Assembly: GCA_963718895.1 (NCBI GenBank)
Contig: CAVRAG010000008.1
Coordinates: 1,120,001-1,184,000 of the forward strand
DNA from: an uncultured Nitrososphaerota archaeon
GTDB lineage: Archaea; Thermoproteota; Nitrososphaeria; Nitrososphaerales; Gagatemarchaeaceae
Direction: 5' to 3'
Length of the DNA stretch: 64,000 nt
The position numbers and the translations under genes were made by a program. The number at the start of each line of letters is the position of its first letter. Position 1 is the stretch's first letter. This document shows, piece after piece, positions 1 to 64,000 of this stretch. The notes beneath the pieces are model-generated. The model searched no databases and was not told where the DNA came from. It saw only the letters and a list, made by a program, of their open reading frames with translations.

Positions 1-77
1 AGGCCTCTGGTAAGGCCGTGGCCCAGTTCGAGCACACGATGGCGATCGACGAGGGCGGTCTGGTTATCTTGACCTAG
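1..77 (+). CDS. map: Type II methionine aminopeptidase, C-terminal fragment (runs off window start)
   Basis: Frame from position 3 reads ASGKAVAQFEHTMAIDEGGLVILT*; AQFEHT is the MetAP C-terminal metal-ligand motif. Stop TAG at 75-77. Confidence 0.85.
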   Translation, partial: ASGKAVAQFEHTMAIDEGGLVILT

Positions 78-268
78 GTCTTCGGCGGAGCCTCACCGTA
101 GATCAGGGTTATCTTCGTCGGATTGCCGCACTTGGAGCACTTTCCTCCCTCCTTCGTGACGAAGTCCCCCACCTGGAAGGGCCTCTTGGTCTTTTGCCCG
201 TCGACCGGACACTCCTCAATCGTGTAGACCAGAAACTTGGCCTTGCCGTCCTTTGACATCGAGTTCAT
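74..268 (-). CDS. Small conserved archaeal Zn-ribbon-like protein
   Basis: CPVD...CSKC motifs; 2 bp downstream of DUF1512; 4-bp CTAG overlap with the map stop. Confidence 0.7.
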   Translation of the reverse strand: MNSMSKDGKAKFLVYTIEECPVDGQKTKRPFQVGDFVTKEGGKCSKCGNPTKITLIYGEAPPKT

Positions 269-270
269 TT

Positions 271-1386
271 CTACTGCGCGACCCCGAGGGTGTTGCCGAT
301 GCCGGCTAGCAAGACCTTGTCGCCCTCCTTCGTCTTCTCCTCGATCACCCTGTTGATGAGGACCTGGACCTTGTCCGAGGCCTCTGCTATCTCCTTGCGC
401 ATCACGGTTATCGCCTCGAGTATGCTCTGCTTCACCAGTATCGCGTAGACGGGCACCTTGTGGGTGGACGAGACCTCTTCTATCTTGAACTTGTCGACGC
501 CTATCCCCCCGATGGCAGCACCGACGCCTTCCGCTATCTCGCCGGTCTTCTCGCCTTCGAGCTTGAGCGCCGCGTCCACCATGATGATCGCGTTGAGCGG
601 CACCTTCATCTCCTCGACGAGCTTCTGGATCGCGACTCCTGGCTCGCCCACGTAGCCCATCGGACCTTCAGCCTTCAGCACGTACAGCGTCCTACCCTTG
701 TACTCGCCGACCGTCATCACTGTGTCCTTCCCGACGACCTGCTTCGGCAGGTTCGCCATGTAGCGCGAGGCTATGACCGGGCCTATCCCATCTCCCACGG
801 GTTGGCCCAGCTTGAACGTGTCGACGGCGTTCACGAGGGCATCCGCCTCCTGGAGCACCATCGGCATTATCATCTGGAGCTGGAAGAGGAGCATGTACGA
901 GTTCGTCTTCTTCCCGAGGAGGTAGTAGTGCCTGACGACCTTGTGAATCTGGTTCAGCGATGTCGCTATCTCGAGGATGTTCTCGGCAACAGAGATCTTT
1001 GTCGGGTCGAGGTTCGGGATCATCTGGCTCACCTCTGCCCGCACCCTCTCGTCCCTGGTGTTGGTGATGTGCTGGAGCTTACCCACAATGCCGTTCGGGT
1101 CCATGTCGACGGGCATTATCGTGACGTAGTCGAGGAACTCGTCGATTCGCTGGGTGGGGTCGCCCGTCACCTTTCCCGAGCTCGTGAAGTAGTCTATCGC
1201 TTCCTTGCGCGACTTGTCCCTCATGAGCTTGAGGCGGCCGAGCGCCCGCGAGATGTCGTTCGCAATGAGGTACATCTGGAGCCTCTGTCCATAGATGAAG
1301 AACACGAAGATCGAGAGCAGCCAGACAACATTCACGAGGCTGTTCACATCGACCAACTGTAGGACCTGACCGGAAATCAACGACAC
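271..1386 (-). CDS. DUF1512 family protein
   Basis: 371 aa with an N-terminal TM helix and PVGDGIGP, VDAALKLEGE and GIGNTLGVAQ motifs typical of the TACK-archaeal DUF1512 family. Confidence 0.85.
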   Translation of the reverse strand: MSLISGQVLQLVDVNSLVNVVWLLSIFVFFIYGQRLQMYLIANDISRALGRLKLMRDKSRKEAIDYFTSSGKVTGDPTQRIDEFLDYVTIMPVDMDPNGIVGKLQHITNTRDERVRAEVSQMIPNLDPTKISVAENILEIATSLNQIHKVVRHYYLLGKKTNSYMLLFQLQMIMPMVLQEADALVNAVDTFKLGQPVGDGIGPVIASRYMANLPKQVVGKDTVMTVGEYKGRTLYVLKAEGPMGYVGEPGVAIQKLVEEMKVPLNAIIMVDAALKLEGEKTGEIAEGVGAAIGGIGVDKFKIEEVSSTHKVPVYAILVKQSILEAITVMRKEIAEASDKVQVLINRVIEEKTKEGDKVLLAGIGNTLGVAQ

Positions 1387-1476
1387 TCTATTGCACTAAA
1401 GAGGCTGGTCGCGGGCACCTAAACTTAAACGTTTTACAGAACAGAAAATGCAAGAAAAGTTGATGGAAGGGAATGG

Positions 1477-1593
1477 GTGCCGGCACTTGGACTTCGCGAG
1501 AGCTCTCGCACCTCACTAACACCCAAGCGACGTGTGGTTTGACGTCTGGGTTCGGAATGAGACCAGGTCGGACCCACACGCTATGGCCGGCTG
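1477..1593 (-). rRNA. rrf: 5S ribosomal RNA (stand-alone)
   Basis: Minus strand reads GCCGGCCATAGCGTGTGGGTCCGACCTGGTCTCATTCCGAACCCAGACGTCAAACCACACG...GTGCCGGC: terminal GCCGGC helix, conserved CATTCCGAAC loop C, ~115 nt. Ends are approximate. Confidence 0.93.
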
Positions 1594-1704
1594 AGGAAGC
1601 CGTCCTGGCGCGGCTAGATTAACCTTTCCAATCTGCCGAATCCCGTGAGCACAACGGTCGAAGCGCCCAAACGCATAAGAGCAGAAAAGTCTCCCGGAGT
1701 GGGC

Positions 1705-1977
1705 GTGCAGAGGAGACTCCTGGACATCCTGGCATGTCCCATAGACAAGTACTACCCGCTCAGACTGATCGAGCTCAAGGCCGAGGGAGAGAAGGTGGTC
1801 AGCGGCGTGATACTCTGCGACAAGTGCGGGAGGTTCTACCCCATAATCGACGAGATACCGGTGATGCTCCCCGACGAGCTCAGGAACAAGAAGGAGGACC
1901 TCGACTTCCTGGCCCAGTGGAAGTCTCAGCTTCCCTCGGAGGTCGTCCAGAAGGGTCTCCCACACAACCTTTCATAA
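1705..1977 (+). CDS. trm112: Trm112 family methyltransferase activator
   Basis: LLDILACPIDK...LCDKCGRFYPIIDEIPVMLPDELR is the Trm112 signature. Start probably the GTG near 1705 (ORF track gives 1645). Confidence 0.85.
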   Translation: MQRRLLDILACPIDKYYPLRLIELKAEGEKVVSGVILCDKCGRFYPIIDEIPVMLPDELRNKKEDLDFLAQWKSQLPSEVVQKGLPHNLS

Positions 1978-2164
1978 GAGGGCCTCGCAGACATTCATGT
2001 CCGCCTGTCTTCTTCTCTTGCACGATTTCTTGGCCCCCTGACGAAAGTCTCCCTGCGGATTGCCGTCGGCTTGGGTTGCCGGTCCGGGGAAGGAACGAGT
2101 CACGTACCTAGAAGATTCTTCTGTTTGCGATATAATGTTGGTTGGGATCTCGAACCTGAGAGTC

Positions 2165-2419
2165 ATGGCCAAGCTGACGACCGAGAAAAGAGAAGAACTT
2201 CCAGCCTCTGAATACGCCTGCCCTATCGACAAGAAGCTGCCGATAAACGACGCCGCGCACGTCCGGAACGCGATGGCCCGCTTCGACCAGGTGATTACGG
2301 ACAAGTGCCACCCAGTGGAGGCGAGAAACAGGATACTCGCAGCGGCCAAGAGGTACGGTGTAGACGTCAAGGAGTTCGGGAAGGTCAGGGAGTTCAAGAG
2401 CACCTCAAGAGAAGGCTAG
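2165..2419 (+). CDS. Small conserved protein, DUF6582-like
   Basis: MAKLTTEKREELPASEYA...LPINDAAHVRNAMARFDQV...ARNRILAAAKRYGV; ATG at 2165 with TATAAT ~30 bp upstream. Confidence 0.7.
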   Translation: MAKLTTEKREELPASEYACPIDKKLPINDAAHVRNAMARFDQVITDKCHPVEARNRILAAAKRYGVDVKEFGKVREFKSTSREG

Positions 2420-2499
2420 CGCGGCGATGCGGCGGGGTCAAATCTAGGGCGGAACATTTTTCCTCAGCCTAATAATCAAAAGGATTGTTCTGTTTCAAC

Positions 2500-3036
2500 A
2501 TGGTCGTCGGCCGATTCCAAGTGATGGCTGTCCTGCAGGCCGCGCGAGCGCGCACACTAGGCCTCCCGCTCGAATCTGCGCACTCCTGGGGACTCAATCG
2601 GGCGATATTCTACGCAGCCGCGAAGAGGGGCTTCAGAGGCAAGCAGGCCCCGTCCGGGCATGTGTCTGATAAGATCCACCCCGCCCACGCCAAGTCGGAG
2701 GCGAAGGTGGGAGAATATCACCTCGGAGACGAACTAGCATTCAAGGACGCGGGGAGCAGCAAGACAAGCCCGATATTCTCGATTGGGGGAGAACCACAGA
2801 CCGAGGAGGACTTCCAGAGACAGGTAGAAGCAAGGTTTCAGGGCAGGTTTGGGGAGGCCTGGGAGGAAGCTCTCGACTATCTGAAGCATTTCGACAGAGC
2901 TACCCTCGAGTCGCAGAGCAGGTTCTTCTCCGACGTCTACCGCCCGAAGAGGGATGAGTTTGCAAGCAAGTGGACGCAGATCAGCAACGCCAAGGTCGTG
3001 GGGGTCGCTCCCAGAACGAGACGGAAGAGTAGTTAG
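2500..3036 (+). CDS. Conserved archaeal hypothetical protein
   Basis: GRFQVMAVLQAARA...SWGLNRAIFYAAAKRGF; ATG at 2500; host-like codon usage. Confidence 0.7.
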   Translation: MVVGRFQVMAVLQAARARTLGLPLESAHSWGLNRAIFYAAAKRGFRGKQAPSGHVSDKIHPAHAKSEAKVGEYHLGDELAFKDAGSSKTSPIFSIGGEPQTEEDFQRQVEARFQGRFGEAWEEALDYLKHFDRATLESQSRFFSDVYRPKRDEFASKWTQISNAKVVGVAPRTRRKSS

Positions 3037-3194
3037 AACTCCCCTGATGAGTTGAGGCCAATAAGGAGGATTAGGAATTTCTTGGCAAGCGGAAGGAGAG
3101 GTTGCCTAAGCATCGTCAAAGGAGTGCACATATAGCCCTTCATAAACCCAACTCCACAAGATTCAAAAGGGAATATCACCTACCCTTATGGTCT

Positions 3195-3761
3195 TTGTCA
3201 GTTTCAACCATCGACCCGAAGCAGCTCAAGAAGATAAGGGTCCAGCTTGGAATAACCCAGTCCGAGCTGGCGCGCGCAGCGGGTGTTAGCCAATCTCTCA
3301 TCGCGAAGCTCGAGTCCGGTCTGGTCGACCCGTCGTTCAGCACTATGAAGTCAATATCGGAGGCGCTGAGGTCCCAGATCAGGATAGAGGGCAAGAAGGC
3401 TTCCGAGGTCATGTCCAAGCCTGTCATATCGATACAGTCGAACGTGACGGTCTCGGACAGTGTCAATGCGATGAAGAAGAGCGGGATATCACAGCTCCCC
3501 GTCTACTCAGGGCCCCGACTGGTCGGCTCCATAACCGAGAACCAGATAGTCCAACTCCTCAGCACAGTGGACGACCCCAGGAGCATCCTCAGCAAGCCTG
3601 TGGCGAACTACCTGCAGCCGACCTTCCCCGTCGTTAGCGCAGACACCCCTGTCGAGGCGCTATTCTCGCTCTTCAAGTTCGTCCCGGCTGTCCTCGTGGC
3701 GACGGGAGACAAGGTCGAGGGTGTGATCACGAAGATAGACATGCTCTCGGCCGAGGTCTAG
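3195..3761 (+). CDS. XRE-family HTH regulator with CBS domain pair
   Basis: GITQSELARAAGVSQSLIAKLESG HTH followed by CBS motifs (VMSKPVISI, ISQLPV, GVITKID). Probable TTG start at 3195. Confidence 0.9.
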   Translation: MSVSTIDPKQLKKIRVQLGITQSELARAAGVSQSLIAKLESGLVDPSFSTMKSISEALRSQIRIEGKKASEVMSKPVISIQSNVTVSDSVNAMKKSGISQLPVYSGPRLVGSITENQIVQLLSTVDDPRSILSKPVANYLQPTFPVVSADTPVEALFSLFKFVPAVLVATGDKVEGVITKIDMLSAEV

Positions 3762-3884
3762 GCGCACAGATCCCGAGTGGCACCCCGGCGGGACGTCTCG
3801 AGGGCGGCGGAAGCGGTGGCGACGAGACGATCCCGCGCAAAGGTCTCACAAGGCTTAAAGAATCTGAATCGGGCAAACCTGACG

Positions 3885-4904
3885 TTGAATCAGAAGATAG
3901 GGTTGGGTCTGGTGGGAGCCGGCGCAATCGGCCGGGTGCACGCGAAGAACATCTACGAGAAGGTACCGAATGCGACGCTCGCCGCGGTCGCGGACATCGA
4001 CCAGAAGGCTGCGACGAGCATAGCGGATCTCAACGGCCACGCCAAGGTCTATTCGGATTACGCTGACATGCTGCGCGACGACTCCGTCCACGCCCTCGTG
4101 CTCTGCGTCCCGCCCTTCCTCAAGCTTGAGATAACCAAGAAGGCCGCCCAGGCCGGGAAGCACATCTTCTGCGAGAAGCCCATGGCCCTCACGATGCAGG
4201 ACGCCGACGAGATGGTCTCGGCGGTGGACGGCTCGGGGATAAAGTTCCAGGTCGGTTATCAGAGGAGGTTCGATCCCTCCTACGTCAAGGCGAGGTGGGC
4301 GGTGGAGACGGGCAAGCTGGGCAGGCTGCTCATGATCAAGGAGCACAACAGGGACCCGCCCGCCCCTATCACGGGCTGGTCGACCAACCCCAAGAAGAGC
4401 GGGGGAATCTTCCTGGACACCACGAGCCACGACTTCGACGCAGTCAGGTGGCTCGCGGGTAGCGAGGTCGTCCGGGTATATGCCGAGGGGGACGCCTTAA
4501 TCTATGAGGACCTGAAGAAGAACGGCGATTACGATACGGTGACGGTGATGATGAGGCTCGCGAACGGAGCCCTCGGGTTTGTGGACAACTGCTACCACAC
4601 CGTCTACGGGTTTGACGGCAGGCTGGAGATCCTCGGCACCGAGGCAGCCGTCTCGACCTCGATCGGGGAGCAGACCTTCGCGCACATCTACACCAAGGAC
4701 GGGACCTCAAACGAGTTCTTCGACGGATACGCCACCAGGTGGGCTCAGGCGTACCTAGACGAGCTCGTCGACTTCGTCCAGTGCGTAATCACGGGGAAGG
4801 ACCCGAAGGCCACAGTAAGAGACGGACGGGCCGCCGTGGAGATAGGACTCGCGGCACGAGCATCCATAGAGCAGCAGAAGCCGATAACGCTCCCCTTCCG
4901 ATAA
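3885..4904 (+). CDS. Gfo/Idh/MocA oxidoreductase (myo-inositol 2-dehydrogenase-like)
   Basis: GAGAIG Rossmann motif, GKHIFCEKP, VGYQRRFD and GGIFLDTTSHDFD. Start is approximate. Confidence 0.9.
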   Translation: MNQKIGLGLVGAGAIGRVHAKNIYEKVPNATLAAVADIDQKAATSIADLNGHAKVYSDYADMLRDDSVHALVLCVPPFLKLEITKKAAQAGKHIFCEKPMALTMQDADEMVSAVDGSGIKFQVGYQRRFDPSYVKARWAVETGKLGRLLMIKEHNRDPPAPITGWSTNPKKSGGIFLDTTSHDFDAVRWLAGSEVVRVYAEGDALIYEDLKKNGDYDTVTVMMRLANGALGFVDNCYHTVYGFDGRLEILGTEAAVSTSIGEQTFAHIYTKDGTSNEFFDGYATRWAQAYLDELVDFVQCVITGKDPKATVRDGRAAVEIGLAARASIEQQKPITLPFR

Positions 4905-4931
4905 GAGGGGGAGGTGGGGGAGTCGGCAGGG

Positions 4932-5675
4932 CTAATCCTTCAGAAGTTTCTGTAGATATTTGTAGTTCTTCTTCGCTGATTCAGCCATGCTCCCCTTGTG
5001 GGGGAAGTCGACTTCGACCATGATCCATCCTTTGTACTTGGCTTTCTTTAGCGCTCGCGCCACCGCCGGCATGTCTACCACGCCCTCGCCCAGGTCGACG
5101 AAGTCCTTGTCGTAGTCTATCTTGGCAGGGTCAACGTGCTCCCTGAGGTCCTTGAGGTGCACGAGCACGATCCTGCTCTTGTACTTCGCTATGAACTTGG
5201 GAAGGTCTATCCTCAGGGCTTCGAGGTGGGCCGAATCGAAGCAGATCCCGGCGTCCGAGGCCTTGAGGAGGGCGTCCAGCTGGCGGAGGTTCTCGGCATT
5301 GCTGCGGACGTGAGGGTGAACGGCAATCTTCATCCCCTTCTTCCCGAACGCGACCGTGAGCGCCTTCGTCACCTTGGCGGCGCTCTTGTCATCCTTCTCG
5401 AAGAGGCACAGCCACCCCGACTCGGCACCCATCTTCTTCGCGACGTCGGCCATGTCCGTCGTCGTCTCATTCAGGGCCATAGAGACGACCTCCAGGCCCA
5501 CCTTCTTTGCGAGCTTCTTGACCTGGCCCGGATTCCTCTTGAGGACCTCCGGCATCACCGCGTACTCTATGCCGACGCCTTCGTAGCCGGCGTCCTTGAT
5601 CGAGCCAAGTATCTCGCTGAACTGCTTGACGTCCTTTATGTCGCCCCATCCGAGGGCCGCGCACGATATTTTCAT
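4932..5675 (-). CDS. Sugar phosphate isomerase/epimerase (IolE-like TIM barrel)
   Basis: VHPH, CFDSAH, VHLKD, DLGEGVVD and WIMVEVD metal-binding motifs; convergent with the inositol dehydrogenase-like gene. Confidence 0.85.
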   Translation of the reverse strand: MKISCAALGWGDIKDVKQFSEILGSIKDAGYEGVGIEYAVMPEVLKRNPGQVKKLAKKVGLEVVSMALNETTTDMADVAKKMGAESGWLCLFEKDDKSAAKVTKALTVAFGKKGMKIAVHPHVRSNAENLRQLDALLKASDAGICFDSAHLEALRIDLPKFIAKYKSRIVLVHLKDLREHVDPAKIDYDKDFVDLGEGVVDMPAVARALKKAKYKGWIMVEVDFPHKGSMAESAKKNYKYLQKLLKD

Positions 5676-5713
5676 CGCCCTGTGTCACCCTTCTATCTAA
5701 CTGTCAAGGCAGC

Positions 5714-7693
5714 CTAGCCTTGGTTCGACACGAACTGAACGGTGTTGAAGATCACCGTCGACGACTGGCCGCTGTAGACTGGGTCAACGTAGAAGCTGTT
5801 GACTACCTGGTTGTTCCAGACGATGGAGCCCGCTCCGAAGAACAGCTTGATCGTCCCCAGCCAGATGTACGGAGCATCGTTGTACTCCTGGGCCTGGGCC
5901 TTGGTGCAGAGCGCGACGATCTGCGAGGTGTTCGAGGTGGAGGTGAACGCGTTCACGCACGCCTGAACTATCGGGTTCGAGTATATCGCCCAGTTGTTGG
6001 ACGCCGTGTTGTTGTTGGACGAGAGCAACCAGTTGTCCGCCGGAGTGTCGGCCGCCGGAGCGAACGTGCCTGTGCCGAACCAGGTCAGCTGGGATATGGA
6101 CTGAGAGTCGTTCAGCGCCAGCGCGTAGGAGCCGGTCCCTCCGGTGTTCGGGAGAGCGTACTGGGAGGCCGGCGTGACGATGATGTTCACCGTCAGGCCG
6201 ATCTTCGAGAGGTCTAGGGCGACTATCTGTGCAGCGTTGTTGCAGTAGTCGCATCCCTGCACGACCCTGAATTGGAGCGGAGGCAGCGCCGCGACGTTGA
6301 TGTTGGCCGCCTTGAGTATAGCCAAGGACTGGGTCACGTTGTACTGGTACGGAGGCAGATTCCCTAGGTCGTAGAACTGGGAAAATATCGGATATTCAGG
6401 TCCGACCATCGGATTCAGCCCTCCGAAGAAGACGGTGTCCGATATGGCCGTATAGTTGATCGCGTGTACGATCGCCTGTCGGACGGCGGTGATGTTTGTC
6501 GGAGACCTCTGTGTGTTCATTGCTATGCCAACGAACACAGCGGCCTTGCTCGGGAACTGGAAGACTCCGTACTGGCTCGGCTTGGCCTGGGCGAGCGGCA
6601 GATCTTGGCTCAGGATGCCCGCTATCTGGGCCTGTCCGCTCGAGAGGTCCGTGTAGCGAGAGACGTCATTGAAGTTCGCCTTCACGACCACGTTCTTGAC
6701 GTGGCCTGGGTCGAGGTATGGGTTGGCCTGTACCTGGGCGGCTGTGAGGTCAGCGCCCCAGTAGCCAGGGTTCTGTGTGAACTGGACGTAAGAGTTCTCG
6801 GAGAACCCCGAGACGACGTACGGTCCTGTGCCGGGTATCGGGTTCTCATTGAAGTAGGTGTTCATCTGTACCGGCGTGCCAAAGCCTCCGTGGTCGAGCA
6901 GCCACTGTGTGTCGAACATCAGCCCGACGTAGACCACCAGGGCGCCTAGGAAGTAGTTGAACGGAGCCTGCAGATGGAAAACTATGGTATTGGGGTTCGT
7001 CACGTAAATCGGCCAGTTCTGGTTCTCCATCATCGAGAGTGCGGCCGGGCCGGGGTTGATCAGACCACCGCTCTGGTTCAGGAGAGCGATCGAGGAAGGC
7101 CCGAAGTTCACAGGCGCCATGTTGAAGACGTTGTACGACTCCAGGAAGGCCGAACTGTTGCCCGAGAGGTAGTAGAATCCGTACATCTCAGCCCAGACCT
7201 GGTAGGCGTTGAACGGGTTACCGTCGGAGAACTTGACGCCCTGACGGAGGTTGAAGGTGTAGGTCCTCCCATCCGCAGACTGGGTGAAGTTACTCGCCAG
7301 GTCCGGCAGGTACTGCACCGTCCCCTGCTTGTAGAGCGCGCTCGCGTTGAGCGTGATGAGGGGCTGGTAGACCGTGTAGGTCAGCCAGTTTGGATACGGG
7401 ACCTCGCCTATGGCGGTAAGCTGGTCGAGGTCCGCCGGCGCAGGCCAGAAGACATCGTCGATCGTGAGCGTGTTCGGCGCGCTCGAACTCGACGTGGTGC
7501 TGCTGCTATTGCTCGACGAATTGTTGGAGCCCGAGAAGTAGATGAAAGCCACCGCGGCTACGACGATGAGGACAATTACAACAGCTGCGACCGCCATGCG
7601 GCCTATCGCAGACCTGCGACTCGCTAAGAATTGCAAGACTAAGGGCGAAATGTGCCCAGAACTGTATTTAAGCGTTCTTCGGTCTAGACTCAC
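5714..7693 (-). CDS. ABC transporter substrate-binding protein, peptide/nickel family 5
   Basis: N-terminal TM anchor and Ser linker, YTFNLRQGVKFSDGNPFNA, PGTGPY, VRQAIVHAIN. True start is probably somewhat downstream of 7693. Confidence 0.9.
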   Translation of the reverse strand: MSLDRRTLKYSSGHISPLVLQFLASRRSAIGRMAVAAVVIVLIVVAAVAFIYFSGSNNSSSNSSSTTSSSSAPNTLTIDDVFWPAPADLDQLTAIGEVPYPNWLTYTVYQPLITLNASALYKQGTVQYLPDLASNFTQSADGRTYTFNLRQGVKFSDGNPFNAYQVWAEMYGFYYLSGNSSAFLESYNVFNMAPVNFGPSSIALLNQSGGLINPGPAALSMMENQNWPIYVTNPNTIVFHLQAPFNYFLGALVVYVGLMFDTQWLLDHGGFGTPVQMNTYFNENPIPGTGPYVVSGFSENSYVQFTQNPGYWGADLTAAQVQANPYLDPGHVKNVVVKANFNDVSRYTDLSSGQAQIAGILSQDLPLAQAKPSQYGVFQFPSKAAVFVGIAMNTQRSPTNITAVRQAIVHAINYTAISDTVFFGGLNPMVGPEYPIFSQFYDLGNLPPYQYNVTQSLAILKAANINVAALPPLQFRVVQGCDYCNNAAQIVALDLSKIGLTVNIIVTPASQYALPNTGGTGSYALALNDSQSISQLTWFGTGTFAPAADTPADNWLLSSNNNTASNNWAIYSNPIVQACVNAFTSTSNTSQIVALCTKAQAQEYNDAPYIWLGTIKLFFGAGSIVWNNQVVNSFYVDPVYSGQSSTVIFNTVQFVSNQG

Positions 7694-7699
7694 TCAGCT

Positions 7700-8965
7700 T
7701 CACTTGCGGGCTGAGAGAATTCCCTGCATCCGCCGATTCTTCCTTCTCAGTGCGAACAGGCCACCCAGTGCGAGAAGGAGTACGGCGTTCGCAGCGACCG
7801 GCGCGAGGTAGTTCCACGACACCGATGACGAACTGGCGGTGCTACTTGGGGTCGTGGCAGATGAGGTCGACGGCGCGGAGCCCGTCGTCGCCACGCTCGT
7901 CAGAGAAGAGCTAGACGGCGAGGTCAGGGTCGTTGAGGCTGCCGAGGAGGTGGTGACCGATACGAGGTTTGCATCAGAGATGACAGATACGGTCCCTGCA
8001 CCATACTCAGTGACATAGACTTCCCCCTTCGCGGAGTCGTAGGCGACGCCCGTCGGGTTGCCCGCCGCCGGCACGGTCGCGACGACCTTGTCGTCGCTGT
8101 CAGATGCCACCGAGACGGTGTTGCCGCCGGCGTTGGCCACGAACATTTCACCCTTGCCAGAATCATAGGCGACGCCATCGGGGTTGCTTCCCACGGTCAC
8201 GGTCGCGACGACCTGGTTGCTGACGTCCGATATCACGGAGAGTGTGTTGGAGCCCTGATTGCTGACGAAGAGCTGTCCCTTGGCCGGGTCGTAGGCTATG
8301 CCATAGGGCGAGATCCCCACGGATATGTTCGCCACCACCGCGTTTGTGGTGTCAGATATCACGGACACGGTGTTGGATAGGGACAGGGCAGGGCCGGGCG
8401 TGGCGACGAAAACCTCGCCTTTTCCGGAGTCATAGGCCATCCCTTCGGGAGCGCTCACTCCCTTCACGGTTGCGACGACCGCACCGGTACTGTCCGAGAT
8501 CACAGACACCGTGTTCGAACCCTGGTTGCCGACAAAGACCTCCCCCTTGCCCGAATCGTAGACTATGCCGATGGGCTCACTTCCAACGGGCACCGACTCT
8601 GTGACCACGTTGTTACTGTCTGATATCGCGGAGACGGCGCTCCCGAACGCGTTGGCGACCCAGACCTCGCCCTTTGCTGGGTCGTAGGCCACGCCGAGAG
8701 GGCTTCTCACCGAGACGTTTGCCGAGACCGACTTGGTGGCGTCTGATATCACCGAGACCGTACCGGAGACATAGTTTGCGACGAACAACTCACCCTTGGC
8801 CGAGTCGTAGGCGATTCCAGATGGTTGCGCTCCGACGACGATGGTCGAAGGCTGGCCGCGAGCCGTAGAGGCGGTAGAAACAGAGAGGAGGAAGAGGACC
8901 CATATCAAGAAGGTAATCGACCTATGGCTGGAGGGTAGAGCGGCCACGACAGTGATGGCATTCAC
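7700..8965 (-). CDS. YVTN/YncE-type beta-propeller surface protein
   Basis: About seven repeats of P.GIAYDS.KGE.FVAN....TVSVISD, a Ser/Thr stalk, a C-terminal TM helix and a basic tail. Confidence 0.9.
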   Translation of the reverse strand: MNAITVVAALPSSHRSITFLIWVLFLLSVSTASTARGQPSTIVVGAQPSGIAYDSAKGELFVANYVSGTVSVISDATKSVSANVSVRSPLGVAYDPAKGEVWVANAFGSAVSAISDSNNVVTESVPVGSEPIGIVYDSGKGEVFVGNQGSNTVSVISDSTGAVVATVKGVSAPEGMAYDSGKGEVFVATPGPALSLSNTVSVISDTTNAVVANISVGISPYGIAYDPAKGQLFVSNQGSNTLSVISDVSNQVVATVTVGSNPDGVAYDSGKGEMFVANAGGNTVSVASDSDDKVVATVPAAGNPTGVAYDSAKGEVYVTEYGAGTVSVISDANLVSVTTSSAASTTLTSPSSSSLTSVATTGSAPSTSSATTPSSTASSSSVSWNYLAPVAANAVLLLALGGLFALRRKNRRMQGILSARK

Positions 8966-9098
8966 GTCGCGATATCTAAGTCTTCGAGGACTGCGACAGG
9001 TACTCCCGGCTCTCGTCCAGCTCGGGACCTCGGCCGCTCTCGGGGCAGACCCACCGTAAGCGTACCCGAGCTTTCGACGATTCCTACATCACACATGA

Positions 9099-10367
9099 AT
9101 GCCTTCGGACGAGCGATGGACCATGTACGATGGCGAGCTTCGACGCTACAAGCTTGTGAACCTCGGCCGCCAGCTGGAAGGTCCCACGCTCGCTCGGGTC
9201 GATATCAACCTGCCCGCATCTCATGAGAGGATAGAGGAGGACGCGCTCAGGATGCGGGTGTATTCCCACGTCCTCGAGATGTACTCGGAGTATTCGGGGT
9301 TGGTCGTCATGAGCCACCAGGGCAGGAAGGGAGACGACGACTTCACCTCGCTCAGTCCCCACATGCGCTCGCTCAGGAGGCTCCTACCGCGGGACGTGGC
9401 GATCGAGTTCGTCCAGTACCAGAACGTCTTCACCGAAGAGACCAGAGAGAAGATCCGCAGCTTGAGGCGCAGGCAGATAATGCTGCTCGACAACATGCGA
9501 TACTTCGAAGAGGAGAAGAAATGGGACCCGCTGAGGTCTAGGTACGTCCAGTTCTTCAAGGGAGTCATAGGAACGTGCGTCAACGACTCGATGCCGACCT
9601 GGCACAGAGAGGACTCGAGCCTGATGTGCCTGCCGCACATCGCACAGACCTACATCGGGCTGCGCTCCAGCCACGAGCTGAGAATCCTGCACGATGTGAT
9701 TCAGAGCAAGGAGCCGAAAGCACTCGTGATGGGCGGGGCGAAGCTCCAGAAGGTCTCCGATCTGAAGAAGATAGCACACTCTGGCGTCGAGATCTATACG
9801 GGGGGCCTCGCGGGGCAGCTGATCGCGAGGGCCAAAGGATACGATTTGGGCGAACTGAACAACGCCTACCTGGAGCGGAGATTCACCCCGGCCGAGTACG
9901 AAGACGCAAGGGCACTGAACGACCTATCGCCGGAAGCCGGGATCCCCAAGGTTCGCCATCCTATCGATTTCGTCGTCGAGATGAACGGCTCGAGGGATAA
10001 CGTCCGGCTGGAAGAACTTCCGGACCGGCCCGGAGTCATAAAGGACATCGGAGAGGAGACGATGGAGATCTACGCAGAATCGCTACAGGACAGCCCGATA
10101 AGAGTTAGGGCCGGTCCTCTCGGCGTCTACGAAGAGAACTACCTCAACGGGCTGGAGCTGACGAAGAGGATAAGCGGAGATGGGCTGATCTTCCTCGGAG
10201 GAGACACGTCCCAGGAACTCAATGAAGGTGGCTTGCTTGGACACATAGAGGATGCCGGAGGGAGCATCTGCGTCAGCGGAGGTTCGTTCCTGCACGGATG
10301 GGCCGGGGGGTCGTTCCCCTCCATCGACCTGCTCCTCCGCTCGCAGACCCCGGTCCTAGCCGACTAG
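9099..10367 (+). CDS. pgk: Phosphoglycerate kinase (divergent)
   Basis: RVDINLP, SHQGR, LLDNMRY, MGGAK, PIDF, DIGEET, GPLGVYE, GGDT and SGGS motifs in PGK order. Confidence 0.8.
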   Translation: MPSDERWTMYDGELRRYKLVNLGRQLEGPTLARVDINLPASHERIEEDALRMRVYSHVLEMYSEYSGLVVMSHQGRKGDDDFTSLSPHMRSLRRLLPRDVAIEFVQYQNVFTEETREKIRSLRRRQIMLLDNMRYFEEEKKWDPLRSRYVQFFKGVIGTCVNDSMPTWHREDSSLMCLPHIAQTYIGLRSSHELRILHDVIQSKEPKALVMGGAKLQKVSDLKKIAHSGVEIYTGGLAGQLIARAKGYDLGELNNAYLERRFTPAEYEDARALNDLSPEAGIPKVRHPIDFVVEMNGSRDNVRLEELPDRPGVIKDIGEETMEIYAESLQDSPIRVRAGPLGVYEENYLNGLELTKRISGDGLIFLGGDTSQELNEGGLLGHIEDAGGSICVSGGSFLHGWAGGSFPSIDLLLRSQTPVLAD

Positions 10368-10497
10368 CTCGACCCTGCGGACGCCGGGCGGGTGCCGGGG
10401 TTGGCCGTGCTCGCAGCGGAAGCAAGGTCGAGCAGCAAGAGCGGGAGGCGACGTTCAGATCGGGGTCACATGAGGGCCGAGAGCGATCTAGGCGGGA

Positions 10498-11641
10498 CTA
10501 GAGCGCGGCCTCACTCATGGCTAGGGTCAACGCTGAGACAAAGAGCCACCACAGAGCTGTCAGCGCCGCCAGCGCCGCTCTCAGGAAGTCGAGTACAGAG
10601 GACGATGGGCCCGTGAAAGCCAGATCGCCCGTTCCATTCTGAGGGCCCGTGGCGGCCGAGGTGACCGGCTCCGTATTCGTGGATGTGGAACTGGACACGG
10701 TCGTGGAAGAGAGGGAGACGCTCGAGGTCGTGCTCGTCGTCGTGACAGCCGTCGTGCTAGTGGAGGTCGTTTCAGAGGCGGGTGACGCTAGCGATCGCGA
10801 CCTCGGCCGCGAAGTAGCTCGGCAGGGTGCCGTAGGGGTTGGGGAGGCGGTCATCGGTGAAGTAGACGTAGCCCACGCGACCCTCCATCGCACGAAGTTC
10901 GCCCGTTGTCGGTTCCCCCGTCCCATAGGAGATGATGGAGAGATTTCCGCTCGTGTAGCCGGGATAGAGGGTCTGGGTCGAGGTGAGGTTGGGAAGCCCA
11001 GAGTGCTCATAGATGACGATAGTGGTCATCGTCCCGAGGTAGCTCGCTGGTACCAGCGTCCCCGCGTTGCCTGCGGTGAACGTGAAGCCCAGCGACCTTG
11101 CGTAAGAGTCGACAGCTGAGTAATACCCGACGTATCCAACCGAGCTAGCCATCTCGTCGAAGAAGATGCCATTGACGTGATACCACGAAAGGTAGTGAAG
11201 CGCATCCGAGTCCACCTGGTTCATCGGCCTCGCGCCATAGCTCGTATGGTCGTATCCGAGCACCGTGATGCCGGCGGCCTCGAGCTGAGCTATTCCCCGG
11301 ACATAGTTTGGGTCTAACGAATTCCCCGGCCCGCTGTCCGGGTTGACAATCGCCACGACCGCGACCGAAGGATTGGCCTGCTCGGCCTGGATGACCGTTC
11401 TCCAGGTGCTGCCGGGATAGGTGTAGAGCGGAATCATGATTCCCGCGCGTGGGGCCGCTGAGGCAGGGGCTGCTCGCGCAACAGGGTAGCAGACGGAACA
11501 GAGGATCACGGCAAGGAGTAGGACTCGAAGGAGCGGTCTCCTGGGTCCTGGTGGACGCGCCTGAATGAAGCTACTCGATGAGTCGTTTCTCGGGACCGGT
11601 GACGGCTTTCCCTCCCTTTGGACTTCTCTTTCCACCCACAT
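10498..11641 (-). CDS. Spherulation-specific family 4 (GH135-like) surface protein; probable 1-nt frameshift near 10781 separates it from its Ser/Thr stalk and TM anchor
   Basis: IPLYTYP, IVNPDSGPG, LGYDHT, GIFFDE, NPYGTLPSY. The alternative frame continues ASETTSTSTT...LAALTALWWLFVSALTL to 10498. Confidence 0.8.
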
Positions 11642-11940
11642 CGCATGTCACCTGTGCCTGCCACCTGTGACTCATCGGCGAGGCAGCGAAGAAAAGAGCA
11701 TCCGAGCAGGTGCTCGCACCTGTGAGCAAATGCGAGCATCCTCTCCCGAGGTTCGAGGCTTCCAAACCCCCAACGGGCACCCAGGGACGAACAATCAGGG
11801 CTATCTGGGAAGCGAGGTTCGGTCGGCTGGTCGAAGGACCCGCCATGCAACTGGGCAACCCGAAGTCCGGTCCCCGCCCGTACTTTGCGGCATTCCGAGT
11901 CGGATGTCCTCCTCGGCTGAACGACCCCATCAGATTCGGC

Positions 11941-11950
11941 TATAAGATAG
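11941..11950 (+). promoter_or_regulatory. TATA box of the interrupted tRNA gene
   Basis: TATAAGATAG starts 30 bp upstream of the tRNA-like 5' end at 11971. Confidence 0.55.
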
Positions 11951-11970
11951 CAGTGAGGTATGCCCGCCGA

Positions 11971-11994
11971 GGGGGCGTAGCCTAGCCAGGTATG
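11971..11994 (+). tRNA. 5' fragment of a tRNA (possibly tRNA-Pro); probable att site, not an intact gene
   Basis: GGGGGCG-TA-GCCT-AGCCAGGTATG gives the acceptor 5' strand, U8A9, D-stem and D-loop GG. No anticodon arm or T-arm follows. Confidence 0.6.
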
Positions 11995-12435
11995 CTATGC
12001 CGTTTATGTCGCCATATCTCTAAATCAGGGACCTTTGAGCCATGGAGCAGGCTACCCTGCGTAGGCTGCCCGAGAGTTGTCCTCCTCGACGAAGTGCATT
12101 CAATTGGCCCCTAGCTCAGTAGTGGCCTTCGGGCGAAGGCCGATACCATCCGCGTAAAGGAGGTCGGTGACAGGCTCGCCGGTTCTCGTCGCAAAATAGT
12201 GACAGAACCACGGCTGAGGGAAGGTATGGTGGTCATCGTAGGCGACAGACGGCGGCTAGGTACTTATGATCCACTTTAAAGCACGACATCAAAGTCGTGC
12301 ATGTTGGGTCCCCTACGAGCTGGTCTCCAAATACAAAACAAGAATTGAAACTGCGGATTAGCTTGGCACTAGTGATTTCTCCCGAACCTCACTCATTACT
12401 ACCAGGCGATTTTACGTTTGAAATCATGACACTCC

Positions 12436-13158
12436 CTAGACCGGAACTCGGGGGTGAGCTTGTTCCGCGACCAAGAAAGAGGTCGAGTTTACTGGAATGC
12501 AGAAGGCGAAGCTCGTTTGTGGGCCTGGCGGTGTAGGGAGGGATTGAGTGTACCTACAGTTTTGCCACGACTCCTCTCCGCTACCGGATGTGAGTGGGAA
12601 CCAAATTGTTATGGTGAAGTTCTGGTTCGATGTGCCAGTGATGTCAATCTGTTGGGTGCAACCCTTGGAGGAAGCAGCCGCTGCGGCACAGTTGAACAAG
12701 TACCCGCCAGAAGAGGAGAAACAAGGCGCAGAGTAATTCATGACCCCGTAGCTTATGCCGCATCCTGGGGCGGCGCCCAAATACACCAGGCCGTACCAGG
12801 TGCTTACTGTCGCGGTTGTTGTTTCAGTGGCGGTGCGGGTCTCTGTCGTGCTGAAGTTGGTTTGGGAGACCACAGTTTCCGTTTGATACGATGTAGTAGT
12901 TGTCGTGTAGTTCGTCCGTAAAGTCAGAGTTTGGGTGGAAGTGGACGTGCTAGTAAGCGTACGTGTGGCCGATAGGGGCGAGATTGCCAAAGAGGCGACC
13001 AAAACCACTAGGACGATTGTGCAGGCCAGTAAGGCTACAACAGTTGACTTGATCCCTCTTCTTCGGCGCGTCAAATCCACGTAAGTGTTGACAATGTCAC
13101 TAATCATAAAGACTTTTGTCAGAATTGATTTCGTTTTGGTCATGGTCGTATTCCTCAA
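12436..13158 (-). CDS. Membrane-anchored Thr-rich, Cys-containing extracellular protein
   Basis: RRRR plus hydrophobic helix, Thr-rich linker, C-terminal domain with 6 Cys. Confidence 0.65.
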   Translation of the reverse strand: MRNTTMTKTKSILTKVFMISDIVNTYVDLTRRRRGIKSTVVALLACTIVLVVLVASLAISPLSATRTLTSTSTSTQTLTLRTNYTTTTTSYQTETVVSQTNFSTTETRTATETTTATVSTWYGLVYLGAAPGCGISYGVMNYSAPCFSSSGGYLFNCAAAAASSKGCTQQIDITGTSNQNFTITIWFPLTSGSGEESWQNCRYTQSLPTPPGPQTSFAFCIPVNSTSFLVAEQAHPRVPV

Positions 13159-13230
13159 TCGTAACTTGATTATTTGGTTCCCATGTCAGCAGATAAGAGA
13201 TCATGAAACCACCTGCTTAGGGAGGCCAGG

Positions 13231-14229
13231 CTAGTTGCTTTGACCAAAATCCATGTAGCCTGATCCAGCCGAACAGCTCCCGCTATTGAGTGTGAGGTTG
13301 TTCGACTCTCCTGTGTATCCACCACCATTACAAGTTGCCGTGTCCGAGTTACCATTCAAGTCCCACAAATGGACTTCCACGTACATATATGTCCCGGTGT
13401 TAAATTCTGCTCGGCTCCCTCCTGCAATACCAAACACATTGAATTCACTATATGTCCAATTGCTTGAAGCCAAATTCATGAAGTCCGTAACGGTATTCGT
13501 CCAGCATGTATCTGTGGAGAAGTCGCACATCTTCGAAATGTCATTTCCGTTCTGGCCCGTAATCCCCTCTAGCAGCACACTACCCAAGTGAGTAGGTAAT
13601 TCCGTCGAAGTCGTCGTTGGGCTACTGCTTGCCGCATAGCAACTGGTTTCGCTTCCTACCGTATATGGAGTCCAACTAGTCACTCCGGTTGGGCTACTCG
13701 ATGGGCATGATCCGTGCACGGTGTAATAGTCTATCAAGACGTACTCCATGAATAACGAACCCTCATTTGTGCCCGAACCAAAATTTTGGAAGACGAATTG
13801 CTGCCATGCAGTTACGGTGCCGCTCGTATATGAGGTAGTTGTCGACCAATGGTTGGTGTTTACCTGAAGACTGTATAGGTCGGAGCCTGACGTGTTGTCA
13901 GTTTCTGAAGTCAGGCCGGTGATTCCGCTGAAAAGCCCCTCAGTCTCGCCAATGGCATTCGACGCACCAGCGACCTTATCAACTCCATTTCCGACGACAG
14001 TGAGGGTCGATGAAGGAGTGCCACATGCTGCGGCGCTCCAAGTAGTACTGGGATAACTGATAGAGGAGCAACCTTCGTTCGCTGGGTTAGTCTGGAGCGC
14101 TAGTTGCTCCCATTCGGATTTGGTAATCGTAGTTGCGGACGCCGACAGAACAGGCATACCTACCAAGAGAATTACAAACGCCATTACGGTGAACCTTCCT
14201 AACTTCGTCCCGTATCCCAAGCGGCTCAT
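13231..14229 (-). CDS. Secreted Cys/Ser/Thr-rich beta-protein (paralogue of 38919..40001)
   Basis: Signal peptide, pro-like segment, GNGVD, YSLQVNTN, WQQFVF, EFNVFG and YTGESNNLTL motifs. ATG at 14229 lies 24-30 bp below a TATA. Confidence 0.75.
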   Translation of the reverse strand: MSRLGYGTKLGRFTVMAFVILLVGMPVLSASATTITKSEWEQLALQTNPANEGCSSISYPSTTWSAAACGTPSSTLTVVGNGVDKVAGASNAIGETEGLFSGITGLTSETDNTSGSDLYSLQVNTNHWSTTTSYTSGTVTAWQQFVFQNFGSGTNEGSLFMEYVLIDYYTVHGSCPSSSPTGVTSWTPYTVGSETSCYAASSSPTTTSTELPTHLGSVLLEGITGQNGNDISKMCDFSTDTCWTNTVTDFMNLASSNWTYSEFNVFGIAGGSRAEFNTGTYMYVEVHLWDLNGNSDTATCNGGGYTGESNNLTLNSGSCSAGSGYMDFGQSN

Positions 14230-14264
14230 GTGATTTCTGTGATTCACAATTCCTATTTATTACC

Positions 14265-14278
14265 GTGGCTTACAATGT
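14265..14278 (-). promoter_or_regulatory. Conserved 14-bp box upstream of TATA (copy 1)
   Basis: GTGGCTTACAATGT is identical at 40036-40049; in both cases it is 5-6 bp from CTATTTA (minus-strand TAAATAG). Confidence 0.6.
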
Positions 14279-14320
14279 AGAACAAGTGCTTGAAGTTGCA
14301 GTAGTGCTTCACAGGACGGA

Positions 14321-14335
14321 TTGAAATTATTTCAA
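14321..14335. promoter_or_regulatory. Perfect palindrome, candidate operator
   Basis: TTGAAAT-T-ATTTCAA lies in the gap between divergent genes. Confidence 0.4.
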
Positions 14336-14470
14336 ATCCACGCATCCTTGTGACCAAATCTTCAGAAATGGTTAAACGCAATATGATGAGTATCGGTCGA
14401 AGAAAAATTCGTTTGGAATAAACCTCATTAGAAAGCTCATAAATGCTCTTATGTGCATCTTACGTAGTAG

Positions 14471-14884
14471 CAGCGGAAGACCCAAACCAAGGCCTTTCGG
14501 TTCGATGTCAGCTCACTTGAGAGACGAGAGAAAGCAGCCATGCATGTTCGTATGATCAAGAATGACTTCATGAGCATGATGCTGGCCGACAGGCTTTTCA
14601 TCGATCCGATTGTCAGGGCTTTCACGAGATCAGCTTCAGCGATGAGACCTTCCTGTTTATTCTAGGCAGCGCTGACACAGACGCGCTGGAGATGACAGGC
14701 TCCGAGATGGCAAGAAAGCATTTTCCGCTGGCGCCCGAACTATACAGGAGTAATAGGCACCCTCTGGCGTTCAGGGAATTCGTTACAGAGGTTCTGGGAA
14801 AGCACGCCGGCTGGTCTTATGTGGAAGTCCACGGCAAGGAACTGAGTGGACCACGCTGAGGCATCCCTTTGGCCGCGGAACTGA
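14471..14884 (+). pseudogene. Degenerate copy of the RHH-family regulator at 14943..15482
   Basis: QRKTQTKAFRFDV...DRLFIDPIVRAF, a frameshift near 14621, then HEISFSDETF...AFREFVTEVLGKHAGW. No start codon. Confidence 0.75.
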
Positions 14885-14942
14885 CGTAGGGATTATTGAA
14901 CGACAAGAATCTTAATTAGCGAGTCCACAAATATCTTACTGC

Positions 14943-15482
14943 ATGTCCATGGAAACGAGAAGGACGAAAACGAAGACCTTCCGTTTTGACGTTGACTTGA
15001 TTGAGGCATTGGGGAGAAGCGCGAAGCGCGCACAAATGACTGAGAATGCTTTCTTGAGTGAAATGCTGAAAGATCGTGTTATGATTGACCCTCTCTTTCC
15101 AGCATTTGAGGAACTCAGGCTAAGCACTGACATGTTTCGTACTATCCTAAGTGCCACCAATGCAGATGTATTGGAAGCCGTAGCTTCGGAGACTGCGCAG
15201 AAGAATGCGCAGCTGATTCGCGAGCTCTATGAGAGCAATGACCGTGCCCTGACCTTACAAGAATTCATAACCGAAGTGCTAGCGAGCCATTCACATTGGT
15301 TCCACATCGAGGGCAACTACAAGTCGTCTCATCGTTCCATGACCTTGCGCCACACCTTCGGCTTGAAATGGTCAACTTTTGTCAGAGCATATGTTAGCAG
15401 TACACATGATGTCTTCTCAAAAGACAAGATCAAGATTGATGTGGCGGATCAATTTGTCCGGATAGAGTGGACGCCAACGTAG
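14943..15482 (+). CDS. Ribbon-helix-helix-type regulator with C-terminal domain (thaumarchaeal family)
   Basis: TKTKTFRFDVDLIEALGRSAKRAQMTENAFLSEML has an RHH pattern; C-terminal HTFGLKWS motif is shared with 4 other copies in the window. Confidence 0.75.
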   Translation: MSMETRRTKTKTFRFDVDLIEALGRSAKRAQMTENAFLSEMLKDRVMIDPLFPAFEELRLSTDMFRTILSATNADVLEAVASETAQKNAQLIRELYESNDRALTLQEFITEVLASHSHWFHIEGNYKSSHRSMTLRHTFGLKWSTFVRAYVSSTHDVFSKDKIKIDVADQFVRIEWTPT

Positions 15483-15696
15483 AGAGTTGAAGGACATAGT
15501 TACGCAACAGGCAAATCAAACGGTCCGGGCAATGATGCAGGTGGTCCAAGACTGCCTGCAAGTCGAAATCTCACTAACTAGTTGCGCCTAGCTGTCCTGC
15601 CTTGCATCCTCGACGCCAAGAACTCGCGTTCTTGCCAGACACATCGCGCCGAGCCGAGTGGGGCCACCAGACCTCTACTCGTCCTCTCGTAAGTTC

Positions 15697-15873
15697 ATGG
15701 TCGTTTTAGACTACGCGGCGTGGAACATTTTCGTGGCCATGGCGGGGGGCTTTGCGATTCTCTACATGGCAATGCTGATAATACTAAGTAGCGGCCCTGG
15801 TGAAACTCGCAAGCTGAAGGTTGCGCAAGACGATAATCCCTCCATACATGAGTTCTCCCCCACACCGGCCTAA
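15697..15873 (+). CDS. Small single-TM protein (copy 1)
   Basis: MVVLDYAAWNIFVAMAGGFAILYMAMLIIL...; a paralogue lies at 25530. Confidence 0.55.
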   Translation: MVVLDYAAWNIFVAMAGGFAILYMAMLIILSSGPGETRKLKVAQDDNPSIHEFSPTPA

Positions 15874-16003
15874 AGTCGTCTGAATTTGCAGGGTAGACGG
15901 TTCGAAGGTCCAAATGAGGTCCAGAAGCCCTGCAATCTGCGTCTCTTAAAACTCAGGTGAATCTGAGAGAAGGGAGGAAAGGTTTAGAAAAAAGGGCAAC
16001 ATC

Positions 16004-17056
16004 TTGACCGTCATGGGTGCCAGCGCTAGGCAGGTTCAAACTAGGAAGTCCATGCGCGAGGCACCCTTGAAAGTGGGACTTACCTACGACACGCGGGACG
16101 ACTTCAAGTTCGTCAGTGATGAGCCAGACGACTGGGATGCAGAGTTCGAGGTCTCAACGGCGATAGACGACATCGCTCATGCCATAGAAGACGGAGGTCA
16201 CGAAGCCGTCTTCATCGGAAGCGGCAGGAAACTGCTGGAGAACTTCCATCACTTCGAAAGCTCGGTCGACGTCGTATTCAACATAGCTGAAGGCTACTTC
16301 GGGAGAGCCCGGGAGGCACAGATCCCCGCCATGCTCGAACTGGCCGGGGTCCCCTACGTCGGTTCCGACAGCTACGCTCTCGCTCTTGCGGCGAACAAGT
16401 GGCACACAAAGGTCCTGGCACTGAACTACGGCGTCAGGACCCCGGCATTCGAGGTCGTTCACACGGCCGATGAACTCGACACACTCGGTCTGAAGTATCC
16501 GGTGATTCCAAAGTTGTGTTACGAGGGCAGCAGCAAAGGACTGAGAGCCGATTCGGTAGCCCACGACAAGATAGAGTTGACGCGCCTGACGCGGTATCTG
16601 CTTCGGTCGTACAAGCAGCCAGTGATAATCGAGGAGTTCATCGAAGGAAAGGAAGTCGACGTGCCGATGATCGGTACCTCCCCTTCGAGTGCGTTTGGCG
16701 TCGTCGGACTCACACTTGATGGCAGTCTCGACCTGAACGAGCGGTTTCTCACTTCGAGCATAGTTCGAGCCGACGGGTACGGGTTCAGATTCCCGCTGGA
16801 TGAACCGTATGTCGGAGAAGTGGAGAGAGGTGCGGTCAAGATTTACAATCTGCTGGAATGCAAGGATTTTGGACGGATAGACATGAGAATCAGCAGGGAA
16901 GGCACACCATATCTCCTTGAAGTAAACCCATACCCATTCCTGGGAAAGCACAGCAGCTTCAACGCGATAGCGGAATCGACCATCGGCTACACCAGGATGA
17001 TAGGGATGATCCTCGAAAGCGCCCTTCGCAGGTACAGCCTGAAGCCGGTGCCCTAG
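16004..17056 (+). CDS. ATP-grasp ligase, D-Ala-D-Ala ligase-like
   Basis: VFNIAEG, REAQIPAMLE, YEGSSKG, EEFIEGKE, GRIDMR and LEVNPYP motifs. Confidence 0.88.
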   Translation: MTVMGASARQVQTRKSMREAPLKVGLTYDTRDDFKFVSDEPDDWDAEFEVSTAIDDIAHAIEDGGHEAVFIGSGRKLLENFHHFESSVDVVFNIAEGYFGRAREAQIPAMLELAGVPYVGSDSYALALAANKWHTKVLALNYGVRTPAFEVVHTADELDTLGLKYPVIPKLCYEGSSKGLRADSVAHDKIELTRLTRYLLRSYKQPVIIEEFIEGKEVDVPMIGTSPSSAFGVVGLTLDGSLDLNERFLTSSIVRADGYGFRFPLDEPYVGEVERGAVKIYNLLECKDFGRIDMRISREGTPYLLEVNPYPFLGKHSSFNAIAESTIGYTRMIGMILESALRRYSLKPVP

Positions 17057-19538
17057 TCCAGGAAATGTATGTCGCAGGGGTAGTAGCCGAGCTCGTAGAA
17101 CCATTTCTGGGGGCGGTTTGTGAGAAGATCTGGTTCGACGTCTCGACATCCTTCATTCCCTCCGTTTCCTTCCCAAGTCTTGAGAGGATTGTCCCCCTCA
17201 GTCTCAGTCGCTTGCCATGGACGAGGGACGTGTCTCCTTTCCACTCGTTGGGAGGATACTTCTCGACCCATTCCAGAGCCTCACGATACCTCCCCATCGC
17301 CAGCAGGACGGTCGACAGATTGAAGGCGAAGTAGTCTTGGATCAGCGGTTCCCCCGACCTTTCGACGAGCGGAATCAACCTCGCCAAGATCTCGAAGCTC
17401 TCCGTGTACTCACCTCGCAAGCTGTAAATCATGGCGATGTTGGTGAGGATGCAGATTCTGTCGAAGTCCTCGGTTGCTTTGCTCTCGGCCTCGCTTAGGA
17501 CATCGTAGGCATTGTCGAGCCGCTTCATCTGCGTGTAAACGATCCCCAGGTTGTTGAGAGGGGCATCTATCTCATAGGAGTCGATTTTGCGGTATATCAC
17601 AAGCGCCTGGGACAGGTTGGACTCTGCAGACTCGAATTGGCCCAAGTACAGTTGTTCTGCACCCATGTTATTGAAGGACCGAGCCAGCTCGATTGTTGAG
17701 TCGCTCTGCCTGAATACATTGATGGCTTGAGTTATCATGTCCACCGCCCGTCTCGAATCATAGATCATCCCAGACTTCCTCTGCAACACCGCCAACCCTG
17801 TAAGGTCTCTCACGAGATTGAAGGCCTTCTGACTCTCCCCGTAGTAATCCTTCGCCTGCTCATGGTTTCCGAAGTGGTCGGCCAAGGTGGACAGGATTGA
17901 ATACGTCGAACCCCTCATGTGCTGATTCTGGGTCTTCTCGAACACTCGTGCTGCGACTTCGAGGTGTTCTCTTCCTCTCTCGCTGGCTTCGATGGTGCCG
18001 ATAAAGCGGCAGCACTTCCCGGCCAGAAGGTGAGATTGAGCGAATTGCTCAGTCTCGAGAGTGCATCTCTTGATCGCGGACAAGGAGTGAGCAAAGGCGT
18101 CGCCGAACAACCCGCTCGAGAACTCTGCGGTTGCGAGCTCCAGCAAGAGTGAGGCTTCCGAAAGGGGCTCGATCCTGACCTTCCCACTCTCGACCATGAA
18201 CAAGCAGCTTCGTAGGTAGTTTACCGCACTGCCGAACGAGAGGTTCCTTGTCGACATCTCGGCAGCGTTCCGATACAGCGGAAAGGCGGTGTAGTAGTTG
18301 CCGGCCATCTCATAGTGATAGGCCGTCAGTTGCGGTTCGTCAGCGGTCCTTCCAATCCTGTCGTAGTATTCGGCAACTTCACGGTGCTGGTCCCTTGCGA
18401 GGGAGCCTTGAGAGGCGAGGATGACCTCTCTGGTGGTATCGTGGTCGAACTCGCAAGAGTCGGGCGATTCCGTCTCACGGATGATCCCGTAATCAGAGTC
18501 GACCTGTTCGAGAATGTGCTTCACCTTCAGAGCTTGGAGGCCCGAGATGAACGCCACATCCTCGACCGAGAACCGCCTTCCCAGCATCGCGGCGTAGTCC
18601 AGCACCAGACGAGCGTCTCCGCTCTCCTTCTGAATCTGCAAGAGCTGGTTACCCACGAAACTCCGGAGTTCAGCGGGCAAAGCCTTCGGGAGTGCGTCCG
18701 AACCTCTCATCTCCTTGATTGTCTTCACGATGTACAGGGGGTTGCCGCCGGTACGCTCGACGAGCACGTTCACGTTCCGGCCCTCGATCCTCCCTCGGGA
18801 CATCTGCTTGACGAGTTGTGCGGACGAACGAACGCGGAGCGGCTCGAGATGTACGAAGGTTGAACCGACGTGACTAGCCATCGCTTCAATTATCGCAGCG
18901 TTACCCTTTTCTCGCTCAAACGTAGCGCTCTTCTCCCTGAAGCACAGGACCGCCAACACTCTAATCTTGGCTATGTTGTCGATCAGGTAGCCGAGGGCCT
19001 CAAGGGAGGAAGAGTCGAACCTCTGGGCGTCGTCGAAGAATGCCACGATGGGCCTCTTCTTGGAGACCTTCTCGAACAACGCGAAGAAGACGTTTCTTAC
19101 GTAGAGGGAGTTCGAGATCTGTCTCACGTCGGTCGAGGACAATCCTGCGACGCTTTTGGCTAAGTTGACCCCGATGTCAACGTACTGGCCAATCGAAGGC
19201 ATTAGCACAGCGAGGTTCGCCAGTGTCGAAGCCACCTGTTTCCCTCGATCGCGGCTGGTCGTGGTTTTGAGGAGCCCTTCCAGCATCTCTCCCAGGGCCG
19301 AATAGGGGCCCGTCGCGTATTCTCGGCCCACCGCCCGGACGACGAAGGCAGACTCTTGATTCACCTCTCCGAGGAACCTGGCTGCAAGCGCTGTCTTCCC
19401 CACCCCGGGCTCGCCGTTAATGAAGACCGCCCTTCCGATTCCTGTTTGAATAACCTCAGCGAGAGCTTCGTTTAGAATCGAGAGTGGTTCCTCTCTGTCG
19501 ACGAAGATGTCCTCGGTTTCCGTCCGCACTCTGGACAA
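17053..19538 (-). CDS. STAND-class (AAA_16-like) P-loop ATPase with C-terminal TPR array; probable 1-nt frameshift near 17120
   Basis: FVDREE, Walker A GEPGVGKT, Walker B FFDDAQ, GGNPLY, FDHD, then TPRs (ARSFNNMG, LNNLG). The shifted frame ends NRPQKWFYELGYYPCDIHFLD* at 17053. Confidence 0.85.
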
Positions 19539-19626
19539 CTGGCGTTTCGAGGCAGCGGGTGGTTATATTTGGCTTACCAATCATAATCACCGCCCGCTTT
19601 AGTCACGTCTTCTAGATGGGTCAGAG

Positions 19627-20058
19627 ATGCTTCAAAAAATCGAGATTCGGCCGGTTGAACTGTATGACGCTGTTCCGCTCCTGCGGCTGGAAGCGAGATG
19701 CTTCGGGATGAGGTATTCGTCGAATTCGCTGTATTACTGGCGACCGATACTCGATTACTGCTGGGCCTACAAGGCCGCCCGAGACGACGAGATTCTTGGC
19801 GGAGTGATAGCAATGCCGACTCGGCAAGGGAAGGTGTACATCAACTCACTTTTCGTTCATCCTCGAATGCGAGGGTTGGGCATCGGGTCCCAACTCTTGG
19901 GAACAGTCCTCGGGTTGCCTGCCATTGGTTTCGTTCTGGATGTCAAAGTTGACAAGAGACGACTAATCGAGATGTACCAGAGGCATGGATTCAAGATCAT
20001 TAGGAACGAGACAAACTACTACCTGGACGGGTCGGACAGAGTTGTAATGGAAAGGTAG
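19627..20058 (+). CDS. GNAT N-acetyltransferase (RimI-like)
   Basis: LFVHPRMRGLGIGSQLL acetyl-CoA motif A; MYQRHGF; NYYLDGSD. Confidence 0.9.
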   Translation: MLQKIEIRPVELYDAVPLLRLEARCFGMRYSSNSLYYWRPILDYCWAYKAARDDEILGGVIAMPTRQGKVYINSLFVHPRMRGLGIGSQLLGTVLGLPAIGFVLDVKVDKRRLIEMYQRHGFKIIRNETNYYLDGSDRVVMER

Positions 20059-20121
20059 CTGTAAGACTTGGGTTCATGGCCCTTCATCTTCGCGGTTCAA
20101 TGCAAACGCGTTCGAGAGACC

Positions 20122-20484
20122 TTACCCAAGTTTCCCGTCATTTTCGGGAAAGGTATGGCTGTCATTGCAACCGTTGGACGGCGGTTCGGTGTTTATCCGC
20201 AGTGAAGCTGGGTTGGATTTCCAACTAGCGCGCCGGTGTGGATTACGGCCGCCGACAAAGACTAGCATCATCCCAAGAATACTAAGGGCGACGGAAAGTC
20301 CAAAGACCCAGCCAGAGTAGGCAAGACTTGAGACTGAGCTTGGCCCGAGGTAACTTTGAGGAGAGCTCCGGAGGCTGACCGATCCCGTCGCAACTACCAA
20401 AGCGAACAGGATCATGGCGACACCGCAAGCCAACTCTAACTTCCAACTATACTCGTTGATTCCCGTTTCGTGTTTCAAACTCAA
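20122..20484 (-). CDS. Two-TM membrane protein
   Basis: Two hydrophobic helices; TATA-like TAAATA upstream. Confidence 0.5.
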   Translation of the reverse strand: MSLKHETGINEYSWKLELACGVAMILFALVVATGSVSLRSSPQSYLGPSSVSSLAYSGWVFGLSVALSILGMMLVFVGGRNPHRRASWKSNPASLRINTEPPSNGCNDSHTFPENDGKLG

Positions 20485-20647
20485 TCATCTAGCCCGCGCT
20501 TGGAGGGAAGTATTTACGTCTAACTTGAGACGGGCAGATGCCATCGTGCTGTCTAAAACTATTGGGGTGAGGTCGCCTCTCGCCAAGTTCGACCTCAGCT
20601 TGATTCATCACTTGGCGGCGAGACCTTCTCGACTACCCACGCAATCA

Positions 20648-21367
20648 CTAGAAGGAGGGGAATGAGTAGCTCCATCCGGTGCAGTAGGAGCCGAGGTACC
20701 ACCAGCTGGTCGAATCAGGACTCATATAGCTCCAGGTGTCAGATGCAGAGTTGTACTGGACAGCGGGCCAGCTCGCGATGCCTTGGGCCGTTATGACGCC
20801 TTCCGCTCCTCCTTGCGCTTCCTCCGTCCAGGCAATTGTGCCTCCCTGACCATACGAAGTACTTCCCGGACCAGAGCATTGAGCTTCGCCGTTGCTTACA
20901 TAGCCAGTGGAACAGTTACTCGGACCGTTGCAGATTCCCACTCCAGTAATGACGCCTTGGGCATTGACATTGACTTCGAGGACGTCCTGGGTGTACATAG
21001 CGACGCCAAGAACGTTGGTCCAGGTCATCGACTCTTGTGACGACATCTCACACGGACACGTGATGAGCGGTTGAGCGCCGCCTGCGCTAGTTGAGCTCTG
21101 AGTCGTATTGATGGATATAGTTGTTTGTTCCCATAGACCTGGCGATACCTGTATCTTGGGGAGAGTTTCTGACCAATAGCCACCTGGCCCTACAACAGAA
21201 CCACTGATTGTGATGTATGTGGGTTGAGTAGAGGCAAGTGTATGGGACACGGGAAGTGCCAGCATGAGAAGGATTATGGAAATGCTAGCGGCTTTCATCA
21301 ATGAAGATCCTTTAGCCTTCCATCCTTTAGCTGAGAGTCTTGTATTCGGCAGAAACGTTTCTTTCAT
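20648..21367 (-). CDS. Secreted Cys-containing protein
   Basis: Signal peptide and Ser/Thr/Gly/Trp-rich beta composition; divergent from the RHH regulator. Confidence 0.65.
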   Translation of the reverse strand: MKETFLPNTRLSAKGWKAKGSSLMKAASISIILLMLALPVSHTLASTQPTYITISGSVVGPGGYWSETLPKIQVSPGLWEQTTISINTTQSSTSAGGAQPLITCPCEMSSQESMTWTNVLGVAMYTQDVLEVNVNAQGVITGVGICNGPSNCSTGYVSNGEAQCSGPGSTSYGQGGTIAWTEEAQGGAEGVITAQGIASWPAVQYNSASDTWSYMSPDSTSWWYLGSYCTGWSYSFPSF

Positions 21368-21444
21368 GATTGTAGTCTCATCACAGATGACATATAATGA
21401 GCAGACATACCAAGTGATACTTTTTACATGGGTTAATCCGGCCT

Positions 21445-21999
21445 TTGCCCATGGAAACGATAATCCACCACGCCGCAGAACGCCACCAACTTCACCCTGT
21501 TCATGTCAACTTCAAGATTCCGTCAGAAGTGCACAACTCTCTGGAGAGAGCGGCGATAGACGATAAGTTAAGTTTGAATGCACTAGTAAACCAGATTCTC
21601 TCTAGGTATGTCTCGTTTGAGAAGACAACGGTCGACGAACCCGTCTTAATTCCAAAGTTTCTATTCGCCGAACTGATCAAAGCTTTCCCGGAGGAGCAGG
21701 CCAAAGCGGCAGGGGCGCTGTTGGGCGCCAAGCTAAGACAGGATTTTGCTTTCCATGGGATCAGACAAGACTCCCAGGCGATTCTGAATTTTCACCTTCG
21801 GCAGATGGGTGCGTATTCAAGATGGTATAATCTTGAAGTGTCGAGGACCGACGTTCGAATAAGAGCCGCTCTCTTGCATGGGTATGGTCAAAACTGGTCG
21901 GCATTCTTGACCCAGTACTATCAATCAGCCATAAAGGCCGTCACAGGCGCAGATCCTCGAATAGAACATGAAGGCGGCACCATAGTAATCACATTCTGA
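21445..21999 (+). CDS. RHH-type regulator (same family as 14943..15482)
   Basis: VHVNFKIPSEVHNSLERAAIDDKLSLNALVNQILSRYV is RHH-like; HGYGQNWSAFL tail motif. Confidence 0.75.
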   Translation: MPMETIIHHAAERHQLHPVHVNFKIPSEVHNSLERAAIDDKLSLNALVNQILSRYVSFEKTTVDEPVLIPKFLFAELIKAFPEEQAKAAGALLGAKLRQDFAFHGIRQDSQAILNFHLRQMGAYSRWYNLEVSRTDVRIRAALLHGYGQNWSAFLTQYYQSAIKAVTGADPRIEHEGGTIVITF

Positions 22000-22260
22000 G
22001 CGAAGAAGCAGTTATTCTGACTCTCATCCCAATGGTTTCTGCGGCGCAGGGCCCGATTGACTTGGTTGAGCCTTGGGATTCCTAGTTCGAGTATTGGGAA
22101 ATCTAGTGTCGGCGGCACAGGGACGCCGATCGCGAGGATTTCAGCCAAACTGTGAACCGTAGCTAGAGCCGGTCGAGAAGGCTGATATGCCAACTAGCGT
22201 CAAGACCAAGGACAGGGCGGACGAATGCGGCCTTTCTGTCAACCGTCCCACTGAATCAGG

Positions 22261-22581
22261 CTAGTTTCCATTTTCGTGCCTAATCGTGAAGTACTTTTGC
22301 TGAAGGTTCTCTAACCGAGAGAGCAGTTCTAGACCGTGCGAAGTGATATACATCTTGGTCCTAGAATTATTGGTCTCGGCGCGCATGAAACCCTCGAGGA
22401 TCAGATGGTCGAGCGTGCTTCTGAGCTCCTTCTCCTCAGGCCTCAAGCCTGACCAGCCATAGATCTCATCGATCAGCTCCCATTCATCCATTGGTTGACT
22501 GCGCAAGGCCGTCAGGATGACTAGCTGCAGGTTGGCTTTCAACCACTTTAAGCGTATTCTGAACTGCGTCCAGTTCATCAT
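22261..22581 (-). CDS. PadR-family winged-helix regulator
   Basis: LVILTALRSQPMDEWELIDEI...YITSHG pattern. Confidence 0.75.
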   Translation of the reverse strand: MMNWTQFRIRLKWLKANLQLVILTALRSQPMDEWELIDEIYGWSGLRPEEKELRSTLDHLILEGFMRAETNNSRTKMYITSHGLELLSRLENLQQKYFTIRHENGN

Positions 22582-22607
22582 GCTCCCATCACCGAATGCC
22601 TTCTGAG

Positions 22608-22973
22608 TCAGCGGACGTGGTCTGCCTGAGGACCTGTGACGCTGAGGCGCAGCTGCATGAGACTGAGCTCATCCCTCCACCCCTTTAGCAAGATGCGGCC
22701 AAGAGGCGTCAATCGTAGGGAGGTCCTTCTTCCGTTCTTCACCTTTGTAATCGCCCCGCTGCCTTCCATTGAGTCAATCACAGGGTACACCTGTCCGGGG
22801 CTGAGGAGGACCTCGAAATCCACGCACACTGTGGCGATGATGTCATAGCCGCATACGTCTCGTCTATCGACGTTATCCAAGATCAGGTATTCAAGCATGG
22901 AATTGACAAGGCCCCGCCTGTAACGTCTTACCATCAATTCGACGCCGTCGCTTCCTATCGATTGGGCCAACAA
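22608..22973 (-). CDS. PadR-family winged-helix regulator
   Basis: LIL...CGYDII...LSPGQVYPVIDSME...LTPLG pattern. Confidence 0.85.
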   Translation of the reverse strand: MLAQSIGSDGVELMVRRYRRGLVNSMLEYLILDNVDRRDVCGYDIIATVCVDFEVLLSPGQVYPVIDSMEGSGAITKVKNGRRTSLRLTPLGRILLKGWRDELSLMQLRLSVTGPQADHVR

Positions 22974-23021
22974 TCCCGATACCTATGGCTGAAATGACAA
23001 TGCACCTGTAATAAACGTTTC

Positions 23022-24152
23022 ATGAAGATAGGAGCGATTATTAGGGTATTCGTTAACGTCTTGCCGTTGAGCGAGAGAATCGCTGACCTAGTTCAGGCGA
23101 TTAACCGCATCGGGATAAAGAACGTCGCTGCGCTGTCACGCATGACCAGCATGCCCAAAGAAACCATCAGGTATATGCTCAAGAAGAGGTTCCCCGTGCT
23201 CGACCTTGCTGTCGAGACCGTCTTCAACTTGGGTGAGCTGGGCCTGCAGCGGTACTCTGCAACCTTCAAATTCGCGCCGAACGCGCTGCCGCACGCCAAT
23301 TCAATCCTCGACAAACTGGCGAGCGTGGCCTTCCTGACATACCGCTCGGGGACGCTCCTAGAGCCAACGCACGTCGCGCTTTTTGCGGTCCCAGTGCTCG
23401 TTGAGGAAGAGTTCCAGTCGTTTCTGAGAGGCCTCGTCGACGCAGGAGTCCTGAAGGGCGTGGAGTCCAAGAGGTTGGAGTGGGCGAGGAACCCAGAGTT
23501 GAAGTGCGAGTACTACGATTTCGACTCCGGACACTGGAACGTAGACTGGAAGGCGGTCGGGTCGCATCACGAGGCACCCCCCTCTCCAATCGTCGTGGAC
23601 CAGCCTCGCCTGAAGCCGGCCATCGATCGGAGCGACATCCTCCTGATTAAGGAGCTTGAGGCAAGTTCGCTGAGGAACCTTGCGGAGATCTCGGGGAAGC
23701 TCAAGATGAACGCCGTGACCCTCAGGTGGCACTACAGGAAACACGTGCTGCCAGTCATCTCTCATCACAGGGTGCGTTGGATCCCGGCGCGCGGTGGTGA
23801 CAAGTCCAAGGTTGTGGGTGTCTCATTCGGCTTCAGCCAGCTTACGAGGTCGCAGATCGGAAAGGCCAGACTGCTATTCAACAATTTTCCTTTTGCCTGG
23901 TACGAGGCGGGGTCGCGCGACGGGAGCTACAGGGCCGACTTGGCGATTCCAATCAACGAGTTGGTCCCTTCGCTCGAGTTCCTGAACGCAAGGTTGGGCG
24001 AGATGTCGCCTCCTCCATGGAAGACTTACGTCCTCGATCTCCCATCGAGCATGCATTACACTGTTCCCTACGAGAACTTCACCGAGGAAGGGGGGTGGGC
24101 CTTCGACCCCGAGGAGGCCCTGAACTCGATTCTTTCAGTCGCGAGAGTCTGA
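23022..24152 (+). CDS. Tandem HTH / Lrp-AsnC-like regulator with two HTH+effector halves
   Basis: HTH1 NVAALSRMTSMPKETIRY; HTH2 IDRSDILLIKELE...LAEISGKLKMNAVTLRWHY. Confidence 0.75.
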   Translation: MKIGAIIRVFVNVLPLSERIADLVQAINRIGIKNVAALSRMTSMPKETIRYMLKKRFPVLDLAVETVFNLGELGLQRYSATFKFAPNALPHANSILDKLASVAFLTYRSGTLLEPTHVALFAVPVLVEEEFQSFLRGLVDAGVLKGVESKRLEWARNPELKCEYYDFDSGHWNVDWKAVGSHHEAPPSPIVVDQPRLKPAIDRSDILLIKELEASSLRNLAEISGKLKMNAVTLRWHYRKHVLPVISHHRVRWIPARGGDKSKVVGVSFGFSQLTRSQIGKARLLFNNFPFAWYEAGSRDGSYRADLAIPINELVPSLEFLNARLGEMSPPPWKTYVLDLPSSMHYTVPYENFTEEGGWAFDPEEALNSILSVARV

Positions 24153-24176
24153 GAGCAGCATCGTCAGTCTGTCATT

Positions 24177-24320
24177 CTAGGTGGGGCCTCCTCCGATCGG
24201 ATCTCCGTCGAGCCCGCCGATGTGAAGCGGGAGGAGCCCGTGAGTCGCGAGGGTGATCGCGACCAATCCAAGGACGAGGGGGACCCACAGGTGGAGGTTG
24301 TTCCGTAGCGATAGTCTCAT
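24177..24320 (-). CDS. 47-aa peptide with a signal-like N-terminus and Gly/Asp/Pro tail (not in ORF track)
   Basis: MRLSLRNNLHLWVPLVLGLVAITLATHGLLPLHIGGLDGDPIGGGPT*; TAATATT 21-27 bp upstream of the ATG; GC3-rich codons. Confidence 0.65.
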   Translation of the reverse strand: MRLSLRNNLHLWVPLVLGLVAITLATHGLLPLHIGGLDGDPIGGGPT

Positions 24321-24577
24321 GACCGCGGGGTGCCCCGACGAATATTAGCACACTATTCAGACCGAAGTTACTAAATTCGTAAAGTCCAGCGGATAACGTA
24401 AGTCAAATTCGATGACGTTGGCGGTTGGCCTTCTTTCCTGCCGACCGAAAGCCTCCTACAACCATGCAATAGTTGTGGAAAATGTGGCGGGTCGGCATGT
24501 CAACTTTATCGTTCGCACGATACGCATGTATGTCTGTGGTGTAAACGCTTATCTCAGCCTCTCATCCTCCGAAAGAT

Positions 24578-25474
24578 GTGAGCGACACAGAACTCTTGGT
24601 GGGGGAGGACGCCAAGCTCGTAGTTCTAACCGAGGTAGAAGAGAAGGTTCTGACGATAACCGCCAACGTCACGCCAGAAAGCGTGGGCACTGACAAGATA
24701 AAGAGGGAAGGGACGAAGTTCTTCGCTCCCGGAGGCAAGTTCGGGGCGTTCCTCGGCGCGGTCAAGCCCGACGACATCAAGGTCGCCAGGAAGACGGCCG
24801 TGCTCCGCCCTTATTGGCGGATATCCGGAGGCTTTGCCTGCAGGTACCTGAGACGGCACAGCCACAGGCTCTCGCTGGAGAACGATGTGGAATCTGTGAC
24901 CATCTACGGAAAGCCACAGTCCGTCACCGGCGAGAGGTTGCGATTGAGCGACATGCTCGCCAAGGCCGGTGCGAGCACAAGCTTGGGTTACGGACCTGTG
25001 AAGCTGTCGCTTGGCCCTCTGGAGAGCATTATGAAGGGGAAGATTTCCTCTGTACTCGGCAGCAAGGATACCGAGCTGGAGCGCAGGGTGGAGGTTGCCC
25101 TGCCCGACATAATCGAGAGCGCAGTATTCACCTACACGGGGCGGTTCCTGTTCGACGCGACTCAGGGAACGGAGAGCAAGGAGATCTTCGACCTTCTCGA
25201 AGGCAAGGACCTCATTCCAACGAGAGAACCTGCGCTCAAGAGGACAGGGCTCGTGCTGGAGCCGTCATTTACCAGGGAGGAAGTTATCGAGGAGGTCAGG
25301 AAGCGTCTAGCCAAGAAGCCGGAGGAGACTCCCCGCAGGGTCATCGAGCAGGAATTCGTGTTGACCGAGCTGTGCCTCATATACCTGCCCTCGTACGACT
25401 TCACGCTGGAGTATAACGGAAAAATGAGGACTCTGCGCCTCGATGGCGTGACAGGCGAGTTCAAGGCGAGTTGA
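24578..25474 (+). CDS. Conserved archaeal hypothetical protein
   Basis: 298-aa ORF with host-like codon usage; C-terminal IYLPSY...LDGVTGE. Confidence 0.7.
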   Translation: MSDTELLVGEDAKLVVLTEVEEKVLTITANVTPESVGTDKIKREGTKFFAPGGKFGAFLGAVKPDDIKVARKTAVLRPYWRISGGFACRYLRRHSHRLSLENDVESVTIYGKPQSVTGERLRLSDMLAKAGASTSLGYGPVKLSLGPLESIMKGKISSVLGSKDTELERRVEVALPDIIESAVFTYTGRFLFDATQGTESKEIFDLLEGKDLIPTREPALKRTGLVLEPSFTREEVIEEVRKRLAKKPEETPRRVIEQEFVLTELCLIYLPSYDFTLEYNGKMRTLRLDGVTGEFKAS

Positions 25475-25529
25475 CCAAAGAATGGGAGATATGGACGACC
25501 TAATCATGATTCCAAGCGCTTTGATAATC

Positions 25530-25652
25530 ATGGCGGTCATGGATTACGCGGCGTGGCAGATTTTTGTGACAGTCGCTGGAGGCTTTGCAATCCTCTACAT
25601 GGGCTTGCTGATAATACTCGAAGTGGCGGTCGTCGCAAAACTCGTAAGCTGA
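25530..25652 (+). CDS. Small single-TM protein (copy 2, 40 aa, possibly frameshifted tail)
   Basis: MAVMDYAAWQIFVTVAGGFAILYMGLLIILEVAVVAKLVS*, homologous to 15697..15873. Confidence 0.5.
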   Translation: MAVMDYAAWQIFVTVAGGFAILYMGLLIILEVAVVAKLVS

Positions 25653-25783
25653 TGTTTGATCGATAAAGGACGTAAGATCACTCAGGGCTAGTTCTTCTCT
25701 ACCAACGGCTTCCGCTTTCTCCCTGAGATTGACTCATCTAATTGTGATGCTCTAAAACATAACTTTTTACACAACCAATTGGT

Positions 25784-26224
25784 ATGATTGTGGTGCGAAC
25801 GCTAATGAAGCCTCAGCATTATGCTCACGTCTCGTTGCGAGTTGCTTTCGTCGTCGTAGTCTCATTAGTGTTGATGATGCTCGGAATGGTCGTAGCGCCA
25901 TTGGTGTCGGCTTCCTCTAATCAGTCCCTCCCGTTATCGCAATCCACGGGGCAAGCACAATTCCGGTTCAATGATACGGTCTCTGCCGTGGTGAATCTGG
26001 TATACGCGACTCCAATACCTGGGGCGGGACAACCCCACTCAAATGGGACAGTAGTCGTCCCAAACGCGATCTCATCACCTGCGAACACGTCTGCCCCATG
26101 CGTGCCGAGCTTGGCATATCCAAGGTCGAATAACCCTACGGAATCCACGGGCCCACGAACCGCTTGCTCTTCTGGAGTCGCTCTCCTCACAGTGGTTGGA
26201 GTGTGTTGGAGCGTCCCCGATTAA
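25784..26224 (+). CDS. Putative secreted/membrane protein
   Basis: Long hydrophobic N-terminal helix; may be truncated. Confidence 0.45.
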   Translation: MIVVRTLMKPQHYAHVSLRVAFVVVVSLVLMMLGMVVAPLVSASSNQSLPLSQSTGQAQFRFNDTVSAVVNLVYATPIPGAGQPHSNGTVVVPNAISSPANTSAPCVPSLAYPRSNNPTESTGPRTACSSGVALLTVVGVCWSVPD

Positions 26225-26771
26225 GGTGAAAGAATGGGACTTTCTCTCAGGAAACTATCAGTCGAATTTGGAATCGAGAGACCGGTCTTGCTCAAATTGA
26301 AGGCCGAATTCGAGAGGGAAAAATAGCGTAGTCTGAACTACGAGCGTCTCAGGATAAGGTTGCGGAACATGCGGGATGCAAGATTAGAGAATAGGCCTGT
26401 CGTTCAATTTCAAAGAGAGCGAGTATCAAGCAGGGCAAGATTGATGAGACAGATTTGAATCTGAGGCTAATGCGACTGGGTACAAGAATTGAAATAGGCA
26501 GGTTGGCATGCTGCATTCAACGGGAGCAGCGACATAGCCTAGTCTGCCCTCTCTTTCGAGAGACCTACCCCAATCTTCCGACAGCCTATACTACGAAGGA
26601 ATCAAGAGGAATGACGACATAGGTTCGGTAAGCTTCAAGTGGAATTTGCTGCAAGAACACATCTTGTTCCAGCACGTTACAGTCTTAGAAGCAGCAGGAA
26701 AGACATAGAGCAAAATGGAAGGACTATGCTAGTGTCGAGTATGAACCGAAGAAGAGACCACAGCTAATCGC

Positions 26772-27314
26772 CTAGCGTTTCAATAGAGTGGCGAAGAAAT
26801 CCAATATGATTGTCTTGTTAGTCCTGTAGAATTCCAAGGCCGCTTGAAGGTTATGAGCCCTCTCACCCATGTAGCTGTCATCCAACTTCGAGAAGAACAA
26901 GACTGCGGTATCTAGAAGGTCGTCCACAAGCGGCACCAAGTTCCAACTCCTCTCTTCGGGTTTCACATTCAGCCTTCTCCAATCAAGGTGGGCGATCTCA
27001 TTGTTCACCCTCTGTTCTAGTTTCTGGAGGTTATCCGTCCAATCTCCTCTAATCTTCTGCCACCCGTTGACGTAGTCAGATGCTTGTGCATGACCCTTGA
27101 CCGCTCCGTAGAAGAAGAATTCGAGAAGATTGCGAGAGTGCAGGAGGGTGTGCTCGAGTGCCGTATTCTGAAACACGACGAAGAGGTTCCCATCAATCGA
27201 GGCCTGATGTTTCACAAGGGAACCAAAGAAGGACCTGCAATTGAGCAGCTCCTCGACCTCGTAGCAGACATGCTCGTTGAGGAAGCGTACCTTGTCTTCC
27301 TCGCTCCGCTCCAC
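26772..27314 (-). CDS. HEPN-like (AbiU2-like) helical protein
   Basis: EHTLLHSRNLLEFF and RVNNEIAHL (R/N-x-AH variant of the HEPN motif). Inferred from motif only. Confidence 0.5.
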   Translation of the reverse strand: MERSEEDKVRFLNEHVCYEVEELLNCRSFFGSLVKHQASIDGNLFVVFQNTALEHTLLHSRNLLEFFFYGAVKGHAQASDYVNGWQKIRGDWTDNLQKLEQRVNNEIAHLDWRRLNVKPEERSWNLVPLVDDLLDTAVLFFSKLDDSYMGERAHNLQAALEFYRTNKTIILDFFATLLKR

Positions 27315-27353
27315 AAAGTCTTGACTATGGCGGTAAGAGATATTCGTTGCGCA

Positions 27354-28337
27354 CTATTTAGTCTCCGGTTGACGAGTCAACACGTCTACGATTTGTGGTA
27401 TTCTACGATAGACGAAATAGATTAGACCGAACACGATGGCAAGTGTGAGGAAATACCAAGGAAAGGCTTGTGTCCTTATGAGTTCGAAGAAGGGTAAGAG
27501 TAGCGTAGCGAGGATAAGCAAGAGGGTAATTGTGATTAGAGACACCGAAAGACGTTCAAGGTTCTTTGATGACTTCTTGACTTCATCAATACTCGCCACT
27601 TGTCTTTTCATGGTCAGATAGAGAATCCTGCCGTGTAATTCTAAGGCCTTGATGCTATCATTTACAGCAGGTGACCTGTCCTTTTCTACCTCGCCTATCT
27701 TGTCGGTTGTCTTCTTAGTCAGTTCGTCAATCTGGGAGATCAACTGTTCAATATCTGCGTCAGGCGGGAGTTCAGCAACCACAGAGGCATCGGAGGCAGC
27801 GGTAGATGCGGCTTGAGTAGGTTGCTGAGGTGTTGTAGGTGTCGGTGGTTGCAAAGGCGGTGGGTTTGGCTCTCTAAGATTGAGCAGGTTCCCTAGGAAT
27901 AGGATTAGCACGATGAGGAATCCAATCATGGCTGCAATGGTGGCGTCAGCTATCCAGACATTGCTGAACTTGATGATTATCCCGCTGACTAGACCGATCA
28001 CCACTAAGCTGCTAAACGCAGTTGCCATGAGGTAAGACGAGACGACATACATCGACTTGGCAAAATTGTGGAATCTTACCACCCGGTCACGGTAAAGCAA
28101 GAGAGTGTAGGTCAGGAGAGCGAAGACGATGAAGAGGACTCCGAAAGTAATCACAATTTCGAAGTGTAGAGAGTTGATTTGCTGCGCCAGCGTCTGAGTT
28201 GTCGCGGTTGAATTTCCACTTGGGGTGGGAGTGAGAGAAGATTCCGAGGGTAAGGTGAAACCTAGGAACACGGCGAGCAGTGAGCCCAGGGTGAGAATGT
28301 GTTCAACGAACCTTAGCTTTCTCTCATATTCGTCCAA
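27354..28337 (-). CDS. Multi-pass membrane protein with coiled-coil linker
   Basis: 4 TM, Pro/Gln linker, coiled region, then 2 TM. Confidence 0.65.
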   Translation of the reverse strand: MDEYERKLRFVEHILTLGSLLAVFLGFTLPSESSLTPTPSGNSTATTQTLAQQINSLHFEIVITFGVLFIVFALLTYTLLLYRDRVVRFHNFAKSMYVVSSYLMATAFSSLVVIGLVSGIIIKFSNVWIADATIAAMIGFLIVLILFLGNLLNLREPNPPPLQPPTPTTPQQPTQAASTAASDASVVAELPPDADIEQLISQIDELTKKTTDKIGEVEKDRSPAVNDSIKALELHGRILYLTMKRQVASIDEVKKSSKNLERLSVSLITITLLLILATLLLPFFELIRTQAFPWYFLTLAIVFGLIYFVYRRIPQIVDVLTRQPETK

Positions 28338-28498
28338 TAACGATGTTAGACTTCGAGCAGTTTCTTAAGGGTTCTCACCGTTTATTCTCGCACTGCCGAA
28401 GGCAGTTTCAAGACGAAACGGCTCATTATGGTAGCATTGGAACTTGGACCAACAGATATTACATGCGCCCTGACCATTATTTCGGACAGCGTCGAAAG

Positions 28499-28909
28499 AT
28501 GGATGTATGGCAGATAGGAATTCGGGGGTTCGCTATGCCAGTGCTCTCAGTCGCAGATGCTGGGTTCACCTATGCCATTAATCAGGTGGTTACGAGTTTG
28601 GCTCAGACATGGATAGGAAACGGTCGCGTGCTAACCACGATTCCAGAATACGGGTTGTTTGCCATTTCCGTGGTCCTAATGATGTTGTTCATGACGATCC
28701 TGGGCTACTTTGAAGATCTGACACATGGACTTGACTTCCCTAAACAGGCCGTGGTTTATGCTATAGGAGCTTCGGCTGGGCTTGCTTATTTTGGCGGTGC
28801 GATAACCGAAGTAACCTTGGGGGGCATAGGTTCAGACGCCATCTACTCTTCTGTAGCTTCCATCATCATACTGCTGATAGGAGCGGCAATTAGCATGAAC
28901 CTGAATTGA
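28499..28909 (+). CDS. Four-TM membrane protein
   Basis: Hydrophobic helices from MDVWQIG onward; the start is probably downstream of the ORF-track start. Confidence 0.55.
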   Translation: MDVWQIGIRGFAMPVLSVADAGFTYAINQVVTSLAQTWIGNGRVLTTIPEYGLFAISVVLMMLFMTILGYFEDLTHGLDFPKQAVVYAIGASAGLAYFGGAITEVTLGGIGSDAIYSSVASIIILLIGAAISMNLN

Positions 28910-28953
28910 ACGTTAACCCCTTCTTGAACTTGCTATTATGGTCTTTTCGTCTT

Positions 28954-29868
28954 CTACTTCGGGTATATGCTAAGAACGTTGCCTTCTCGCTCTTCGAGTA
29001 GCCCTATTGCGACGGTTGTCCGAAAGTCCGAGTTGGCGAGAAAGCCCTTGAGCATCCCCTTCGGATTGAAGACTCTCAAATCGCCGTTATCTCCGCCTCT
29101 TCCCTTGACCAGCTTGATTACGTCCTGCGTATAAGGACTGATGGATGCGAAGCGAGAGATTCTGACCGATTCCCCGATCGCGGCTTTAGAGATCTGCTCC
29201 GTTGCAGCGAGCCATTTGGTGACGTCTTCCTTGGTGGGAGACCCGCCTCGGCTCTTGCACTCGGCAATGGCGACTAACTTGCCATCGCTATTGAATCCGG
29301 CGACGTCGATGTCATAGGGCACCCCGTCCCTGCCAACAATCTTCTGCCTGAACTTGATCGTTTCAATCTTGTTCTTGTCGTGTATGTACTCTCCCATCCT
29401 CCACTCGAAGAATCTCCCCTGAGGGTCAGACTGCATCTCGCAGAAGGAGGTATACAGACCCGCGAGGGCTCCATCGCTAAGAAGCTCGAGCAGCTCAACC
29501 ATGTTCTTCTTGAATTCAAACCTAGACCTGTAGTACTCGGCAATCTGCTCTATGACCGTCTTGCTGATCTTCGCCTTGGTGAGTTCAACGATCATCTTCT
29601 CTTTGGGAACGTCGATTCGCTTGACCTCACGGAGTGAAGTACGGACGACGGTTCTCCTGATCTTCTCCTTGACGGTCGTCTCACGCTCAATTTCTTCCTC
29701 GGTATACTGAACGACATACTCCTTGACTTTCTCGTAGGATAAGACCCCACCCACCAACATGGAAAGGAAAGCTTTGTCTGCGCTCGCAGGGTACCTGATC
29801 CCTTCACTGTCAGCTATCTTCTTGAGCTGCTCTGCGTCCAGCTTTCCAATCAACTCCTGGGCAGACAA
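28954..29868 (-). CDS. PD-(D/E)xK restriction-endonuclease-like protein (Mrr_cat-like)
   Basis: GRFFEWRM...YDIDVAG...IAECKS catalytic pattern after a helical N-terminal region. Confidence 0.75.
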   Translation of the reverse strand: MSAQELIGKLDAEQLKKIADSEGIRYPASADKAFLSMLVGGVLSYEKVKEYVVQYTEEEIERETTVKEKIRRTVVRTSLREVKRIDVPKEKMIVELTKAKISKTVIEQIAEYYRSRFEFKKNMVELLELLSDGALAGLYTSFCEMQSDPQGRFFEWRMGEYIHDKNKIETIKFRQKIVGRDGVPYDIDVAGFNSDGKLVAIAECKSRGGSPTKEDVTKWLAATEQISKAAIGESVRISRFASISPYTQDVIKLVKGRGGDNGDLRVFNPKGMLKGFLANSDFRTTVAIGLLEEREGNVLSIYPK

Positions 29869-29996
29869 CGCACATTCTGATACAATCCTACATAGATAAG
29901 CTCTTCCGATGCTTCCTCAATGTGGGTGGCAAGGCGAGTGACTGCCGAGATGCACTATGTTGCTCTCGCCGATTTCATTGAGAGGTCATGCGATTC

Positions 29997-30893
29997 TCAA
30001 TGCATTGAATGGAAGAGTTGCGACCACGATTGAAAGATCGGGTCCAGGCTGTACTGCACGATGTACGGTGATACAGCGATGAGAACCGGGACTGCTATCG
30101 CTAATGTGCCCAGGATCCAAGTTTGGTTCCTTCTGACAGCCACGCCGAGACCAGCCCTATCCACTAGCTCGGTTGTTGTCTTCCCCGTTCTCTCAGAGAG
30201 TTCCTTCACAAAGCCGTTGTAGTCTACGGAATCCGAATCAAGACACCTCAGCAGTCTTGAGATGGACAGCCTCCTCAGGGGAGAGCCGAATAGAGTTGCG
30301 TTAAGGCTCAAGTCGTCTCTTAGTGCCAGGCCCACGTTTTTAGCGCTCAAACGGCTGAAGTACGCCAATGAATCGTCGAGCCATGAGGTCGTGGGTGGTC
30401 TTTCGGCGTCAAACTCCGACAACAAGCAGGCACGCAGGGCGTACACGGGTCGAGGAGACCAGAAATTCAACTGCGTCTGAATCAGAACTAACTCTACCGC
30501 CCAGATGTATAGGAAAGCGAGCGTTAGTGGGCTGCTTGAGAAGAACGTGGCAAGGTCATCATGAATGAGCGGGGTGGCGACGCCCAGGATTAGAGCTCCA
30601 AGCATAATGAAGTACCCTGTCCGTTTGATCCCTCTCACCTTGGTAAGGAATGCAGAAGGATGGGCAGCCGACATGGTCGGTGTCTCATCGTCCCAGCGCC
30701 CCGCTAGACGTCTCCCAACCGCAAAAGGAAGGAGTAACATTGCCGATCCCGTGACAAGCAAGCTGAACGCCTTTGGAACCCCTGCAAGGATGGGGACGAC
30801 AGCCATCGTCAGAGAGAGAATTCCGATTAGTAAGCTCCACCACAACAAGAGAATGAATTCCGTGTATCTGGTCTGCCAGAACTTGTCATTCAA
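29997..30893 (-). CDS. Membrane protein
   Basis: About five TM helices. Confidence 0.6.
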   Translation of the reverse strand: MNDKFWQTRYTEFILLLWWSLLIGILSLTMAVVPILAGVPKAFSLLVTGSAMLLLPFAVGRRLAGRWDDETPTMSAAHPSAFLTKVRGIKRTGYFIMLGALILGVATPLIHDDLATFFSSSPLTLAFLYIWAVELVLIQTQLNFWSPRPVYALRACLLSEFDAERPPTTSWLDDSLAYFSRLSAKNVGLALRDDLSLNATLFGSPLRRLSISRLLRCLDSDSVDYNGFVKELSERTGKTTTELVDRAGLGVAVRRNQTWILGTLAIAVPVLIAVSPYIVQYSLDPIFQSWSQLFHSMH

Positions 30894-31009
30894 TCAACAC
30901 GTCTGCCCCAGCCCTGATACTTAGGCTTGATTGCCCTCGCAGCAGGACACTGTGGACATGCAATGGTTGGCGACTATTCATACTCGACTGGCCTTACGAT
31001 TGGTCGCCG

Positions 31010-31675
31010 CTAGGGCAGTTGGTCTTTCGCCAATCTTGAACTGGCGAACCGGTTGTCGATGAAGAGCCTTTCGATGGACTCCTTGAGCTCCTTATTGTCG
31101 AATTTCCACTCCTCTGGGGAGAAGACAAAGCTGCTTGCCGCACTGTAGAGCAAACCAAGGAAGAAAAATTGAGCTTCGTGGCTCAGCTCGCAATTGTGGC
31201 ACCACGCCTCTTCCGATTGCTTGGGAATGAACTCCAGCGGGATGGTCCTCTTGCTTGCTCTTTCCATAGTATCTTGCAGGAATTTGTGGAAGACTGGGAA
31301 TAGCGTCTTCTCAATCTCGACGCCAAAATTCTCGTCTATCCAATCGCCGAAGCCTGTGTCCAAGATGGCAGGAAGCCACCTTGAGCGTAGGATGTTCCTA
31401 TGCGCCTTGAGTTCATTGTCCCACTCCCTTTCAACAACTCCTCTTTCATGTAGAGCCTTGAGAGTCTGATAGATTATCGATCGCCCAACTCGAATCTTCT
31501 GTTCGCTCAACCTGTCGGAAACCTTGCTCGCAGTCAGTCCTTTGGGTCCTGCTTCCCAGAGGATGTTTATGACGGCGAATGTGGGCTCCTTCGAGAGCCA
31601 CAGCGCTTCGCTCTCGCTCTCCACGGGATAGCTGGAGAAATACCTGTTTTCAAATACCGAGTCCTTTGATGACAT
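31010..31675 (-). CDS. Winged-helix DNA-binding protein
   Basis: GLTASKVSDRL...RSIIYQTLKALHERGVVER wHTH; a CHNC...H motif. Confidence 0.7.
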   Translation of the reverse strand: MSSKDSVFENRYFSSYPVESESEALWLSKEPTFAVINILWEAGPKGLTASKVSDRLSEQKIRVGRSIIYQTLKALHERGVVEREWDNELKAHRNILRSRWLPAILDTGFGDWIDENFGVEIEKTLFPVFHKFLQDTMERASKRTIPLEFIPKQSEEAWCHNCELSHEAQFFFLGLLYSAASSFVFSPEEWKFDNKELKESIERLFIDNRFASSRLAKDQLP

Positions 31676-31800
31676 GATCTTACCTCATGGTGAGGGTGAC
31701 TCCCGAGGTAGATAAGCAGGAATCATGGATTCTAGAGAATCCCGTATTCTCTGGATTTCTAAACCCAGGGACATAGACGGGCGGTTGGACCTGGCATGGC

Positions 31801-32058
31801 ATGACACGAATCAAAGACTGGTCTAAGGTCGGGAATATACCCGAAGAGCCGTGCGAGTACAAACTATTTGATGGTGATAAGCTGATCCGCAATGGCAGCT
31901 CATGCAACTGCAAGAGAAGACTGAAAGAACACCGAAGAAGCATTGCCGAGGCGACCGGGTTCAAGGTTCGCCTGACTCGAAACTGCGAGGAAGCCAGAAC
32001 TCTCGAGAAGGCGGCCTGCAACACGAGCAAGCCTCGACTCAACAAGAGATGCGGATAG
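31801..32058 (+). CDS. Minimal GIY-YIG-fold protein
   Basis: CEYKL...IRNGSS.NCKRRLKEH...ARTLEK...KPRLNK matches GIY-YIG order (Y, G.S, R, H, E, N) with a degenerate GIY/YIG. Confidence 0.6.
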   Translation: MTRIKDWSKVGNIPEEPCEYKLFDGDKLIRNGSSCNCKRRLKEHRRSIAEATGFKVRLTRNCEEARTLEKAACNTSKPRLNKRCG

Positions 32059-32176
32059 ACGAACTGAGCGATTATTCGGAATGGCGTCAAGAGCGTCGCT
32101 TGACTAACGAGAAGAATTCGGAGACTCTGGTCAATCAGGTAATATAGAAGGTCGCTGTCCCGCGCCTTTGTAAAAA

Positions 32177-32899
32177 TTGGCTGAGGAAGAGAAGGACGAG
32201 CACAACAAACTGTTCGGATACATCGGGCTACTAGCCGTAGCACTTATCGTGCTCATTAGCGGACTTCTAAGCTTAAGTTGGCCTACTGCACTGATAGGCG
32301 CTCTTCTGTCAGCATTCGGAGCATTTGAAGTCAAGATTACCTACAGCAGAATCCAGTACGAGAACCAGAGCATCCAGGCAAAGCAGAGCGGACAGGGAAA
32401 CATCCAAACCAATCAGACGAACCCCAGGCATTCTCCTGTCATTCATGCAGAGAACGTGTACTATGGAATTCCGAAACCTGATTCCGAACCGCGGGAAGCC
32501 ATAGATCCGAAGACGACGAGACATGAGAGGCAAGTTCAACCTGACGATGCCGAATGGCTGGTCAATGGAGAGGTCAGATTCCAAGACTATGAGGAGTTCG
32601 AATCGAAGCTCAACAAGGGAGACCAGCTCAAGGGACACGTTGAGTCGAAGGACCCGATTTCAGTCGAAATTATGGATAGTGAGAACTTCGAGGCTTTTGA
32701 GGAAGATGATGACGAGGACAATTACGGTACACTGTGGAGTTCGCCTCGAACTACCGATTTCCAAGTCTCATACACCTCAACCGCAAAAAGAACCGTTCAC
32801 TTGGTAATCATTGATGAGCTGGAAGATGACGATGAAGAGTCTGACGAGGAGGCCAAGGCCGTGGCTAGAATCAAGGTTATCCGCAAAAGTGTTGGATAA
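32177..32899 (+). CDS. Two-TM protein with acidic C-terminal beta domain
   Basis: Two N-terminal TMs; stop overlaps the start of the next gene. Confidence 0.6.
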   Translation: MAEEEKDEHNKLFGYIGLLAVALIVLISGLLSLSWPTALIGALLSAFGAFEVKITYSRIQYENQSIQAKQSGQGNIQTNQTNPRHSPVIHAENVYYGIPKPDSEPREAIDPKTTRHERQVQPDDAEWLVNGEVRFQDYEEFESKLNKGDQLKGHVESKDPISVEIMDSENFEAFEEDDDEDNYGTLWSSPRTTDFQVSYTSTAKRTVHLVIIDELEDDDEESDEEAKAVARIKVIRKSVG

Positions 32900-34647
32900 T
32901 GGCTGCGCATGCAAAGAACAATAACAGAATCCCGAGTTCAGTGAGAGATTTCTCGGGAAAGCCTGAAGTTACGAACACCAAGGAATTCCTTGGTTTCAAG
33001 GATTGGCAGTTTGAACAAGAGACAAAAGCCAAGGATTGCATAATCGTTGCACGCCACCAGATTACTCCAACCCCCCATGGAGAAAGTAACTTGTTCACCT
33101 ACAGTGCTCTTGCGGAAACGAGTAATGACGGTCTACAGAAACTGCTTTCGAAGCCTGAATGGGATGTCGACCTGGAATTAGGACAACCCACATTCTACAC
33201 CAAAGGATTTGGAGGTTCGGTTCTATATGACTCTGGAACAACTCTTGAGAAGAATGGAATTGTGATTAGACCATTCGTGCTTCACCGCTTCTTCAACAAT
33301 TATGTTCCTACGGTGTTTCAACTCGTTCAGAATTTCATCTTGTACCATAACGCTTTCTTCGTTCGCGATAAATCCGAGTACCAAAGGATTGACGACGACG
33401 GAGAGATTCATTCCGTTGTCCGCATCATAGTTGAAGACAAGAATCAGGTTGTCTTGGTGGACGCCCACCACTTGAAGGATTACCTTGCGGCGAACAAGTG
33501 CTACCTAGTTCGCTACCACGATCACTTGCGTCACACGATGGACGAGATCGACGGCCTCACTAAGGGAGAGCCCATTCGTGGGAGTTTGGCAGGTGACACA
33601 TGGTCCTTCCAGCTCACGATCAGCGCTGATAGTTTCCTTGGCGAATGGAAGACTCTATCATGGCTTCACGGAAAAGATATCGTGTTCCCATATTCAGAAC
33701 CCGACAGGAGCCATACCTCGTTCGCGAGACAGGAGAGTGATAAAGAATTTGCCAAGTTCATCATAGCCCGTGACGAAAAAGGGAATGAAATCGAGTCAAC
33801 GTGCAACGATGACGAACTGAGCAACTACTTTGTCGATCGTGGGACACCCCATGCTCTAACCCCGGTTTACTTCAAGCGCGAAGTCCTCTCAAAATACTAT
33901 CAAGAACCGCGGCGCTTCGAAGTCACTGATTCAGAGGTCAACTGTCTCGGCATTTGGGGTATCACATTTGATATTACCGATGAAGGACTCGTCCAAGTCT
34001 GGCTTTACCACCTGGGGCAACTGCCCTACAACGAACAGGTATACTGGCGAGGATTCAACGTAGTACCCAAAGGAACGATCACCGCGCACCGATGGAGACG
34101 TGACTTCTTAGCTGAATTCGCCGACTCGAAAGATCCCGTGTTACACTTCAAGGAGGCCTTTAGCGAATTACAGACTTGGTACGCGACAGAATATGGTGCT
34201 CCTCTATTTTGCAAATTGGACGAAATGGATAAGCATGTGTTTGGTACTCTACACGTTCCTCTGACTGAAGAACAGAAGGAGTTCGACGAACAGATTCAGT
34301 CATTAGCTAAGGTTGTTGTTGATTCTCTCAACGTGCAACTCCTGTCCAGTCAGACAGGGCAAGAAATCGATGGAACGACGGTTAAGGATTCTATCGGTCT
34401 CCTTGCGGTCTTCCTGAAGAAGATTGGTCTTCCAGAGGAGGAAAGAGCTCAAGTCAGTGGCGCACTCTCCGCCATCCAAAGCATAAGATCATCCGGCGTA
34501 GCCCATCGCAAGGGAGAGAAGTTCCACGAGACATTGAAACGGTTTGGATTGGAAGGTCTATCAAACCAAGACAAGATGCAAAGACTCCTTGTGAACCTTA
34601 CCAGTGCGTTACTGTTGCTGAACCAGACAATCAAGCCGAAGTCGTGA
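32899..34647 (+). CDS. Large protein with C-terminal HEPN-like motif
   Basis: 582 aa; TPVYFKREVLSKYY and C-terminal IRSSGVAHRKG (R-x5-H variant) in a helical domain. Confidence 0.6.
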   Translation: MAAHAKNNNRIPSSVRDFSGKPEVTNTKEFLGFKDWQFEQETKAKDCIIVARHQITPTPHGESNLFTYSALAETSNDGLQKLLSKPEWDVDLELGQPTFYTKGFGGSVLYDSGTTLEKNGIVIRPFVLHRFFNNYVPTVFQLVQNFILYHNAFFVRDKSEYQRIDDDGEIHSVVRIIVEDKNQVVLVDAHHLKDYLAANKCYLVRYHDHLRHTMDEIDGLTKGEPIRGSLAGDTWSFQLTISADSFLGEWKTLSWLHGKDIVFPYSEPDRSHTSFARQESDKEFAKFIIARDEKGNEIESTCNDDELSNYFVDRGTPHALTPVYFKREVLSKYYQEPRRFEVTDSEVNCLGIWGITFDITDEGLVQVWLYHLGQLPYNEQVYWRGFNVVPKGTITAHRWRRDFLAEFADSKDPVLHFKEAFSELQTWYATEYGAPLFCKLDEMDKHVFGTLHVPLTEEQKEFDEQIQSLAKVVVDSLNVQLLSSQTGQEIDGTTVKDSIGLLAVFLKKIGLPEEERAQVSGALSAIQSIRSSGVAHRKGEKFHETLKRFGLEGLSNQDKMQRLLVNLTSALLLLNQTIKPKS

Positions 34648-34719
34648 TTTGTTCTTCTGAGTGAGATATGTTGCATAAAAGTATAATACTTATATGTAAT
34701 TTCAGCATTATGAAACACA

Positions 34720-35649
34720 TTGAAGCAGACGCTTGACAAGCTCACGTTCACAAAGTCCGAAGTATCGGCGTTCAGAGAAATCTCCAAGCGGTCGCTGTCT
34801 ATCACTGAACTCGCCGCAGATATGGGAAGATCGACGGCGTTGGCCAGCCACATCGTCAAATCACTCCAAGGCAAGGGCCTCGTGGACACCCAGAAGATGG
34901 GCATGCGGACGGTCGCCTCCATCGCCCAGAGGAGCCATGCGCAGCTTCTCTCGGACTTGCTTAGGAGCGAACCAAGCGTCCCCTGGGAAGATATCCTGTC
35001 GTACTCGACGATGGTGCTCCTTCTGGACAAGTTCGAAGGTCTGAACCTCAACGACCTCTCGAGGTCGACGAGATGGAGGGTGATGCGAAACCTTGCGGCG
35101 CACGGGATGCTCTCCGACACCTCTCTGGTCGCTTCGAACGCCGGGGTAAGACGCTTTCTCGACTCCTACGTCGAGTATGTCAGTAGGGTCTTCGCCTCGC
35201 AGGTCTTGCCTCCTGACGCCGTAATCATATGGAACCGCGGGTACAGGTACCTGCTCCGGGTCGAGACGCGCGATAGGCTCAAAGGAGATTTCACTAAGAC
35301 CGCGGTCTCGGCTTTAGCGTCGTACGGAATCCAGCTTGTCACCAAGGACGAATACTACTTCTACGCCAAAGGGGTCCGCAGCCTTACCTTCGAAGATGTC
35401 CTCATCCACACTCTGCTCATAGATCAGACGAGTCAGACCTACGCGACCTATGCATTGCTGGCCATATTCAAGAACCTAGACAGGGTGAAGTTCGATTCGC
35501 TCCTTGAAAAGGCTGAGGCCTACGGAATCAGGCAGTATGCCGAGTTGATTGAGCGATACGTCGACTCGAAGGGCGCGTCCCAGGTCAGCCCTTTACCGCG
35601 CTGGGCCGAGCTAAAGGAACAGGCCTCGGCATACGGTGTCGATCTATGA
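34720..35649 (+). CDS. wHTH protein, putative antitoxin/regulator of the nucleotidyltransferase
   Basis: SITELAADMGRSTALASHIVKSLQGKGLV HTH; 4-bp overlap with the next gene. Confidence 0.75.
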   Translation: MKQTLDKLTFTKSEVSAFREISKRSLSITELAADMGRSTALASHIVKSLQGKGLVDTQKMGMRTVASIAQRSHAQLLSDLLRSEPSVPWEDILSYSTMVLLLDKFEGLNLNDLSRSTRWRVMRNLAAHGMLSDTSLVASNAGVRRFLDSYVEYVSRVFASQVLPPDAVIIWNRGYRYLLRVETRDRLKGDFTKTAVSALASYGIQLVTKDEYYFYAKGVRSLTFEDVLIHTLLIDQTSQTYATYALLAIFKNLDRVKFDSLLEKAEAYGIRQYAELIERYVDSKGASQVSPLPRWAELKEQASAYGVDL

Positions 35650-36536
35650 CGCAGAGAAGGGAGTTCAGCCTCGGCTACATAGAGAATGAACTCACCCGCC
35701 TGGATTCAGGGCTCGCAAGCCCTCTGGACATCTACGTGGCCGGAGGTTTCGTCATGGCCCACCGCGGCCTGAAGCCTGGGACGAAGGACATCGACGTGGT
35801 CTTGGAGGACAGGCCGCGGTTCAGGAACCTCGTGAAGCTCCTTCTGCGCCACGGGTACCGCGAACTCACCGTAAACGTGCTCCCGTCAGCGTACGTGAAT
35901 CTCTTCGCGTCCGCGATACTTGAGAACAGCGACGGGTTCAGGTGGGACGTCTTCGAGAAAGTCGTGGCCGACAAGCTCGCCCTGACCGAGACCATGAAGT
36001 CGCGTGCGACGCCCTCGTACAAGAAGAAGAAGCTGAGGTTGTTCCTGCTGTCGAAGGAAGACGTCTTCCTTATGAAATCGGTGACGGACAGGGACCGCGA
36101 CCTAGAGGATATGTTCCTGCTCGCCCGGTCCGGGCTCGACTACGACGCGATATTCGAGGAATGTCTCGTCCAGTCCGAGCTGACGGACCGCGTCTGGGAG
36201 AGCGGCCTCTACGAAAGGTGCGAAGAGCTGAACGAGCGCTACGGAGTCAAGGTGCCATTCTTGAATAAGCTGAGAAGGGTGGCCGACGAGAAGACGATGA
36301 TGCGCGCGCTGACGAGCCTCATCAGGGATGGGCGAGACTCAGAGGGCGCATTGATTGCGGCCTCCAGAGGCAAGCTCCGGGCGGGCGACGTCTCATTCGG
36401 CCTGAAGGCTCTTCTGAGGAAGGGAAGAATCAAGGTGGCAGAAAGCGGAAGGATCACATTAGTGCAGGGGCACGCCAAAGCCAGCAGAAGGAAGTCCGGA
36501 AAGGCGGCGGCTCAGAAAGAACACGGAGGCAGATAG
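35646..36536 (+). CDS. Nucleotidyltransferase, DUF6036/AbiEii-like putative toxin
   Basis: YVAGG...TKDIDVV...LMK...RDRDLED pol-beta-type motifs. Confidence 0.8.
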   Translation: MTQRREFSLGYIENELTRLDSGLASPLDIYVAGGFVMAHRGLKPGTKDIDVVLEDRPRFRNLVKLLLRHGYRELTVNVLPSAYVNLFASAILENSDGFRWDVFEKVVADKLALTETMKSRATPSYKKKKLRLFLLSKEDVFLMKSVTDRDRDLEDMFLLARSGLDYDAIFEECLVQSELTDRVWESGLYERCEELNERYGVKVPFLNKLRRVADEKTMMRALTSLIRDGRDSEGALIAASRGKLRAGDVSFGLKALLRKGRIKVAESGRITLVQGHAKASRRKSGKAAAQKEHGGR

Positions 36537-36838
36537 AATAGGCATCTCAAGTCATACAGGTCTTGTAACCCATGTCATTGTTATCATGATTGTCATCTTT
36601 GAGCGCTCTGCAAGTCGAACTCCCATCATGAGACTAGACAACTTCTTTCAATTGAGGCTACTTGCATGACCGTGGATGGGTCCATCGCACGAGCAGCCCG
36701 TGCCTGTCTCGATCCAAAGAGGACATCGGCGGAGATGGCGGGATTGTTCGATGCGAGCGACCAATACAAGTGGATGAGCCTGCCAAGAAGCCCTCCAAAA
36801 GTCTCAATAGCACGAAGTCAATCCCGATTCGGAGGAAG

Positions 36839-37513
36839 ATGACCTATCTCTTAGGGGCGAGATGCAAGGACGGAGTGGTTATGATAGCAGACACGAAATC
36901 CATCGAAGAGGCCACGGGGCGAGAAAAAACAACTTATGACAAAATCACCAGGATTTCTCAATCGGTGGTCTTGGGAGCCTCGGGGTTTTCCGATTTCCGA
37001 CGTTCTCTATTGCGGCGCATGGGCATCGCACCAGAAGGACAAGAACCCAAACCGTTTCTAAACAATCTTGAGGAAACCTTCGAGCAGATGGCAAGAATTC
37101 ATGGCAATGATTTCCGTGGGAACATTGGACTACTCGTAGGGACTCGCGAAGGTGAGAAATGCCAATTATACGCTGCAGAAAACCGAGGGTTGGCTGTGCC
37201 AGTGACGACTTACCGAGCTTTGGGGAGTAGTCCGCAATGCGGCGAGCTGTTCCTTAGCAAGTTCTGGGGTGGAAGCCTCACTATGGAGCAGACCGCCGCG
37301 CTTGGTCTTCTTGTAATCGAATTCATAGAAACCTACAAACTCGATCCATACGTCGGAATCAAAGGGACGGGAGAGCCGAACATCTGGTTCATGGAAGATG
37401 GAATAAGCGGCCTAACTTACAAACTCAGCCCTGCGATGTTGCCAAAGCTGGAATCCTATGCCAAAGAGAAACTTGGGAAGATAGACCAACTAATCGCTGG
37501 TTGGGGGAACTAG
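36839..37513 (+). CDS. Proteasome-beta-like Ntn hydrolase
   Basis: MTYLLGARCKDGVVMIADTK...KI...GASG...ALGS; Thr at position 2; GGAGG upstream of the ATG at 36839. Confidence 0.75.
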   Translation: MTYLLGARCKDGVVMIADTKSIEEATGREKTTYDKITRISQSVVLGASGFSDFRRSLLRRMGIAPEGQEPKPFLNNLEETFEQMARIHGNDFRGNIGLLVGTREGEKCQLYAAENRGLAVPVTTYRALGSSPQCGELFLSKFWGGSLTMEQTAALGLLVIEFIETYKLDPYVGIKGTGEPNIWFMEDGISGLTYKLSPAMLPKLESYAKEKLGKIDQLIAGWGN

Positions 37514-37649
37514 CCACCCGTTTCAGACACCCGCCTTGGACACCATGAGAATTGGACAATGTACACAGGTGCACAGGCTGCCAAAATCATTCAAAAAAAC
37601 AACTGGTCAGATATGAAGAATAACAGATGGTTTCAAGGTCTCAACTCCT

Positions 37650-37913
37650 TTAGGATCCACACGCCCGTGTTGGGACCGTGCCAAGTGACCAAGGTTCCCC
37701 ATATGAACTTTCAATCACGATCCATATTTGTGTTGGGCAACCATAGTCGGCACCGATAATAGTCAATGGACTATTCTGGTATGGTGCGCCAACAGCGGCA
37801 TTATGCCACGTGCCCCCAGAGTTCATGCACATGAGCGATGGGTCGAAGGCAAGGACAGCTGCGTCACTAGCAAAATAACTGTTAGTGGTAGTGCTCGACT
37901 CCATCATGTCCAC
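37650..37913 (-). pseudogene. Fragment of a secreted-type protein
   Basis: Short ORF with Cys/Trp/Gly composition like its secreted neighbours; no signal peptide. Confidence 0.3.
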
Positions 37914-38056
37914 GCTGGGATTGCCGCTGGAAGCAACACCTGTCGAGGAACCGACACCTACTTGCCCGACGCTAGAGCAACCCGAATTGGAATAATCCCA
38001 ATGGTGCGACCCTCCGTGAGAGACCGGATGTTGCTGGAGTTCAGAGTAACCCGCAG

Positions 38057-38836
38057 CTAAAGGCCGTCGACAGGGACCTCAGAGGCATTCAATACCAACG
38101 TCCCCGTTGTTTCGACGGTCAAAGTGAAGTGAACGAAGGCGATCTGTCCCCACTCGTCCTGTGCAAGCACCGTGTAGAAGCCTGGCGGGAACGGATTGAA
38201 GGTTGCAGAGGAGGAGGTACCGGTCCAGTACCCGGTTCCGGCGTAGTTCCCGAAGACTAGTTCTCCAAGAGAGGTCTCGTCGCTGAGCGGGAGAAAGAGA
38301 TAGTAGCGTGGTGGTGAGTTGTTCCCTACGCATTCAACAGGAACTACGGTGCTGTAGAGAGTCAGTGCGCTGCCTGCGGAGTAGTTACTGGCATCATAAT
38401 TTCCCTTGAAGACCGCGTATTGGATGGGAAAACTATCTGAGCCTCCGCACGGGTCGCTGCCGGTCTTGCCAGGCGATATGGGCCAGCCATCAGCCACGGT
38501 CACAGTGTTCATCTTGTTCAGAAGGTTGGTAGCATTTGTGTTGATGATCAGAGCGCCGGTCGCATTCGTGGAGATTCTGAGGTCAAGGATCAACCCCAAC
38601 GAAGTGTTCTGCGTGGAGGCAAAAGGGACAGGTATGTGAACCGAGGAGGTCGTGCCTACGGCACCTGAAGCGGTAGTGATTCTGGTGACGGTCACTGTCG
38701 TTGTTACGGTGGCGGTCCTCCCTTCGTAGGATGATGCATAAATCGCGGCGCCGATGATGAGCGCGCCTACCACCATGGCTATCGCTGGTCCGGTGTACCT
38801 GCGAGGCGGCTGGCTGTTCTGAAGAGACAATCTCAA
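38057..38836 (-). CDS. Membrane-anchored Thr-rich extracellular protein
   Basis: RRY plus TM, TVTTTVT linker, C-terminal FPPGFYTVLAQDEWGQ Ig-like end. Confidence 0.75.
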   Translation of the reverse strand: MRLSLQNSQPPRRYTGPAIAMVVGALIIGAAIYASSYEGRTATVTTTVTVTRITTASGAVGTTSSVHIPVPFASTQNTSLGLILDLRISTNATGALIINTNATNLLNKMNTVTVADGWPISPGKTGSDPCGGSDSFPIQYAVFKGNYDASNYSAGSALTLYSTVVPVECVGNNSPPRYYLFLPLSDETSLGELVFGNYAGTGYWTGTSSSATFNPFPPGFYTVLAQDEWGQIAFVHFTLTVETTGTLVLNASEVPVDGL

Positions 38837-38857
38837 CGATATGAACTCATTTTGTGA

Positions 38858-38877
38858 TTAATAGTTTTGTCCGAACG
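38858..38877 (-). promoter_or_regulatory. Repeated 20-bp promoter box CGTTCGGACAAAACTATTAA
   Basis: Identical at 61738-61757; 18/19 match at 49641-49659; partial at 49711-49722 (+) and 50321-50338. Confidence 0.65.
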
Positions 38878-38918
38878 CGAATCCCCACAATGGCAAAAGG
38901 GAAGGCCGCCATTATAAG

Positions 38919-40001
38919 TCAGGTCATTGTAAAGTACATGTAATCGTTTACGGGTACAGAGGTTACTGTGTAACACGAGTTGGGGAGGGTCAAGCTGTTT
39001 GTTTCAACGGTGTAGGCGCCTTGAGAAGAAGTAGACTTACACGAAGAAGCAGTATTGGTGCCCGCAGAGTTGTAGAGGTATTGTGTGATTGTCACAGATG
39101 GACTCCCACTAGGCCCGGAACATGGATTGCCAGACCCATTGAAACAGGCGGTAGAACCATTGTTGTAGCCGAGGACGTTCCATTCGGCGGCTGTCCACCC
39201 CGCGGCCAGGTCGAGTACAGCATACGTGACCGACACACCGTGGCAGGTGCCGCCATTGCAGAAGATGGCTTCGTCATACCCACCATTGTCAGCGTAGGCC
39301 TTCACTTGATAGCTAGCAAGACTCGTTGCAGGCTCCGAAGCCAAAACCGAGCCCGTCCCACTACTTCCGAAACAATTTGTCCCAACTTTTTGCCAGTAAG
39401 GATATGCTAAGCCTGTGTAGGTAGTTGGGCATGTGGTTTGCGTTCCGCTAATGTAGCCAAGCAGCCAGTACTGAATGAAGACATAGCCGTTACCAGAGCC
39501 TGGACTTACGAAAACCAATTGTTCGAGGCAGTTCGCATTTATCCCACCCGTGTCGGAAGTGTTACAGGTGAATTTATTACTATTATCTTGTATTGTGTAA
39601 TAGTTATTTCCTGAGGCATTGTCTGCCTCGGATGTGACACCGCTCATTGAGCTTACGTACCCCTGCGACTCTCCAATATTGCCTGATGAGATTTGCGCAG
39701 AATAATCATTGCCGTCACCCACCTTAAGGATCAGTGATGGAGCGGGGCCACAGCTGCTTTCGCCTCCCACCCACTCTACAACGGGAAAAGTAGCTTCGAA
39801 ACACCCCGCAGATGGCATTGGCAGATTTGTGACCTGTTGCTGCCAGCTGGAGTATTCGGGGGTCGGGCCTGGAACAGGCGTTACTGTCGGTTGTGTAGCT
39901 GCATACGCCACATTTCCGAATGATCCCAAAAGGAGCAACCCCAAGACGATTGCCGCGCTCCACCGGAAAAGCTTCAGGCTGACAGTCGCCGCGGATTCCA
40001 T
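38919..40001 (-). CDS. Secreted Cys-rich beta-protein (paralogue of 13231..14229)
   Basis: Signal peptide, GDGNDYSA, YTIQDNSN, LEQLVF, FIQYWL, EWNVLG and YTVETNSLTL. Confidence 0.75.
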   Translation of the reverse strand: MESAATVSLKLFRWSAAIVLGLLLLGSFGNVAYAATQPTVTPVPGPTPEYSSWQQQVTNLPMPSAGCFEATFPVVEWVGGESSCGPAPSLILKVGDGNDYSAQISSGNIGESQGYVSSMSGVTSEADNASGNNYYTIQDNSNKFTCNTSDTGGINANCLEQLVFVSPGSGNGYVFIQYWLLGYISGTQTTCPTTYTGLAYPYWQKVGTNCFGSSGTGSVLASEPATSLASYQVKAYADNGGYDEAIFCNGGTCHGVSVTYAVLDLAAGWTAAEWNVLGYNNGSTACFNGSGNPCSGPSGSPSVTITQYLYNSAGTNTASSCKSTSSQGAYTVETNSLTLPNSCYTVTSVPVNDYMYFTMT

Positions 40002-40449
40002 GGGATTTTCTTGGCTCGTTGTCTATTTAGGGGCTGTGGCTTACAATGTGACACAGATGCCGGCAGGTGCATGATCGGCGCTGAGAGTCGGATACACCCA
40101 CTTGTGGAACGAATTGCAGTTATTTCTGATCCGCGCTTCCTAGTAGCTGAGAATTCCACTCCGGCAGATCGTAGTATTTGGTCATTGGAAAGGCACTTTG
40201 AATACAAGATTCCCTAAACAGTTTAATTGGACCGGAAGGGATTCTCGTCTTACTCCCTGACCTCAACGAGGACTTCTATCATCACATGGACTCAACGATA
40301 TATGTGAACACGGGCTTCGGACAGTCACGACCACCACTTACTCTTATCCGACGGGGATAATTAATTCGTCTGCTATCTCTTTCACCACAGTTACCAACAG
40401 CACACTTACATTCTCAAATCAAACAGTTGGACCCAGCATCTCCTGCTAG

Positions 40450-40701
40450 CGCTCGTTTGGAGCGACTCTTGCCCAAGATCTGGTTAGGAATTACTTCTTG
40501 CCGATGGGCATCTATTCAGGTTGGTATCGTTCTAAGGTGGTCAAGACGCCGCCGGGAAACAAGCTAATCCTTCAGCATGACTACGGCCCGAAGTGGACAG
40601 TTTTTCCGAAGGAGTATTACACCGAGGTTATCAAGTCGCTTGGTCAAGACGAAGTGAGCATTGTCGCTCACGACGGGCTCCTTGAGTTCGACTATCGATA
40701 G
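40450..40701 (+). pseudogene. C-terminal fragment of the RHH-family regulator
   Basis: MGIYSGWY...LQHDYGPKWTVF aligns with MGAYSRWY...LHGYGQNWSAF of 21445..21999. Confidence 0.65.
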
Positions 40702-41029
40702 TGAGGCATCATTAGACGGCCACCTTCGAACCGACCCAAGTCGTCGAGTGACCGGACTGCCGATGTCCCAGAGTTCTCAGCGTGTCACATATCTCGGGTG
40801 ATTTGAACACACAATCTTCGGCTCACCCGGCACACTCCTCCGCCCTCTCGCTCGAGAGACCTTATCCCACTTTTCTAAGGTTTTCTGATAAGGTATGTCG
40901 GTCATTGCAACTTTTGTACGGCTAATCGGCACTTATGCTTCTCTGATTGGGTAGAGGCGCCACCGGGGGGGGAATTTGCTAATCTGGCTCCGCTTTCAGT
41001 TCCCGCTAACGTGCTTGTTCTTGAACCAC

Positions 41030-41395
41030 TCAGAGAGTCTGATATCGAGATCTCCATTGAACGGGTCTCCACTAACTCGACGGTCGAGAGCGAGGAGGAG
41101 AGAGTGACCGTCGAGTTACCCACAGTCTCCACCATGGTGAAGTTATCGTGATAGTCACCGAGTACGTTCCGGAGACGTTCCCCACGACCTGGAGCAGCCA
41201 GCCTCCCTGCGCGACCAGGACGGCGCCGTCGTACGACCGGGAGTACGAGTATGAAGTCGTATTGGGCCCGAGCAAGACTGAGGGAGTCACCGCGAACTCA
41301 TTGCCGAGGTAGAGAGAGTCGTCCGGATTGGAAGGTATATAGCCAATCGACGAAGAGATTTAGTTCGCGTATGCGTCATATGGGTCCTTGAATGG
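41030..41395 (-). pseudogene. Degenerate duplicate of part of the 61763..64000 surface-protein gene
   Basis: TPSVLLGPNTTSYSYSRSYDGAVLVAQGGWLLQVVGNVSGTYSVTIT / MVETVGNSTVTLSSSLS nearly matches ~63610-63960. Confidence 0.85.
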
Positions 41396-41645
41396 GGAAA
41401 ACGACGCTGAAACGAAAATCAGCGGTAATACTGTGGCCCGCTGCGAATATTGCAAATCGCACTGCTTTTTCACGGACGCAGGCGACATTAAGGCTCAAGC
41501 ATAGGAAGGGATTGTTGAATTGGTTGAAATCGAATACTCGTTAAACATCGTCGCAGTAAGGCCTCAAATGTGAGAATCTTACTCATCTCTACCTCTCTGC
41601 TACAAACGTGGAAAAAGGGAAAAGTCGATCCAGTTCTTCTCATGA

Positions 41646-42173
41646 CTAGGAGAAATCAATCCTTATGAATTGATCTTCGACTTCTATATTGATTTTGTTT
41701 TTCGAGCTTGCTCCATAGGCGCTGACTATGTATGACTTGAGGAATCTCGACCACCTGACGCCATAGGGATGGCGTAACATTAATGCCCGATTACCTGCGA
41801 CCATGCCACCCTCATGATAGAACCAATGAGAATGATTCGCCAGAATTTCTGTAACGAATTCCCTAAAAGTGAGTGACCTGCCGTCAGAATCGTATAGCTC
41901 GTGAACTAGTCGAAAATTCTTTTGAGCAACATCAGATGCACCCGTCTCCAACGAATCGAGGTTGGTGGCATTTAGGATCGTCTGGAAGGTGTTCGAACTC
42001 ATCGTAATTTCTTGAAATGCCGGGAAAAGTGGGTCAATGGCCAATCTTTCTGCCAGCACGCGGCTCACGAACGCATTTTAGCTCATTTGCGCGCGTTTTG
42101 TTGCTCGATCAAGCAATTCGAGTAGCGCGGTATCGAGCCGAAATGTCTTGGTTCGAGACTTTGGTTCTTGCAT
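41646..42173 (-). pseudogene. RHH-family regulator with in-frame stop
   Basis: MQEPKSRTKTFRLD...KRAQMS*NAFVSRVLAERLAIDPLFPAFQE; TAA at 42078-42080 where the 14943 paralogue has Glu. Confidence 0.8.
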
Positions 42174-42179
42174 AGACAA

Positions 42180-42644
42180 TCACGATTGGACAGTGATAGT
42201 GGTATTAGCAGAAATCAGTTGTCCGTTGCTAAGCGTAATCGTTACAACGATGAAGTAACTTGCTCCAGAGCTTAGCCCGGAGCCAAAGTCATGCATCCCA
42301 ATTGCGGAATCCCCAATGGCTAACGGGTTTGATTGGCTGACGGCCATGCCATTGTAGCTGAAGATGATGTTGTGGGCGGCACCTGCCATGGATGGATTGG
42401 TACTTGATACATCGATACGGGTAAACGGATAGTTCGCTCCATTAGAGACAGTCAGATTCAGGACACCTGCACCCGATTCGGAATTTGCCGTGATGGTTCC
42501 CTTCAAGCTCGCGAGAGGCCCTCCGGGCGCAACATTGACCAGATCAGTAGGCGGGAAGAAAGTCAGACCGACCACGACCATGGCGATTGCTAGTGCGAGC
42601 GCGATACCGACTGTTGAAAACGTTCGCTTGCTCTTCAGCGTCAT
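42180..42644 (-). CDS. Membrane-anchored/secreted Ig-like protein
   Basis: N-terminal TM followed by a beta-rich domain. Confidence 0.65.
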   Translation of the reverse strand: MTLKSKRTFSTVGIALALAIAMVVVGLTFFPPTDLVNVAPGGPLASLKGTITANSESGAGVLNLTVSNGANYPFTRIDVSSTNPSMAGAAHNIIFSYNGMAVSQSNPLAIGDSAIGMHDFGSGLSSGASYFIVVTITLSNGQLISANTTITVQS

Positions 42645-42769
42645 AACCCCCCCAAGGCCGAGATGACTAAATACATCTACGCCGTCGAATAGCCTGTATG
42701 TTGCTTACAAAGCCTTTGAAGGATATTCTAAGGCTTAGAAATAAATCTGAAGATGGTGAATCATGATTA

Positions 42770-43195
42770 ATGACGGAGCGCTCTACGGAGGAGCCGAGAG
42801 GGACAACGCTGAAGGTCTACCGGTACATCGTAGCCAGCAGAAAAGCCGTCAGAATCTCCGATATTCAAGCCGACTTGCGACTTAGTTCACCATCGTTGGC
42901 TCACTACCATGTGAAGAAGTTGCTCGAACTCGGAATGGTTCGCGAGGAGGGATCGGGTTACACTGTCGACAAACTTATCATTCAGAACTTCTTCTTAATT
43001 AGAGGATTATTGGTTCCTTTTCAAGCGGCTTATACCTCATTTTTTTGTGCGACTCTAATCTCAATGATTACAATTCTGGTTACGGTTAACCATTCAATCA
43101 TAACTTCCTTTGTTTTTGTCGCGTTGGGCGCAAACGTAGCAGCTCTGTTCGTCTCCGCATATGAATTACGGAGAACTCTACGCGGAATCCCCTAG
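42770..43195 (+). CDS. HTH regulator with two C-terminal TM helices
   Basis: RGTTLKVYRYI...LSSPSLAHYHVKKL; paralogue at 57696..58121. Confidence 0.8.
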   Translation: MTERSTEEPRGTTLKVYRYIVASRKAVRISDIQADLRLSSPSLAHYHVKKLLELGMVREEGSGYTVDKLIIQNFFLIRGLLVPFQAAYTSFFCATLISMITILVTVNHSIITSFVFVALGANVAALFVSAYELRRTLRGIP

Positions 43196-43230
43196 CACGA
43201 ATCTGAATCGCGTCGGCGGAAAGCATCGTT

Positions 43231-44478
43231 CTACGCATTGGTACTGCTGTACCAAGTCGCAGTGAACGTGTTGGAGCTACTTACCGCTCCTTCATTCACA
43301 TTGATCGTCCCGGTTCCTGGAGGACAACCGGAAGTGGGATTGCACATGACGTTGGGCCAGTACCACCCATTACTATATGGGGTGTATATTCCTGGAAACG
43401 GAGTCGAACAGCTACTTCCTGTAGTGTAGCATATGTACGCGCTTGAGAACGCAACTGTGCTGAACTCAGGCAGGTGAGTGTAGCTGCCGCTTCGTGACGC
43501 TCTCTCGACAATCCATTGGCCGAACTGAGGCCCAGGGGAGAAAGACGAATAGGTTTGAGTTACTCCATTTCCTCCTGAGCCGCATCCGGTGGCGTTTGTT
43601 GTATCGATTGCATTAGCGAACCAGCTTGTATTTGACCCGCCATTGTAAGCGGCGCTATCTACGGCACCATCAATGGTATCGCCTGAGCTAACCGTTGCGC
43701 ACTGCGTCAGGGTGCTCGAACCACTCGTGTCGAATTCATACCAGGTGAAGTAACTACTGCCGGTAGATCCACCCGATGGACAACTGCTAGCAGTGCAGTA
43801 GATCTGAGACATTGAGCCTGCTTGAACAATGTGATTGTCTCCTCCAGACAGAGCATCTGTGATTCCTGGCCAGACCGCCAAGTCACAGTAAGTGTTGTGG
43901 CATTCATTATTGGAGGCTTCAGTTACCGCTGGAACGCTCCAAGTGGCATCGGCGACATACACGGCTGGAAAGCTCATGGAACCTGGAGCAGCTCCAGCCA
44001 TAGTGTAGCCTGCCCAGTTCGCGAGATATTGCGTCGAACCGCTTGCGCCTAAGCTGGGTTGCGTCGCCACCCCGAGAACTTGGGTTAGAGTCGGATTCTC
44101 CTTCAGCACGAGATTGCCTGCGGTACCATTGGGAAATGTGATGACATAGACTACATTCACCGATGTAACGTTGACGCTCAGGGCTCTGTTGAATACAAAT
44201 GTTTCAAATACGCTGTTGAACATCAGCCTCGAAGTCAAGCTATACGCTTGAAAGGATGAAGTTGCGGATGCCAATGACGTTGCGGCAAGTTGGTCCACAC
44301 CGCTCTCGATCTTGTTCATCGTAGCCAAGATGCTTTGCACGTCGGCGTGGCTATAGCCATTTGGGTCAACCGAGGTCTGGGCGCTGACAATAGCAATTGG
44401 AGAGACGGTTGCCGTTACCGAGACCCCAAGAATGACTAGAAGAAACACTGAACGAATTGCATGCATAAGACCAGCCAT
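43231..44478 (-). CDS. G1 family (eqolisin) glutamic endopeptidase, secreted
   Basis: Signal and pro-region, NWAGY, WSVP, VWPGI, catalytic IVQAG, WYE and catalytic WIVER. Confidence 0.8.
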   Translation of the reverse strand: MAGLMHAIRSVFLLVILGVSVTATVSPIAIVSAQTSVDPNGYSHADVQSILATMNKIESGVDQLAATSLASATSSFQAYSLTSRLMFNSVFETFVFNRALSVNVTSVNVVYVITFPNGTAGNLVLKENPTLTQVLGVATQPSLGASGSTQYLANWAGYTMAGAAPGSMSFPAVYVADATWSVPAVTEASNNECHNTYCDLAVWPGITDALSGGDNHIVQAGSMSQIYCTASSCPSGGSTGSSYFTWYEFDTSGSSTLTQCATVSSGDTIDGAVDSAAYNGGSNTSWFANAIDTTNATGCGSGGNGVTQTYSSFSPGPQFGQWIVERASRSGSYTHLPEFSTVAFSSAYICYTTGSSCSTPFPGIYTPYSNGWYWPNVMCNPTSGCPPGTGTINVNEGAVSSSNTFTATWYSSTNA

Positions 44479-44654
44479 GTGTCGTAGTTATTCATTGGAG
44501 CATATATGCCTAAGTCTGACAATGTATGACATGTGCTGATGACAGGCAACCAATCAGTGGCAGATTTTCAAATCATCTCATGAGTCGTCCAGAAGGTCGA
44601 GAAATCATTCAAAAAAAACACATCATGGGATATGAATCATATCCGCATTTGGCT

Positions 44655-45518
44655 TCAGGTGGCTGTATGGATGAGGTTTAGGACCTTCTTTGTTCTGTCT
44701 AGGACGCGCATGCACATCCTGCCGACTTGCTGAGGGCTGTTCGAGGCTGCGTAGGCGGCTATGTAGTTCCAGCTGAAGTTGTCCGCTGGTCTCCCGTAGA
44801 GCCTGGCGAGGGTCGCTGCGACTAGCTGGGCGATGGTCTCGGCTTCGGGTTCCTGTCCGTGGTCTGTCTTTGGCTCGAACGACCGATGGATGGCGTGGGC
44901 AAGCTCATGAAAGAAGACATCGTGGTCTTCCGTTGCCAGAAGGATCGTCTTGCTTACGTGGTCTGTGGCGCCGTAGATTCCTGGGGCCAGTCGCTCGTAC
45001 CGGACTTTCATGCCGAACCTCTCGGCAACCTCCATGAGGGGAGGCGGGCTTCTTGGCTGGAAGATGGGGAGCGGCGGTCCCTGCGTGTCCTCGAAGCGAA
45101 AGACTGGGACGGGCATGAACCCCACGAGGACGTCCGCGAACTCCTCACGTTCCCCTTCATGCTCGTCCGAGGCCTTCCGCTTGACCCTCTTCATGACTGG
45201 TCCTAGTATGTAGAGCGCTTTGGCGCCCTTGCTGACCGAGCGTCCCGCTTCCTGCCACTGCCTGAAACCCCTGGCATCCGCCGTTCCAGCCAGTAGCATC
45301 AGGAGCTGATTTCCGAAGGACCACTTCGAGGAAGGTCTTGCAGAGCTGTTGATCAGAGCTTTTGCGCACAGGTCCGGGAGTTGCTTCGACGAGAAGAGCT
45401 GGACTATCTTCTCGAGTTCCGAGTTTGCTCGTTCTCTCCAAGGTGTTTGGACTGGTGCAGCTGGTGTCTCTTGCGTGCATGGCTCGACAGCTTGCGCTGC
45501 CTGTCCGTTGGCTGACAC
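44655..45518 (-). CDS. ardC: ArdC-like ssDNA-binding antirestriction protein
   Basis: WSFGNQLL...GFRQWQEAGRSVSKGAKALYIL...PVFRFEDTQG (ArdC N-domain) plus HELAH...EAE zincin domain. Confidence 0.8.
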   Translation of the reverse strand: MSANGQAAQAVEPCTQETPAAPVQTPWRERANSELEKIVQLFSSKQLPDLCAKALINSSARPSSKWSFGNQLLMLLAGTADARGFRQWQEAGRSVSKGAKALYILGPVMKRVKRKASDEHEGEREEFADVLVGFMPVPVFRFEDTQGPPLPIFQPRSPPPLMEVAERFGMKVRYERLAPGIYGATDHVSKTILLATEDHDVFFHELAHAIHRSFEPKTDHGQEPEAETIAQLVAATLARLYGRPADNFSWNYIAAYAASNSPQQVGRMCMRVLDRTKKVLNLIHTAT

Positions 45519-45536
45519 GAAAGCGCCCGCCCGCCC

Positions 45537-46034
45537 CTACTGCTGTGTTCCGTCGGCGGGGAACCTCTTCAGGAACTTGTCCTTGATCCTGTACCCGTGG
45601 TCGCCAACGACTATCTCCTCGCCGGCCTTGAGTCTGTCAATGAATCCGCCGGCACCCTTCAGCTCGGGAAGGAGAGCCCCTTCGCGGTCCATGTAGAAGG
45701 TCCACTCGCCTCCTCCGTTGGCGTACTCCTTCCACGGGCGCTTGTCGAGCAGGGCAGCGTCCACTGTTGACGGTGCTGGTTGGTTGCTGGAAGGGCTGTT
45801 CTTCTCGGGTGTAGGATGGCTTTCGCCGTTGAACCTCTGCCTGCCGAGGACGTAGACGATGTTGCTGAACTGCCTGTCGGTGTCGTTGGTGTACTTCTCG
45901 AGCACCTTTACGAGGATGAAGCCCTGCTTAAGCAGGTCGTTCGCCGCTTCCGGCGTGGGTGCCTCCCTGATCTCCGTGATTCGCGAGTATGGTGTTTCCA
46001 TTCTTCTTCGCCTCCCTGCACTCTTGTCAGACAT
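45537..46034 (-). CDS. Hypothetical protein in the TFB-ArdC operon
   Basis: Start overlaps the TFB stop; ends 18 bp before ardC. Confidence 0.65.
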   Translation of the reverse strand: MSDKSAGRRRRMETPYSRITEIREAPTPEAANDLLKQGFILVKVLEKYTNDTDRQFSNIVYVLGRQRFNGESHPTPEKNSPSSNQPAPSTVDAALLDKRPWKEYANGGGEWTFYMDREGALLPELKGAGGFIDRLKAGEEIVVGDHGYRIKDKFLKRFPADGTQQ

Positions 46035-47004
46035 GCCCTCCTTGGGCCGGCCCGCATTTAACGGGCCGAACCTGCGGTCCTCCTGGAGTCACGAACTCCT
46101 CGTTCAGCCTCCGGCTGCAGTACTCCCTGACGGTATACTCGCGTATCCCGAGTGTTTCCGCCGCCTCTCTCTGCGTGAAGGTCTTGGGGCGCATCGCCAA
46201 GGACGCCAGGTAGACAGATCCTGCTGCGACGGTCCTTGGGTTGAAGCCGTTCGGCTCCGCTGCGGAAGACGCGAGCTCCTTCGAGCGCTCGAAGAGGGTC
46301 GTGAAGTACTGCTTCGGGTCTGCTTCGGACTTCCTCAGCCGCTCGGCAACCCTCTCGCTGGATTGCAACCTGCCGATGGCGGCCCTCACGAAGTCGTCCT
46401 TGCTGGGATGGGGGAGATGCATCCCGGACTCGAGGCCTAACTTCAGCAGGTCAGACTTGCGGACCCTGTAGCCCGCGTCGGTGTAGGCCTTCAGGACCTC
46501 CCTGTGGCTGATGTGCACGATGGCAGCCGACCTGCAGGCGAAGAGGAGCGAGTACGCCGATATCGAAGGGATCGTGGCTTTGTAGGACTCCCTTTGGGTG
46601 AGGAGCCTCCTCGCCGTGATGTCGGCAGCCTGCGCGATTCTCTTGGGGAGGGACAGCCTCTCGGCTATCCTGTTCGTCAGCATCGAGCACGTCGGCATCG
46701 GTCCGCCTCGCCCGACGATGTTCGGCATCAGCTTCGCCCACCCGAAGGCGGGGCCCTTCAGGGAGGAGGCGCTCTCCGTGTCCGCGACTATGTACGAGCC
46801 AAGGGGCTCGCTCTTGCTCACGGATGGCGCCGTCGACCCGTCCTCCCGCGTGTAGTCCGCCCTGCTCACGACGATCCCGCAGAAGGAGCACGTGAGCTCC
46901 GTCCGTTCCTCTCCCGCGTAGACGAGGCCTTCCCTGCACTCAGGGCACCTGCCCAGGATGCTGTACTCCTCGTTCGCGGCCAGCTTCGTCCGTCCACTCT
47001 TCAT
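46027..47004 (-). CDS. Transcription initiation factor IIB (TFB) homologue, element-encoded
   Basis: CPEC...CSFCG Zn ribbon, PLGS, two cyclin folds, PRTVAAGSVYLA...TQREAAETLGIREYTVRE. ATG at 47004. Confidence 0.8.
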   Translation of the reverse strand: MKSGRTKLAANEEYSILGRCPECREGLVYAGEERTELTCSFCGIVVSRADYTREDGSTAPSVSKSEPLGSYIVADTESASSLKGPAFGWAKLMPNIVGRGGPMPTCSMLTNRIAERLSLPKRIAQAADITARRLLTQRESYKATIPSISAYSLLFACRSAAIVHISHREVLKAYTDAGYRVRKSDLLKLGLESGMHLPHPSKDDFVRAAIGRLQSSERVAERLRKSEADPKQYFTTLFERSKELASSAAEPNGFNPRTVAAGSVYLASLAMRPKTFTQREAAETLGIREYTVREYCSRRLNEEFVTPGGPQVRPVKCGPAQGGHV

Positions 47005-47051
47005 GAATTCCTTGAACCCCTTGCATGTTTTTCGGTCTCCTGCCTTTCGTC

Positions 47052-47550
47052 CTGGAATGCTCCCGGTGGTTCTACGACCGGCGTAAGCGCTCCAGCTTCT
47101 CGTGCTCGATGCCGCGGATGATTTCAGGAAGAGATGGCGAAAAGCAGAGGCTTCACTTGGTCCCCGTCCGGGATCGCATGGGCGCATAATAATTGGCCCG
47201 ACGTGGTCTGTCTAGCCGGTCCTCAAGTCGCAGCTTCGTCTCTGCCCAGTGGTTGGGTAGAAACTATTGGATAATGGCTGCGGCCCGGACCGGTCAAGGA
47301 ACGGGGGTGAAGCTTCCGCTTCCGACACTCTCCTGAAGGCCGATGGAGGAGAAGTTGTTTCGCATCCTTCTGGGTGGACTGATGGCAACTGTATGCCCAG
47401 AGGATGGCCGTTGGACCCGGATACTTCCGTCCGGATGGGAAACGGTCAACCAAAGACTGCGCTCATCGTCATATCGAAGAATCGGATGAGGCGTCACGGG
47501 TATCCAGTTTTCTCTCCCTTACGGCTTGCGAACAATGGTGTTCGATGGCA
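47052..47550 (+). other. Extensively folding non-coding region (ssDNA promoter/origin or structured RNA)
   Basis: Nested stems from 47123 to 47337 plus four flanking hairpins; nearly all non-Watson-Crick pairs are G-T on the + strand. Confidence 0.6.
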
Positions 47551-47646
47551 CACGCTAGTGTCGAAACTTCAGATGCATGCCGAAATCAGAGAGAAAGATA
47601 GAATACGACGTCTGAGGCTCTGTCAGTATTTAACACGGGCCGGGGC

Positions 47647-47785
47647 ATGTTGACATCCGGGAATGGACGTTGACATCCAAGGACGGCAAAATGTCAACAT
47701 CTCGAGCCGATTTGACAACGTCAGACTGTCCAATGTCAACACGGAGGATGGCATGTCAACATGAGATTGCCAAAGATGTCAACAT
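47647..47785. repeat. Array of 7 near-palindromic ATGT(C/T)(A/G)ACAT boxes
   Basis: Starts at 47647, 47667, 47691, 47710 (degenerate), 47733, 47753 and 47776; spacing 19-24 bp. Confidence 0.85.
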
Positions 47786-47822
47786 TGACCGTCCTTAAGA
47801 GTCCGAGACCTCGTATCAACGG

Positions 47823-48305
47823 ATGAATCCCGCGGAGGCGGTCTTTCTGTACCTGCCGATCCCATACTGGGCTGCGTTTCTATTGCTGCTTTACAGGCAC
47901 GGCCTGTCAAGGCTGACGCATCCGGTGAGGGATAACGGCAGCCTGAGGAACTGGTGGGCCATCCTGAGCTACCTGGGGCTCCTCGACGCAGGGACGCGCA
48001 GGCCGAGCAGGAAGAAGGAAATCCTCCCCTACCTTTTCTATCTCTCGATTTCGGCAGCTGCGAGCCTGTCGTGGACCTACAGGGTATTCCCGCTCATCTG
48101 GTATTACTTAATCATCGTCCAAGGAATCTCCGGCATCGTCCTGACGGCCGCGACCATGCAGTACCTTGGTTCTCCTCCCAGAAGGCGATACGTCGATGTG
48201 CTCAGGTATCCGCGGCTGGGATCGAGGTTGAGGCACCTTGGTAGAATCCCAGAGGACAGGCCCGAGGTTGAGCCGACCGATGAATCTCAGGAGGGTGCGA
48301 AATGA
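47823..48305 (+). CDS. Membrane protein, first gene of the rightward transfer-region operon
   Basis: Three TM helices; 4-bp overlap with the next gene. Confidence 0.6.
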   Translation: MNPAEAVFLYLPIPYWAAFLLLLYRHGLSRLTHPVRDNGSLRNWWAILSYLGLLDAGTRRPSRKKEILPYLFYLSISAAASLSWTYRVFPLIWYYLIIVQGISGIVLTAATMQYLGSPPRRRYVDVLRYPRLGSRLRHLGRIPEDRPEVEPTDESQEGAK

Positions 48306-49420
48306 CCTCAAATCAGGGCCAAAAGGAGAAGGACGCCAAGAAACGGGTCCGCTTCTTCAACGTCTCCCTGAGGAACGGGATCGTCATGTCAACCCCGGCG
48401 TACGAGGAGAGGCAGACCTTTGTCGCGCACCTCATCCGCGCCCTTGAGACGTCGAACCCAGACTTCGCCTGGGTCCAGTTCCTGTTCTTGAGGTCCGACT
48501 ACGGCGCCGATCTGATCCGGCTCAAGAACTCGATTCACAGGGCCAAGGTCGCGATAGAGCAGCCCTCCCTGGACCTCATCAGCGGAGAGGAGCAGGACAG
48601 GAAGCAGCTCTACAGGGACTACTACAGGCGGGCGGATTCGAGGATGAAAAAAGTGGATGAAATCGTCACGAAGCCTACGATTACGATGGCTATCCAGGGG
48701 ATGTGGGTGAGCGACGAGCCGGACTCGGTCTACACCCTCCCGTTCGACCACTGCAACGATGAGCATGACAGCCTGGCGCTATTCCGCTACCGAGACCCTA
48801 GGATGCTCCTCGAGCTCGTCGACCGGAGGATGGTCGTCAACATTTCGGAATACCTTGACCGATACACCAAATCGAGGCTCGAACCCCCTTCGTTCCTCGT
48901 CACGCCGGAGGAGCTGCAGTCGTACGTCCACCTGCCCGCGGGCGAGACAGCGGCTTCCCTCCGCTCGCTGGAAGGCGGGACCTCAACCCGGGCGTTCATC
49001 CTGGCGAACCTCGCGGGTGGTGAGGCGGATTCCAGCCTCCACGAAGTCTGCTCGAGGCTCGTGAGGCTGGCCGCGGTGCCGAAGATGGAGAAGGCGCTCG
49101 AAGACATCTCGGTCCAGCCTCTCGCCCATCTCGCATCGTCGACGGTGAGGACGTTCGAACTGGTCTACTCGGGTGGGAAGACCGACATTCTCCTCTCCGC
49201 CGAGACGGTCGAGGACATGAGGAAGTACACAGGGCTACTCGGCCTCGTCTATGGTGGCCTGAAGTTCGAGAGGGCCGAGCCCCTGCCCGCATTCATGAGG
49301 GAGCTGCCCGTAGTCATGGGCCTCCTCTCGGCAGACCTAGAAAAGGAGCGGGCCGCAGCCAACACCGAAACTCCGGTCATAGGAATAGACCCCGATCCAC
49401 TGTCCGGGCCCAGCTCCTAG
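48302..49420 (+). CDS. Hypothetical conjugation-region protein (natural stop probably 49340)
   Basis: 372-aa ORF; WVQFLF and FLVTPEELQSYVHLP resemble segments N-terminal to VirD4-like ATPases (inference). The tail overlaps a convergent gene. Confidence 0.6.
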   Translation: MTSNQGQKEKDAKKRVRFFNVSLRNGIVMSTPAYEERQTFVAHLIRALETSNPDFAWVQFLFLRSDYGADLIRLKNSIHRAKVAIEQPSLDLISGEEQDRKQLYRDYYRRADSRMKKVDEIVTKPTITMAIQGMWVSDEPDSVYTLPFDHCNDEHDSLALFRYRDPRMLLELVDRRMVVNISEYLDRYTKSRLEPPSFLVTPEELQSYVHLPAGETAASLRSLEGGTSTRAFILANLAGGEADSSLHEVCSRLVRLAAVPKMEKALEDISVQPLAHLASSTVRTFELVYSGGKTDILLSAETVEDMRKYTGLLGLVYGGLKFERAEPLPAFMRELPVVMGLLSADLEKERAAANTETPVIGIDPDPLSGPSS

Positions 49421-49606
49421 GAGATAGCAGTCCAGCGACTGCGTAAAGTGGATTTGGGAGTTGGCGCAGGGGATGCTCGGGCCGCACATGGGATTGAAGT
49501 ACGACCTGCTGGCACTCACCACAGGAACTGCGAAGACGAATGCTACTGCTAGGACGACGACAAAGAGAATCACCTTTCGACTCAACCCTCCGCGTGGTAG
49601 TCTCAT
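49337..49606 (-). CDS. Small membrane-anchored Cys-containing protein
   Basis: RKVILFVVVLAVAFVFAVPVV anchor; the repeated promoter box is upstream. Confidence 0.55.
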   Translation of the reverse strand: MRLPRGGLSRKVILFVVVLAVAFVFAVPVVSASRSYFNPMCGPSIPCANSQIHFTQSLDCYLLGAGPGQWIGVYSYDRSFGVGCGPLLF

Positions 49607-49740
49607 CCCTGCGTCGAATGCTTGTTGCGTTGCTTCTTGATTAATAGTTATGTCCGAACTCAACCTTCTTCTTGGTACGACTTCCAGTACCGCTCGAAGT
49701 ATCCAGAAACCGTTCGGACAAAGGCGTATATCGAAGCAGG

Positions 49741-50265
49741 ATGCCAACCGAGTCGACTTGCATGAAGCGAGGAGTGAAGTTGGGTCTCAGCCTGGTGGTT
49801 GCCCTGCTCGTAGTCTCGGTCTTTGGCTACGCACTCTTCGGGAGGCCGACTGGAAACACGCAGACTTCGTCTGGGCTGTCATACTCAATTGAAATCCGTT
49901 CCCTCAACTCCACCATGAGCGTTAACGCTGGTTCGACGGTGGACTTCATGTTCAATGTGACCTCTCCCGTTGTGGGGCCGCTTTACTTCTACGCCAGCGA
50001 CGTCCCTGCGCCAGGGTCGCACTGGAGCGTCAGGCTCCAGAACGTAACGACGGGCAACATCGAACTTCCCCCGGGAGTGCAGGTGTCGTACCCTACGGGG
50101 CAGGCGGTGTTTGGCACGAGCCACGCGATTCTGACGCTAAGGGTCACCTTCTCACAGGCCGTCAATGGAACCGTGGGTCTGGCCGTGGGTGCACTCCAGC
50201 AAGTGAGCCCAGATCAAGTGCTTGGGGACGGGAGTGGCTTCTATATCACAGTAAATCGGACGTAA
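49741..50265 (+). CDS. Membrane-anchored Ig-like protein
   Basis: N-terminal TM plus beta-rich domain; CGTTCGGACAAA...TATAT upstream. Confidence 0.65.
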   Translation: MPTESTCMKRGVKLGLSLVVALLVVSVFGYALFGRPTGNTQTSSGLSYSIEIRSLNSTMSVNAGSTVDFMFNVTSPVVGPLYFYASDVPAPGSHWSVRLQNVTTGNIELPPGVQVSYPTGQAVFGTSHAILTLRVTFSQAVNGTVGLAVGALQQVSPDQVLGDGSGFYITVNRT

Positions 50266-50409
50266 CCGTTGCTGGCTGATTGCGAAGATTTCCGAATGAG
50301 GAATGCCTGAGCTTCTTGATGAGTAGTTCTGTTCGAACTACGCCCTGTTGGTACCACAGCAATAACGGGAGTTGAGAGCATCGGCTCCCGAGAGGTCGAG
50401 AGTAGATTT

Positions 50410-50979
50410 CTAGGGACTCGGAGGCAGAGCTTCCGAATCGATATTCCAGTATCCCATTATCCTTCTCCCCCAGACCTCTGCGACGACGACAGTGCCCGAC
50501 GATAGGGCCATTACGTAGCCATACGCAATCAGCACTGGAGTGTGTTCCTGGACGCTGATGAATGTTATGAGGAGACCCCAACCAAGGAGAGACAGGCTCG
50601 ACAGGATCGTAATCCTTCGGAATCCGAGGAGCGCAATGGACGCGGCGATGATTGGCAAGACGACAAAGAACAGGGCGCCGGAAGACGTGAAGGTCGAAAC
50701 TCCTCCCGGATAGGTGTAAGTGATGGCTGGCGGCGTGTATCCGCCGAGATAGGTGTTCGAGGCCCCCCACTGGACGAGATAGAATCCCAACGAGAGGTAG
50801 TTGAGAGAGCCGGGCGGGACAACCACCGCCGGTCCGCACAGGCCGAAGCTGATGAAGCCCGGTCCGCCACATGACACAGTAGGAGCGACCGCCTGCACCG
50901 GAATGAAGGGGACAAAGAAGACCAGCAAGAATGCTGACAACACAGCGACTGCGCCTAGTCGGAGCCACTTTACCTGCAT
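50410..50979 (-). CDS. Four-TM membrane protein
   Basis: N-terminus (FLLVFFVPFIP...C....C) resembles 49337..49606; three further TMs. Confidence 0.6.
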   Translation of the reverse strand: MQVKWLRLGAVAVLSAFLLVFFVPFIPVQAVAPTVSCGGPGFISFGLCGPAVVVPPGSLNYLSLGFYLVQWGASNTYLGGYTPPAITYTYPGGVSTFTSSGALFFVVLPIIAASIALLGFRRITILSSLSLLGWGLLITFISVQEHTPVLIAYGYVMALSSGTVVVAEVWGRRIMGYWNIDSEALPPSP

Positions 50980-51079
50980 GCGCGAGCCATTTTGTAAGGC
51001 ACCAAGACGGCATTAAAGCTTGCTGGACGCATCATCCACAATATCTCTCGCATTATAAGCAGCCGAATCCTCCCATTCT

Positions 51080-53506
51080 GTGTCCCGCACCATCGACTAT
51101 GAGGACATGATGTTCCACGCCCTCTTCATCGGGTCGACCGGCGCTGGAAAGACCAACGCCCTTCTCTACTGGCTACTAGGACTCTTCTCCGGCCGAAAAG
51201 ATGCGGCCCTGGTCCTTATCGACCCGCACGGGGATGCCGCGCTCGACCTCGTCCGCCACATTCCCGAGGCTGAGAGAGACAGGATTGCCATTCTCGACCC
51301 TAACTTCGTCTCGTTCGGGCTCAATCCTCTTTCGCTCCCCCAAGGGGTGGAAATCGGCGACAGGGTCCAGGTGCTCCAGACTCAGGTCGAGGAGCTATCG
51401 GCCCTCCTCTCAGACGTCTTCAACACCGACGCGTCGACCGCCCCACGCCTGATGTGGATCTTCAAGGGCGCGCTGTATTACCTCTACACCCTGGACGACA
51501 ACCCGACCTTCAAGGACCTCTACAGAATCCTGGTGGACTTCATCTCCCTGCCGAAGGAGATGATAGAGAGGATGCTCAGGACCAAGGACCTCAAGGACGA
51601 GATAATCCGGAGCACTATAGACGCCATCTCGAAGCTCCAGAAGGACGCCTTCGCGCCCGTCGTGAACAGGATCTCGAACTTCGTCCTCCCTCCGCAGTCG
51701 ATGACCTCGCGGACCTTCTGCGCCCGCACGAGCAAGCTCGACTTCGACGAGATGACGACGCCCGGGAGGCTCACGATCTTCAGGATAACGAAGTCGCTGC
51801 CCTATGACTTCCGGAGGCTCATCTCCGCTTCCATAGTGATGAGGTTCTACTTCGAGGTGGAGAAGCGGGCCGCGAAGCTAGAGAGGGCCGGAGAGACGCC
51901 GTCCGCGAGGACCCCGATCATCCTTGCGGTCGACGAGTTCCAGAACATAAGCGACCTGAAGCTGCTCGACACCATCCTCTCCGAGTCGAGGAAGTACGGT
52001 CTCTATCTCTGGATCGTGAACCAGAACATCAGGCAGATACGGGAAGAGCTCTACAGCGCGATATGCGGGAACGTCGGGCCGATATTCTGCTTCAGGGTGG
52101 GGCCGGACGACGCCTCGAAGATGTCCGAGCTCATCTCCCCGCGCTCGAGCGACGAGGTCAGGAAGGCGCTCATCTCCCTGCCAGACTACACCTGCGTCGT
52201 CAGGAAGAGGCCTCACGGCGAGGACGTCGCGAGCAAGCCGCTGCTTCTAGAGCCGTTCCCCAAAGTCAGGGAGCCCCTGTGCGAGATGAAGGAAGTCATC
52301 GACTACATGAAGAACGAGATGGAGGAGAGGTACGGCGGGGCGGAAGAGGCGACCGACCTCGTCTACAAGAGCTTCTACGACCAGATCACGGGGTCGAGGG
52401 GCGACGACACCCACGACAACTCGAGGGTCCCCTTCATGCCGGTCCACTGGAAGATACTCACGACGGGATACCTCAAGGTCCTCTCTGACGAGTACTCCAT
52501 CGAGTTCTCGCGCATCAGGTCTGAGCTGTACCACAAGTATTCCTGGCAGACGTCGACCGTCCAGCAGGCGCTCAACGACCTCGTGAACACCGGCTACCTC
52601 ACACAGACCTTCGCCCGCCAGGAGTACGTGATGAAGGGCAAGGATGTCTACGGGAACCCGATAATGGTCCCTCCCGACCCGTCGGTGAAGGACGACATGG
52701 AGCGGGCCAAGACGGTCGTGTACAGCCTGACCCCCAGAGCAATGGACTGGTTCAAGATGAAGGTGGGCCCCTCCAAGATGGGAGACCCGAAGCACGGGCG
52801 TGTAATAGAAAAGCTGCTGAAGGAGGACTACTGGCCTCTGGGGTACTACTGCGTGGTTGACTGGGGCGAGACGAGCCTGGAGAGGCCCGACATCGCCGTG
52901 CTAAAGCCCGCCCCCAAGACGGTCAAGGACAAGCTGGGCAACGACCAGAGGATATCGAACCCGTACGCGTGGGACTACACGACGGCGACAGCCGTGGAGA
53001 TCGAGATGTCGCCCCTGAAGAGCAAGGAGCAGGTGCTCAGGAACTACCGGAAGAACAAGGGGGTCTACGAGCAGATCAGGTTCGTGGTCACCTCGGAGAA
53101 CCACGCGCAGCAGCTCTTGCAAATCCTCGGCGAGGAGGGGACGGCGGACCCCGTCAAGTACAGGGTGGACCTGATCGAGTTCGAGAGCCTGAACACGATT
53201 GAACCAAGACCCCAAGAAGAGAGCAAAGAGCCAGAGGAGCCGGCGAGGACCAATCCTCAGCTGAATCCCGAAGATAGGATTCTCTCTTACATCAAGGAAC
53301 ACGGCTTCACGGGTCGAGAGGACATTGTGCAGAAGTGCAGAGAAGCGGGAATCGAGATTGGACCCAGGCAGGTCTCGAGGTATCTCAAGGTCTTGACCGA
53401 GAAAGGGCTACTGCGAAGGGAAGGCAAGCGGTACGTGCCACCAGATTCATCGATGAAACCGGAGCGTCAGGACACTCTGGGACCCGAAGAGGCTTCCAGC
53501 TCTTGA
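51080..53506 (+). CDS. VirD4/TraG-like coupling ATPase fused to wHTH, PD-(D/E)xK-like and HTH domains
   Basis: HALFIGSTGAGKT, LIDPHGD, AVDEFQN, SESRKYG, VNQ, FRVGPDDA; C-terminal RPDIAV...AVEIEMS and RQVSRYLKVLTEKGLL. Confidence 0.85.
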   Translation: MSRTIDYEDMMFHALFIGSTGAGKTNALLYWLLGLFSGRKDAALVLIDPHGDAALDLVRHIPEAERDRIAILDPNFVSFGLNPLSLPQGVEIGDRVQVLQTQVEELSALLSDVFNTDASTAPRLMWIFKGALYYLYTLDDNPTFKDLYRILVDFISLPKEMIERMLRTKDLKDEIIRSTIDAISKLQKDAFAPVVNRISNFVLPPQSMTSRTFCARTSKLDFDEMTTPGRLTIFRITKSLPYDFRRLISASIVMRFYFEVEKRAAKLERAGETPSARTPIILAVDEFQNISDLKLLDTILSESRKYGLYLWIVNQNIRQIREELYSAICGNVGPIFCFRVGPDDASKMSELISPRSSDEVRKALISLPDYTCVVRKRPHGEDVASKPLLLEPFPKVREPLCEMKEVIDYMKNEMEERYGGAEEATDLVYKSFYDQITGSRGDDTHDNSRVPFMPVHWKILTTGYLKVLSDEYSIEFSRIRSELYHKYSWQTSTVQQALNDLVNTGYLTQTFARQEYVMKGKDVYGNPIMVPPDPSVKDDMERAKTVVYSLTPRAMDWFKMKVGPSKMGDPKHGRVIEKLLKEDYWPLGYYCVVDWGETSLERPDIAVLKPAPKTVKDKLGNDQRISNPYAWDYTTATAVEIEMSPLKSKEQVLRNYRKNKGVYEQIRFVVTSENHAQQLLQILGEEGTADPVKYRVDLIEFESLNTIEPRPQEESKEPEEPARTNPQLNPEDRILSYIKEHGFTGREDIVQKCREAGIEIGPRQVSRYLKVLTEKGLLRREGKRYVPPDSSMKPERQDTLGPEEASSS

Positions 53507-53545
53507 ATGGGCTTTAATAGGAAAAGCACTTCAAGGAATCGGAGA

Positions 53546-54391
53546 ATGTGGGGCAAGGTGAACGAGAAAGTGGAGACCCTCTGGCCCTACGGCGGCTTCA
53601 CAGTCGGGGCATCGGAGAGGAAACTGGGCGAGGGAAAGCTCACCCTTACAGAGCAGTCTCTGCTTTTTGAGGCAAAGACCGGCGAAACGATTGGGTTCGA
53701 CCTCCCCACTCTCAGACTCGTGAGGCTCAAGGACACCCACACCGTCGAACTCGCTTACTCGATTCAAGGCGAACTCCGAAATGCATCCCTACGAATCGTG
53801 TGCACCTTCACCGACGGGACCGAAAGGGAAGAGCTGCCTCCGGATGAAGACCCCTATCGGATGAGCCTCTTCCGAGCGATAACTGGAGGCGTGCTTGCAA
53901 GGTTCCTTGCGGATCATGCGAGCACGAGGGAGGAGGGTTTGACGAGGATGACGGATGAAAAGTTCGAAACTCGAATCAAAGACCTAGAGAGGAACATTGG
54001 CCTGTTCCCCGACAAGAAGCAGTATGAGGATAATGTATGGTGGGATGATGAACTGAAGAAACGTTCGTTAGAGGAAGCGGAGTCTGAATTGAAGGTCTGG
54101 GATGACCCTTACAGGGACAAGTTGTACTTCACCGGTACGAATCCGAGGATGACCGTCGACAATGCGTTCGAGAAGCTAGACATCTTGCAAGAGGATTGGG
54201 TGAATGGAAGAATCAGTCCGATTCAGCGAGCAAAGTGCGTCGCTATGGATTACGCTATCGAGATGCGGATGTCACAGATGGGCTATACTGACAATCGGGG
54301 AGGCTCAGCTGAATCTTGGAAAGCCAGCGCTGAGAAACTTGCTCGGTTTGAGAAGGCTCATCTCGGCGTAGACATCCTACACATCGCCTAG
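53546..54391 (+). CDS. Hypothetical protein, N-terminal PH-like region
   Basis: GKLTLTEQSLLFE beta pattern; start is approximate. Confidence 0.55.
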   Translation: MWGKVNEKVETLWPYGGFTVGASERKLGEGKLTLTEQSLLFEAKTGETIGFDLPTLRLVRLKDTHTVELAYSIQGELRNASLRIVCTFTDGTEREELPPDEDPYRMSLFRAITGGVLARFLADHASTREEGLTRMTDEKFETRIKDLERNIGLFPDKKQYEDNVWWDDELKKRSLEEAESELKVWDDPYRDKLYFTGTNPRMTVDNAFEKLDILQEDWVNGRISPIQRAKCVAMDYAIEMRMSQMGYTDNRGGSAESWKASAEKLARFEKAHLGVDILHIA

Positions 54392-56570
54392 CTCGGGCTT
54401 ATTCCTAGCTGTTGCTGCCTTCAATCCTTGTGCTTGGGCCCCTTCAATCGCGCTCTTCAGGTTGGCTGTTCGGCCGAGACCCTCCTGCGTCAGGTTTCCC
54501 AAGGCGTCCCGTTCTGATATCGTATTGAGCTGCACCTTGTAGGTCTCAGCGAATTCTGCCTGCGCGCGTGGATCTCTGGCCAAAGCCTGGTACTGGTTGA
54601 CATTGATTATGTGGTTCTGCCTCGCTTGGGAAAGAAACTGGGCGGGGGCGACCTGGCTTTGCTGCGTGTACCAACGGTTCAAAGCCGGAGCCTGCGAGGT
54701 CAGGAAGTCTGGGGCAGGGCTCGATGTCGTGGCTGCGTTGAAGATAAGTGTCCCTATGGCCTGATTCCCATCCTGCAGTGCTGTGGAGGTTTCGAACTCC
54801 TGTGCAGCCTGCTGCCTGACCGCATTGATCTGCCCTATTCCGCGAGACACAGAGGCGGAGCTGCTCAGGGGAGCTACAGTCGATATCGACTTGGCCGCGC
54901 TGTACGCGCCCATTCCTGCTAGGACTCCCGTGGCTCCGACCACGGCCATGTTCTTCAGCGAATGGGGGGCCGCATAGAGGAGCCTCTCGCCGAGTCCCAT
55001 GCTCTGCATGGTGCTGGCTGCTTCCTGACCTATCGTCTGAGGCGCCGCGCCCAGAGCGCCCGATGCTCCCTTGCCAAGGCTGCCTAGGGCTCCCATCCCA
55101 CCCGCTCCTCCCGCCCCGCCAATGCCTCCTGCTGCGGCTCCCGCAACAGGTGCTGCTGCAGCTCCGGCCATCGAGGCTGCCACCCCTACCCCGACCATCG
55201 CCGCCTGCGAAGCAGTCTGGAAGAGCGTGCCAGTCAGAGGAGCGAAGACGGTCGGAATCAATACGGCAGTGAAGAGGGCCGCAGCGGCCACCCAGTTCGA
55301 TATCCCGTTTATTCCGGTGCTGGCGAAGATGGTCGCGCTCCAGACAGGACCGCTTGGAGCGTCGGCAAGGACGTAGGCCGCCACCCCGATGGCTATCGAG
55401 CTCATGAGCGACGCGAGCATCAGCCCATAGAGTGTGTCCTCGACCATCGAGCTCAGCTTCCTAGCGAATGGAACTTGTTTGAGAGCCAAGGAGATTGGGA
55501 ACCCTATCACCATGACCGTAATCAGCCAGATCCGGATTACCCCAAGGAAAATGGTCATCAGGTAGACGATGAGGGCGACGAGCCAGCCGGCCACGCTCGT
55601 TATCGGGGAGACGAGGATGCCCCAGATGCCCCCTCCCTGCGCCCACGAGAGCAGCTTGCCCCAGACGAGGCTGACCTGCAGGCTATAGTCGGTGTACGGA
55701 AGGTTTGGGCCGGCAATTATCGTCATGTCGAGGTAGTTTGTGAGGAGGGCGATGTTGTTGTAGATCACCGGGAAGAGGACGATGAAGAGCACCGCGAGGA
55801 CGAAATCGAGCACGACGTTCTTCCTCTCGTCCCCGGTGTACTGCTTGTTGGCGAGGGCGATGAGGAGCCCTCCTCCGGCCAGGATTATCGCAATGATGAA
55901 GACGAAGTCGTAGAAGCCTTGCAACGGAAGCCCACAGGGCGAGGTCGTGGGAGCACAGTGGACGGTCGTGCCCAGGGTGGTCTCGTTGAAGAGGGGCATC
56001 TCCATCACCAGCTGGAACATCTGGGTGGACCCGCTCGTCACGGAGACGGTCACGCGTGGAGTTCGCGAGAAGGCAAGCGCCGGTGAAGCACCCTGACTGC
56101 GAGGAAGCGGCGACCCAGTATGTGTAGCCGTCGATGAACGGCTTGCAGAAGCCGGAGTCCACCTGCGGGTTGTTCACGACTCCTGCCTGGCTCTGGCCGG
56201 GGAAGCCTATCGGGCTTGGGCTGAAATCAGACTGGGGGAGGGCCAGCGTCTGGGTTTCCGGCTTGTCGGTCGCTTGGTCGTGGCCGTAGATCGTGACGAA
56301 ACCCTCGAAATAGACATTGCCGGAGTAGGTGCCCGAGGCCGAGACCCCGCCGCTGGCCTGATAGGAGCCGTGGGATGGGAACAGTGGAAGACCGCAACCG
56401 AAGGGCGAGTTGGCGTTCACGTTGATGTCAGGCGAGAGGTTGAGGCTTCCAGGTCCTGCGGCCATGACAAAGGGGACCGCGAATGAAGCGAGGAGGATGA
56501 TGAAGACCGCGAAGCGCGCGCTCTTCCTGTAGTAGCCCGCGACGAGCCTGATGGTCTTCCTGACTGGCAT
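54377..56570 (-). CDS. VirB6/TrbL-like mating-pore membrane protein; probable 1-nt frameshift near 56055
   Basis: Signal plus extracellular domain (ORF 55683..56570) continues in another frame into ~7 TMs and a Gly/Ala-rich tail (ORF 54377..56053). Confidence 0.7.
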
Positions 56571-56636
56571 CTCTCAAGGACCAGCTTAGCGAATAAAAGA
56601 GGGGGAGAGGGAACTGCGCGGCTCCCTCTATCGGCC

Positions 56637-56978
56637 TCAGTCTTCTCTTGTCACGAGCAGGCTTCCGACCAGCCTTATCGCCTCGATCACGGTCACTATC
56701 GCGACGATGAAGAGGAGAGCCGTGTTGAGCAGGGTCAGCAGCACCGTCGGGAGGGTCGGGCCGCCGGGTAGCCAGATTGCGCTGACGCCGTTGGCCGTAC
56801 ACGCCGCCGCGGCGCACGCCGAGATTCCGTACCCGACGACCGGAAGGGATGTCGCCCCCGCTGCGCTCGCCAGGATGTACAGGAAGAACTGTACGATCAG
56901 CGGGACCGAAAGTGCCACTAGAAGGATGATGATCCGTTCGCGGGTCTGTCCGAGGGTTGATGCGTTACGAGAACTCAT
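56637..56978 (-). CDS. Small two-TM protein, candidate pilin/VirB2-like subunit
   Basis: 113 aa, two hydrophobic helices, upstream of the VirB6-like gene. The pilin role is inference. Confidence 0.45.
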   Translation of the reverse strand: MSSRNASTLGQTRERIIILLVALSVPLIVQFFLYILASAAGATSLPVVGYGISACAAAACTANGVSAIWLPGGPTLPTVLLTLLNTALLFIVAIVTVIEAIRLVGSLLVTRED

Positions 56979-57030
56979 GCAACCTTGGTTGAACTCAGGT
57001 TAAAACGGGCCTGAGAATCGGATTTCTCTA

Positions 57031-57579
57031 CTACTGAGATGGATTTGGCAAGCTCGTCCCGTTCGTTATTGGCTGACCGTTGTAGTATGCCTGGCTGTAG
57101 TTGCTGTTGAACGTGACGCCCGGCTTTAGCACGAGCAGGTGAGTTTGGAGGCTGACGTAGAACACATCAGAGTACCCGTTCGCAACCATTGGGCGCAGGT
57201 TGGGGTCAGCCGTCACGTTGAGCCACGCTGCGTTCTGCTCTATCGTCGCTACTTGACCCAACCCTATGCCGGATGGCGCAAACGGGCCGGGTGGAAGCTT
57301 TCCACCGAGCTGGCAGGACAACTGCGTGCCTCCGCCCAGTATCGCGCCGTTTGTGGTGTTGTATGTGATCAGGTAGGTGTATCCCGGAATCGGCGCATCC
57401 TTGAAGAGGTCTGTCGGCACCGGCTGATTGATGTTTGAGGAGCTGCATGTGACGGTGCTCTGTGTCGTTCCCGCCGACGGGAAATAGTAACTCGAGACCG
57501 CCGCAAGAATCGCTATGCCGAATATCACCACGGCGGCTCCCGCGCCGATTTCCTTTCGGTATCCTTTGAGGGCGCTCAA
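57031..57579 (-). CDS. Membrane-anchored extracellular protein
   Basis: N-terminal TM; divergent from the membrane HTH regulator. Confidence 0.65.
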   Translation of the reverse strand: MSALKGYRKEIGAGAAVVIFGIAILAAVSSYYFPSAGTTQSTVTCSSSNINQPVPTDLFKDAPIPGYTYLITYNTTNGAILGGGTQLSCQLGGKLPPGPFAPSGIGLGQVATIEQNAAWLNVTADPNLRPMVANGYSDVFYVSLQTHLLVLKPGVTFNSNYSQAYYNGQPITNGTSLPNPSQ

Positions 57580-57695
57580 TTCAATCGCTGCTTGAGAATA
57601 GCATGAGGTGGAGGTATAATACTACGGTTTTGGCCCCGCATACGAACCAATTACAACTTTTAGATTGATAAGCATCTGGCGCCCGGAGAAGGTAG

Positions 57696-58121
57696 ATGTC
57701 CAAGGAGGGTCCTGACAGCGATGATGACGTTCTCAAGGGGACTACCCTCCGCGTCTACAGGTTCATCTTCAAGGAAGGCAAGCCCGTCCGAATATACGAG
57801 ATTCAAAGGGCTCTGAAGATGAGCTCTCCCTCGCTCGCTCAATATCACGTCTCGAAGCTGCTGCGGGCAGGATTGATCAAAGAGTCCGAGAATGGCTACA
57901 CGGTAGACAGAGTGCTCTTCGGCAATCTGGTGCGGGTCAGGCGCATGGTTGTGCCTTTTCAGATCACGTACACAATCCTGTTCGCCTCCGCCCTCGTGGT
58001 CATGCTCACAATCCTCCGTCCACCGACGCTCACCTCCCTCTACGTGTTTGCGCTTGTCGTGGTCTGGATCGCTCTCGCAGCTTCACTCTACGAGAGCCTG
58101 AAGGCAATCAGGGGACTGTGA
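57696..58121 (+). CDS. HTH regulator with two C-terminal TM helices
   Basis: KGTTLRVYRFI...MSSPSLAQYHVSKL. Confidence 0.8.
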   Translation: MSKEGPDSDDDVLKGTTLRVYRFIFKEGKPVRIYEIQRALKMSSPSLAQYHVSKLLRAGLIKESENGYTVDRVLFGNLVRVRRMVVPFQITYTILFASALVVMLTILRPPTLTSLYVFALVVVWIALAASLYESLKAIRGL

Positions 58122-58167
58122 CCCGAAGCCGATCCAGATGTTTTAAGGTCGCCATGCCTCGACACGT

Positions 58168-58836
58168 GTGTCAGAGTCTATCTGGTGGGCTGACCTTTCG
58201 TGGTGGGAAAGAAAATCGCTTCCCCTTGGGTTCATCACACTCTCCCTTCGACAGTTAGGGACGATGCTATTCTCATTCGCGGCTGCGTTCGTAATCTCTC
58301 TACCCTTCGAGTTTCCGATAGCGGGAGCAACTTTCGGGGGAAGAGCGGCGATCTTCTGCCTCGTCTTCGGGATAGGCTACATGATCTCGAGCAGGCGGGT
58401 GAAGCTGCTTCCAATCGAACTTCAGGCATTCTATTTTCTCCGGACGGAAGGGCTAACCAAGGCGAAATTAGCCCTGTTAGGGTCTAAGAGGCACGAGATT
58501 GACCCTCCTGGTGACGCGGGGCTGCAATCCGGGTTGCAGGTAGTCTCCGTGGAGGATTTCAAGAATCCTGTACCCCTTACAGTCTCGGACGCGGTGAAGA
58601 ACATTCAGAAGGAGACGAGGGTGCTGCTCTTCCTAGACGAGCAAGCAAGGGGAGAAGACGTCGTTTCGCCGCAGAAGCCGAGATACAGACTGTCCTACGT
58701 CCCACTTCAGGCTGATGTGGGCAAGCATCTGCTCACGGTCAGGCTGGACGGCTCGGTCGAGCCGCTGGTTTCGTTCGAGCTTCTCGTGCAAGGAAGGACG
58801 ATGGATGTCGTCGAGTCGATTACGAGGGTAAAGTGA
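58168..58836 (+). CDS. PrgI/VirB3-like membrane protein
   Basis: LSLRQL plus two TMs; 4-bp overlap with the VirB4-like gene. Confidence 0.55.
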   Translation: MSESIWWADLSWWERKSLPLGFITLSLRQLGTMLFSFAAAFVISLPFEFPIAGATFGGRAAIFCLVFGIGYMISSRRVKLLPIELQAFYFLRTEGLTKAKLALLGSKRHEIDPPGDAGLQSGLQVVSVEDFKNPVPLTVSDAVKNIQKETRVLLFLDEQARGEDVVSPQKPRYRLSYVPLQADVGKHLLTVRLDGSVEPLVSFELLVQGRTMDVVESITRVK

Positions 58837-60782
58837 AGATGTTGTTCAAGAAGAAGCCGTCAGCAGGGCTGCGCCCATCCGTCCTCTACGAGCTAAGGTC
58901 TGTCAACCTGGCAAACCTGCCGGAGAAGGAGCAGGGGTCTGTGCTCGACAGGTTCGCATCCTTCCTCGACTCTTTAACCGAGCCGATCACGTTCCACATA
59001 TTCCAGGACGAGAGGGAGGTGGAGGCCATCGGAGCGCTCTACGAGATTCCCTTCAAGCGCTTCTTCCTTGAGACGCACTCCCAGCAGGATTCGCTGGTCC
59101 AGAAGCTCGGGACGAGGATGGTGCGCGTCCACGCCCTTCCCCTGGTCAAACCGGTAAGAGCGAACTCGAGGTACATCATCGACTCCGAAGGCCATTATGT
59201 CCAGACCTACTGTATCAGTCGGCTCGGGGGAACCCTCGTACCGGGCTACTTGGCGGAACTCTACCAGATAGCCTACTGTCTCATGCTGGACATTGAGCCG
59301 ATTGACATCTACGAGGCGAAAAAGATGGTGAGGTCCTACGCCCGTTCAGTCGGTTCAAGGCTTCTCCTGAGGCAGACCGAGGGAAGGTCTCTCGACCCGG
59401 AGGAGCAGGTGGAGTTCCAGAGAGCGTCAGGTGCGGCCCAACTAATCGGGGCCGGCAAGGAGAGGCTGTTCAGGACCCGCATCCGAATCGTCCTGCGCGT
59501 GAACGGGTACAAGGAGCTCGTGGAGGCGAGGAAGAAGCTGAGGCAGCTCGTCGGGGGGATGGTGGGGCAGGTGGACTCTCCGGCGCACCTGCAGGAAGCC
59601 CTCCTCTCCGGAGTAGGCCCTAAGTATGCCACCGGAAGGTGGTTCTTCATTACGACTTCGGGAGCGCTGAGTCTCTTCCCGTTCTGCGGGCTGGACGTGG
59701 TCGACCCCTCCGGAGTCTTTCTGGGCCAGAACCTCCAGACCGGGAACGCCATCCTCTACGATGTGTTCGAGAAGGAGAATTACAACGTCGCCCTGATGGG
59801 ACAGAGCGGGTTCGGAAAGAGCACCTTCGTGAAGACCTACCTCGGCAGGATGCTGAACCAGGACAAGGACATGATGGTCTTCCTCTTCGACAGCATAGTG
59901 AGGCCGGAGTATGCCCTCGGCCCTGATGGCAGGTACGAGACGTCGTTCGCGGGCATGACGGGTTGCAAGGTCCAGCGCTTCGGCGGCGAGAAGGGGGCCG
60001 GTCTGGACCCATTCGCCGTATTTCCCACCAGGCGTGTCGCGGCAAACTTCCTTGCGAGCGTGGCGAAGGTCGAAAACGACCAGAATCTGCTCGCCGACCT
60101 CTACCTGACCGCAGAGAAGGCCTCCAACGTGAACGAGCTCATCGAACTGGCGACGGGCGACCTGAAGAAGCGCCTGCTGGCGAACCTCCCTCCATATCGG
60201 TTCCTCTTCGAGGGCGAGATGGAGATCTATCCGCGGATGGTCTTCGTCCTCTACGACCTCCCTCCAGGGGAGCAGAGGGACGCGGCAGCCTTCCTGGCGC
60301 TCTCGGCCATCTGGAAGAAGATCCAGGACACCGACACGATCCCGATCTCGAGGAGGAAGGCGATAGTGGTGGACGAGGGATGGTCGCTCGTCGAGATCAA
60401 CCCGAGGACGGGCAGACCGTATTTCCCTCTGGCGGTCGAATACGTGCCCGAGATCGCGAGGACGGGAAGGCACTACAACACCGCCTTCGTTGTCGCTACC
60501 CAGCTCGTATCCGACTTCATGGGGAGGGGAGGAGTCTATGGTCCGGGGAGGATAATCATCGAGAGCTGCTCCACGAAGATCGTGCTGAAGCAGGACCAGG
60601 CCGCGTCTCAGGTCCTCAAGGAGGCGTTCAACCTCAGCGACGGCGAGGAGAAGTTCATCGTCAACGCAAAGATCGGTCAGGGAATCTTGGTAACGCAGGA
60701 AGGCCGCATACCTTTCTATAACTTCCTCAGCGACGAGGAGAGGAGGCTCTTCACGACAAAACCGAAGGAAGTTACTGCTTGA
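58833..60782 (+). CDS. VirB4-like conjugative transfer ATPase
   Basis: NYNVALMGQSGFGKS, VVDEGW, IARTGRHYN, VATQ, LKQD, GQGIL. Confidence 0.88.
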   Translation: MKMLFKKKPSAGLRPSVLYELRSVNLANLPEKEQGSVLDRFASFLDSLTEPITFHIFQDEREVEAIGALYEIPFKRFFLETHSQQDSLVQKLGTRMVRVHALPLVKPVRANSRYIIDSEGHYVQTYCISRLGGTLVPGYLAELYQIAYCLMLDIEPIDIYEAKKMVRSYARSVGSRLLLRQTEGRSLDPEEQVEFQRASGAAQLIGAGKERLFRTRIRIVLRVNGYKELVEARKKLRQLVGGMVGQVDSPAHLQEALLSGVGPKYATGRWFFITTSGALSLFPFCGLDVVDPSGVFLGQNLQTGNAILYDVFEKENYNVALMGQSGFGKSTFVKTYLGRMLNQDKDMMVFLFDSIVRPEYALGPDGRYETSFAGMTGCKVQRFGGEKGAGLDPFAVFPTRRVAANFLASVAKVENDQNLLADLYLTAEKASNVNELIELATGDLKKRLLANLPPYRFLFEGEMEIYPRMVFVLYDLPPGEQRDAAAFLALSAIWKKIQDTDTIPISRRKAIVVDEGWSLVEINPRTGRPYFPLAVEYVPEIARTGRHYNTAFVVATQLVSDFMGRGGVYGPGRIIIESCSTKIVLKQDQAASQVLKEAFNLSDGEEKFIVNAKIGQGILVTQEGRIPFYNFLSDEERRLFTTKPKEVTA

Positions 60783-60830
60783 ACCCTACAAAGCTAGGCG
60801 GCGCATCGACGCGACCTTACGCGCTCTCGG

Positions 60831-61700
60831 CTAGTTCGCCAGCACAGATGCGCTCGCCGTCGCGTTGGTGCCGTCCGTGAACGTGACCGTGAACGTAATC
60901 AGGTACGTGCTCCCCGCCGTGATCGGACCGCAGGGCGCCCCCTGGAAGAAATACGCGAAGTTGTTCAGCGTGGTCGATGTCCCGAACGGTCGTGTTCCGC
61001 AGTCGGTGCCGTTCGTGTAGAGGGTGTAGCTGGGTGGTGTGTCGAGTAAGTGAGGTTAGAGTAAGGGTGATGGACCATGTGACGCCGGATGCTGCGCTGA
61101 CATAGATGTCCCCCGAGAGGTACGGGGTCGGTTGCACGACGCCCGTCGTCGCTATGGAGAAGCCCGAGAGCGAGATGGTGTTCGTCCCTCTCGACGGAGG
61201 AGACGACACCAGGAAGTAGACCGCTCCCGTTGATGGATAGATGAGCAGCCCGGCCTGGGGGTCGACGTGGTTCGAGAGCCTGACGACCGTGGGCGGATTC
61301 ACACCGACCGTGCAGGTGGTCATGGTCTCAGACGAGCCGCCCGGGAACGTGATGACGTAGCCGCCGTACCCTCCTGCCCCATAGCACGACCCGCCGGTGT
61401 AGGTCACCGTGGTGTTGGTCCAGAGCGCGAACTTGACGCCGGAGATGGCGAAACTGTTGGGGGTCGAGCTGTTCCATTGGGTGTACGTGAAGGTCGTCCC
61501 TCCGACGACGATGGTCGGAAGGGACTGCGGCGCCATCGACGTGAGGGTCATGGTCGTCGTAGTTGTGTAGACGGAGGTCGCGGTCATCGTCTTCGCTTCT
61601 CCCTGAAGTGCCACGAACAGGCTCGCCGATATCAGCACCCCCGCTATGACTATCGCCGCGGCGATGACAAGGTAACTGCGTGATGGTCGCTCGCTGCAGA
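60831..61700 (-). CDS. Membrane-anchored Thr-rich extracellular protein, interrupted by a 40-nt insertion (61031-61070)
   Basis: RSYLVIAAAIVIAGVLISASLF anchor. Removing the insert gives TWSSYTLYTNGTDCG...TASASVLAN* ending at 60831. The start is uncertain. Confidence 0.65.
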
Positions 61701-61762
61701 GTGAAGACCTCTGCTTGAGGAGAAGCCTGAATTCTGTTTAATAGTTTTGTCCGAACGAACCG

Positions 61763-64000
61763 CTAACGCGCTGGCCTGAACCCTCGCGAGATTCTTCCTA
61801 GAAAATAGAGGCCTGCCATCAGAAACCCGAAGAAGGTCATGAGGAAGTACTCCTCGTCCGGCGGCGGGGGTATGTGAACGACGTTATCGTAGGTCTGGAA
61901 AACGCTGCTCACCCCCCAAGAATTGCTAATCCCGAACTGGTAAGTCCCGTTCACGCTCATCGGGAACGACAGCCCATAGAATCCGAAGTACCCGGAAGGG
62001 GATGGAGGTTCCGTATTCGGTGTCAAAGAATCGTTGACAATCAAGTTCCCGTTCGGGTCCTTCACCCAAAGGCTCGTCACCCCTCCGGTCTGAGGCCCTA
62101 GCATCGCCAAGGCCTCGAAGTTCGTTTGCTGTCGCTGTATGTTCACCAAGCTCCCGCCTCCCCCGCCGAGGTTCGCGTAGATCGTGCTGTTCCCGCCGTA
62201 GAGGAAGCCGTAGACGCTGCTGAGGTTTCCGGGTTCGTATGTGACGGGTGAGATGAAGCTCGGCGAACTCCCGTTGTAGTCCCATGCGAGGTATGGATTG
62301 TTGGGGAGGGTCAGGCTGAAGTTGAGGGGAAGCGCGACCAGCTGCCTCAGTTGGTCCAGGTAGTATCCATCTACGCTCTGGAACGGGAGAGACGGAATCA
62401 GGGTCCTGTTAACGAGGAAGGATGAGAAGGCGTCGGCGACGGTGTACGAGTAGCTCCCGGACGCGCCTGTCACGGTGATGTTAAGGTACGGCACGGTGGT
62501 ATCGTTCGTCATGGCGAGGTTGGTGTCGTTGAGGAGGAAGACCCACCTCCCTCCCGAAGAGGAAACGGGCTTGAGGTTCATCACGTTCGAATAGGCGGGG
62601 AAGAGGTCGTCCTCGAAGGCCTTCGCTACCTGTTGATTTGAGCCGAATGTATGGTTCAGCGACGACAGCAGGTGTAGGTTGAGCGGGTCAGGCGTCACGA
62701 GGGAGATGTTGACGGAGTCTGAAGGATCGAGGCCCGAAGGCCCGTAGGTGAAGACCGAGATGTATCCACTATAATAGAAAGGCTGGTAGAGGTACGAAGT
62801 ATTGAACAGCCCGTAGTTGCCTCCTGCGAAGCCCTTTGAGACGGCCAACTCGGTGACGTTGAAGTATTCGAGCCCCTGGCCACTGTAACCCTGAATCCGT
62901 CCTAGGTCTGAGCTGAAGTAGAACTTCACGACCCTGTGCGCGAAGGTGATGACAGGATAGGTCGTGTTAGTGGTCCGGGTCCCCAGGCTAGTGGACGTCT
63001 GGTTCCAGAACGAGAGGTCCTGACTGATGTCGCCCGAAATGAGGTTTGCTTTCACTCCCCAACCCACTGTCGTGAAGTTGAACGAGTTGATCAAGGCCCT
63101 CTCGCGGGTATCGTTTACTGCCAGAATCCCAGCCGTGTTGGCATCCCCTCCATACGAGTAGCCCGGGTTGTTCCCGTCGTACCTTACGAGCGTGACGAAG
63201 AGCCTCTCGTATGCGCTCGAGTTCTTCGAGTTGTACCCCATATACGTGAAATATTTGAAATAAGGCGCGTAGTTGACGACCGCGAAAGGCTGTTTCTGTG
63301 TCTTTGAGCCGAGCAGGGCGCCTTGGTAGTCGAACGCCTTCGCTGTCATGGTGATCTTCGAGGTTCCTGTGGTGTTGGCAACCGTGAATAGGAAGTGCCC
63401 CGTGGAGCTGGAGTTCTGGTAGGAGGTCAGTTTCGCAAAGCTCGGGTCGAACTGGGGCTCGACGACGACCTTGATGTCCGGGCGCTGCTGCATGAAGAGG
63501 AAGCTGTAGCTGTAGTTGACGATGAACTGGTCGTCGTGGTAGAAAGAGCCGTCGGGGTTACGGAGAACCTGATGGAGCGAGTTGGTGACGTTGCTCAGCT
63601 CAGTCTGGAAGGTCAGTTCGAATGCCCGGGTTTCGACCGACTCGCTGGCCGAGAGGGAGGAGGAGAGAGTGATCGTTGAGTTGCCTGACGTCTCCACCAT
63701 GGTGAAGGTCGCCGTGATCGTCACGGAATACGTCCCAGAGACGTTCCCCACGACCTGGAGCAACCAGCCGCCCCGCGCGGCGAGGACGGCGCCGTCGTAT
63801 GACCACGAGTAGCGAGAAGGATGTCGTGTTGGGCCCGAGCGAGACCGAAGGGGTCACTGCGAACTCGTCCCCGAGATAGAGCGAGCCGTCAGGATTCGAG
63901 CGCATGTAGCTGACCGACGAGGAGATGCAGTTCCCGTAGGTGTCGCAGGGGTCCCTTGAGCCGCTGGGTGAGTGGACAAAGGCAAGTGGGAGTATCGTCA
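61763..64000 (-). CDS. Large surface protein with C-terminal TM anchor (start outside window; probable 1-nt frameshift near 63813)
   Basis: Beta-rich with many N-x-S/T sites; internal repeat SNPDGSLYLGDEF / RNPDGSFYHDDQF; PPPP plus TM plus basic tail. Confidence 0.75.

Follow-up and report, generated by a model that had tools for sequence, protein, structure and literature searches.

Archaeal cell-to-cell signalling is an open question, and the locus described here raises it in a concrete form: does a 47-codon open reading frame (ORF), convergent on the gene of an Lrp-like regulator, encode a peptide that this regulator senses? The locus lies within a 64,000-nt stretch of a contig from a soil archaeon of the Nitrososphaerota (G000:C8:1120001-1184000), which we call the window and to which all plain positions refer. 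A preliminary description of this DNA had proposed an archaeal pheromone–receptor module analogous but non-homologous to bacterial ones. The features that we assigned are as follows.

11970..11994, plus strand: likely left attachment site of a ~60.3-kb integrated element, a perfect 25-nt repeat of a tRNA-Trp 5' end
22261..22581, minus strand: PadR-like winged-HTH (wHTH) gene B, 106 aa, with weak, sub-threshold HTH_45 and TIGR03433 matches and no PadR match
22608..22973, minus strand: PadR-like wHTH gene A, 121 aa, matching PF03551 at 26.1 bits against a cut-off of 27 (E 8.8e-6)
22974..23066, no strand: putative divergent promoter region; a 6-copy alignment shows TATA-like elements back to back and TTTCAYRAAR in the centre
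23067..24152 (ORF open from ATG 23022), plus strand: tandem Lrp-fold regulator, HTH-RAM-insert-HTH-RAM, from an AlphaFold2 model and structure matches
24177..24320, minus strand: pre-peptide gene, 47 aa, convergent on the double-Lrp regulator, from the ORF with its translation and dN/dS
24341..24382, minus strand: peptide promoter element of ~40 nt, likely operator, from a matrix scan

Judged by sequence comparison, the 47-codon ORF is a real gene, because it is intact in 11 of 12 loci, evolves with a dN/dS of 0.38 and follows a conserved 40-nt promoter. The ORF and its 47-aa translation are present exactly as first reported, with a basic N-region, a hydrophobic core at about residues 11-26, a conserved HG at 27-28 and a tail that ends in DGDPIGGGPT. 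The 12 genome loci have regulator relatives of 44-81% identity, and each contains a convergent peptide ORF, frameshifted at L011. The L011 locus carries frameshifts elsewhere as well. Among nine close copies, the overall dN/dS of 0.38 splits into 0.25 for the tail and 0.54 for the leader, and the pairwise differences at codon positions 1/2/3 number 317/242/534, counted over pairs that are not independent. The coding-type conservation that had been named as a check on the small ORF is therefore seen, with differences concentrated at third positions, and the expectation that the C-terminal tail is the constrained part agrees with the lower dN/dS there. These values indicate that the tail is under protein-level selection. 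The peptide has no Pfam, NCBIfam or PHROGs match in the profile libraries, and no Rfam match falls in 21900-24700. Atlas matches for the peptide, the best at 0.81, serve as leads only.

The peptide gene has a promoter of its own. The TATA-like TAATATT first reported is confirmed at 24347-24341, at -27 to -21 from the peptide ATG. It forms part of site 2 (TGAATAGTGTGCTAATATT, 24359-24341) of the ~40-nt element, whose site 1 is a TTAC-N7-GTAA at 24382-24368. The element stands at a fixed spacing before the peptide ATG in 48 of 56 near loci; the eight loci without it comprise four early contig ends, one misplaced anchor (a regulator with an internal stop), one decayed locus and two peptide-less loci sharing one sequence. 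In a matrix scan of the own genome, two peptide genes scored 60.4 and 57.9 and the next best site -1.9, with a matrix whose training set included the own-genome C4 copy. The two peptide genes are the only ones in this genome that the element precedes; it was not found before the PadR-like pair or the regulator, being seen at peptide promoters only. A sigma-70 scan returned chance-level output, a model that does not apply to an archaeal host. The ~40-nt element is likely the operator of the regulator. Both of the upstream boxes originally pointed out exist, at 24365-79 and 24400-11; the first is conserved but the second is not. The box at 24400-11 was rejected as a conserved element, since it lies outside the stretch common to relatives, which ends at ~24389.

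The regulator, read as an ORF at 23022-24152, is convergent with the peptide ORF, as had been noted. It had been described as a 376-aa protein with two HTH/Lrp-like halves; the tandem fold is upheld by the AlphaFold2 model, but the length is probably 361 aa. Three observations make TTG 23067 the likely start instead of ATG 23022: 5 of 12 matches to relatives begin at query residue 15-16 (the others at residues 6 to 23), the 45 nt upstream of TTG 23067 align with promoter DNA of five relatives, and residues 1-10 are modelled at a pLDDT below 50. The model as a whole (pLDDT 88.7) has the order HTH-RAM-insert-HTH-RAM. Its closest structure is NirDL (4czc; Z 16.8, rmsd 4.4, 287 aligned residues, 10% identity), and each half matches single Lrp/AsnC proteins (Z 7-8, ~140-147 residues aligned). 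The regulator has no Pfam, NCBIfam or PHROGs match, a TPR Pfam match included, and no PDB sequence match; a paralogue gives weak LrpA/LysM profile matches. The family comprises 121 representatives at E <= 1e-30. Among 117 distant full-length relatives, the HTHs are the most conserved parts (0.43 and 0.50, compared with RAM-domain values of 0.34 and 0.31); conservation centres on the HTHs and on structural Pro, Trp and Gly rather than on RAM-domain catalytic residues. The HxYxR motif, which is conserved in NirDL and AhbAB, occurs in 2 of these 117 sequences, the window's protein not being among them. Based on the conserved HTHs and the rarity of HxYxR, we read the regulator as a predicted DNA-binding protein and not an enzyme. 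Named relatives belong to the Nitrososphaerota, including Candidatus Gagatemarchaeum, and the Atlas look-alike clusters are archaeal; none was found in the viral contigs, plasmids or phages searched.

How widely are regulator and peptide paired? A phylum-wide sample of 301 genomes contained the regulator family in 67, and a sample of 121 from the order contained it in 41, the latter tally including the unpublished genome G397, which contributes no locus to the other counts. A micro-ORF rule was set up (ATG or GTG start, 10-110 aa, opposite strand, stop at -10 to +60 nt from the regulator stop, at least 4 Gly/Pro among the last 12 residues). Where the downstream sequence was 250 nt or longer, 62 of 74 distinct regulator loci satisfied it; the rate was 63 of 837 among own-genome long ORFs and 1 of 34 among other ORFs inside the regulator loci. 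These figures are to be read knowing that the rule was written post hoc with the peptides already seen and that the loci are kin. A later order-level sample gave 11 of 27, and among these passes L100 and L115 resemble chance ORFs while L093 repeats the L006 peptide. A different, hydrophobic ORF of 40 aa can be seen by eye at L100. The low order-level rate is due to one regulator subgroup, which accounts for 11 of the 16 failures and lacks any convergent micro-ORF reaching 10 aa; the double-Lrp fold can thus do without an adjacent peptide. Every one of the nine rows in the window's regulator clade carries a peptide. Among close relatives, L078 and L088 lack a peptide, the L073 locus has decayed, and a stop falls just within the tail at L056. 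By these comparisons the 47-codon gene and the double-Lrp gene are a conserved pair, and pairing is a property of several clades, including the window's, and not of the whole regulator family. The proposed scan of homologues for an adjacent small ORF gave a positive result in these clades, and ORFs with the GDP or GG.P tails mentioned at first do recur beside relatives of the regulator.

The part of the peptide that persists is the tail. Its unit of ~10 residues may follow a leader, stand bare (11-16 aa) or be repeated. The initial picture of a pre-peptide with a hydrophobic core therefore holds for the window's copy, but many relatives have the tail without a hydrophobic leader. Distant families encode bare tails of 11-16 residues with a ribosome-binding site, and the close relatives L074-L076 have a bare tail behind the same promoter, e.g. 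the 15-aa MNSFDGDPGGPGGPN. Repetition is 2-5-fold, with or without a leader (own-genome paralogue L018), and the repeats are separated by variable spacers. In all 24 distinct multi-core precursors, every matched unit is identical at five free positions and the units differ between lineages; the search pattern left these five positions free, and units breaking its fixed positions would escape it. Across 18 multi-core precursors, 120 columns vary at the third codon position, the zero variation at codon positions 1-2 being largely by construction. No modifiable residue is common to the tails across families. Taken across these arrangements, the tail is evidently the working, conserved unit of the peptide.

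Tails are also matched to regulators. In the own genome, each of the six regulators has a tail of its own, one of these being doubtful and the other five clear. Tails follow the regulator clades and leader type switches within clades, in a quick tree with long branches flagged. Two loci in one chromosome, L001 and L002, run without a difference for 1,985 nt, from the PadR-B stop up to and including the tail; their leaders differ at 20 nt in codons 7-27, affecting 14 codons, 8 of them non-synonymously. Ordinary recombination could account for this pattern, and so could homogenisation during assembly. The test of peptide–receptor covariation that had been suggested gave a divided answer: in partial Mantel tests of tail against RAM given leader, the result was positive within clades (p 0.007 and 0.004) but not pooled (p 0.39), and in one clade the leader also tracks RAM. 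The covariation may reflect shared ancestry alone. A co-fold that combined regulator residues 16-376 and residues 17-47 of the peptide scored 0.20 against a mark of 0.32, uninformative either way.

Similarity to relatives spans ~22411-24389 and defines a 2.1-kb cassette, PadR-PadR-regulator-peptide, with varying neighbours; the L001/L002 identity begins at the stop codon of PadR-like gene B, the left end of the duplicated cassette. All 12 genome loci have gene A upstream of the regulator, and at least 10 of them have gene B (the other two being L007 and L009). Of the two divergent PadR genes originally named, two divergent wHTH genes stand, but the PadR calls are weak, A falling just short of the cut-off and B being sub-threshold; a relative at L079 scores 35 with PF03551. 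The cassette had also been placed on a mobile element. This copy is indeed inside an element of ~60 kb, but in a sister clade the cassette belongs to a recurring, stable chromosomal signalling cluster with HTH_45, MscL, V4R, MASE3, DUF835 and Ig-domain genes. The second copy of the 25-nt repeat is the tRNA-Trp 5' end at G000:C8:1192302-1192326, where a tyrosine integrase ORF overlaps it. GC falls from ~0.60 to 0.50 at window 12 kb, and the ~60.3-kb element carries VirD4-like, ArdC-like and TFB-like genes. Its exact right end is less sure, since just beyond it lie another integrase and a longer but imperfect repeat. No tRNA-tied attachment repeat was found around the C4 copy. Linkage is what suggests that the regulator may control the PadR-like pair or the mobile element, since the promoter element was not found before the PadR-like pair.

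The reading that we favour, with somewhat better than even confidence, is that the Gly/Pro tail is a putative ligand that switches the regulator's DNA binding, i.e. that the two form a ligand–receptor pair. Relatives keep the pairing with lineage-specific tails, which makes the tail the likely signal of its regulator. The tail of the precursor is probably exported. The hydrophobic N-half would take the precursor to the membrane, where cleavage may occur near the conserved HG. A tail of 10-20 residues would be released and re-enter cells, perhaps via a family-5 peptide-binding ABC system; the own genome has eight above-cut-off matches to family-5 solute-binding proteins, which are generic. Inside the cell, the tail would bind the two fused RAM domains. 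RAM domains bind amino acids in Lrp proteins and siroheme in NirDL. The two HTHs would contact the peptide promoter at its TTAC-N7-GTAA site(s), forming a feedback loop, and peptide binding would change the occupancy of these site(s). The divergent PadR-like pair may relay the output to neighbouring genes, and leaderless forms would either work within the cell or have a different way out. That the window's copy is a cell-to-cell signal we put slightly short of an even chance. More tentatively, the family as a whole may represent a widespread, RRNPP-independent peptide quorum sensing of archaea, in which a fused Lrp pair has turned peptide receptor, orthogonal channels and multi-core precursors are in use, and a 60-kb element of conjugative type would count its carriers and act via the PadR-like pair.

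The main rival keeps the binding and drops the export: the peptide would be an intracellular or membrane-tethered partner that binds the regulator in the same cell, with no cell-to-cell signalling. In a tethered version, the anchored tail would sequester the regulator at the membrane and bare forms would be soluble co-regulators, giving an autoregulatory or bistable switch. Bare forms of 11-16 aa are common in distant families and also arise within a leader-bearing clade, and the residues before HG are not always of the small-residue cleavage type (EMHG in L004). A scan of 149 neighbours (75 of 75 and 74 of 128 listed ORFs) also fits this rival, as no exporter or protease is conserved beside the cassette; nor is an importer or a modifying enzyme. 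However, identical multi-core repeats with variable spacers most simply release more of a diffusible product, and a basic N-terminus followed by one hydrophobic helix normally places the tail outside the cell, as it predicts here. We regard the same-cell partner as unlikely.

It is rather improbable that the two genes are only regulator and target, with an Lrp protein that senses a small molecule and controls, without binding it, a peptide with its own job as an antimicrobial, surface or membrane micro-protein. The dedicated promoter element solely at the peptide gene, the peptide-less regulator subgroup and the mixed covariation are in keeping with such an arrangement, yet it leaves unexplained why each paralogue has its own tail, why tails track regulator clades while leaders change, and why L001 and L002 share regulator and tail with diverged leaders. 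We give a very low probability to a NirDL/AhbAB-like enzyme, whether one acting on the peptide as a RiPP-like precursor or a tetrapyrrole enzyme whose gene adjoins the peptide gene by chance. The structure that best matches the whole length is that of NirDL, and multi-core precursors are typical of some RiPPs, but the identity is 10%, conservation sits at the HTHs, HxYxR is nearly absent and the tails share no modifiable residue across families. Heme and RiPP genes are likewise not conserved among the 149 scanned neighbours; radical SAM genes adjoin 3 of 22 distant loci (L032, L034 and L035, one family) and none of the near loci scanned. That the ORF is an untranslated shadow of a terminator or antisense RNA is negligible in view of its dN/dS of 0.38, third-position changes, synonymous variation inside identical repeats and conserved start and promoter spacing.

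If the ligand–receptor reading is true, the cassette would represent gene-encoded peptide signalling of a kind for which no description in archaea was found, and it would extend the effectors of the Lrp fold from amino acids to gene-encoded peptides. Since it names a candidate ligand, receptor and operator, the question becomes testable; if binding fails, the cassette is a new Lrp variant. Most of the peptide genes fall below the length that gene callers accept. Our literature search, whose coverage excluded most subscription papers and bioRxiv supplements, returned no description of the cassette, which is real, conserved and apparently undescribed.

Among known systems, the cassette is closest in logic to RRNPP(A) pairs (Rgg/SHP, ComR/ComS, PlcR/PapR, AimR/AimP), which belong to Bacillota or their elements and in which the receptor binds a peptide that has been exported, matured and taken up again; some Rgg/SHP pairs are convergent. 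Like them, it has a predicted DNA-binding protein with an adjacent small pre-peptide, a C-terminal part that is variable and constrained, several channels per genome, leaderless variants and a place on mobile elements. It differs in its archaeal host, in its common multi-core precursors and in its receptor, which in the AlphaFold2 model consists of two HTH plus ferredoxin-like RAM units and no TPR, bearing out the proposed non-homology. The adjacent pre-peptide is present here and not universal in the wider regulator family. In the accessible part of PMC12700828, RRNPP(A) receptors are defined by a core of 5 or 9 TPRs, and RRNPPA systems include leaderless peptides and occur on mobile elements.

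The comparison with Lrp/AsnC proteins (PH1519/FL11, ST1022, LrpA, AsnC) shows the same N-terminal HTH and C-terminal RAM, here twice. The typical family member is a single, oligomerising unit of ~15 kDa, and the known effectors are amino acids. In contrast, two unequal units are fused here in one chain of 361-376 aa, with Trp-rich inserts and a peptide gene as partner. The semi-palindromic operator that Lrp/AsnC proteins bind near a promoter may have a counterpart in the conserved TTAC-N7-GTAA, a predicted binding site. A fused double-Lrp architecture is shared with NirDL/AhbAB, and AhbA/B are annotated as Lrp/AsnC family in the part of PMC3942049 available; 10% identity, the absence of HxYxR and the lack of nearby heme genes set the regulator apart. 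RiPP clusters differ in that here no modifying enzyme is conserved beside the precursor. As for archaeal quorum sensing, the accessible text of a 2025 Haloferax paper (PMC12240190) counts three true archaeal signalling cases with one known gene; the cases it covers, such as the Methanosaeta carboxy-AHL and the Haloferax disk-forming signal, involve small-molecule or unidentified signals, and none there is a gene-encoded peptide with an adjacent receptor. If the favoured reading holds, the cassette shares with them density-linked control by a secreted cue. It departs from the defining features of every family considered, and its logic is RRNPP-like.

The region from window position 11970 to past 64000 (G000:C8:1131970-1192326, on the archaeon's own contig) is likely a conjugative-type element of ~60 kb integrated at tRNA-Trp. 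An integrase ORF overlaps its attachment site; further on are another integrase (C8:1192496-1193692) and an 84% repeat of 137 nt. Within the element, the gene cluster at 14943-19538 and 19627-20058 comprises ATP-grasp (D-Ala-D-Ala ligase-like), AAA+TPR (STAND-like) and GNAT genes. Its repeats and the genes next to the cassette are as follows (window positions).

38852-38877, 49635-49660, 50314-50339 and 61732-61757: 26-nt motif with the core TTAATAGTTTTGTCCGAAC
20109-20196, 26555-26579 and 40849-40936: repeated segment, non-coding in appearance, with a further copy at C8:465080
41053-41387 and 63618-63954: diverged duplication internal to the element
15695-15785 and 25528-25618: diverged duplication internal to the element
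21445-21999: gene for a 184-aa protein that matches HicB (RHH-type) weakly
25784-26224: 146-aa membrane ORF

At least some copies of the 26-nt motif lie directly upstream of element genes, and together the copies possibly constitute an element regulon. Several paralogues of the weak-HicB gene occur in the genome, and in loci L002, L004 and L051 the gene is likewise a neighbour of the cassette. L001 and L002 share the membrane ORF, again past their peptide genes. Both genes are candidate targets.

The genome carries further copies of the regulator. At the paralogue locus L018 (G000:C7), where the regulator's divergent neighbour is a TFB-like gene, a 62-aa ORF about 230 nt downstream of the regulator consists of five identical DPIGGFGPS units without a hydrophobic leader. 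A second close copy, L014/L015 (G000:C4:238.8-239.9 kb), contains a frameshift near residue 220 that may be an assembly error.

Among regulator relatives, the peptide itself varies. It is reduced to 15 aa by deletion of the leader in L074-L076, interrupted by a stop codon just within the tail in L056, decayed in L073 and deprived of its start codon in L092, and neither L078 nor L088 has a peptide gene at its locus. These variants may represent intracellular, 'cheater' or orphan-receptor states. One regulator subgroup (L103, L108-L111, L113-L119 and L121) has no convergent micro-ORF of ≥10 aa, and provides a natural control for peptide-binding residues.

The peptide tails found with the window regulator's close relatives (L006-L010, L057-L092) contain DPG, a motif described in PMC12700828 as widespread in the AimR and subfamily-08 peptides of Bacillota. 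The shared DPG is a likeness only, the receptors being unrelated.

What the first reader, a model, noticed from the sequence alone, without database searches (positions are those of the whole stretch)
47052..47550. ~500-nt strand-specific fold upstream of TFB-ArdC: candidate archaeal single-stranded-DNA (Frpo/ssi-like) promoter, or a new structured RNA
Seen, nested stems: TTCAGGA 47123-29 with TCCTGAA 47331-37; AAGCAGAGGCTTCAC 47142-56 with GTGAAGCTTCCGCTT 47307-21; CCCCGT 47162-67 with ACGGGG 47301-06; GCCGGTCC 47215-22 with GGACCGGT 47287-94; GTCGCAGCT 47227-35 with GGCTGCGGC 47276-84; TCTGCCCAG 47241-49 with TTGGGTAGA 47253-61. A side branch GGATCGC/GTGGTCT closes an ATAATAATT loop. Separate hairpins lie at 47052-95, 47363-406, 47406-47 and 47455-95. 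Almost all imperfect pairs are G-T on the + strand (A-C on the - strand), so the + strand is the folding molecule. The + strand is also the template for the leftward TFB-ORF-ArdC operon, which has no TATA in the ~45 bp before its ATG. Established: in bacterial F/ColIb plasmids, folded ssDNA promoters (Frpo/ssi) on the transferred strand drive early expression of anti-defence genes. Inference: this may be an archaeal equivalent, possibly read with the element's own TFB. Alternatives are a single-strand origin for primer synthesis or a + strand ncRNA.
Basis: partly seen in the sequence, partly recalled or inferred. Interest (0 to 1): 0.82.

Follow-up and report, generated by a model that had tools for sequence, protein, structure and literature searches.

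The report
Structured leader RNA of archaeal conjugative element
The stems are real and conserved, but they most likely belong to a long folded RNA leader in front of a mobile element's own transcription-factor operon in soil archaea, not to a single-stranded-DNA promoter.

Summary
The fold at 47052-47500 is real. Both strands fold better than all 100 shuffles with RNA and DNA parameters. In 56 distinct homologues, 50 of 142 pairs show compensatory changes, against 35.4 in shuffles (0 of 500 reach it).

The claim that only the + strand folds does not hold. At pairs that are Watson-Crick in the window, homologues show G:T 275 times and A:C 230 times.

Context points to the minus strand, as an RNA. 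A conserved TATA-like motif (47626-47634) lies about 580 nt upstream. A conserved Shine-Dalgarno and start codon (47044-47024) close the block. The downstream gene differs between lineages while this block is kept. In one lineage all flanking genes run leftward. One hairpin carries GNRA tetraloops only on the minus strand. Contigs from RNA libraries bridge the fold and the TFB gene.

Best reading (about 0.6): a new, roughly 450-nt structured 5' leader of the element's TFB/ArdC operon, found in 20 of 97 genomes of one thaumarchaeal family. No Rfam family matches. The Frpo-like ssDNA promoter idea fails its main test, because no promoter element lies inside a stem. What the RNA does is unknown.

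The parts
47626..47639 (-). Candidate promoter of the leftward transcript. GTATTTAAC reads GTTAAATAC on the minus strand and is TATA-like. The flank ACRCGGG is conserved on the side that is upstream for leftward transcription, which is the BRE position.
   Evidence: The motif lies to the right of the core in 35 of 40 distinct copies with at least 750 nt of flank. It is conserved in all lineages of A3 that reach it. In L045 it lies 32 nt past the stop of a minus-strand T4CP ORF, so only leftward firing makes sense there. Its role as a promoter is inferred; no transcription start was mapped.
47587..47607 (-). Conserved block CAGAGAGAAAGATAGAATACG. It lies around the predicted minus-strand transcription start (about 47604) and the first roughly 18 nt of the leader, which are pyrimidine-rich on the RNA.
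   Evidence: Conserved in A1 and A3 and in the g9 lineage. The start position is inferred from the usual archaeal spacing of about 24-27 nt from TATA to start (recalled knowledge).
47501..47586 (-). Variable part of the leader, with a small hairpin at 47524-47549.
   Evidence: Identity to the window is 58-95% in 6 comparisons. It is poorly alignable between lineages.
47455..47495 (-). Hairpin GCGCTCATC/GATGAGGCG.
   Evidence: Helices 17-18: 7 of 11 pairs have changes on both sides, for example CTCATC/GATGAG to CTTGCC/GGCAAG.
47406..47447 (-). Two-part hairpin. On the minus strand the inner stem (47417-22/47429-34) is capped by a GNRA-type tetraloop: GGAA in the window, the complement of 47425-47428.
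   Evidence: Among 24 distinct sequences, by my reading of the printed sequences, about 14 have a closed GNRA on the minus strand: C-GGAA-G, C-GUAA-G or A-GCAA-U. In the GCAA lineage the minus strand folds at -11.6 kcal against -3.8 for the plus strand. The plus-strand complements (UUCC, UUAC, UUGC) are not a known stable loop type (recalled).
47364..47405 (-). Hairpin CATCC.TCTGGG / CCCAGAGGATG.
   Evidence: Helix 14: 93.4% paired. Pair 47364:47405 is AT in 37 sequences and GC in 12.
47096..47354 (-). Closed multi-branch domain. The long-range helix 47096-47108/47341-47354 encloses the stem 47123-47156/47307-47337, the helix 47162-69/47298-306, a three-way junction with side hairpin 47171-47209, and the arm 47215-47294. 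That arm ends in the optional hairpin 47241-47261.
   Evidence: Helices 3-13 hold 35 of the 50 pairs with compensatory change. The tip hairpin (38 model positions) is replaced by 6 nt in the g9 lineage while the rest is kept. This region is the basis of covariance model R1.
47052..47095 (-). Hairpin next to the ribosome-binding site.
   Evidence: Helices 1-2: 86.9% and 75.8% paired, and 4 of 16 pairs have changes on both sides.
47024..47044 (-). Shine-Dalgarno (GGCAGGAGACC on the minus strand, GGCAGGAGG in most homologues), a 9-nt spacer, and the ancestral ATG (47026-47024).
   Evidence: The CAT plus SD pattern is found in 46 of 49 distinct copies with at least 330 nt of left flank. The host 16S rRNA ends ...GGATCACCTCCT, which is complementary to GGAGG.
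46027..47004 (-). TFB-like gene, the first gene of the leftward operon in this lineage. It is followed by ORF165 (45537-46034) and ArdC-like (44655-45518).
   Evidence: Pfam TFIIB 7.7e-06 and Zn_Ribbon_TF 9.6e-04; ArdcN 1.8e-05. NCBIfam PRK00423 1.4e-09, below its cut-off.
47646..47790 (.). Iteron array, ATGTCAACAT/ATGTTGACAT in both orientations. It lies between the two divergent promoter-like motifs. It is context, not part of the fold.
   Evidence: Families D1, D3 and I4-I6, I11-I13. Other lineages carry different iterons at the same place: GTTGCCA, TGTTACCGG, TGGCACGAAC.
47795..47825 (+). TTAAGA, then 22 nt, then the ATG of ORF160. This is the candidate promoter of a leaderless rightward transcript.
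   Evidence: TTA[AT]GA followed by a start codon after 14-30 nt is found in 22 of 36 distinct copies. Its function is inferred.

Best explanation
The fold is the conserved core (about 47052-47500, roughly 450 nt) of a roughly 580-nt 5' leader RNA. The leader is transcribed leftward, on the minus strand.

Proposed layout (inferred, not mapped). Transcription starts from a TATA-like promoter at 47626-47634, at about 47604. It runs through three hairpins and a closed multi-branch domain. It ends in a Shine-Dalgarno and start codon at 47044-47024. These open the regulatory and establishment operon of an integrated conjugative element (TFB-like, ORF165, ArdC-like).

Shown here:
- The structure is conserved, with covariation.
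- It is not coding.
- It forms one conserved block with the ribosome-binding site and the first roughly 10 codons.
- It travels as a module in front of different genes.

Inferred:
- The minus strand is the functional molecule.
- The leader acts in cis to gate translation or elongation of the element's master regulator, probably by binding a protein or ligand.
- The GC-rich flank of the TATA motif could be a BRE read by the element's own TFB. This is speculation.

The effector and the switch are unknown.
For: 1. Conserved structure. 50 of 142 pairs show compensatory change, 0 of 500 shuffles reach that, and slid controls are far lower.
2. Not coding. All 36 homologues that are full over 47100-47500 carry indels that are not multiples of three.
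3. Ribosome-binding site. The SD and ATG are contiguous with the fold in 46 of 49 copies. The SD matches the host 16S 3' end.
4. Module behaviour. In lineages L006, L019, L020, L027, L039, L045, L056 and L073 the gene behind the same leader, SD and first codons is a conserved 54-aa ORF, and TFB lies about 1.45 kb further on.
5. Promoter motif. GTATTTAAC lies to the right of the core in 35 of 40 copies. In L045 it follows the stop of a minus-strand T4CP gene by 32 nt, so every flanking gene runs leftward there.
6. Separate rightward promoter. A TTAAGA-N22-ATG motif serves the rightward ORF160 in 22 of 36 copies, so the first motif is not needed for that gene.
7. Strand-specific loops. GNRA tetraloops (GGAA, GUAA, GCAA) with a closing pair appear on the minus strand only, in about 14 of 24 distinct versions of hairpin 47414-47437.
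8. Composition. Unpaired columns are 38% A when read on the minus strand and 24% A on the plus strand.
9. RNA libraries. Contigs from 4 metatranscriptome runs of 4 studies cover 46030-47460 and bridge the TFB start and the fold (46936-47115, 46986-47130, 47015-47222, 47124-47431). Almost nothing covers 47512-48270.
10. Introns. The second copy of the TFB gene carries two group II introns in the minus orientation. These need minus-strand transcription.
Against: - No transcription start, strand or RNA end was measured. The RNA-library data are unstranded contigs at depth 2-9, DNA carry-over is not excluded, and relatives' divergent flanks may simply fail to map.
- Wobble statistics do not favour the minus strand. 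G:T occurs 275 times and A:C 230 times at unbiased pairs.
- Several G:T pairs are conserved on the plus strand: 47228:47283 is TG in 42 and CG in 11; 47171:47209 and 47215:47294 are G:T in 98%.
- The plus strand has the lower free energy, and RNAalifold gives -92.2 for plus against -82.7 for minus.
- The consensus fold shows no consistent pairing that sequesters the SD, so the regulatory mechanism is a guess.
- The TATA-like motif has no A-rich BRE in either orientation, and 5 of 40 copies lack it.
- The fold is less conserved than the TFB coding sequence in 2 of 6 comparisons, L011 and L052.
Confidence: 0.6

Rival explanations
1. One reading: a single-stranded-DNA element on the + strand. After transfer or during replication the + strand folds and acts as a promoter or primer site (Frpo/ssi-like, or like the single-strand origin of rolling-circle plasmids). 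This would allow early expression of TFB and ArdC.
For: - The + strand folds well with DNA parameters (z -4.04, 0 of 100 shuffles).
- It is the template strand of the leftward operon.
- An ArdC-like gene lies in that operon.
- The near-equal G:T and A:C counts (275 and 230) are not what a typical single-strand RNA shows.
- The fold sits next to iterons that could mark an origin.
Against: - No TATA/BRE-like duplex lies inside a stem. The AT-rich 6-mers of the fold mostly lie in loops or in internal loops and junctions, and none forms a TATA-like box in a stem.
- Passages of PMC11541004 describe Frpo as promoter elements (-35, -10, UP) sitting in the folded structure and mimicking a double strand.
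- A conserved ordinary TATA-like motif and an SD account for expression without ssDNA.
- No relaxase or Rep family was found in 30 ORFs.
- Passages of PMC6563490 report no relaxase in thaumarchaeal ICEs and suggest dsDNA transfer.
- GNRA loops are an RNA motif and lie on the other strand.
- Frpo/ssi candidate regions were taken at 50-350 bp in that paper. This conserved fold is about 450 nt with a multi-branch domain.
Confidence: 0.12
2. A + strand non-coding RNA of roughly 470 nt (about 47045-47512). It would be antisense to the leader and perhaps part of a sense/antisense control pair like FinP and traJ.
For: - The + strand has the lower folding energy (-211.9 against -188.0).
- Conserved G:T pairs lie inside helices, for example 47228:47283.
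- A short T run at 47508-47511 could end such an RNA.
- Balanced wobble counts would fit if both strands were functional.
Against: - No conserved TATA-like motif lies to the left of the fold. That region is the SD, the start codon and coding sequence, and its AT-rich bits are not conserved.
- The T run is only TT in most homologues.
- Unpaired columns are T-rich, not A-rich, on this strand.
- There are no GNRA or UNCG loops on this strand in the hairpin examined.
Confidence: 0.1
3. A DNA-level element: an origin of replication or transfer, or a large protein-binding region. Its inverted repeats would be kept for cruciform extrusion or symmetric protein binding. It would work together with the neighbouring iterons.
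For: - The fold always lies within about 100-350 nt of an iteron array.
- There is no strand asymmetry in wobble pairs.
- CGGTCAA occurs twice, 151 nt apart.
Against: - Branched architecture with a three-way junction.
- An optional tip hairpin that can be lost.
- Compensatory changes that keep pairing but not sequence.
These are typical of single-strand folding, not of protein-binding sites.
- Iterons change completely between lineages while the fold is kept (iterons 45-68% identity, fold 81-95%).
Confidence: 0.08

Closest known systems
Frpo / ssi single-stranded-DNA promoters of F and ColIb-type plasmids (passages of PMC11541004 read; Masai and Arai 1997 seen only as a cited reference)
   Same: A long imperfect hairpin region beside anti-restriction genes in a conjugative element. 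The folded strand would be the template of those genes.
   Different: In Frpo the promoter elements sit in the stem and mimic duplex DNA. Here the stems are GC-rich and the AT-rich segments mostly lie in loops or junctions. The host is an archaeon, no relaxase was found, and the fold is larger and branched. A conventional TATA-like motif and an SD flank it.
traJ leader / FinP antisense control of F-like plasmids, and other leader-RNA controls of conjugation regulators (recalled knowledge, not read here)
   Same: A structured 5' untranslated region in front of the master transfer regulator, in a divergent promoter region of a conjugative element.
   Different: Those leaders are about 100 nt, bacterial, and have a defined antisense partner. 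Here the leader is about 580 nt with a roughly 450-nt conserved multi-domain fold, and no antisense promoter was found.
Large structured bacterial RNAs often carried by mobile elements: GOLLD, ROOL, HEARO, OLE (recalled; their Rfam models were part of the searches)
   Same: Size class (several hundred nt), many covarying helices, association with mobile DNA, unknown biochemical function.
   Different: No Rfam model matched. The best hits had E of 1.4 or more and were far below gathering scores. This RNA is archaeal and sits as a leader joined to a ribosome-binding site.
ColE1 RNA II pre-primer (recalled)
   Same: A structured transcript of about 550 nt next to replication control sequences of a mobile element.
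   Different: RNA II runs towards the origin and ends there. This transcript would run away from the iterons and into a protein-coding operon with an SD.
Riboswitch and T-box type cis-regulatory leaders (recalled)
   Same: A conserved structure between promoter and start codon, with highly conserved junction nucleotides (for example GGCCCGGACCGGTCAAGG, nearly invariant in A3 and A4).
   Different: No ligand, no expression platform and no terminator were identified. There is no A run of five or more on the + strand within the fold, that is, no U run on the minus-strand RNA. The size is two to four times that of typical riboswitches.

Membership tests
Frpo / ssi single-stranded-DNA promoter | Promoter elements lie base-paired inside the hairpin, so the folded single strand mimics a duplex promoter. 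| tested here: not met
   All 6-mers with at least 5 A/T in 47040-47515 were mapped on the supported structure. They mostly fall in loops or junctions: 0-3 of 6 positions are paired, except 47121 and 47258, which have 4 and are not TATA-like. The only conserved TATA-like motifs lie outside the fold, at 47626-47634 and 47795-47800.
Frpo / ssi single-stranded-DNA promoter | The element is transferred as single-stranded DNA by a relaxase-dependent system, and the fold lies on the transferred strand in the leading region. | tested here: inconclusive
   Pfam scans of 30 ORFs between 31 and 64 kb found a T4CP-like and a VirB4-like ATPase but no relaxase or Rep family. Passages of PMC6563490 report none in thaumarchaeal ICEs. 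Absence of a Pfam hit does not prove absence. ORF372 next to the T4CP gene stays unassigned.
Frpo / ssi single-stranded-DNA promoter | Sequence similarity to the known Frpo/ssi sequences. | not tested
Frpo / ssi single-stranded-DNA promoter | Only one strand folds or functions. | tested here: inconclusive
   Both strands beat all 100 shuffles with DNA and RNA parameters. G:T 275 against A:C 230 at unbiased pairs.
Any Rfam 15 family (4227 models, including riboswitches, group I/II introns, ribozymes, GOLLD, ROOL, HEARO, OLE) | A match at or above the family's gathering score. | tested here: not met
   The only window-wide hit is 5S rRNA at 1475-1594. In 46800-47900, both strands, E up to 10, there were three chance-level hits (13-19 bits against cut-offs of 38-60). 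Positive control: the same tool found group II introns in L013.
Structured cis-regulatory 5' leader RNA | Conserved secondary structure supported by covariation. | tested here: met
   50 of 142 pairs with compensatory change (shuffles 35.4, 0 of 500). 87.4% of cells paired, against 37-46% when partners are slid.
Structured cis-regulatory 5' leader RNA | Lies on the sense strand between the transcription start and the start codon of the regulated gene. | tested here: inconclusive
   The position between a conserved TATA-like motif and the SD/ATG, co-directional gene arrays in one lineage, and bridging RNA-library contigs fit this reading. No start site or strand was measured.
Structured cis-regulatory 5' leader RNA | The structure changes expression of the downstream gene. 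| not testable with these tools
   This needs reporter or probing experiments.
Protein-coding gene (for example ORF 47267-47653 +, 128 aa) | The reading frame is kept among homologues. | tested here: not met
   All 36 homologues that are full over 47100-47500 have at least one indel that is not a multiple of three. The indel spectrum has 126 of length 1 and 15 of length 2. There was no Pfam hit for the 128-aa ORF.
Sense/antisense RNA control pair (FinP/traJ type) | Promoters on both strands that give overlapping transcripts. | tested here: inconclusive
   A candidate leftward promoter was found. No conserved TATA-like motif for a + strand RNA lies to the left of the fold. Expression was not strand-resolved.

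The most novel reading that the evidence does not exclude
This is a new class of large, complex-folded archaeal RNA, about 450 nt, with a closed multi-branch domain and three hairpins. It is carried only by conjugative elements of Gagatemarchaeaceae-like Thaumarchaeota. It would work as a sensor or scaffold, riboswitch-like or ribonucleoprotein, that decides when the element's own TFB is made and so when transfer genes are switched on. It could act together with a promoter read by that same TFB. A still bolder variant that the data do not exclude: the complementary + strand of the same region also works as folded single-stranded DNA during transfer. That would explain why neither strand shows the usual wobble asymmetry.
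Probability: 0.25. Interest if true: 0.8.

Novelty: new variant of a known kind. Interest (0 to 1): 0.6.

Why it matters
Few large structured non-coding RNAs are known in archaea (recalled knowledge). My searches turned up none described for an archaeal conjugative element (one search was a syntax error). No Rfam family matches.

Thaumarchaeal ICEs all carry their own TFIIB/TFB homologue, according to passages of PMC6563490. How that factor is controlled is unknown. A leader this large, with 50 covarying pairs and nearly invariant junction sequences, placed directly in front of that operon, gives a concrete handle on how an archaeal mobile element times its regulatory operon. Probing, reporters and pull-downs could all be applied to it.

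The finding also corrects an attractive but unsupported idea. There is so far no evidence for Frpo-type single-stranded-DNA promoters in archaea.

Tried and rejected
- Rfam at gathering level and at E up to 10 gave nothing relevant.
- Deciding the strand from wobble pairs, folding energies, z-scores or RNAalifold gave contradictory or balanced results. I dropped this as a criterion.
- My first impression that loops are A-rich on the + strand was wrong. Counting gave T 38% and A 24% on +.
- I looked for a consistent pairing that would hide the SD, including candidate anti-SD CUCCUCC at 47346-47352 and the pyrimidine tract near 47590. Nothing in the consensus fold supports it.
- Pairing of the conserved first codons with the leader motif CCUUGA does not covary in the distant lineage (by eye). 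Rejected.
- Hammerhead-like and K-turn-like motifs considered by eye do not fit and have no Rfam support.
- Group II intron remnant: no domain V hit in the fold, while true introns nearby were detected.
- A scan of viral contigs with the core pattern gave 0 hits.
- RNA runs: 12 metatranscriptome runs from 10 studies hold only 4-10% of the sampled words. I draw no conclusion about habitat or expression level from them. The uncovered stretch 47512-48270 may only reflect divergence of relatives.
- ORF372, next to the T4CP gene, as a hidden relaxase: the AlphaFold model is poor (pLDDT 54.6). Foldseek against the PDB has a best E of 0.22, with weak VirB4-like rows. No conclusion.
- PHROGs and NCBIfam gave no function for ORF160, ORF165 or ORF372.
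- Supplementary files of papers were closed. Supporting data file 1 of PMC6563490 (ICE annotations) may list related elements, and I could not see it.
Full report
WHERE WE ARE. The window is G000:C8:1120001-1184000. Record titles of homologous contigs name Nitrososphaerota/Thaumarchaeota, among them 'Candidatus Gagatemarchaeum stordalenia'. The finding lies in an 800-nt gap between two gene groups.
- Leftward: a TFB-like gene (46027-47004; Pfam TFIIB 7.7e-06 and a Zn ribbon), ORF165, and an ArdC-like gene (ArdcN 1.8e-05).
- Rightward: ORF160, ORF372 and, further on, a type IV coupling protein (51080-53506; TraG-D_C, T4SS-DNA_transf) and a VirB4-like ATPase (58833-60782).
This is the gene set of a thaumarchaeal integrative-conjugative element. 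Passages of PMC6563490 describe such elements. They state that all carry a TFIIB homologue, that no relaxase was found, and that dsDNA transfer has been suggested.

THE OBSERVATION.
- The 499-nt stretch folds better than all 100 dinucleotide shuffles on both strands with both parameter sets.
- RNA: + -211.9 (z -3.34), - -188.0 (z -4.15). DNA: + -101.9 (z -4.04), - -89.1 (z -3.12).
- So the fold is more than chance, but energy does not single out a strand.

HOMOLOGUES.
- BLAST found a second copy 42.8 kb downstream in the same genome (89% identity). It also found copies in 6 of 36 other genomes of the family and in none of 24 genomes of other families of the order.
- A scan with a nearly invariant core pattern gave 28 loci in genome contigs (about half are chance hits in bacteria), 64 in metagenome contigs and 0 in viral contigs.
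- An nhmmer profile recognised the element in 80 of 109 loci then held. 56 distinct sequences were aligned as A3.
- A covariance model of 47140-47323 (R1, from 46 sequences) matched 20 of 97 genomes of the family, G000 included (3 of 10 genera), and 0 of 150 other genomes sampled from the class.
- Incomplete genomes cannot show absence.

COVARIATION. I tested a structure of 142 pairs on A3. The pairs come from the window's + strand fold, limited to helices that both strands predict or that alignments support.
- 87.4% of 6697 cells form standard pairs (shuffles 84.1%, 0 of 500; slid partners 37-46%).
- 50 pairs have changes on both sides (shuffles 35.4, 0 of 500; slid 21-26).
- 249 cells carry such changes (shuffles 97.7).
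- The measure 'further pair types' was not significant (104 of 500).
- Examples: 47230:47281 GC 38 / AT 14; 47364:47405 AT 37 / GC 12; 47241:47261 TA 19 / CG 14 / AT 3; the last hairpin changes CTCATC/GATGAG to CTTGCC/GGCAAG.
- In the g9 genus the tip hairpin 47241-47261 and its flanks (38 model positions) are replaced by 6 nt while everything else is kept. This is typical of a variable RNA extension.
- The region is not coding. All 36 full-length homologues have indels that are not multiples of three.
- No Rfam family matches.

WHICH STRAND? Across homologues this does not hold.
- At pairs that are Watson-Crick in the window, the other sequences show G:T 275, A:C 230 and other mismatches 520.
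- The + derived structure is 86% canonical on +. The - derived structure is 87% canonical on -.
- Conserved wobble positions exist for both strands. On +: 47228:47283, 47171:47209, 47215:47294, 47407:47446. On -: 47225/6:47286/5, 47146:47317.
- RNAalifold gives -92.2 (+) and -82.7 (-).
- I therefore set pair statistics aside and used other evidence.

EVIDENCE FROM CONTEXT.
1. The conserved block does not stop at the fold. It runs on through GGCAGGAGG, a 9-nt spacer and an ATG (47044-47024) into the first roughly 10 codons. This is seen in 46 of 49 copies with enough flank. The host 16S rRNA ends GGATCACCTCCT, so this is a proper Shine-Dalgarno for a minus-strand mRNA.
2. The gene behind it varies. 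It is TFB in the window's lineage. In eight other loci it is a conserved 54-aa ORF, with TFB about 1.45 kb further on. The leader, SD and first codons (M..V..[FI]LKSG) are kept. The block thus behaves as a portable expression module for whatever lies to its left.
3. A 9-nt motif GTATTTAAC (47626-47634), plus a conserved flank ACRCGG on its right side, is found to the right of the core in 35 of 40 copies, 30 of them at a fixed distance.
 - In L045 the motif lies 32 nt beyond the stop of a minus-strand T4CP ORF. All flanking genes run leftward there (ORF372, T4CP, motif, iterons, core, ORF54, TFB). L020, L039 and L073 have the same order by tblastn.
 - In that arrangement a TATA box can only serve leftward transcription.
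 - In the window's lineage the rightward ORF160 has its own TTAAGA 22 nt before its ATG, in 22 of 36 copies. The iterons therefore sit between two divergent promoter-like motifs.
4. Hairpin 47414-47437 carries GNRA tetraloops with a closing pair on the minus strand in three different sequence versions: C-GGAA-G, C-GUAA-G and A-GCAA-U. By my reading that is about 14 of 24 distinct sequences. In the GCAA lineage the minus strand folds at -11.6 kcal against -3.8 for the plus strand.
5. Unpaired columns are 38% A on the minus strand. This is the usual bias of structured RNAs (recalled knowledge).
6. Contigs of four metatranscriptome runs from four studies cover 46030-47460 and bridge the TFB start and the fold. 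These contigs are unstranded, of low depth and from relatives. They show only that such sequence occurs in RNA libraries as one continuous piece.
7. The second copy of the TFB gene holds two group II introns in the minus orientation.

WHAT IT IS, AND HOW SURE. I read the fold as the core of a roughly 580-nt structured 5' leader of the element's regulatory operon, with confidence about 0.6.
- Shown: conserved structure, non-coding, joined to the ribosome-binding site, modular.
- Inferred: minus-strand identity, the promoter, and a cis-regulatory role.
- The mechanism is open. There is no U run that could terminate within the leader, and no conserved SD-sequestering helix.
- My working guess is a protein- or ligand-binding platform that gates translation or stability of the TFB message.
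- The GC-rich flank of the TATA motif might be a BRE for the element's own TFB. That is speculation.

Frpo is defined by promoter elements sitting in the folded structure and mimicking a double strand (passages of PMC11541004).
- Here the AT-rich 6-mers of the fold mostly lie in loops or junctions.
- The conserved TATA-like motifs are outside the fold.
- No relaxase or Rep was found. ORF372 remains unassigned.
- The ssDNA idea keeps about 0.12, because no strand-resolved data exist and the wobble symmetry is odd for a one-strand RNA.
- A + strand ncRNA (0.10) lacks a promoter.
- A purely DNA-level element (0.08) fits poorly with branched, covarying helices.

CONSERVATION RELATIVE TO FLANKS. 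In six pairwise comparisons the fold is 81-95% identical. TFB coding sequence is 68-93%, ORF160 68-81% and the iterons 45-68%. The fold is at least as conserved as TFB in four comparisons and less in two, L011 and L052. This also shows recombination between the modules.

NOVELTY. Searches of the paper library found no description of this RNA. The terms were: Thaumarchaeota ICE; Gagatemarchaeaceae; archaeal conjugative leader RNA / untranslated region / transcription factor B.
- In PMC10640624 the words conjugati-, mobile, plasmid, non-coding and group II intron do not occur in the main text.
- I saw only the search listings and the passages named, not whole papers or supplements.
- I class it as a new variant of a known kind: a structured leader RNA of a mobile-element regulator, but archaeal, far larger, and without family relatives.

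Noticed in passing
window 47646-47790: An array of about 8 copies of ATGTCAACAT/ATGTTGACAT in both orientations lies between the two promoter-like motifs. Related elements carry quite different iterons at the same place (GTTGCCA/TGGCAAC, TGTTACCGG, TGGCACGAAC). In one lineage the array sits between the TATA-like motif and the fold. It is probably the operator, origin or centromere of an element-specific DNA-binding protein.
   Followed up: partly
window 47002-47026: Compared with all homologues, the window has one extra base near 47003. The conserved ATG (47026) is therefore out of frame with TFB and gives a 28-aa ORF, while a new in-frame ATG (47004) has appeared. RNA-library contigs of relatives lack this base (table 4). 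It may be a real frameshift or an assembly error.
   Followed up: partly
L013 4495-7430 and 7808-10743 (G000:C8, about 1203495-1209742, outside the window): The second copy of the element has its TFB gene split by two related insertions of 2.9 kb, about 80% identical to each other. Each has a 584-aa ORF and an Rfam group II intron match (RF00029, 57 bits), in the same orientation as the gene.
   Followed up: partly
L019 about 2074-2237, L020 about 5190-5353, L045 about 2392-2555 and others: A conserved 54-aa ORF (M..V.RFLKSGLGGDPRD...) directly follows the leader in other lineages. Its first residues resemble the N-terminus of the window-lineage TFB, which suggests recombination inside the leader/start module.
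   Followed up: partly
window 48302-49420: ORF372 always travels with ORF160 and the T4CP gene. It has no Pfam, PHROG or NCBIfam match. The AlphaFold model is poor (pLDDT 54.6) and has no significant PDB match.
   Followed up: partly
window 47243-47300 and 47394-47454: Two stretches 151 nt apart share TGCCCAG.GG.TGG ... CC.GGA ... CGGTCAA. This may be an old internal duplication of the RNA, or chance.
   Followed up: no
window 1475-1594 (-): A 5S rRNA gene (Rfam 73.5 bits). No tRNA gene was found in the whole window.
   Followed up: no
window 43231-44478 (-): A 415-aa ORF with a Peptidase_A4 domain (3.9e-10) lies just downstream of the ArdC-like gene.
   Followed up: no
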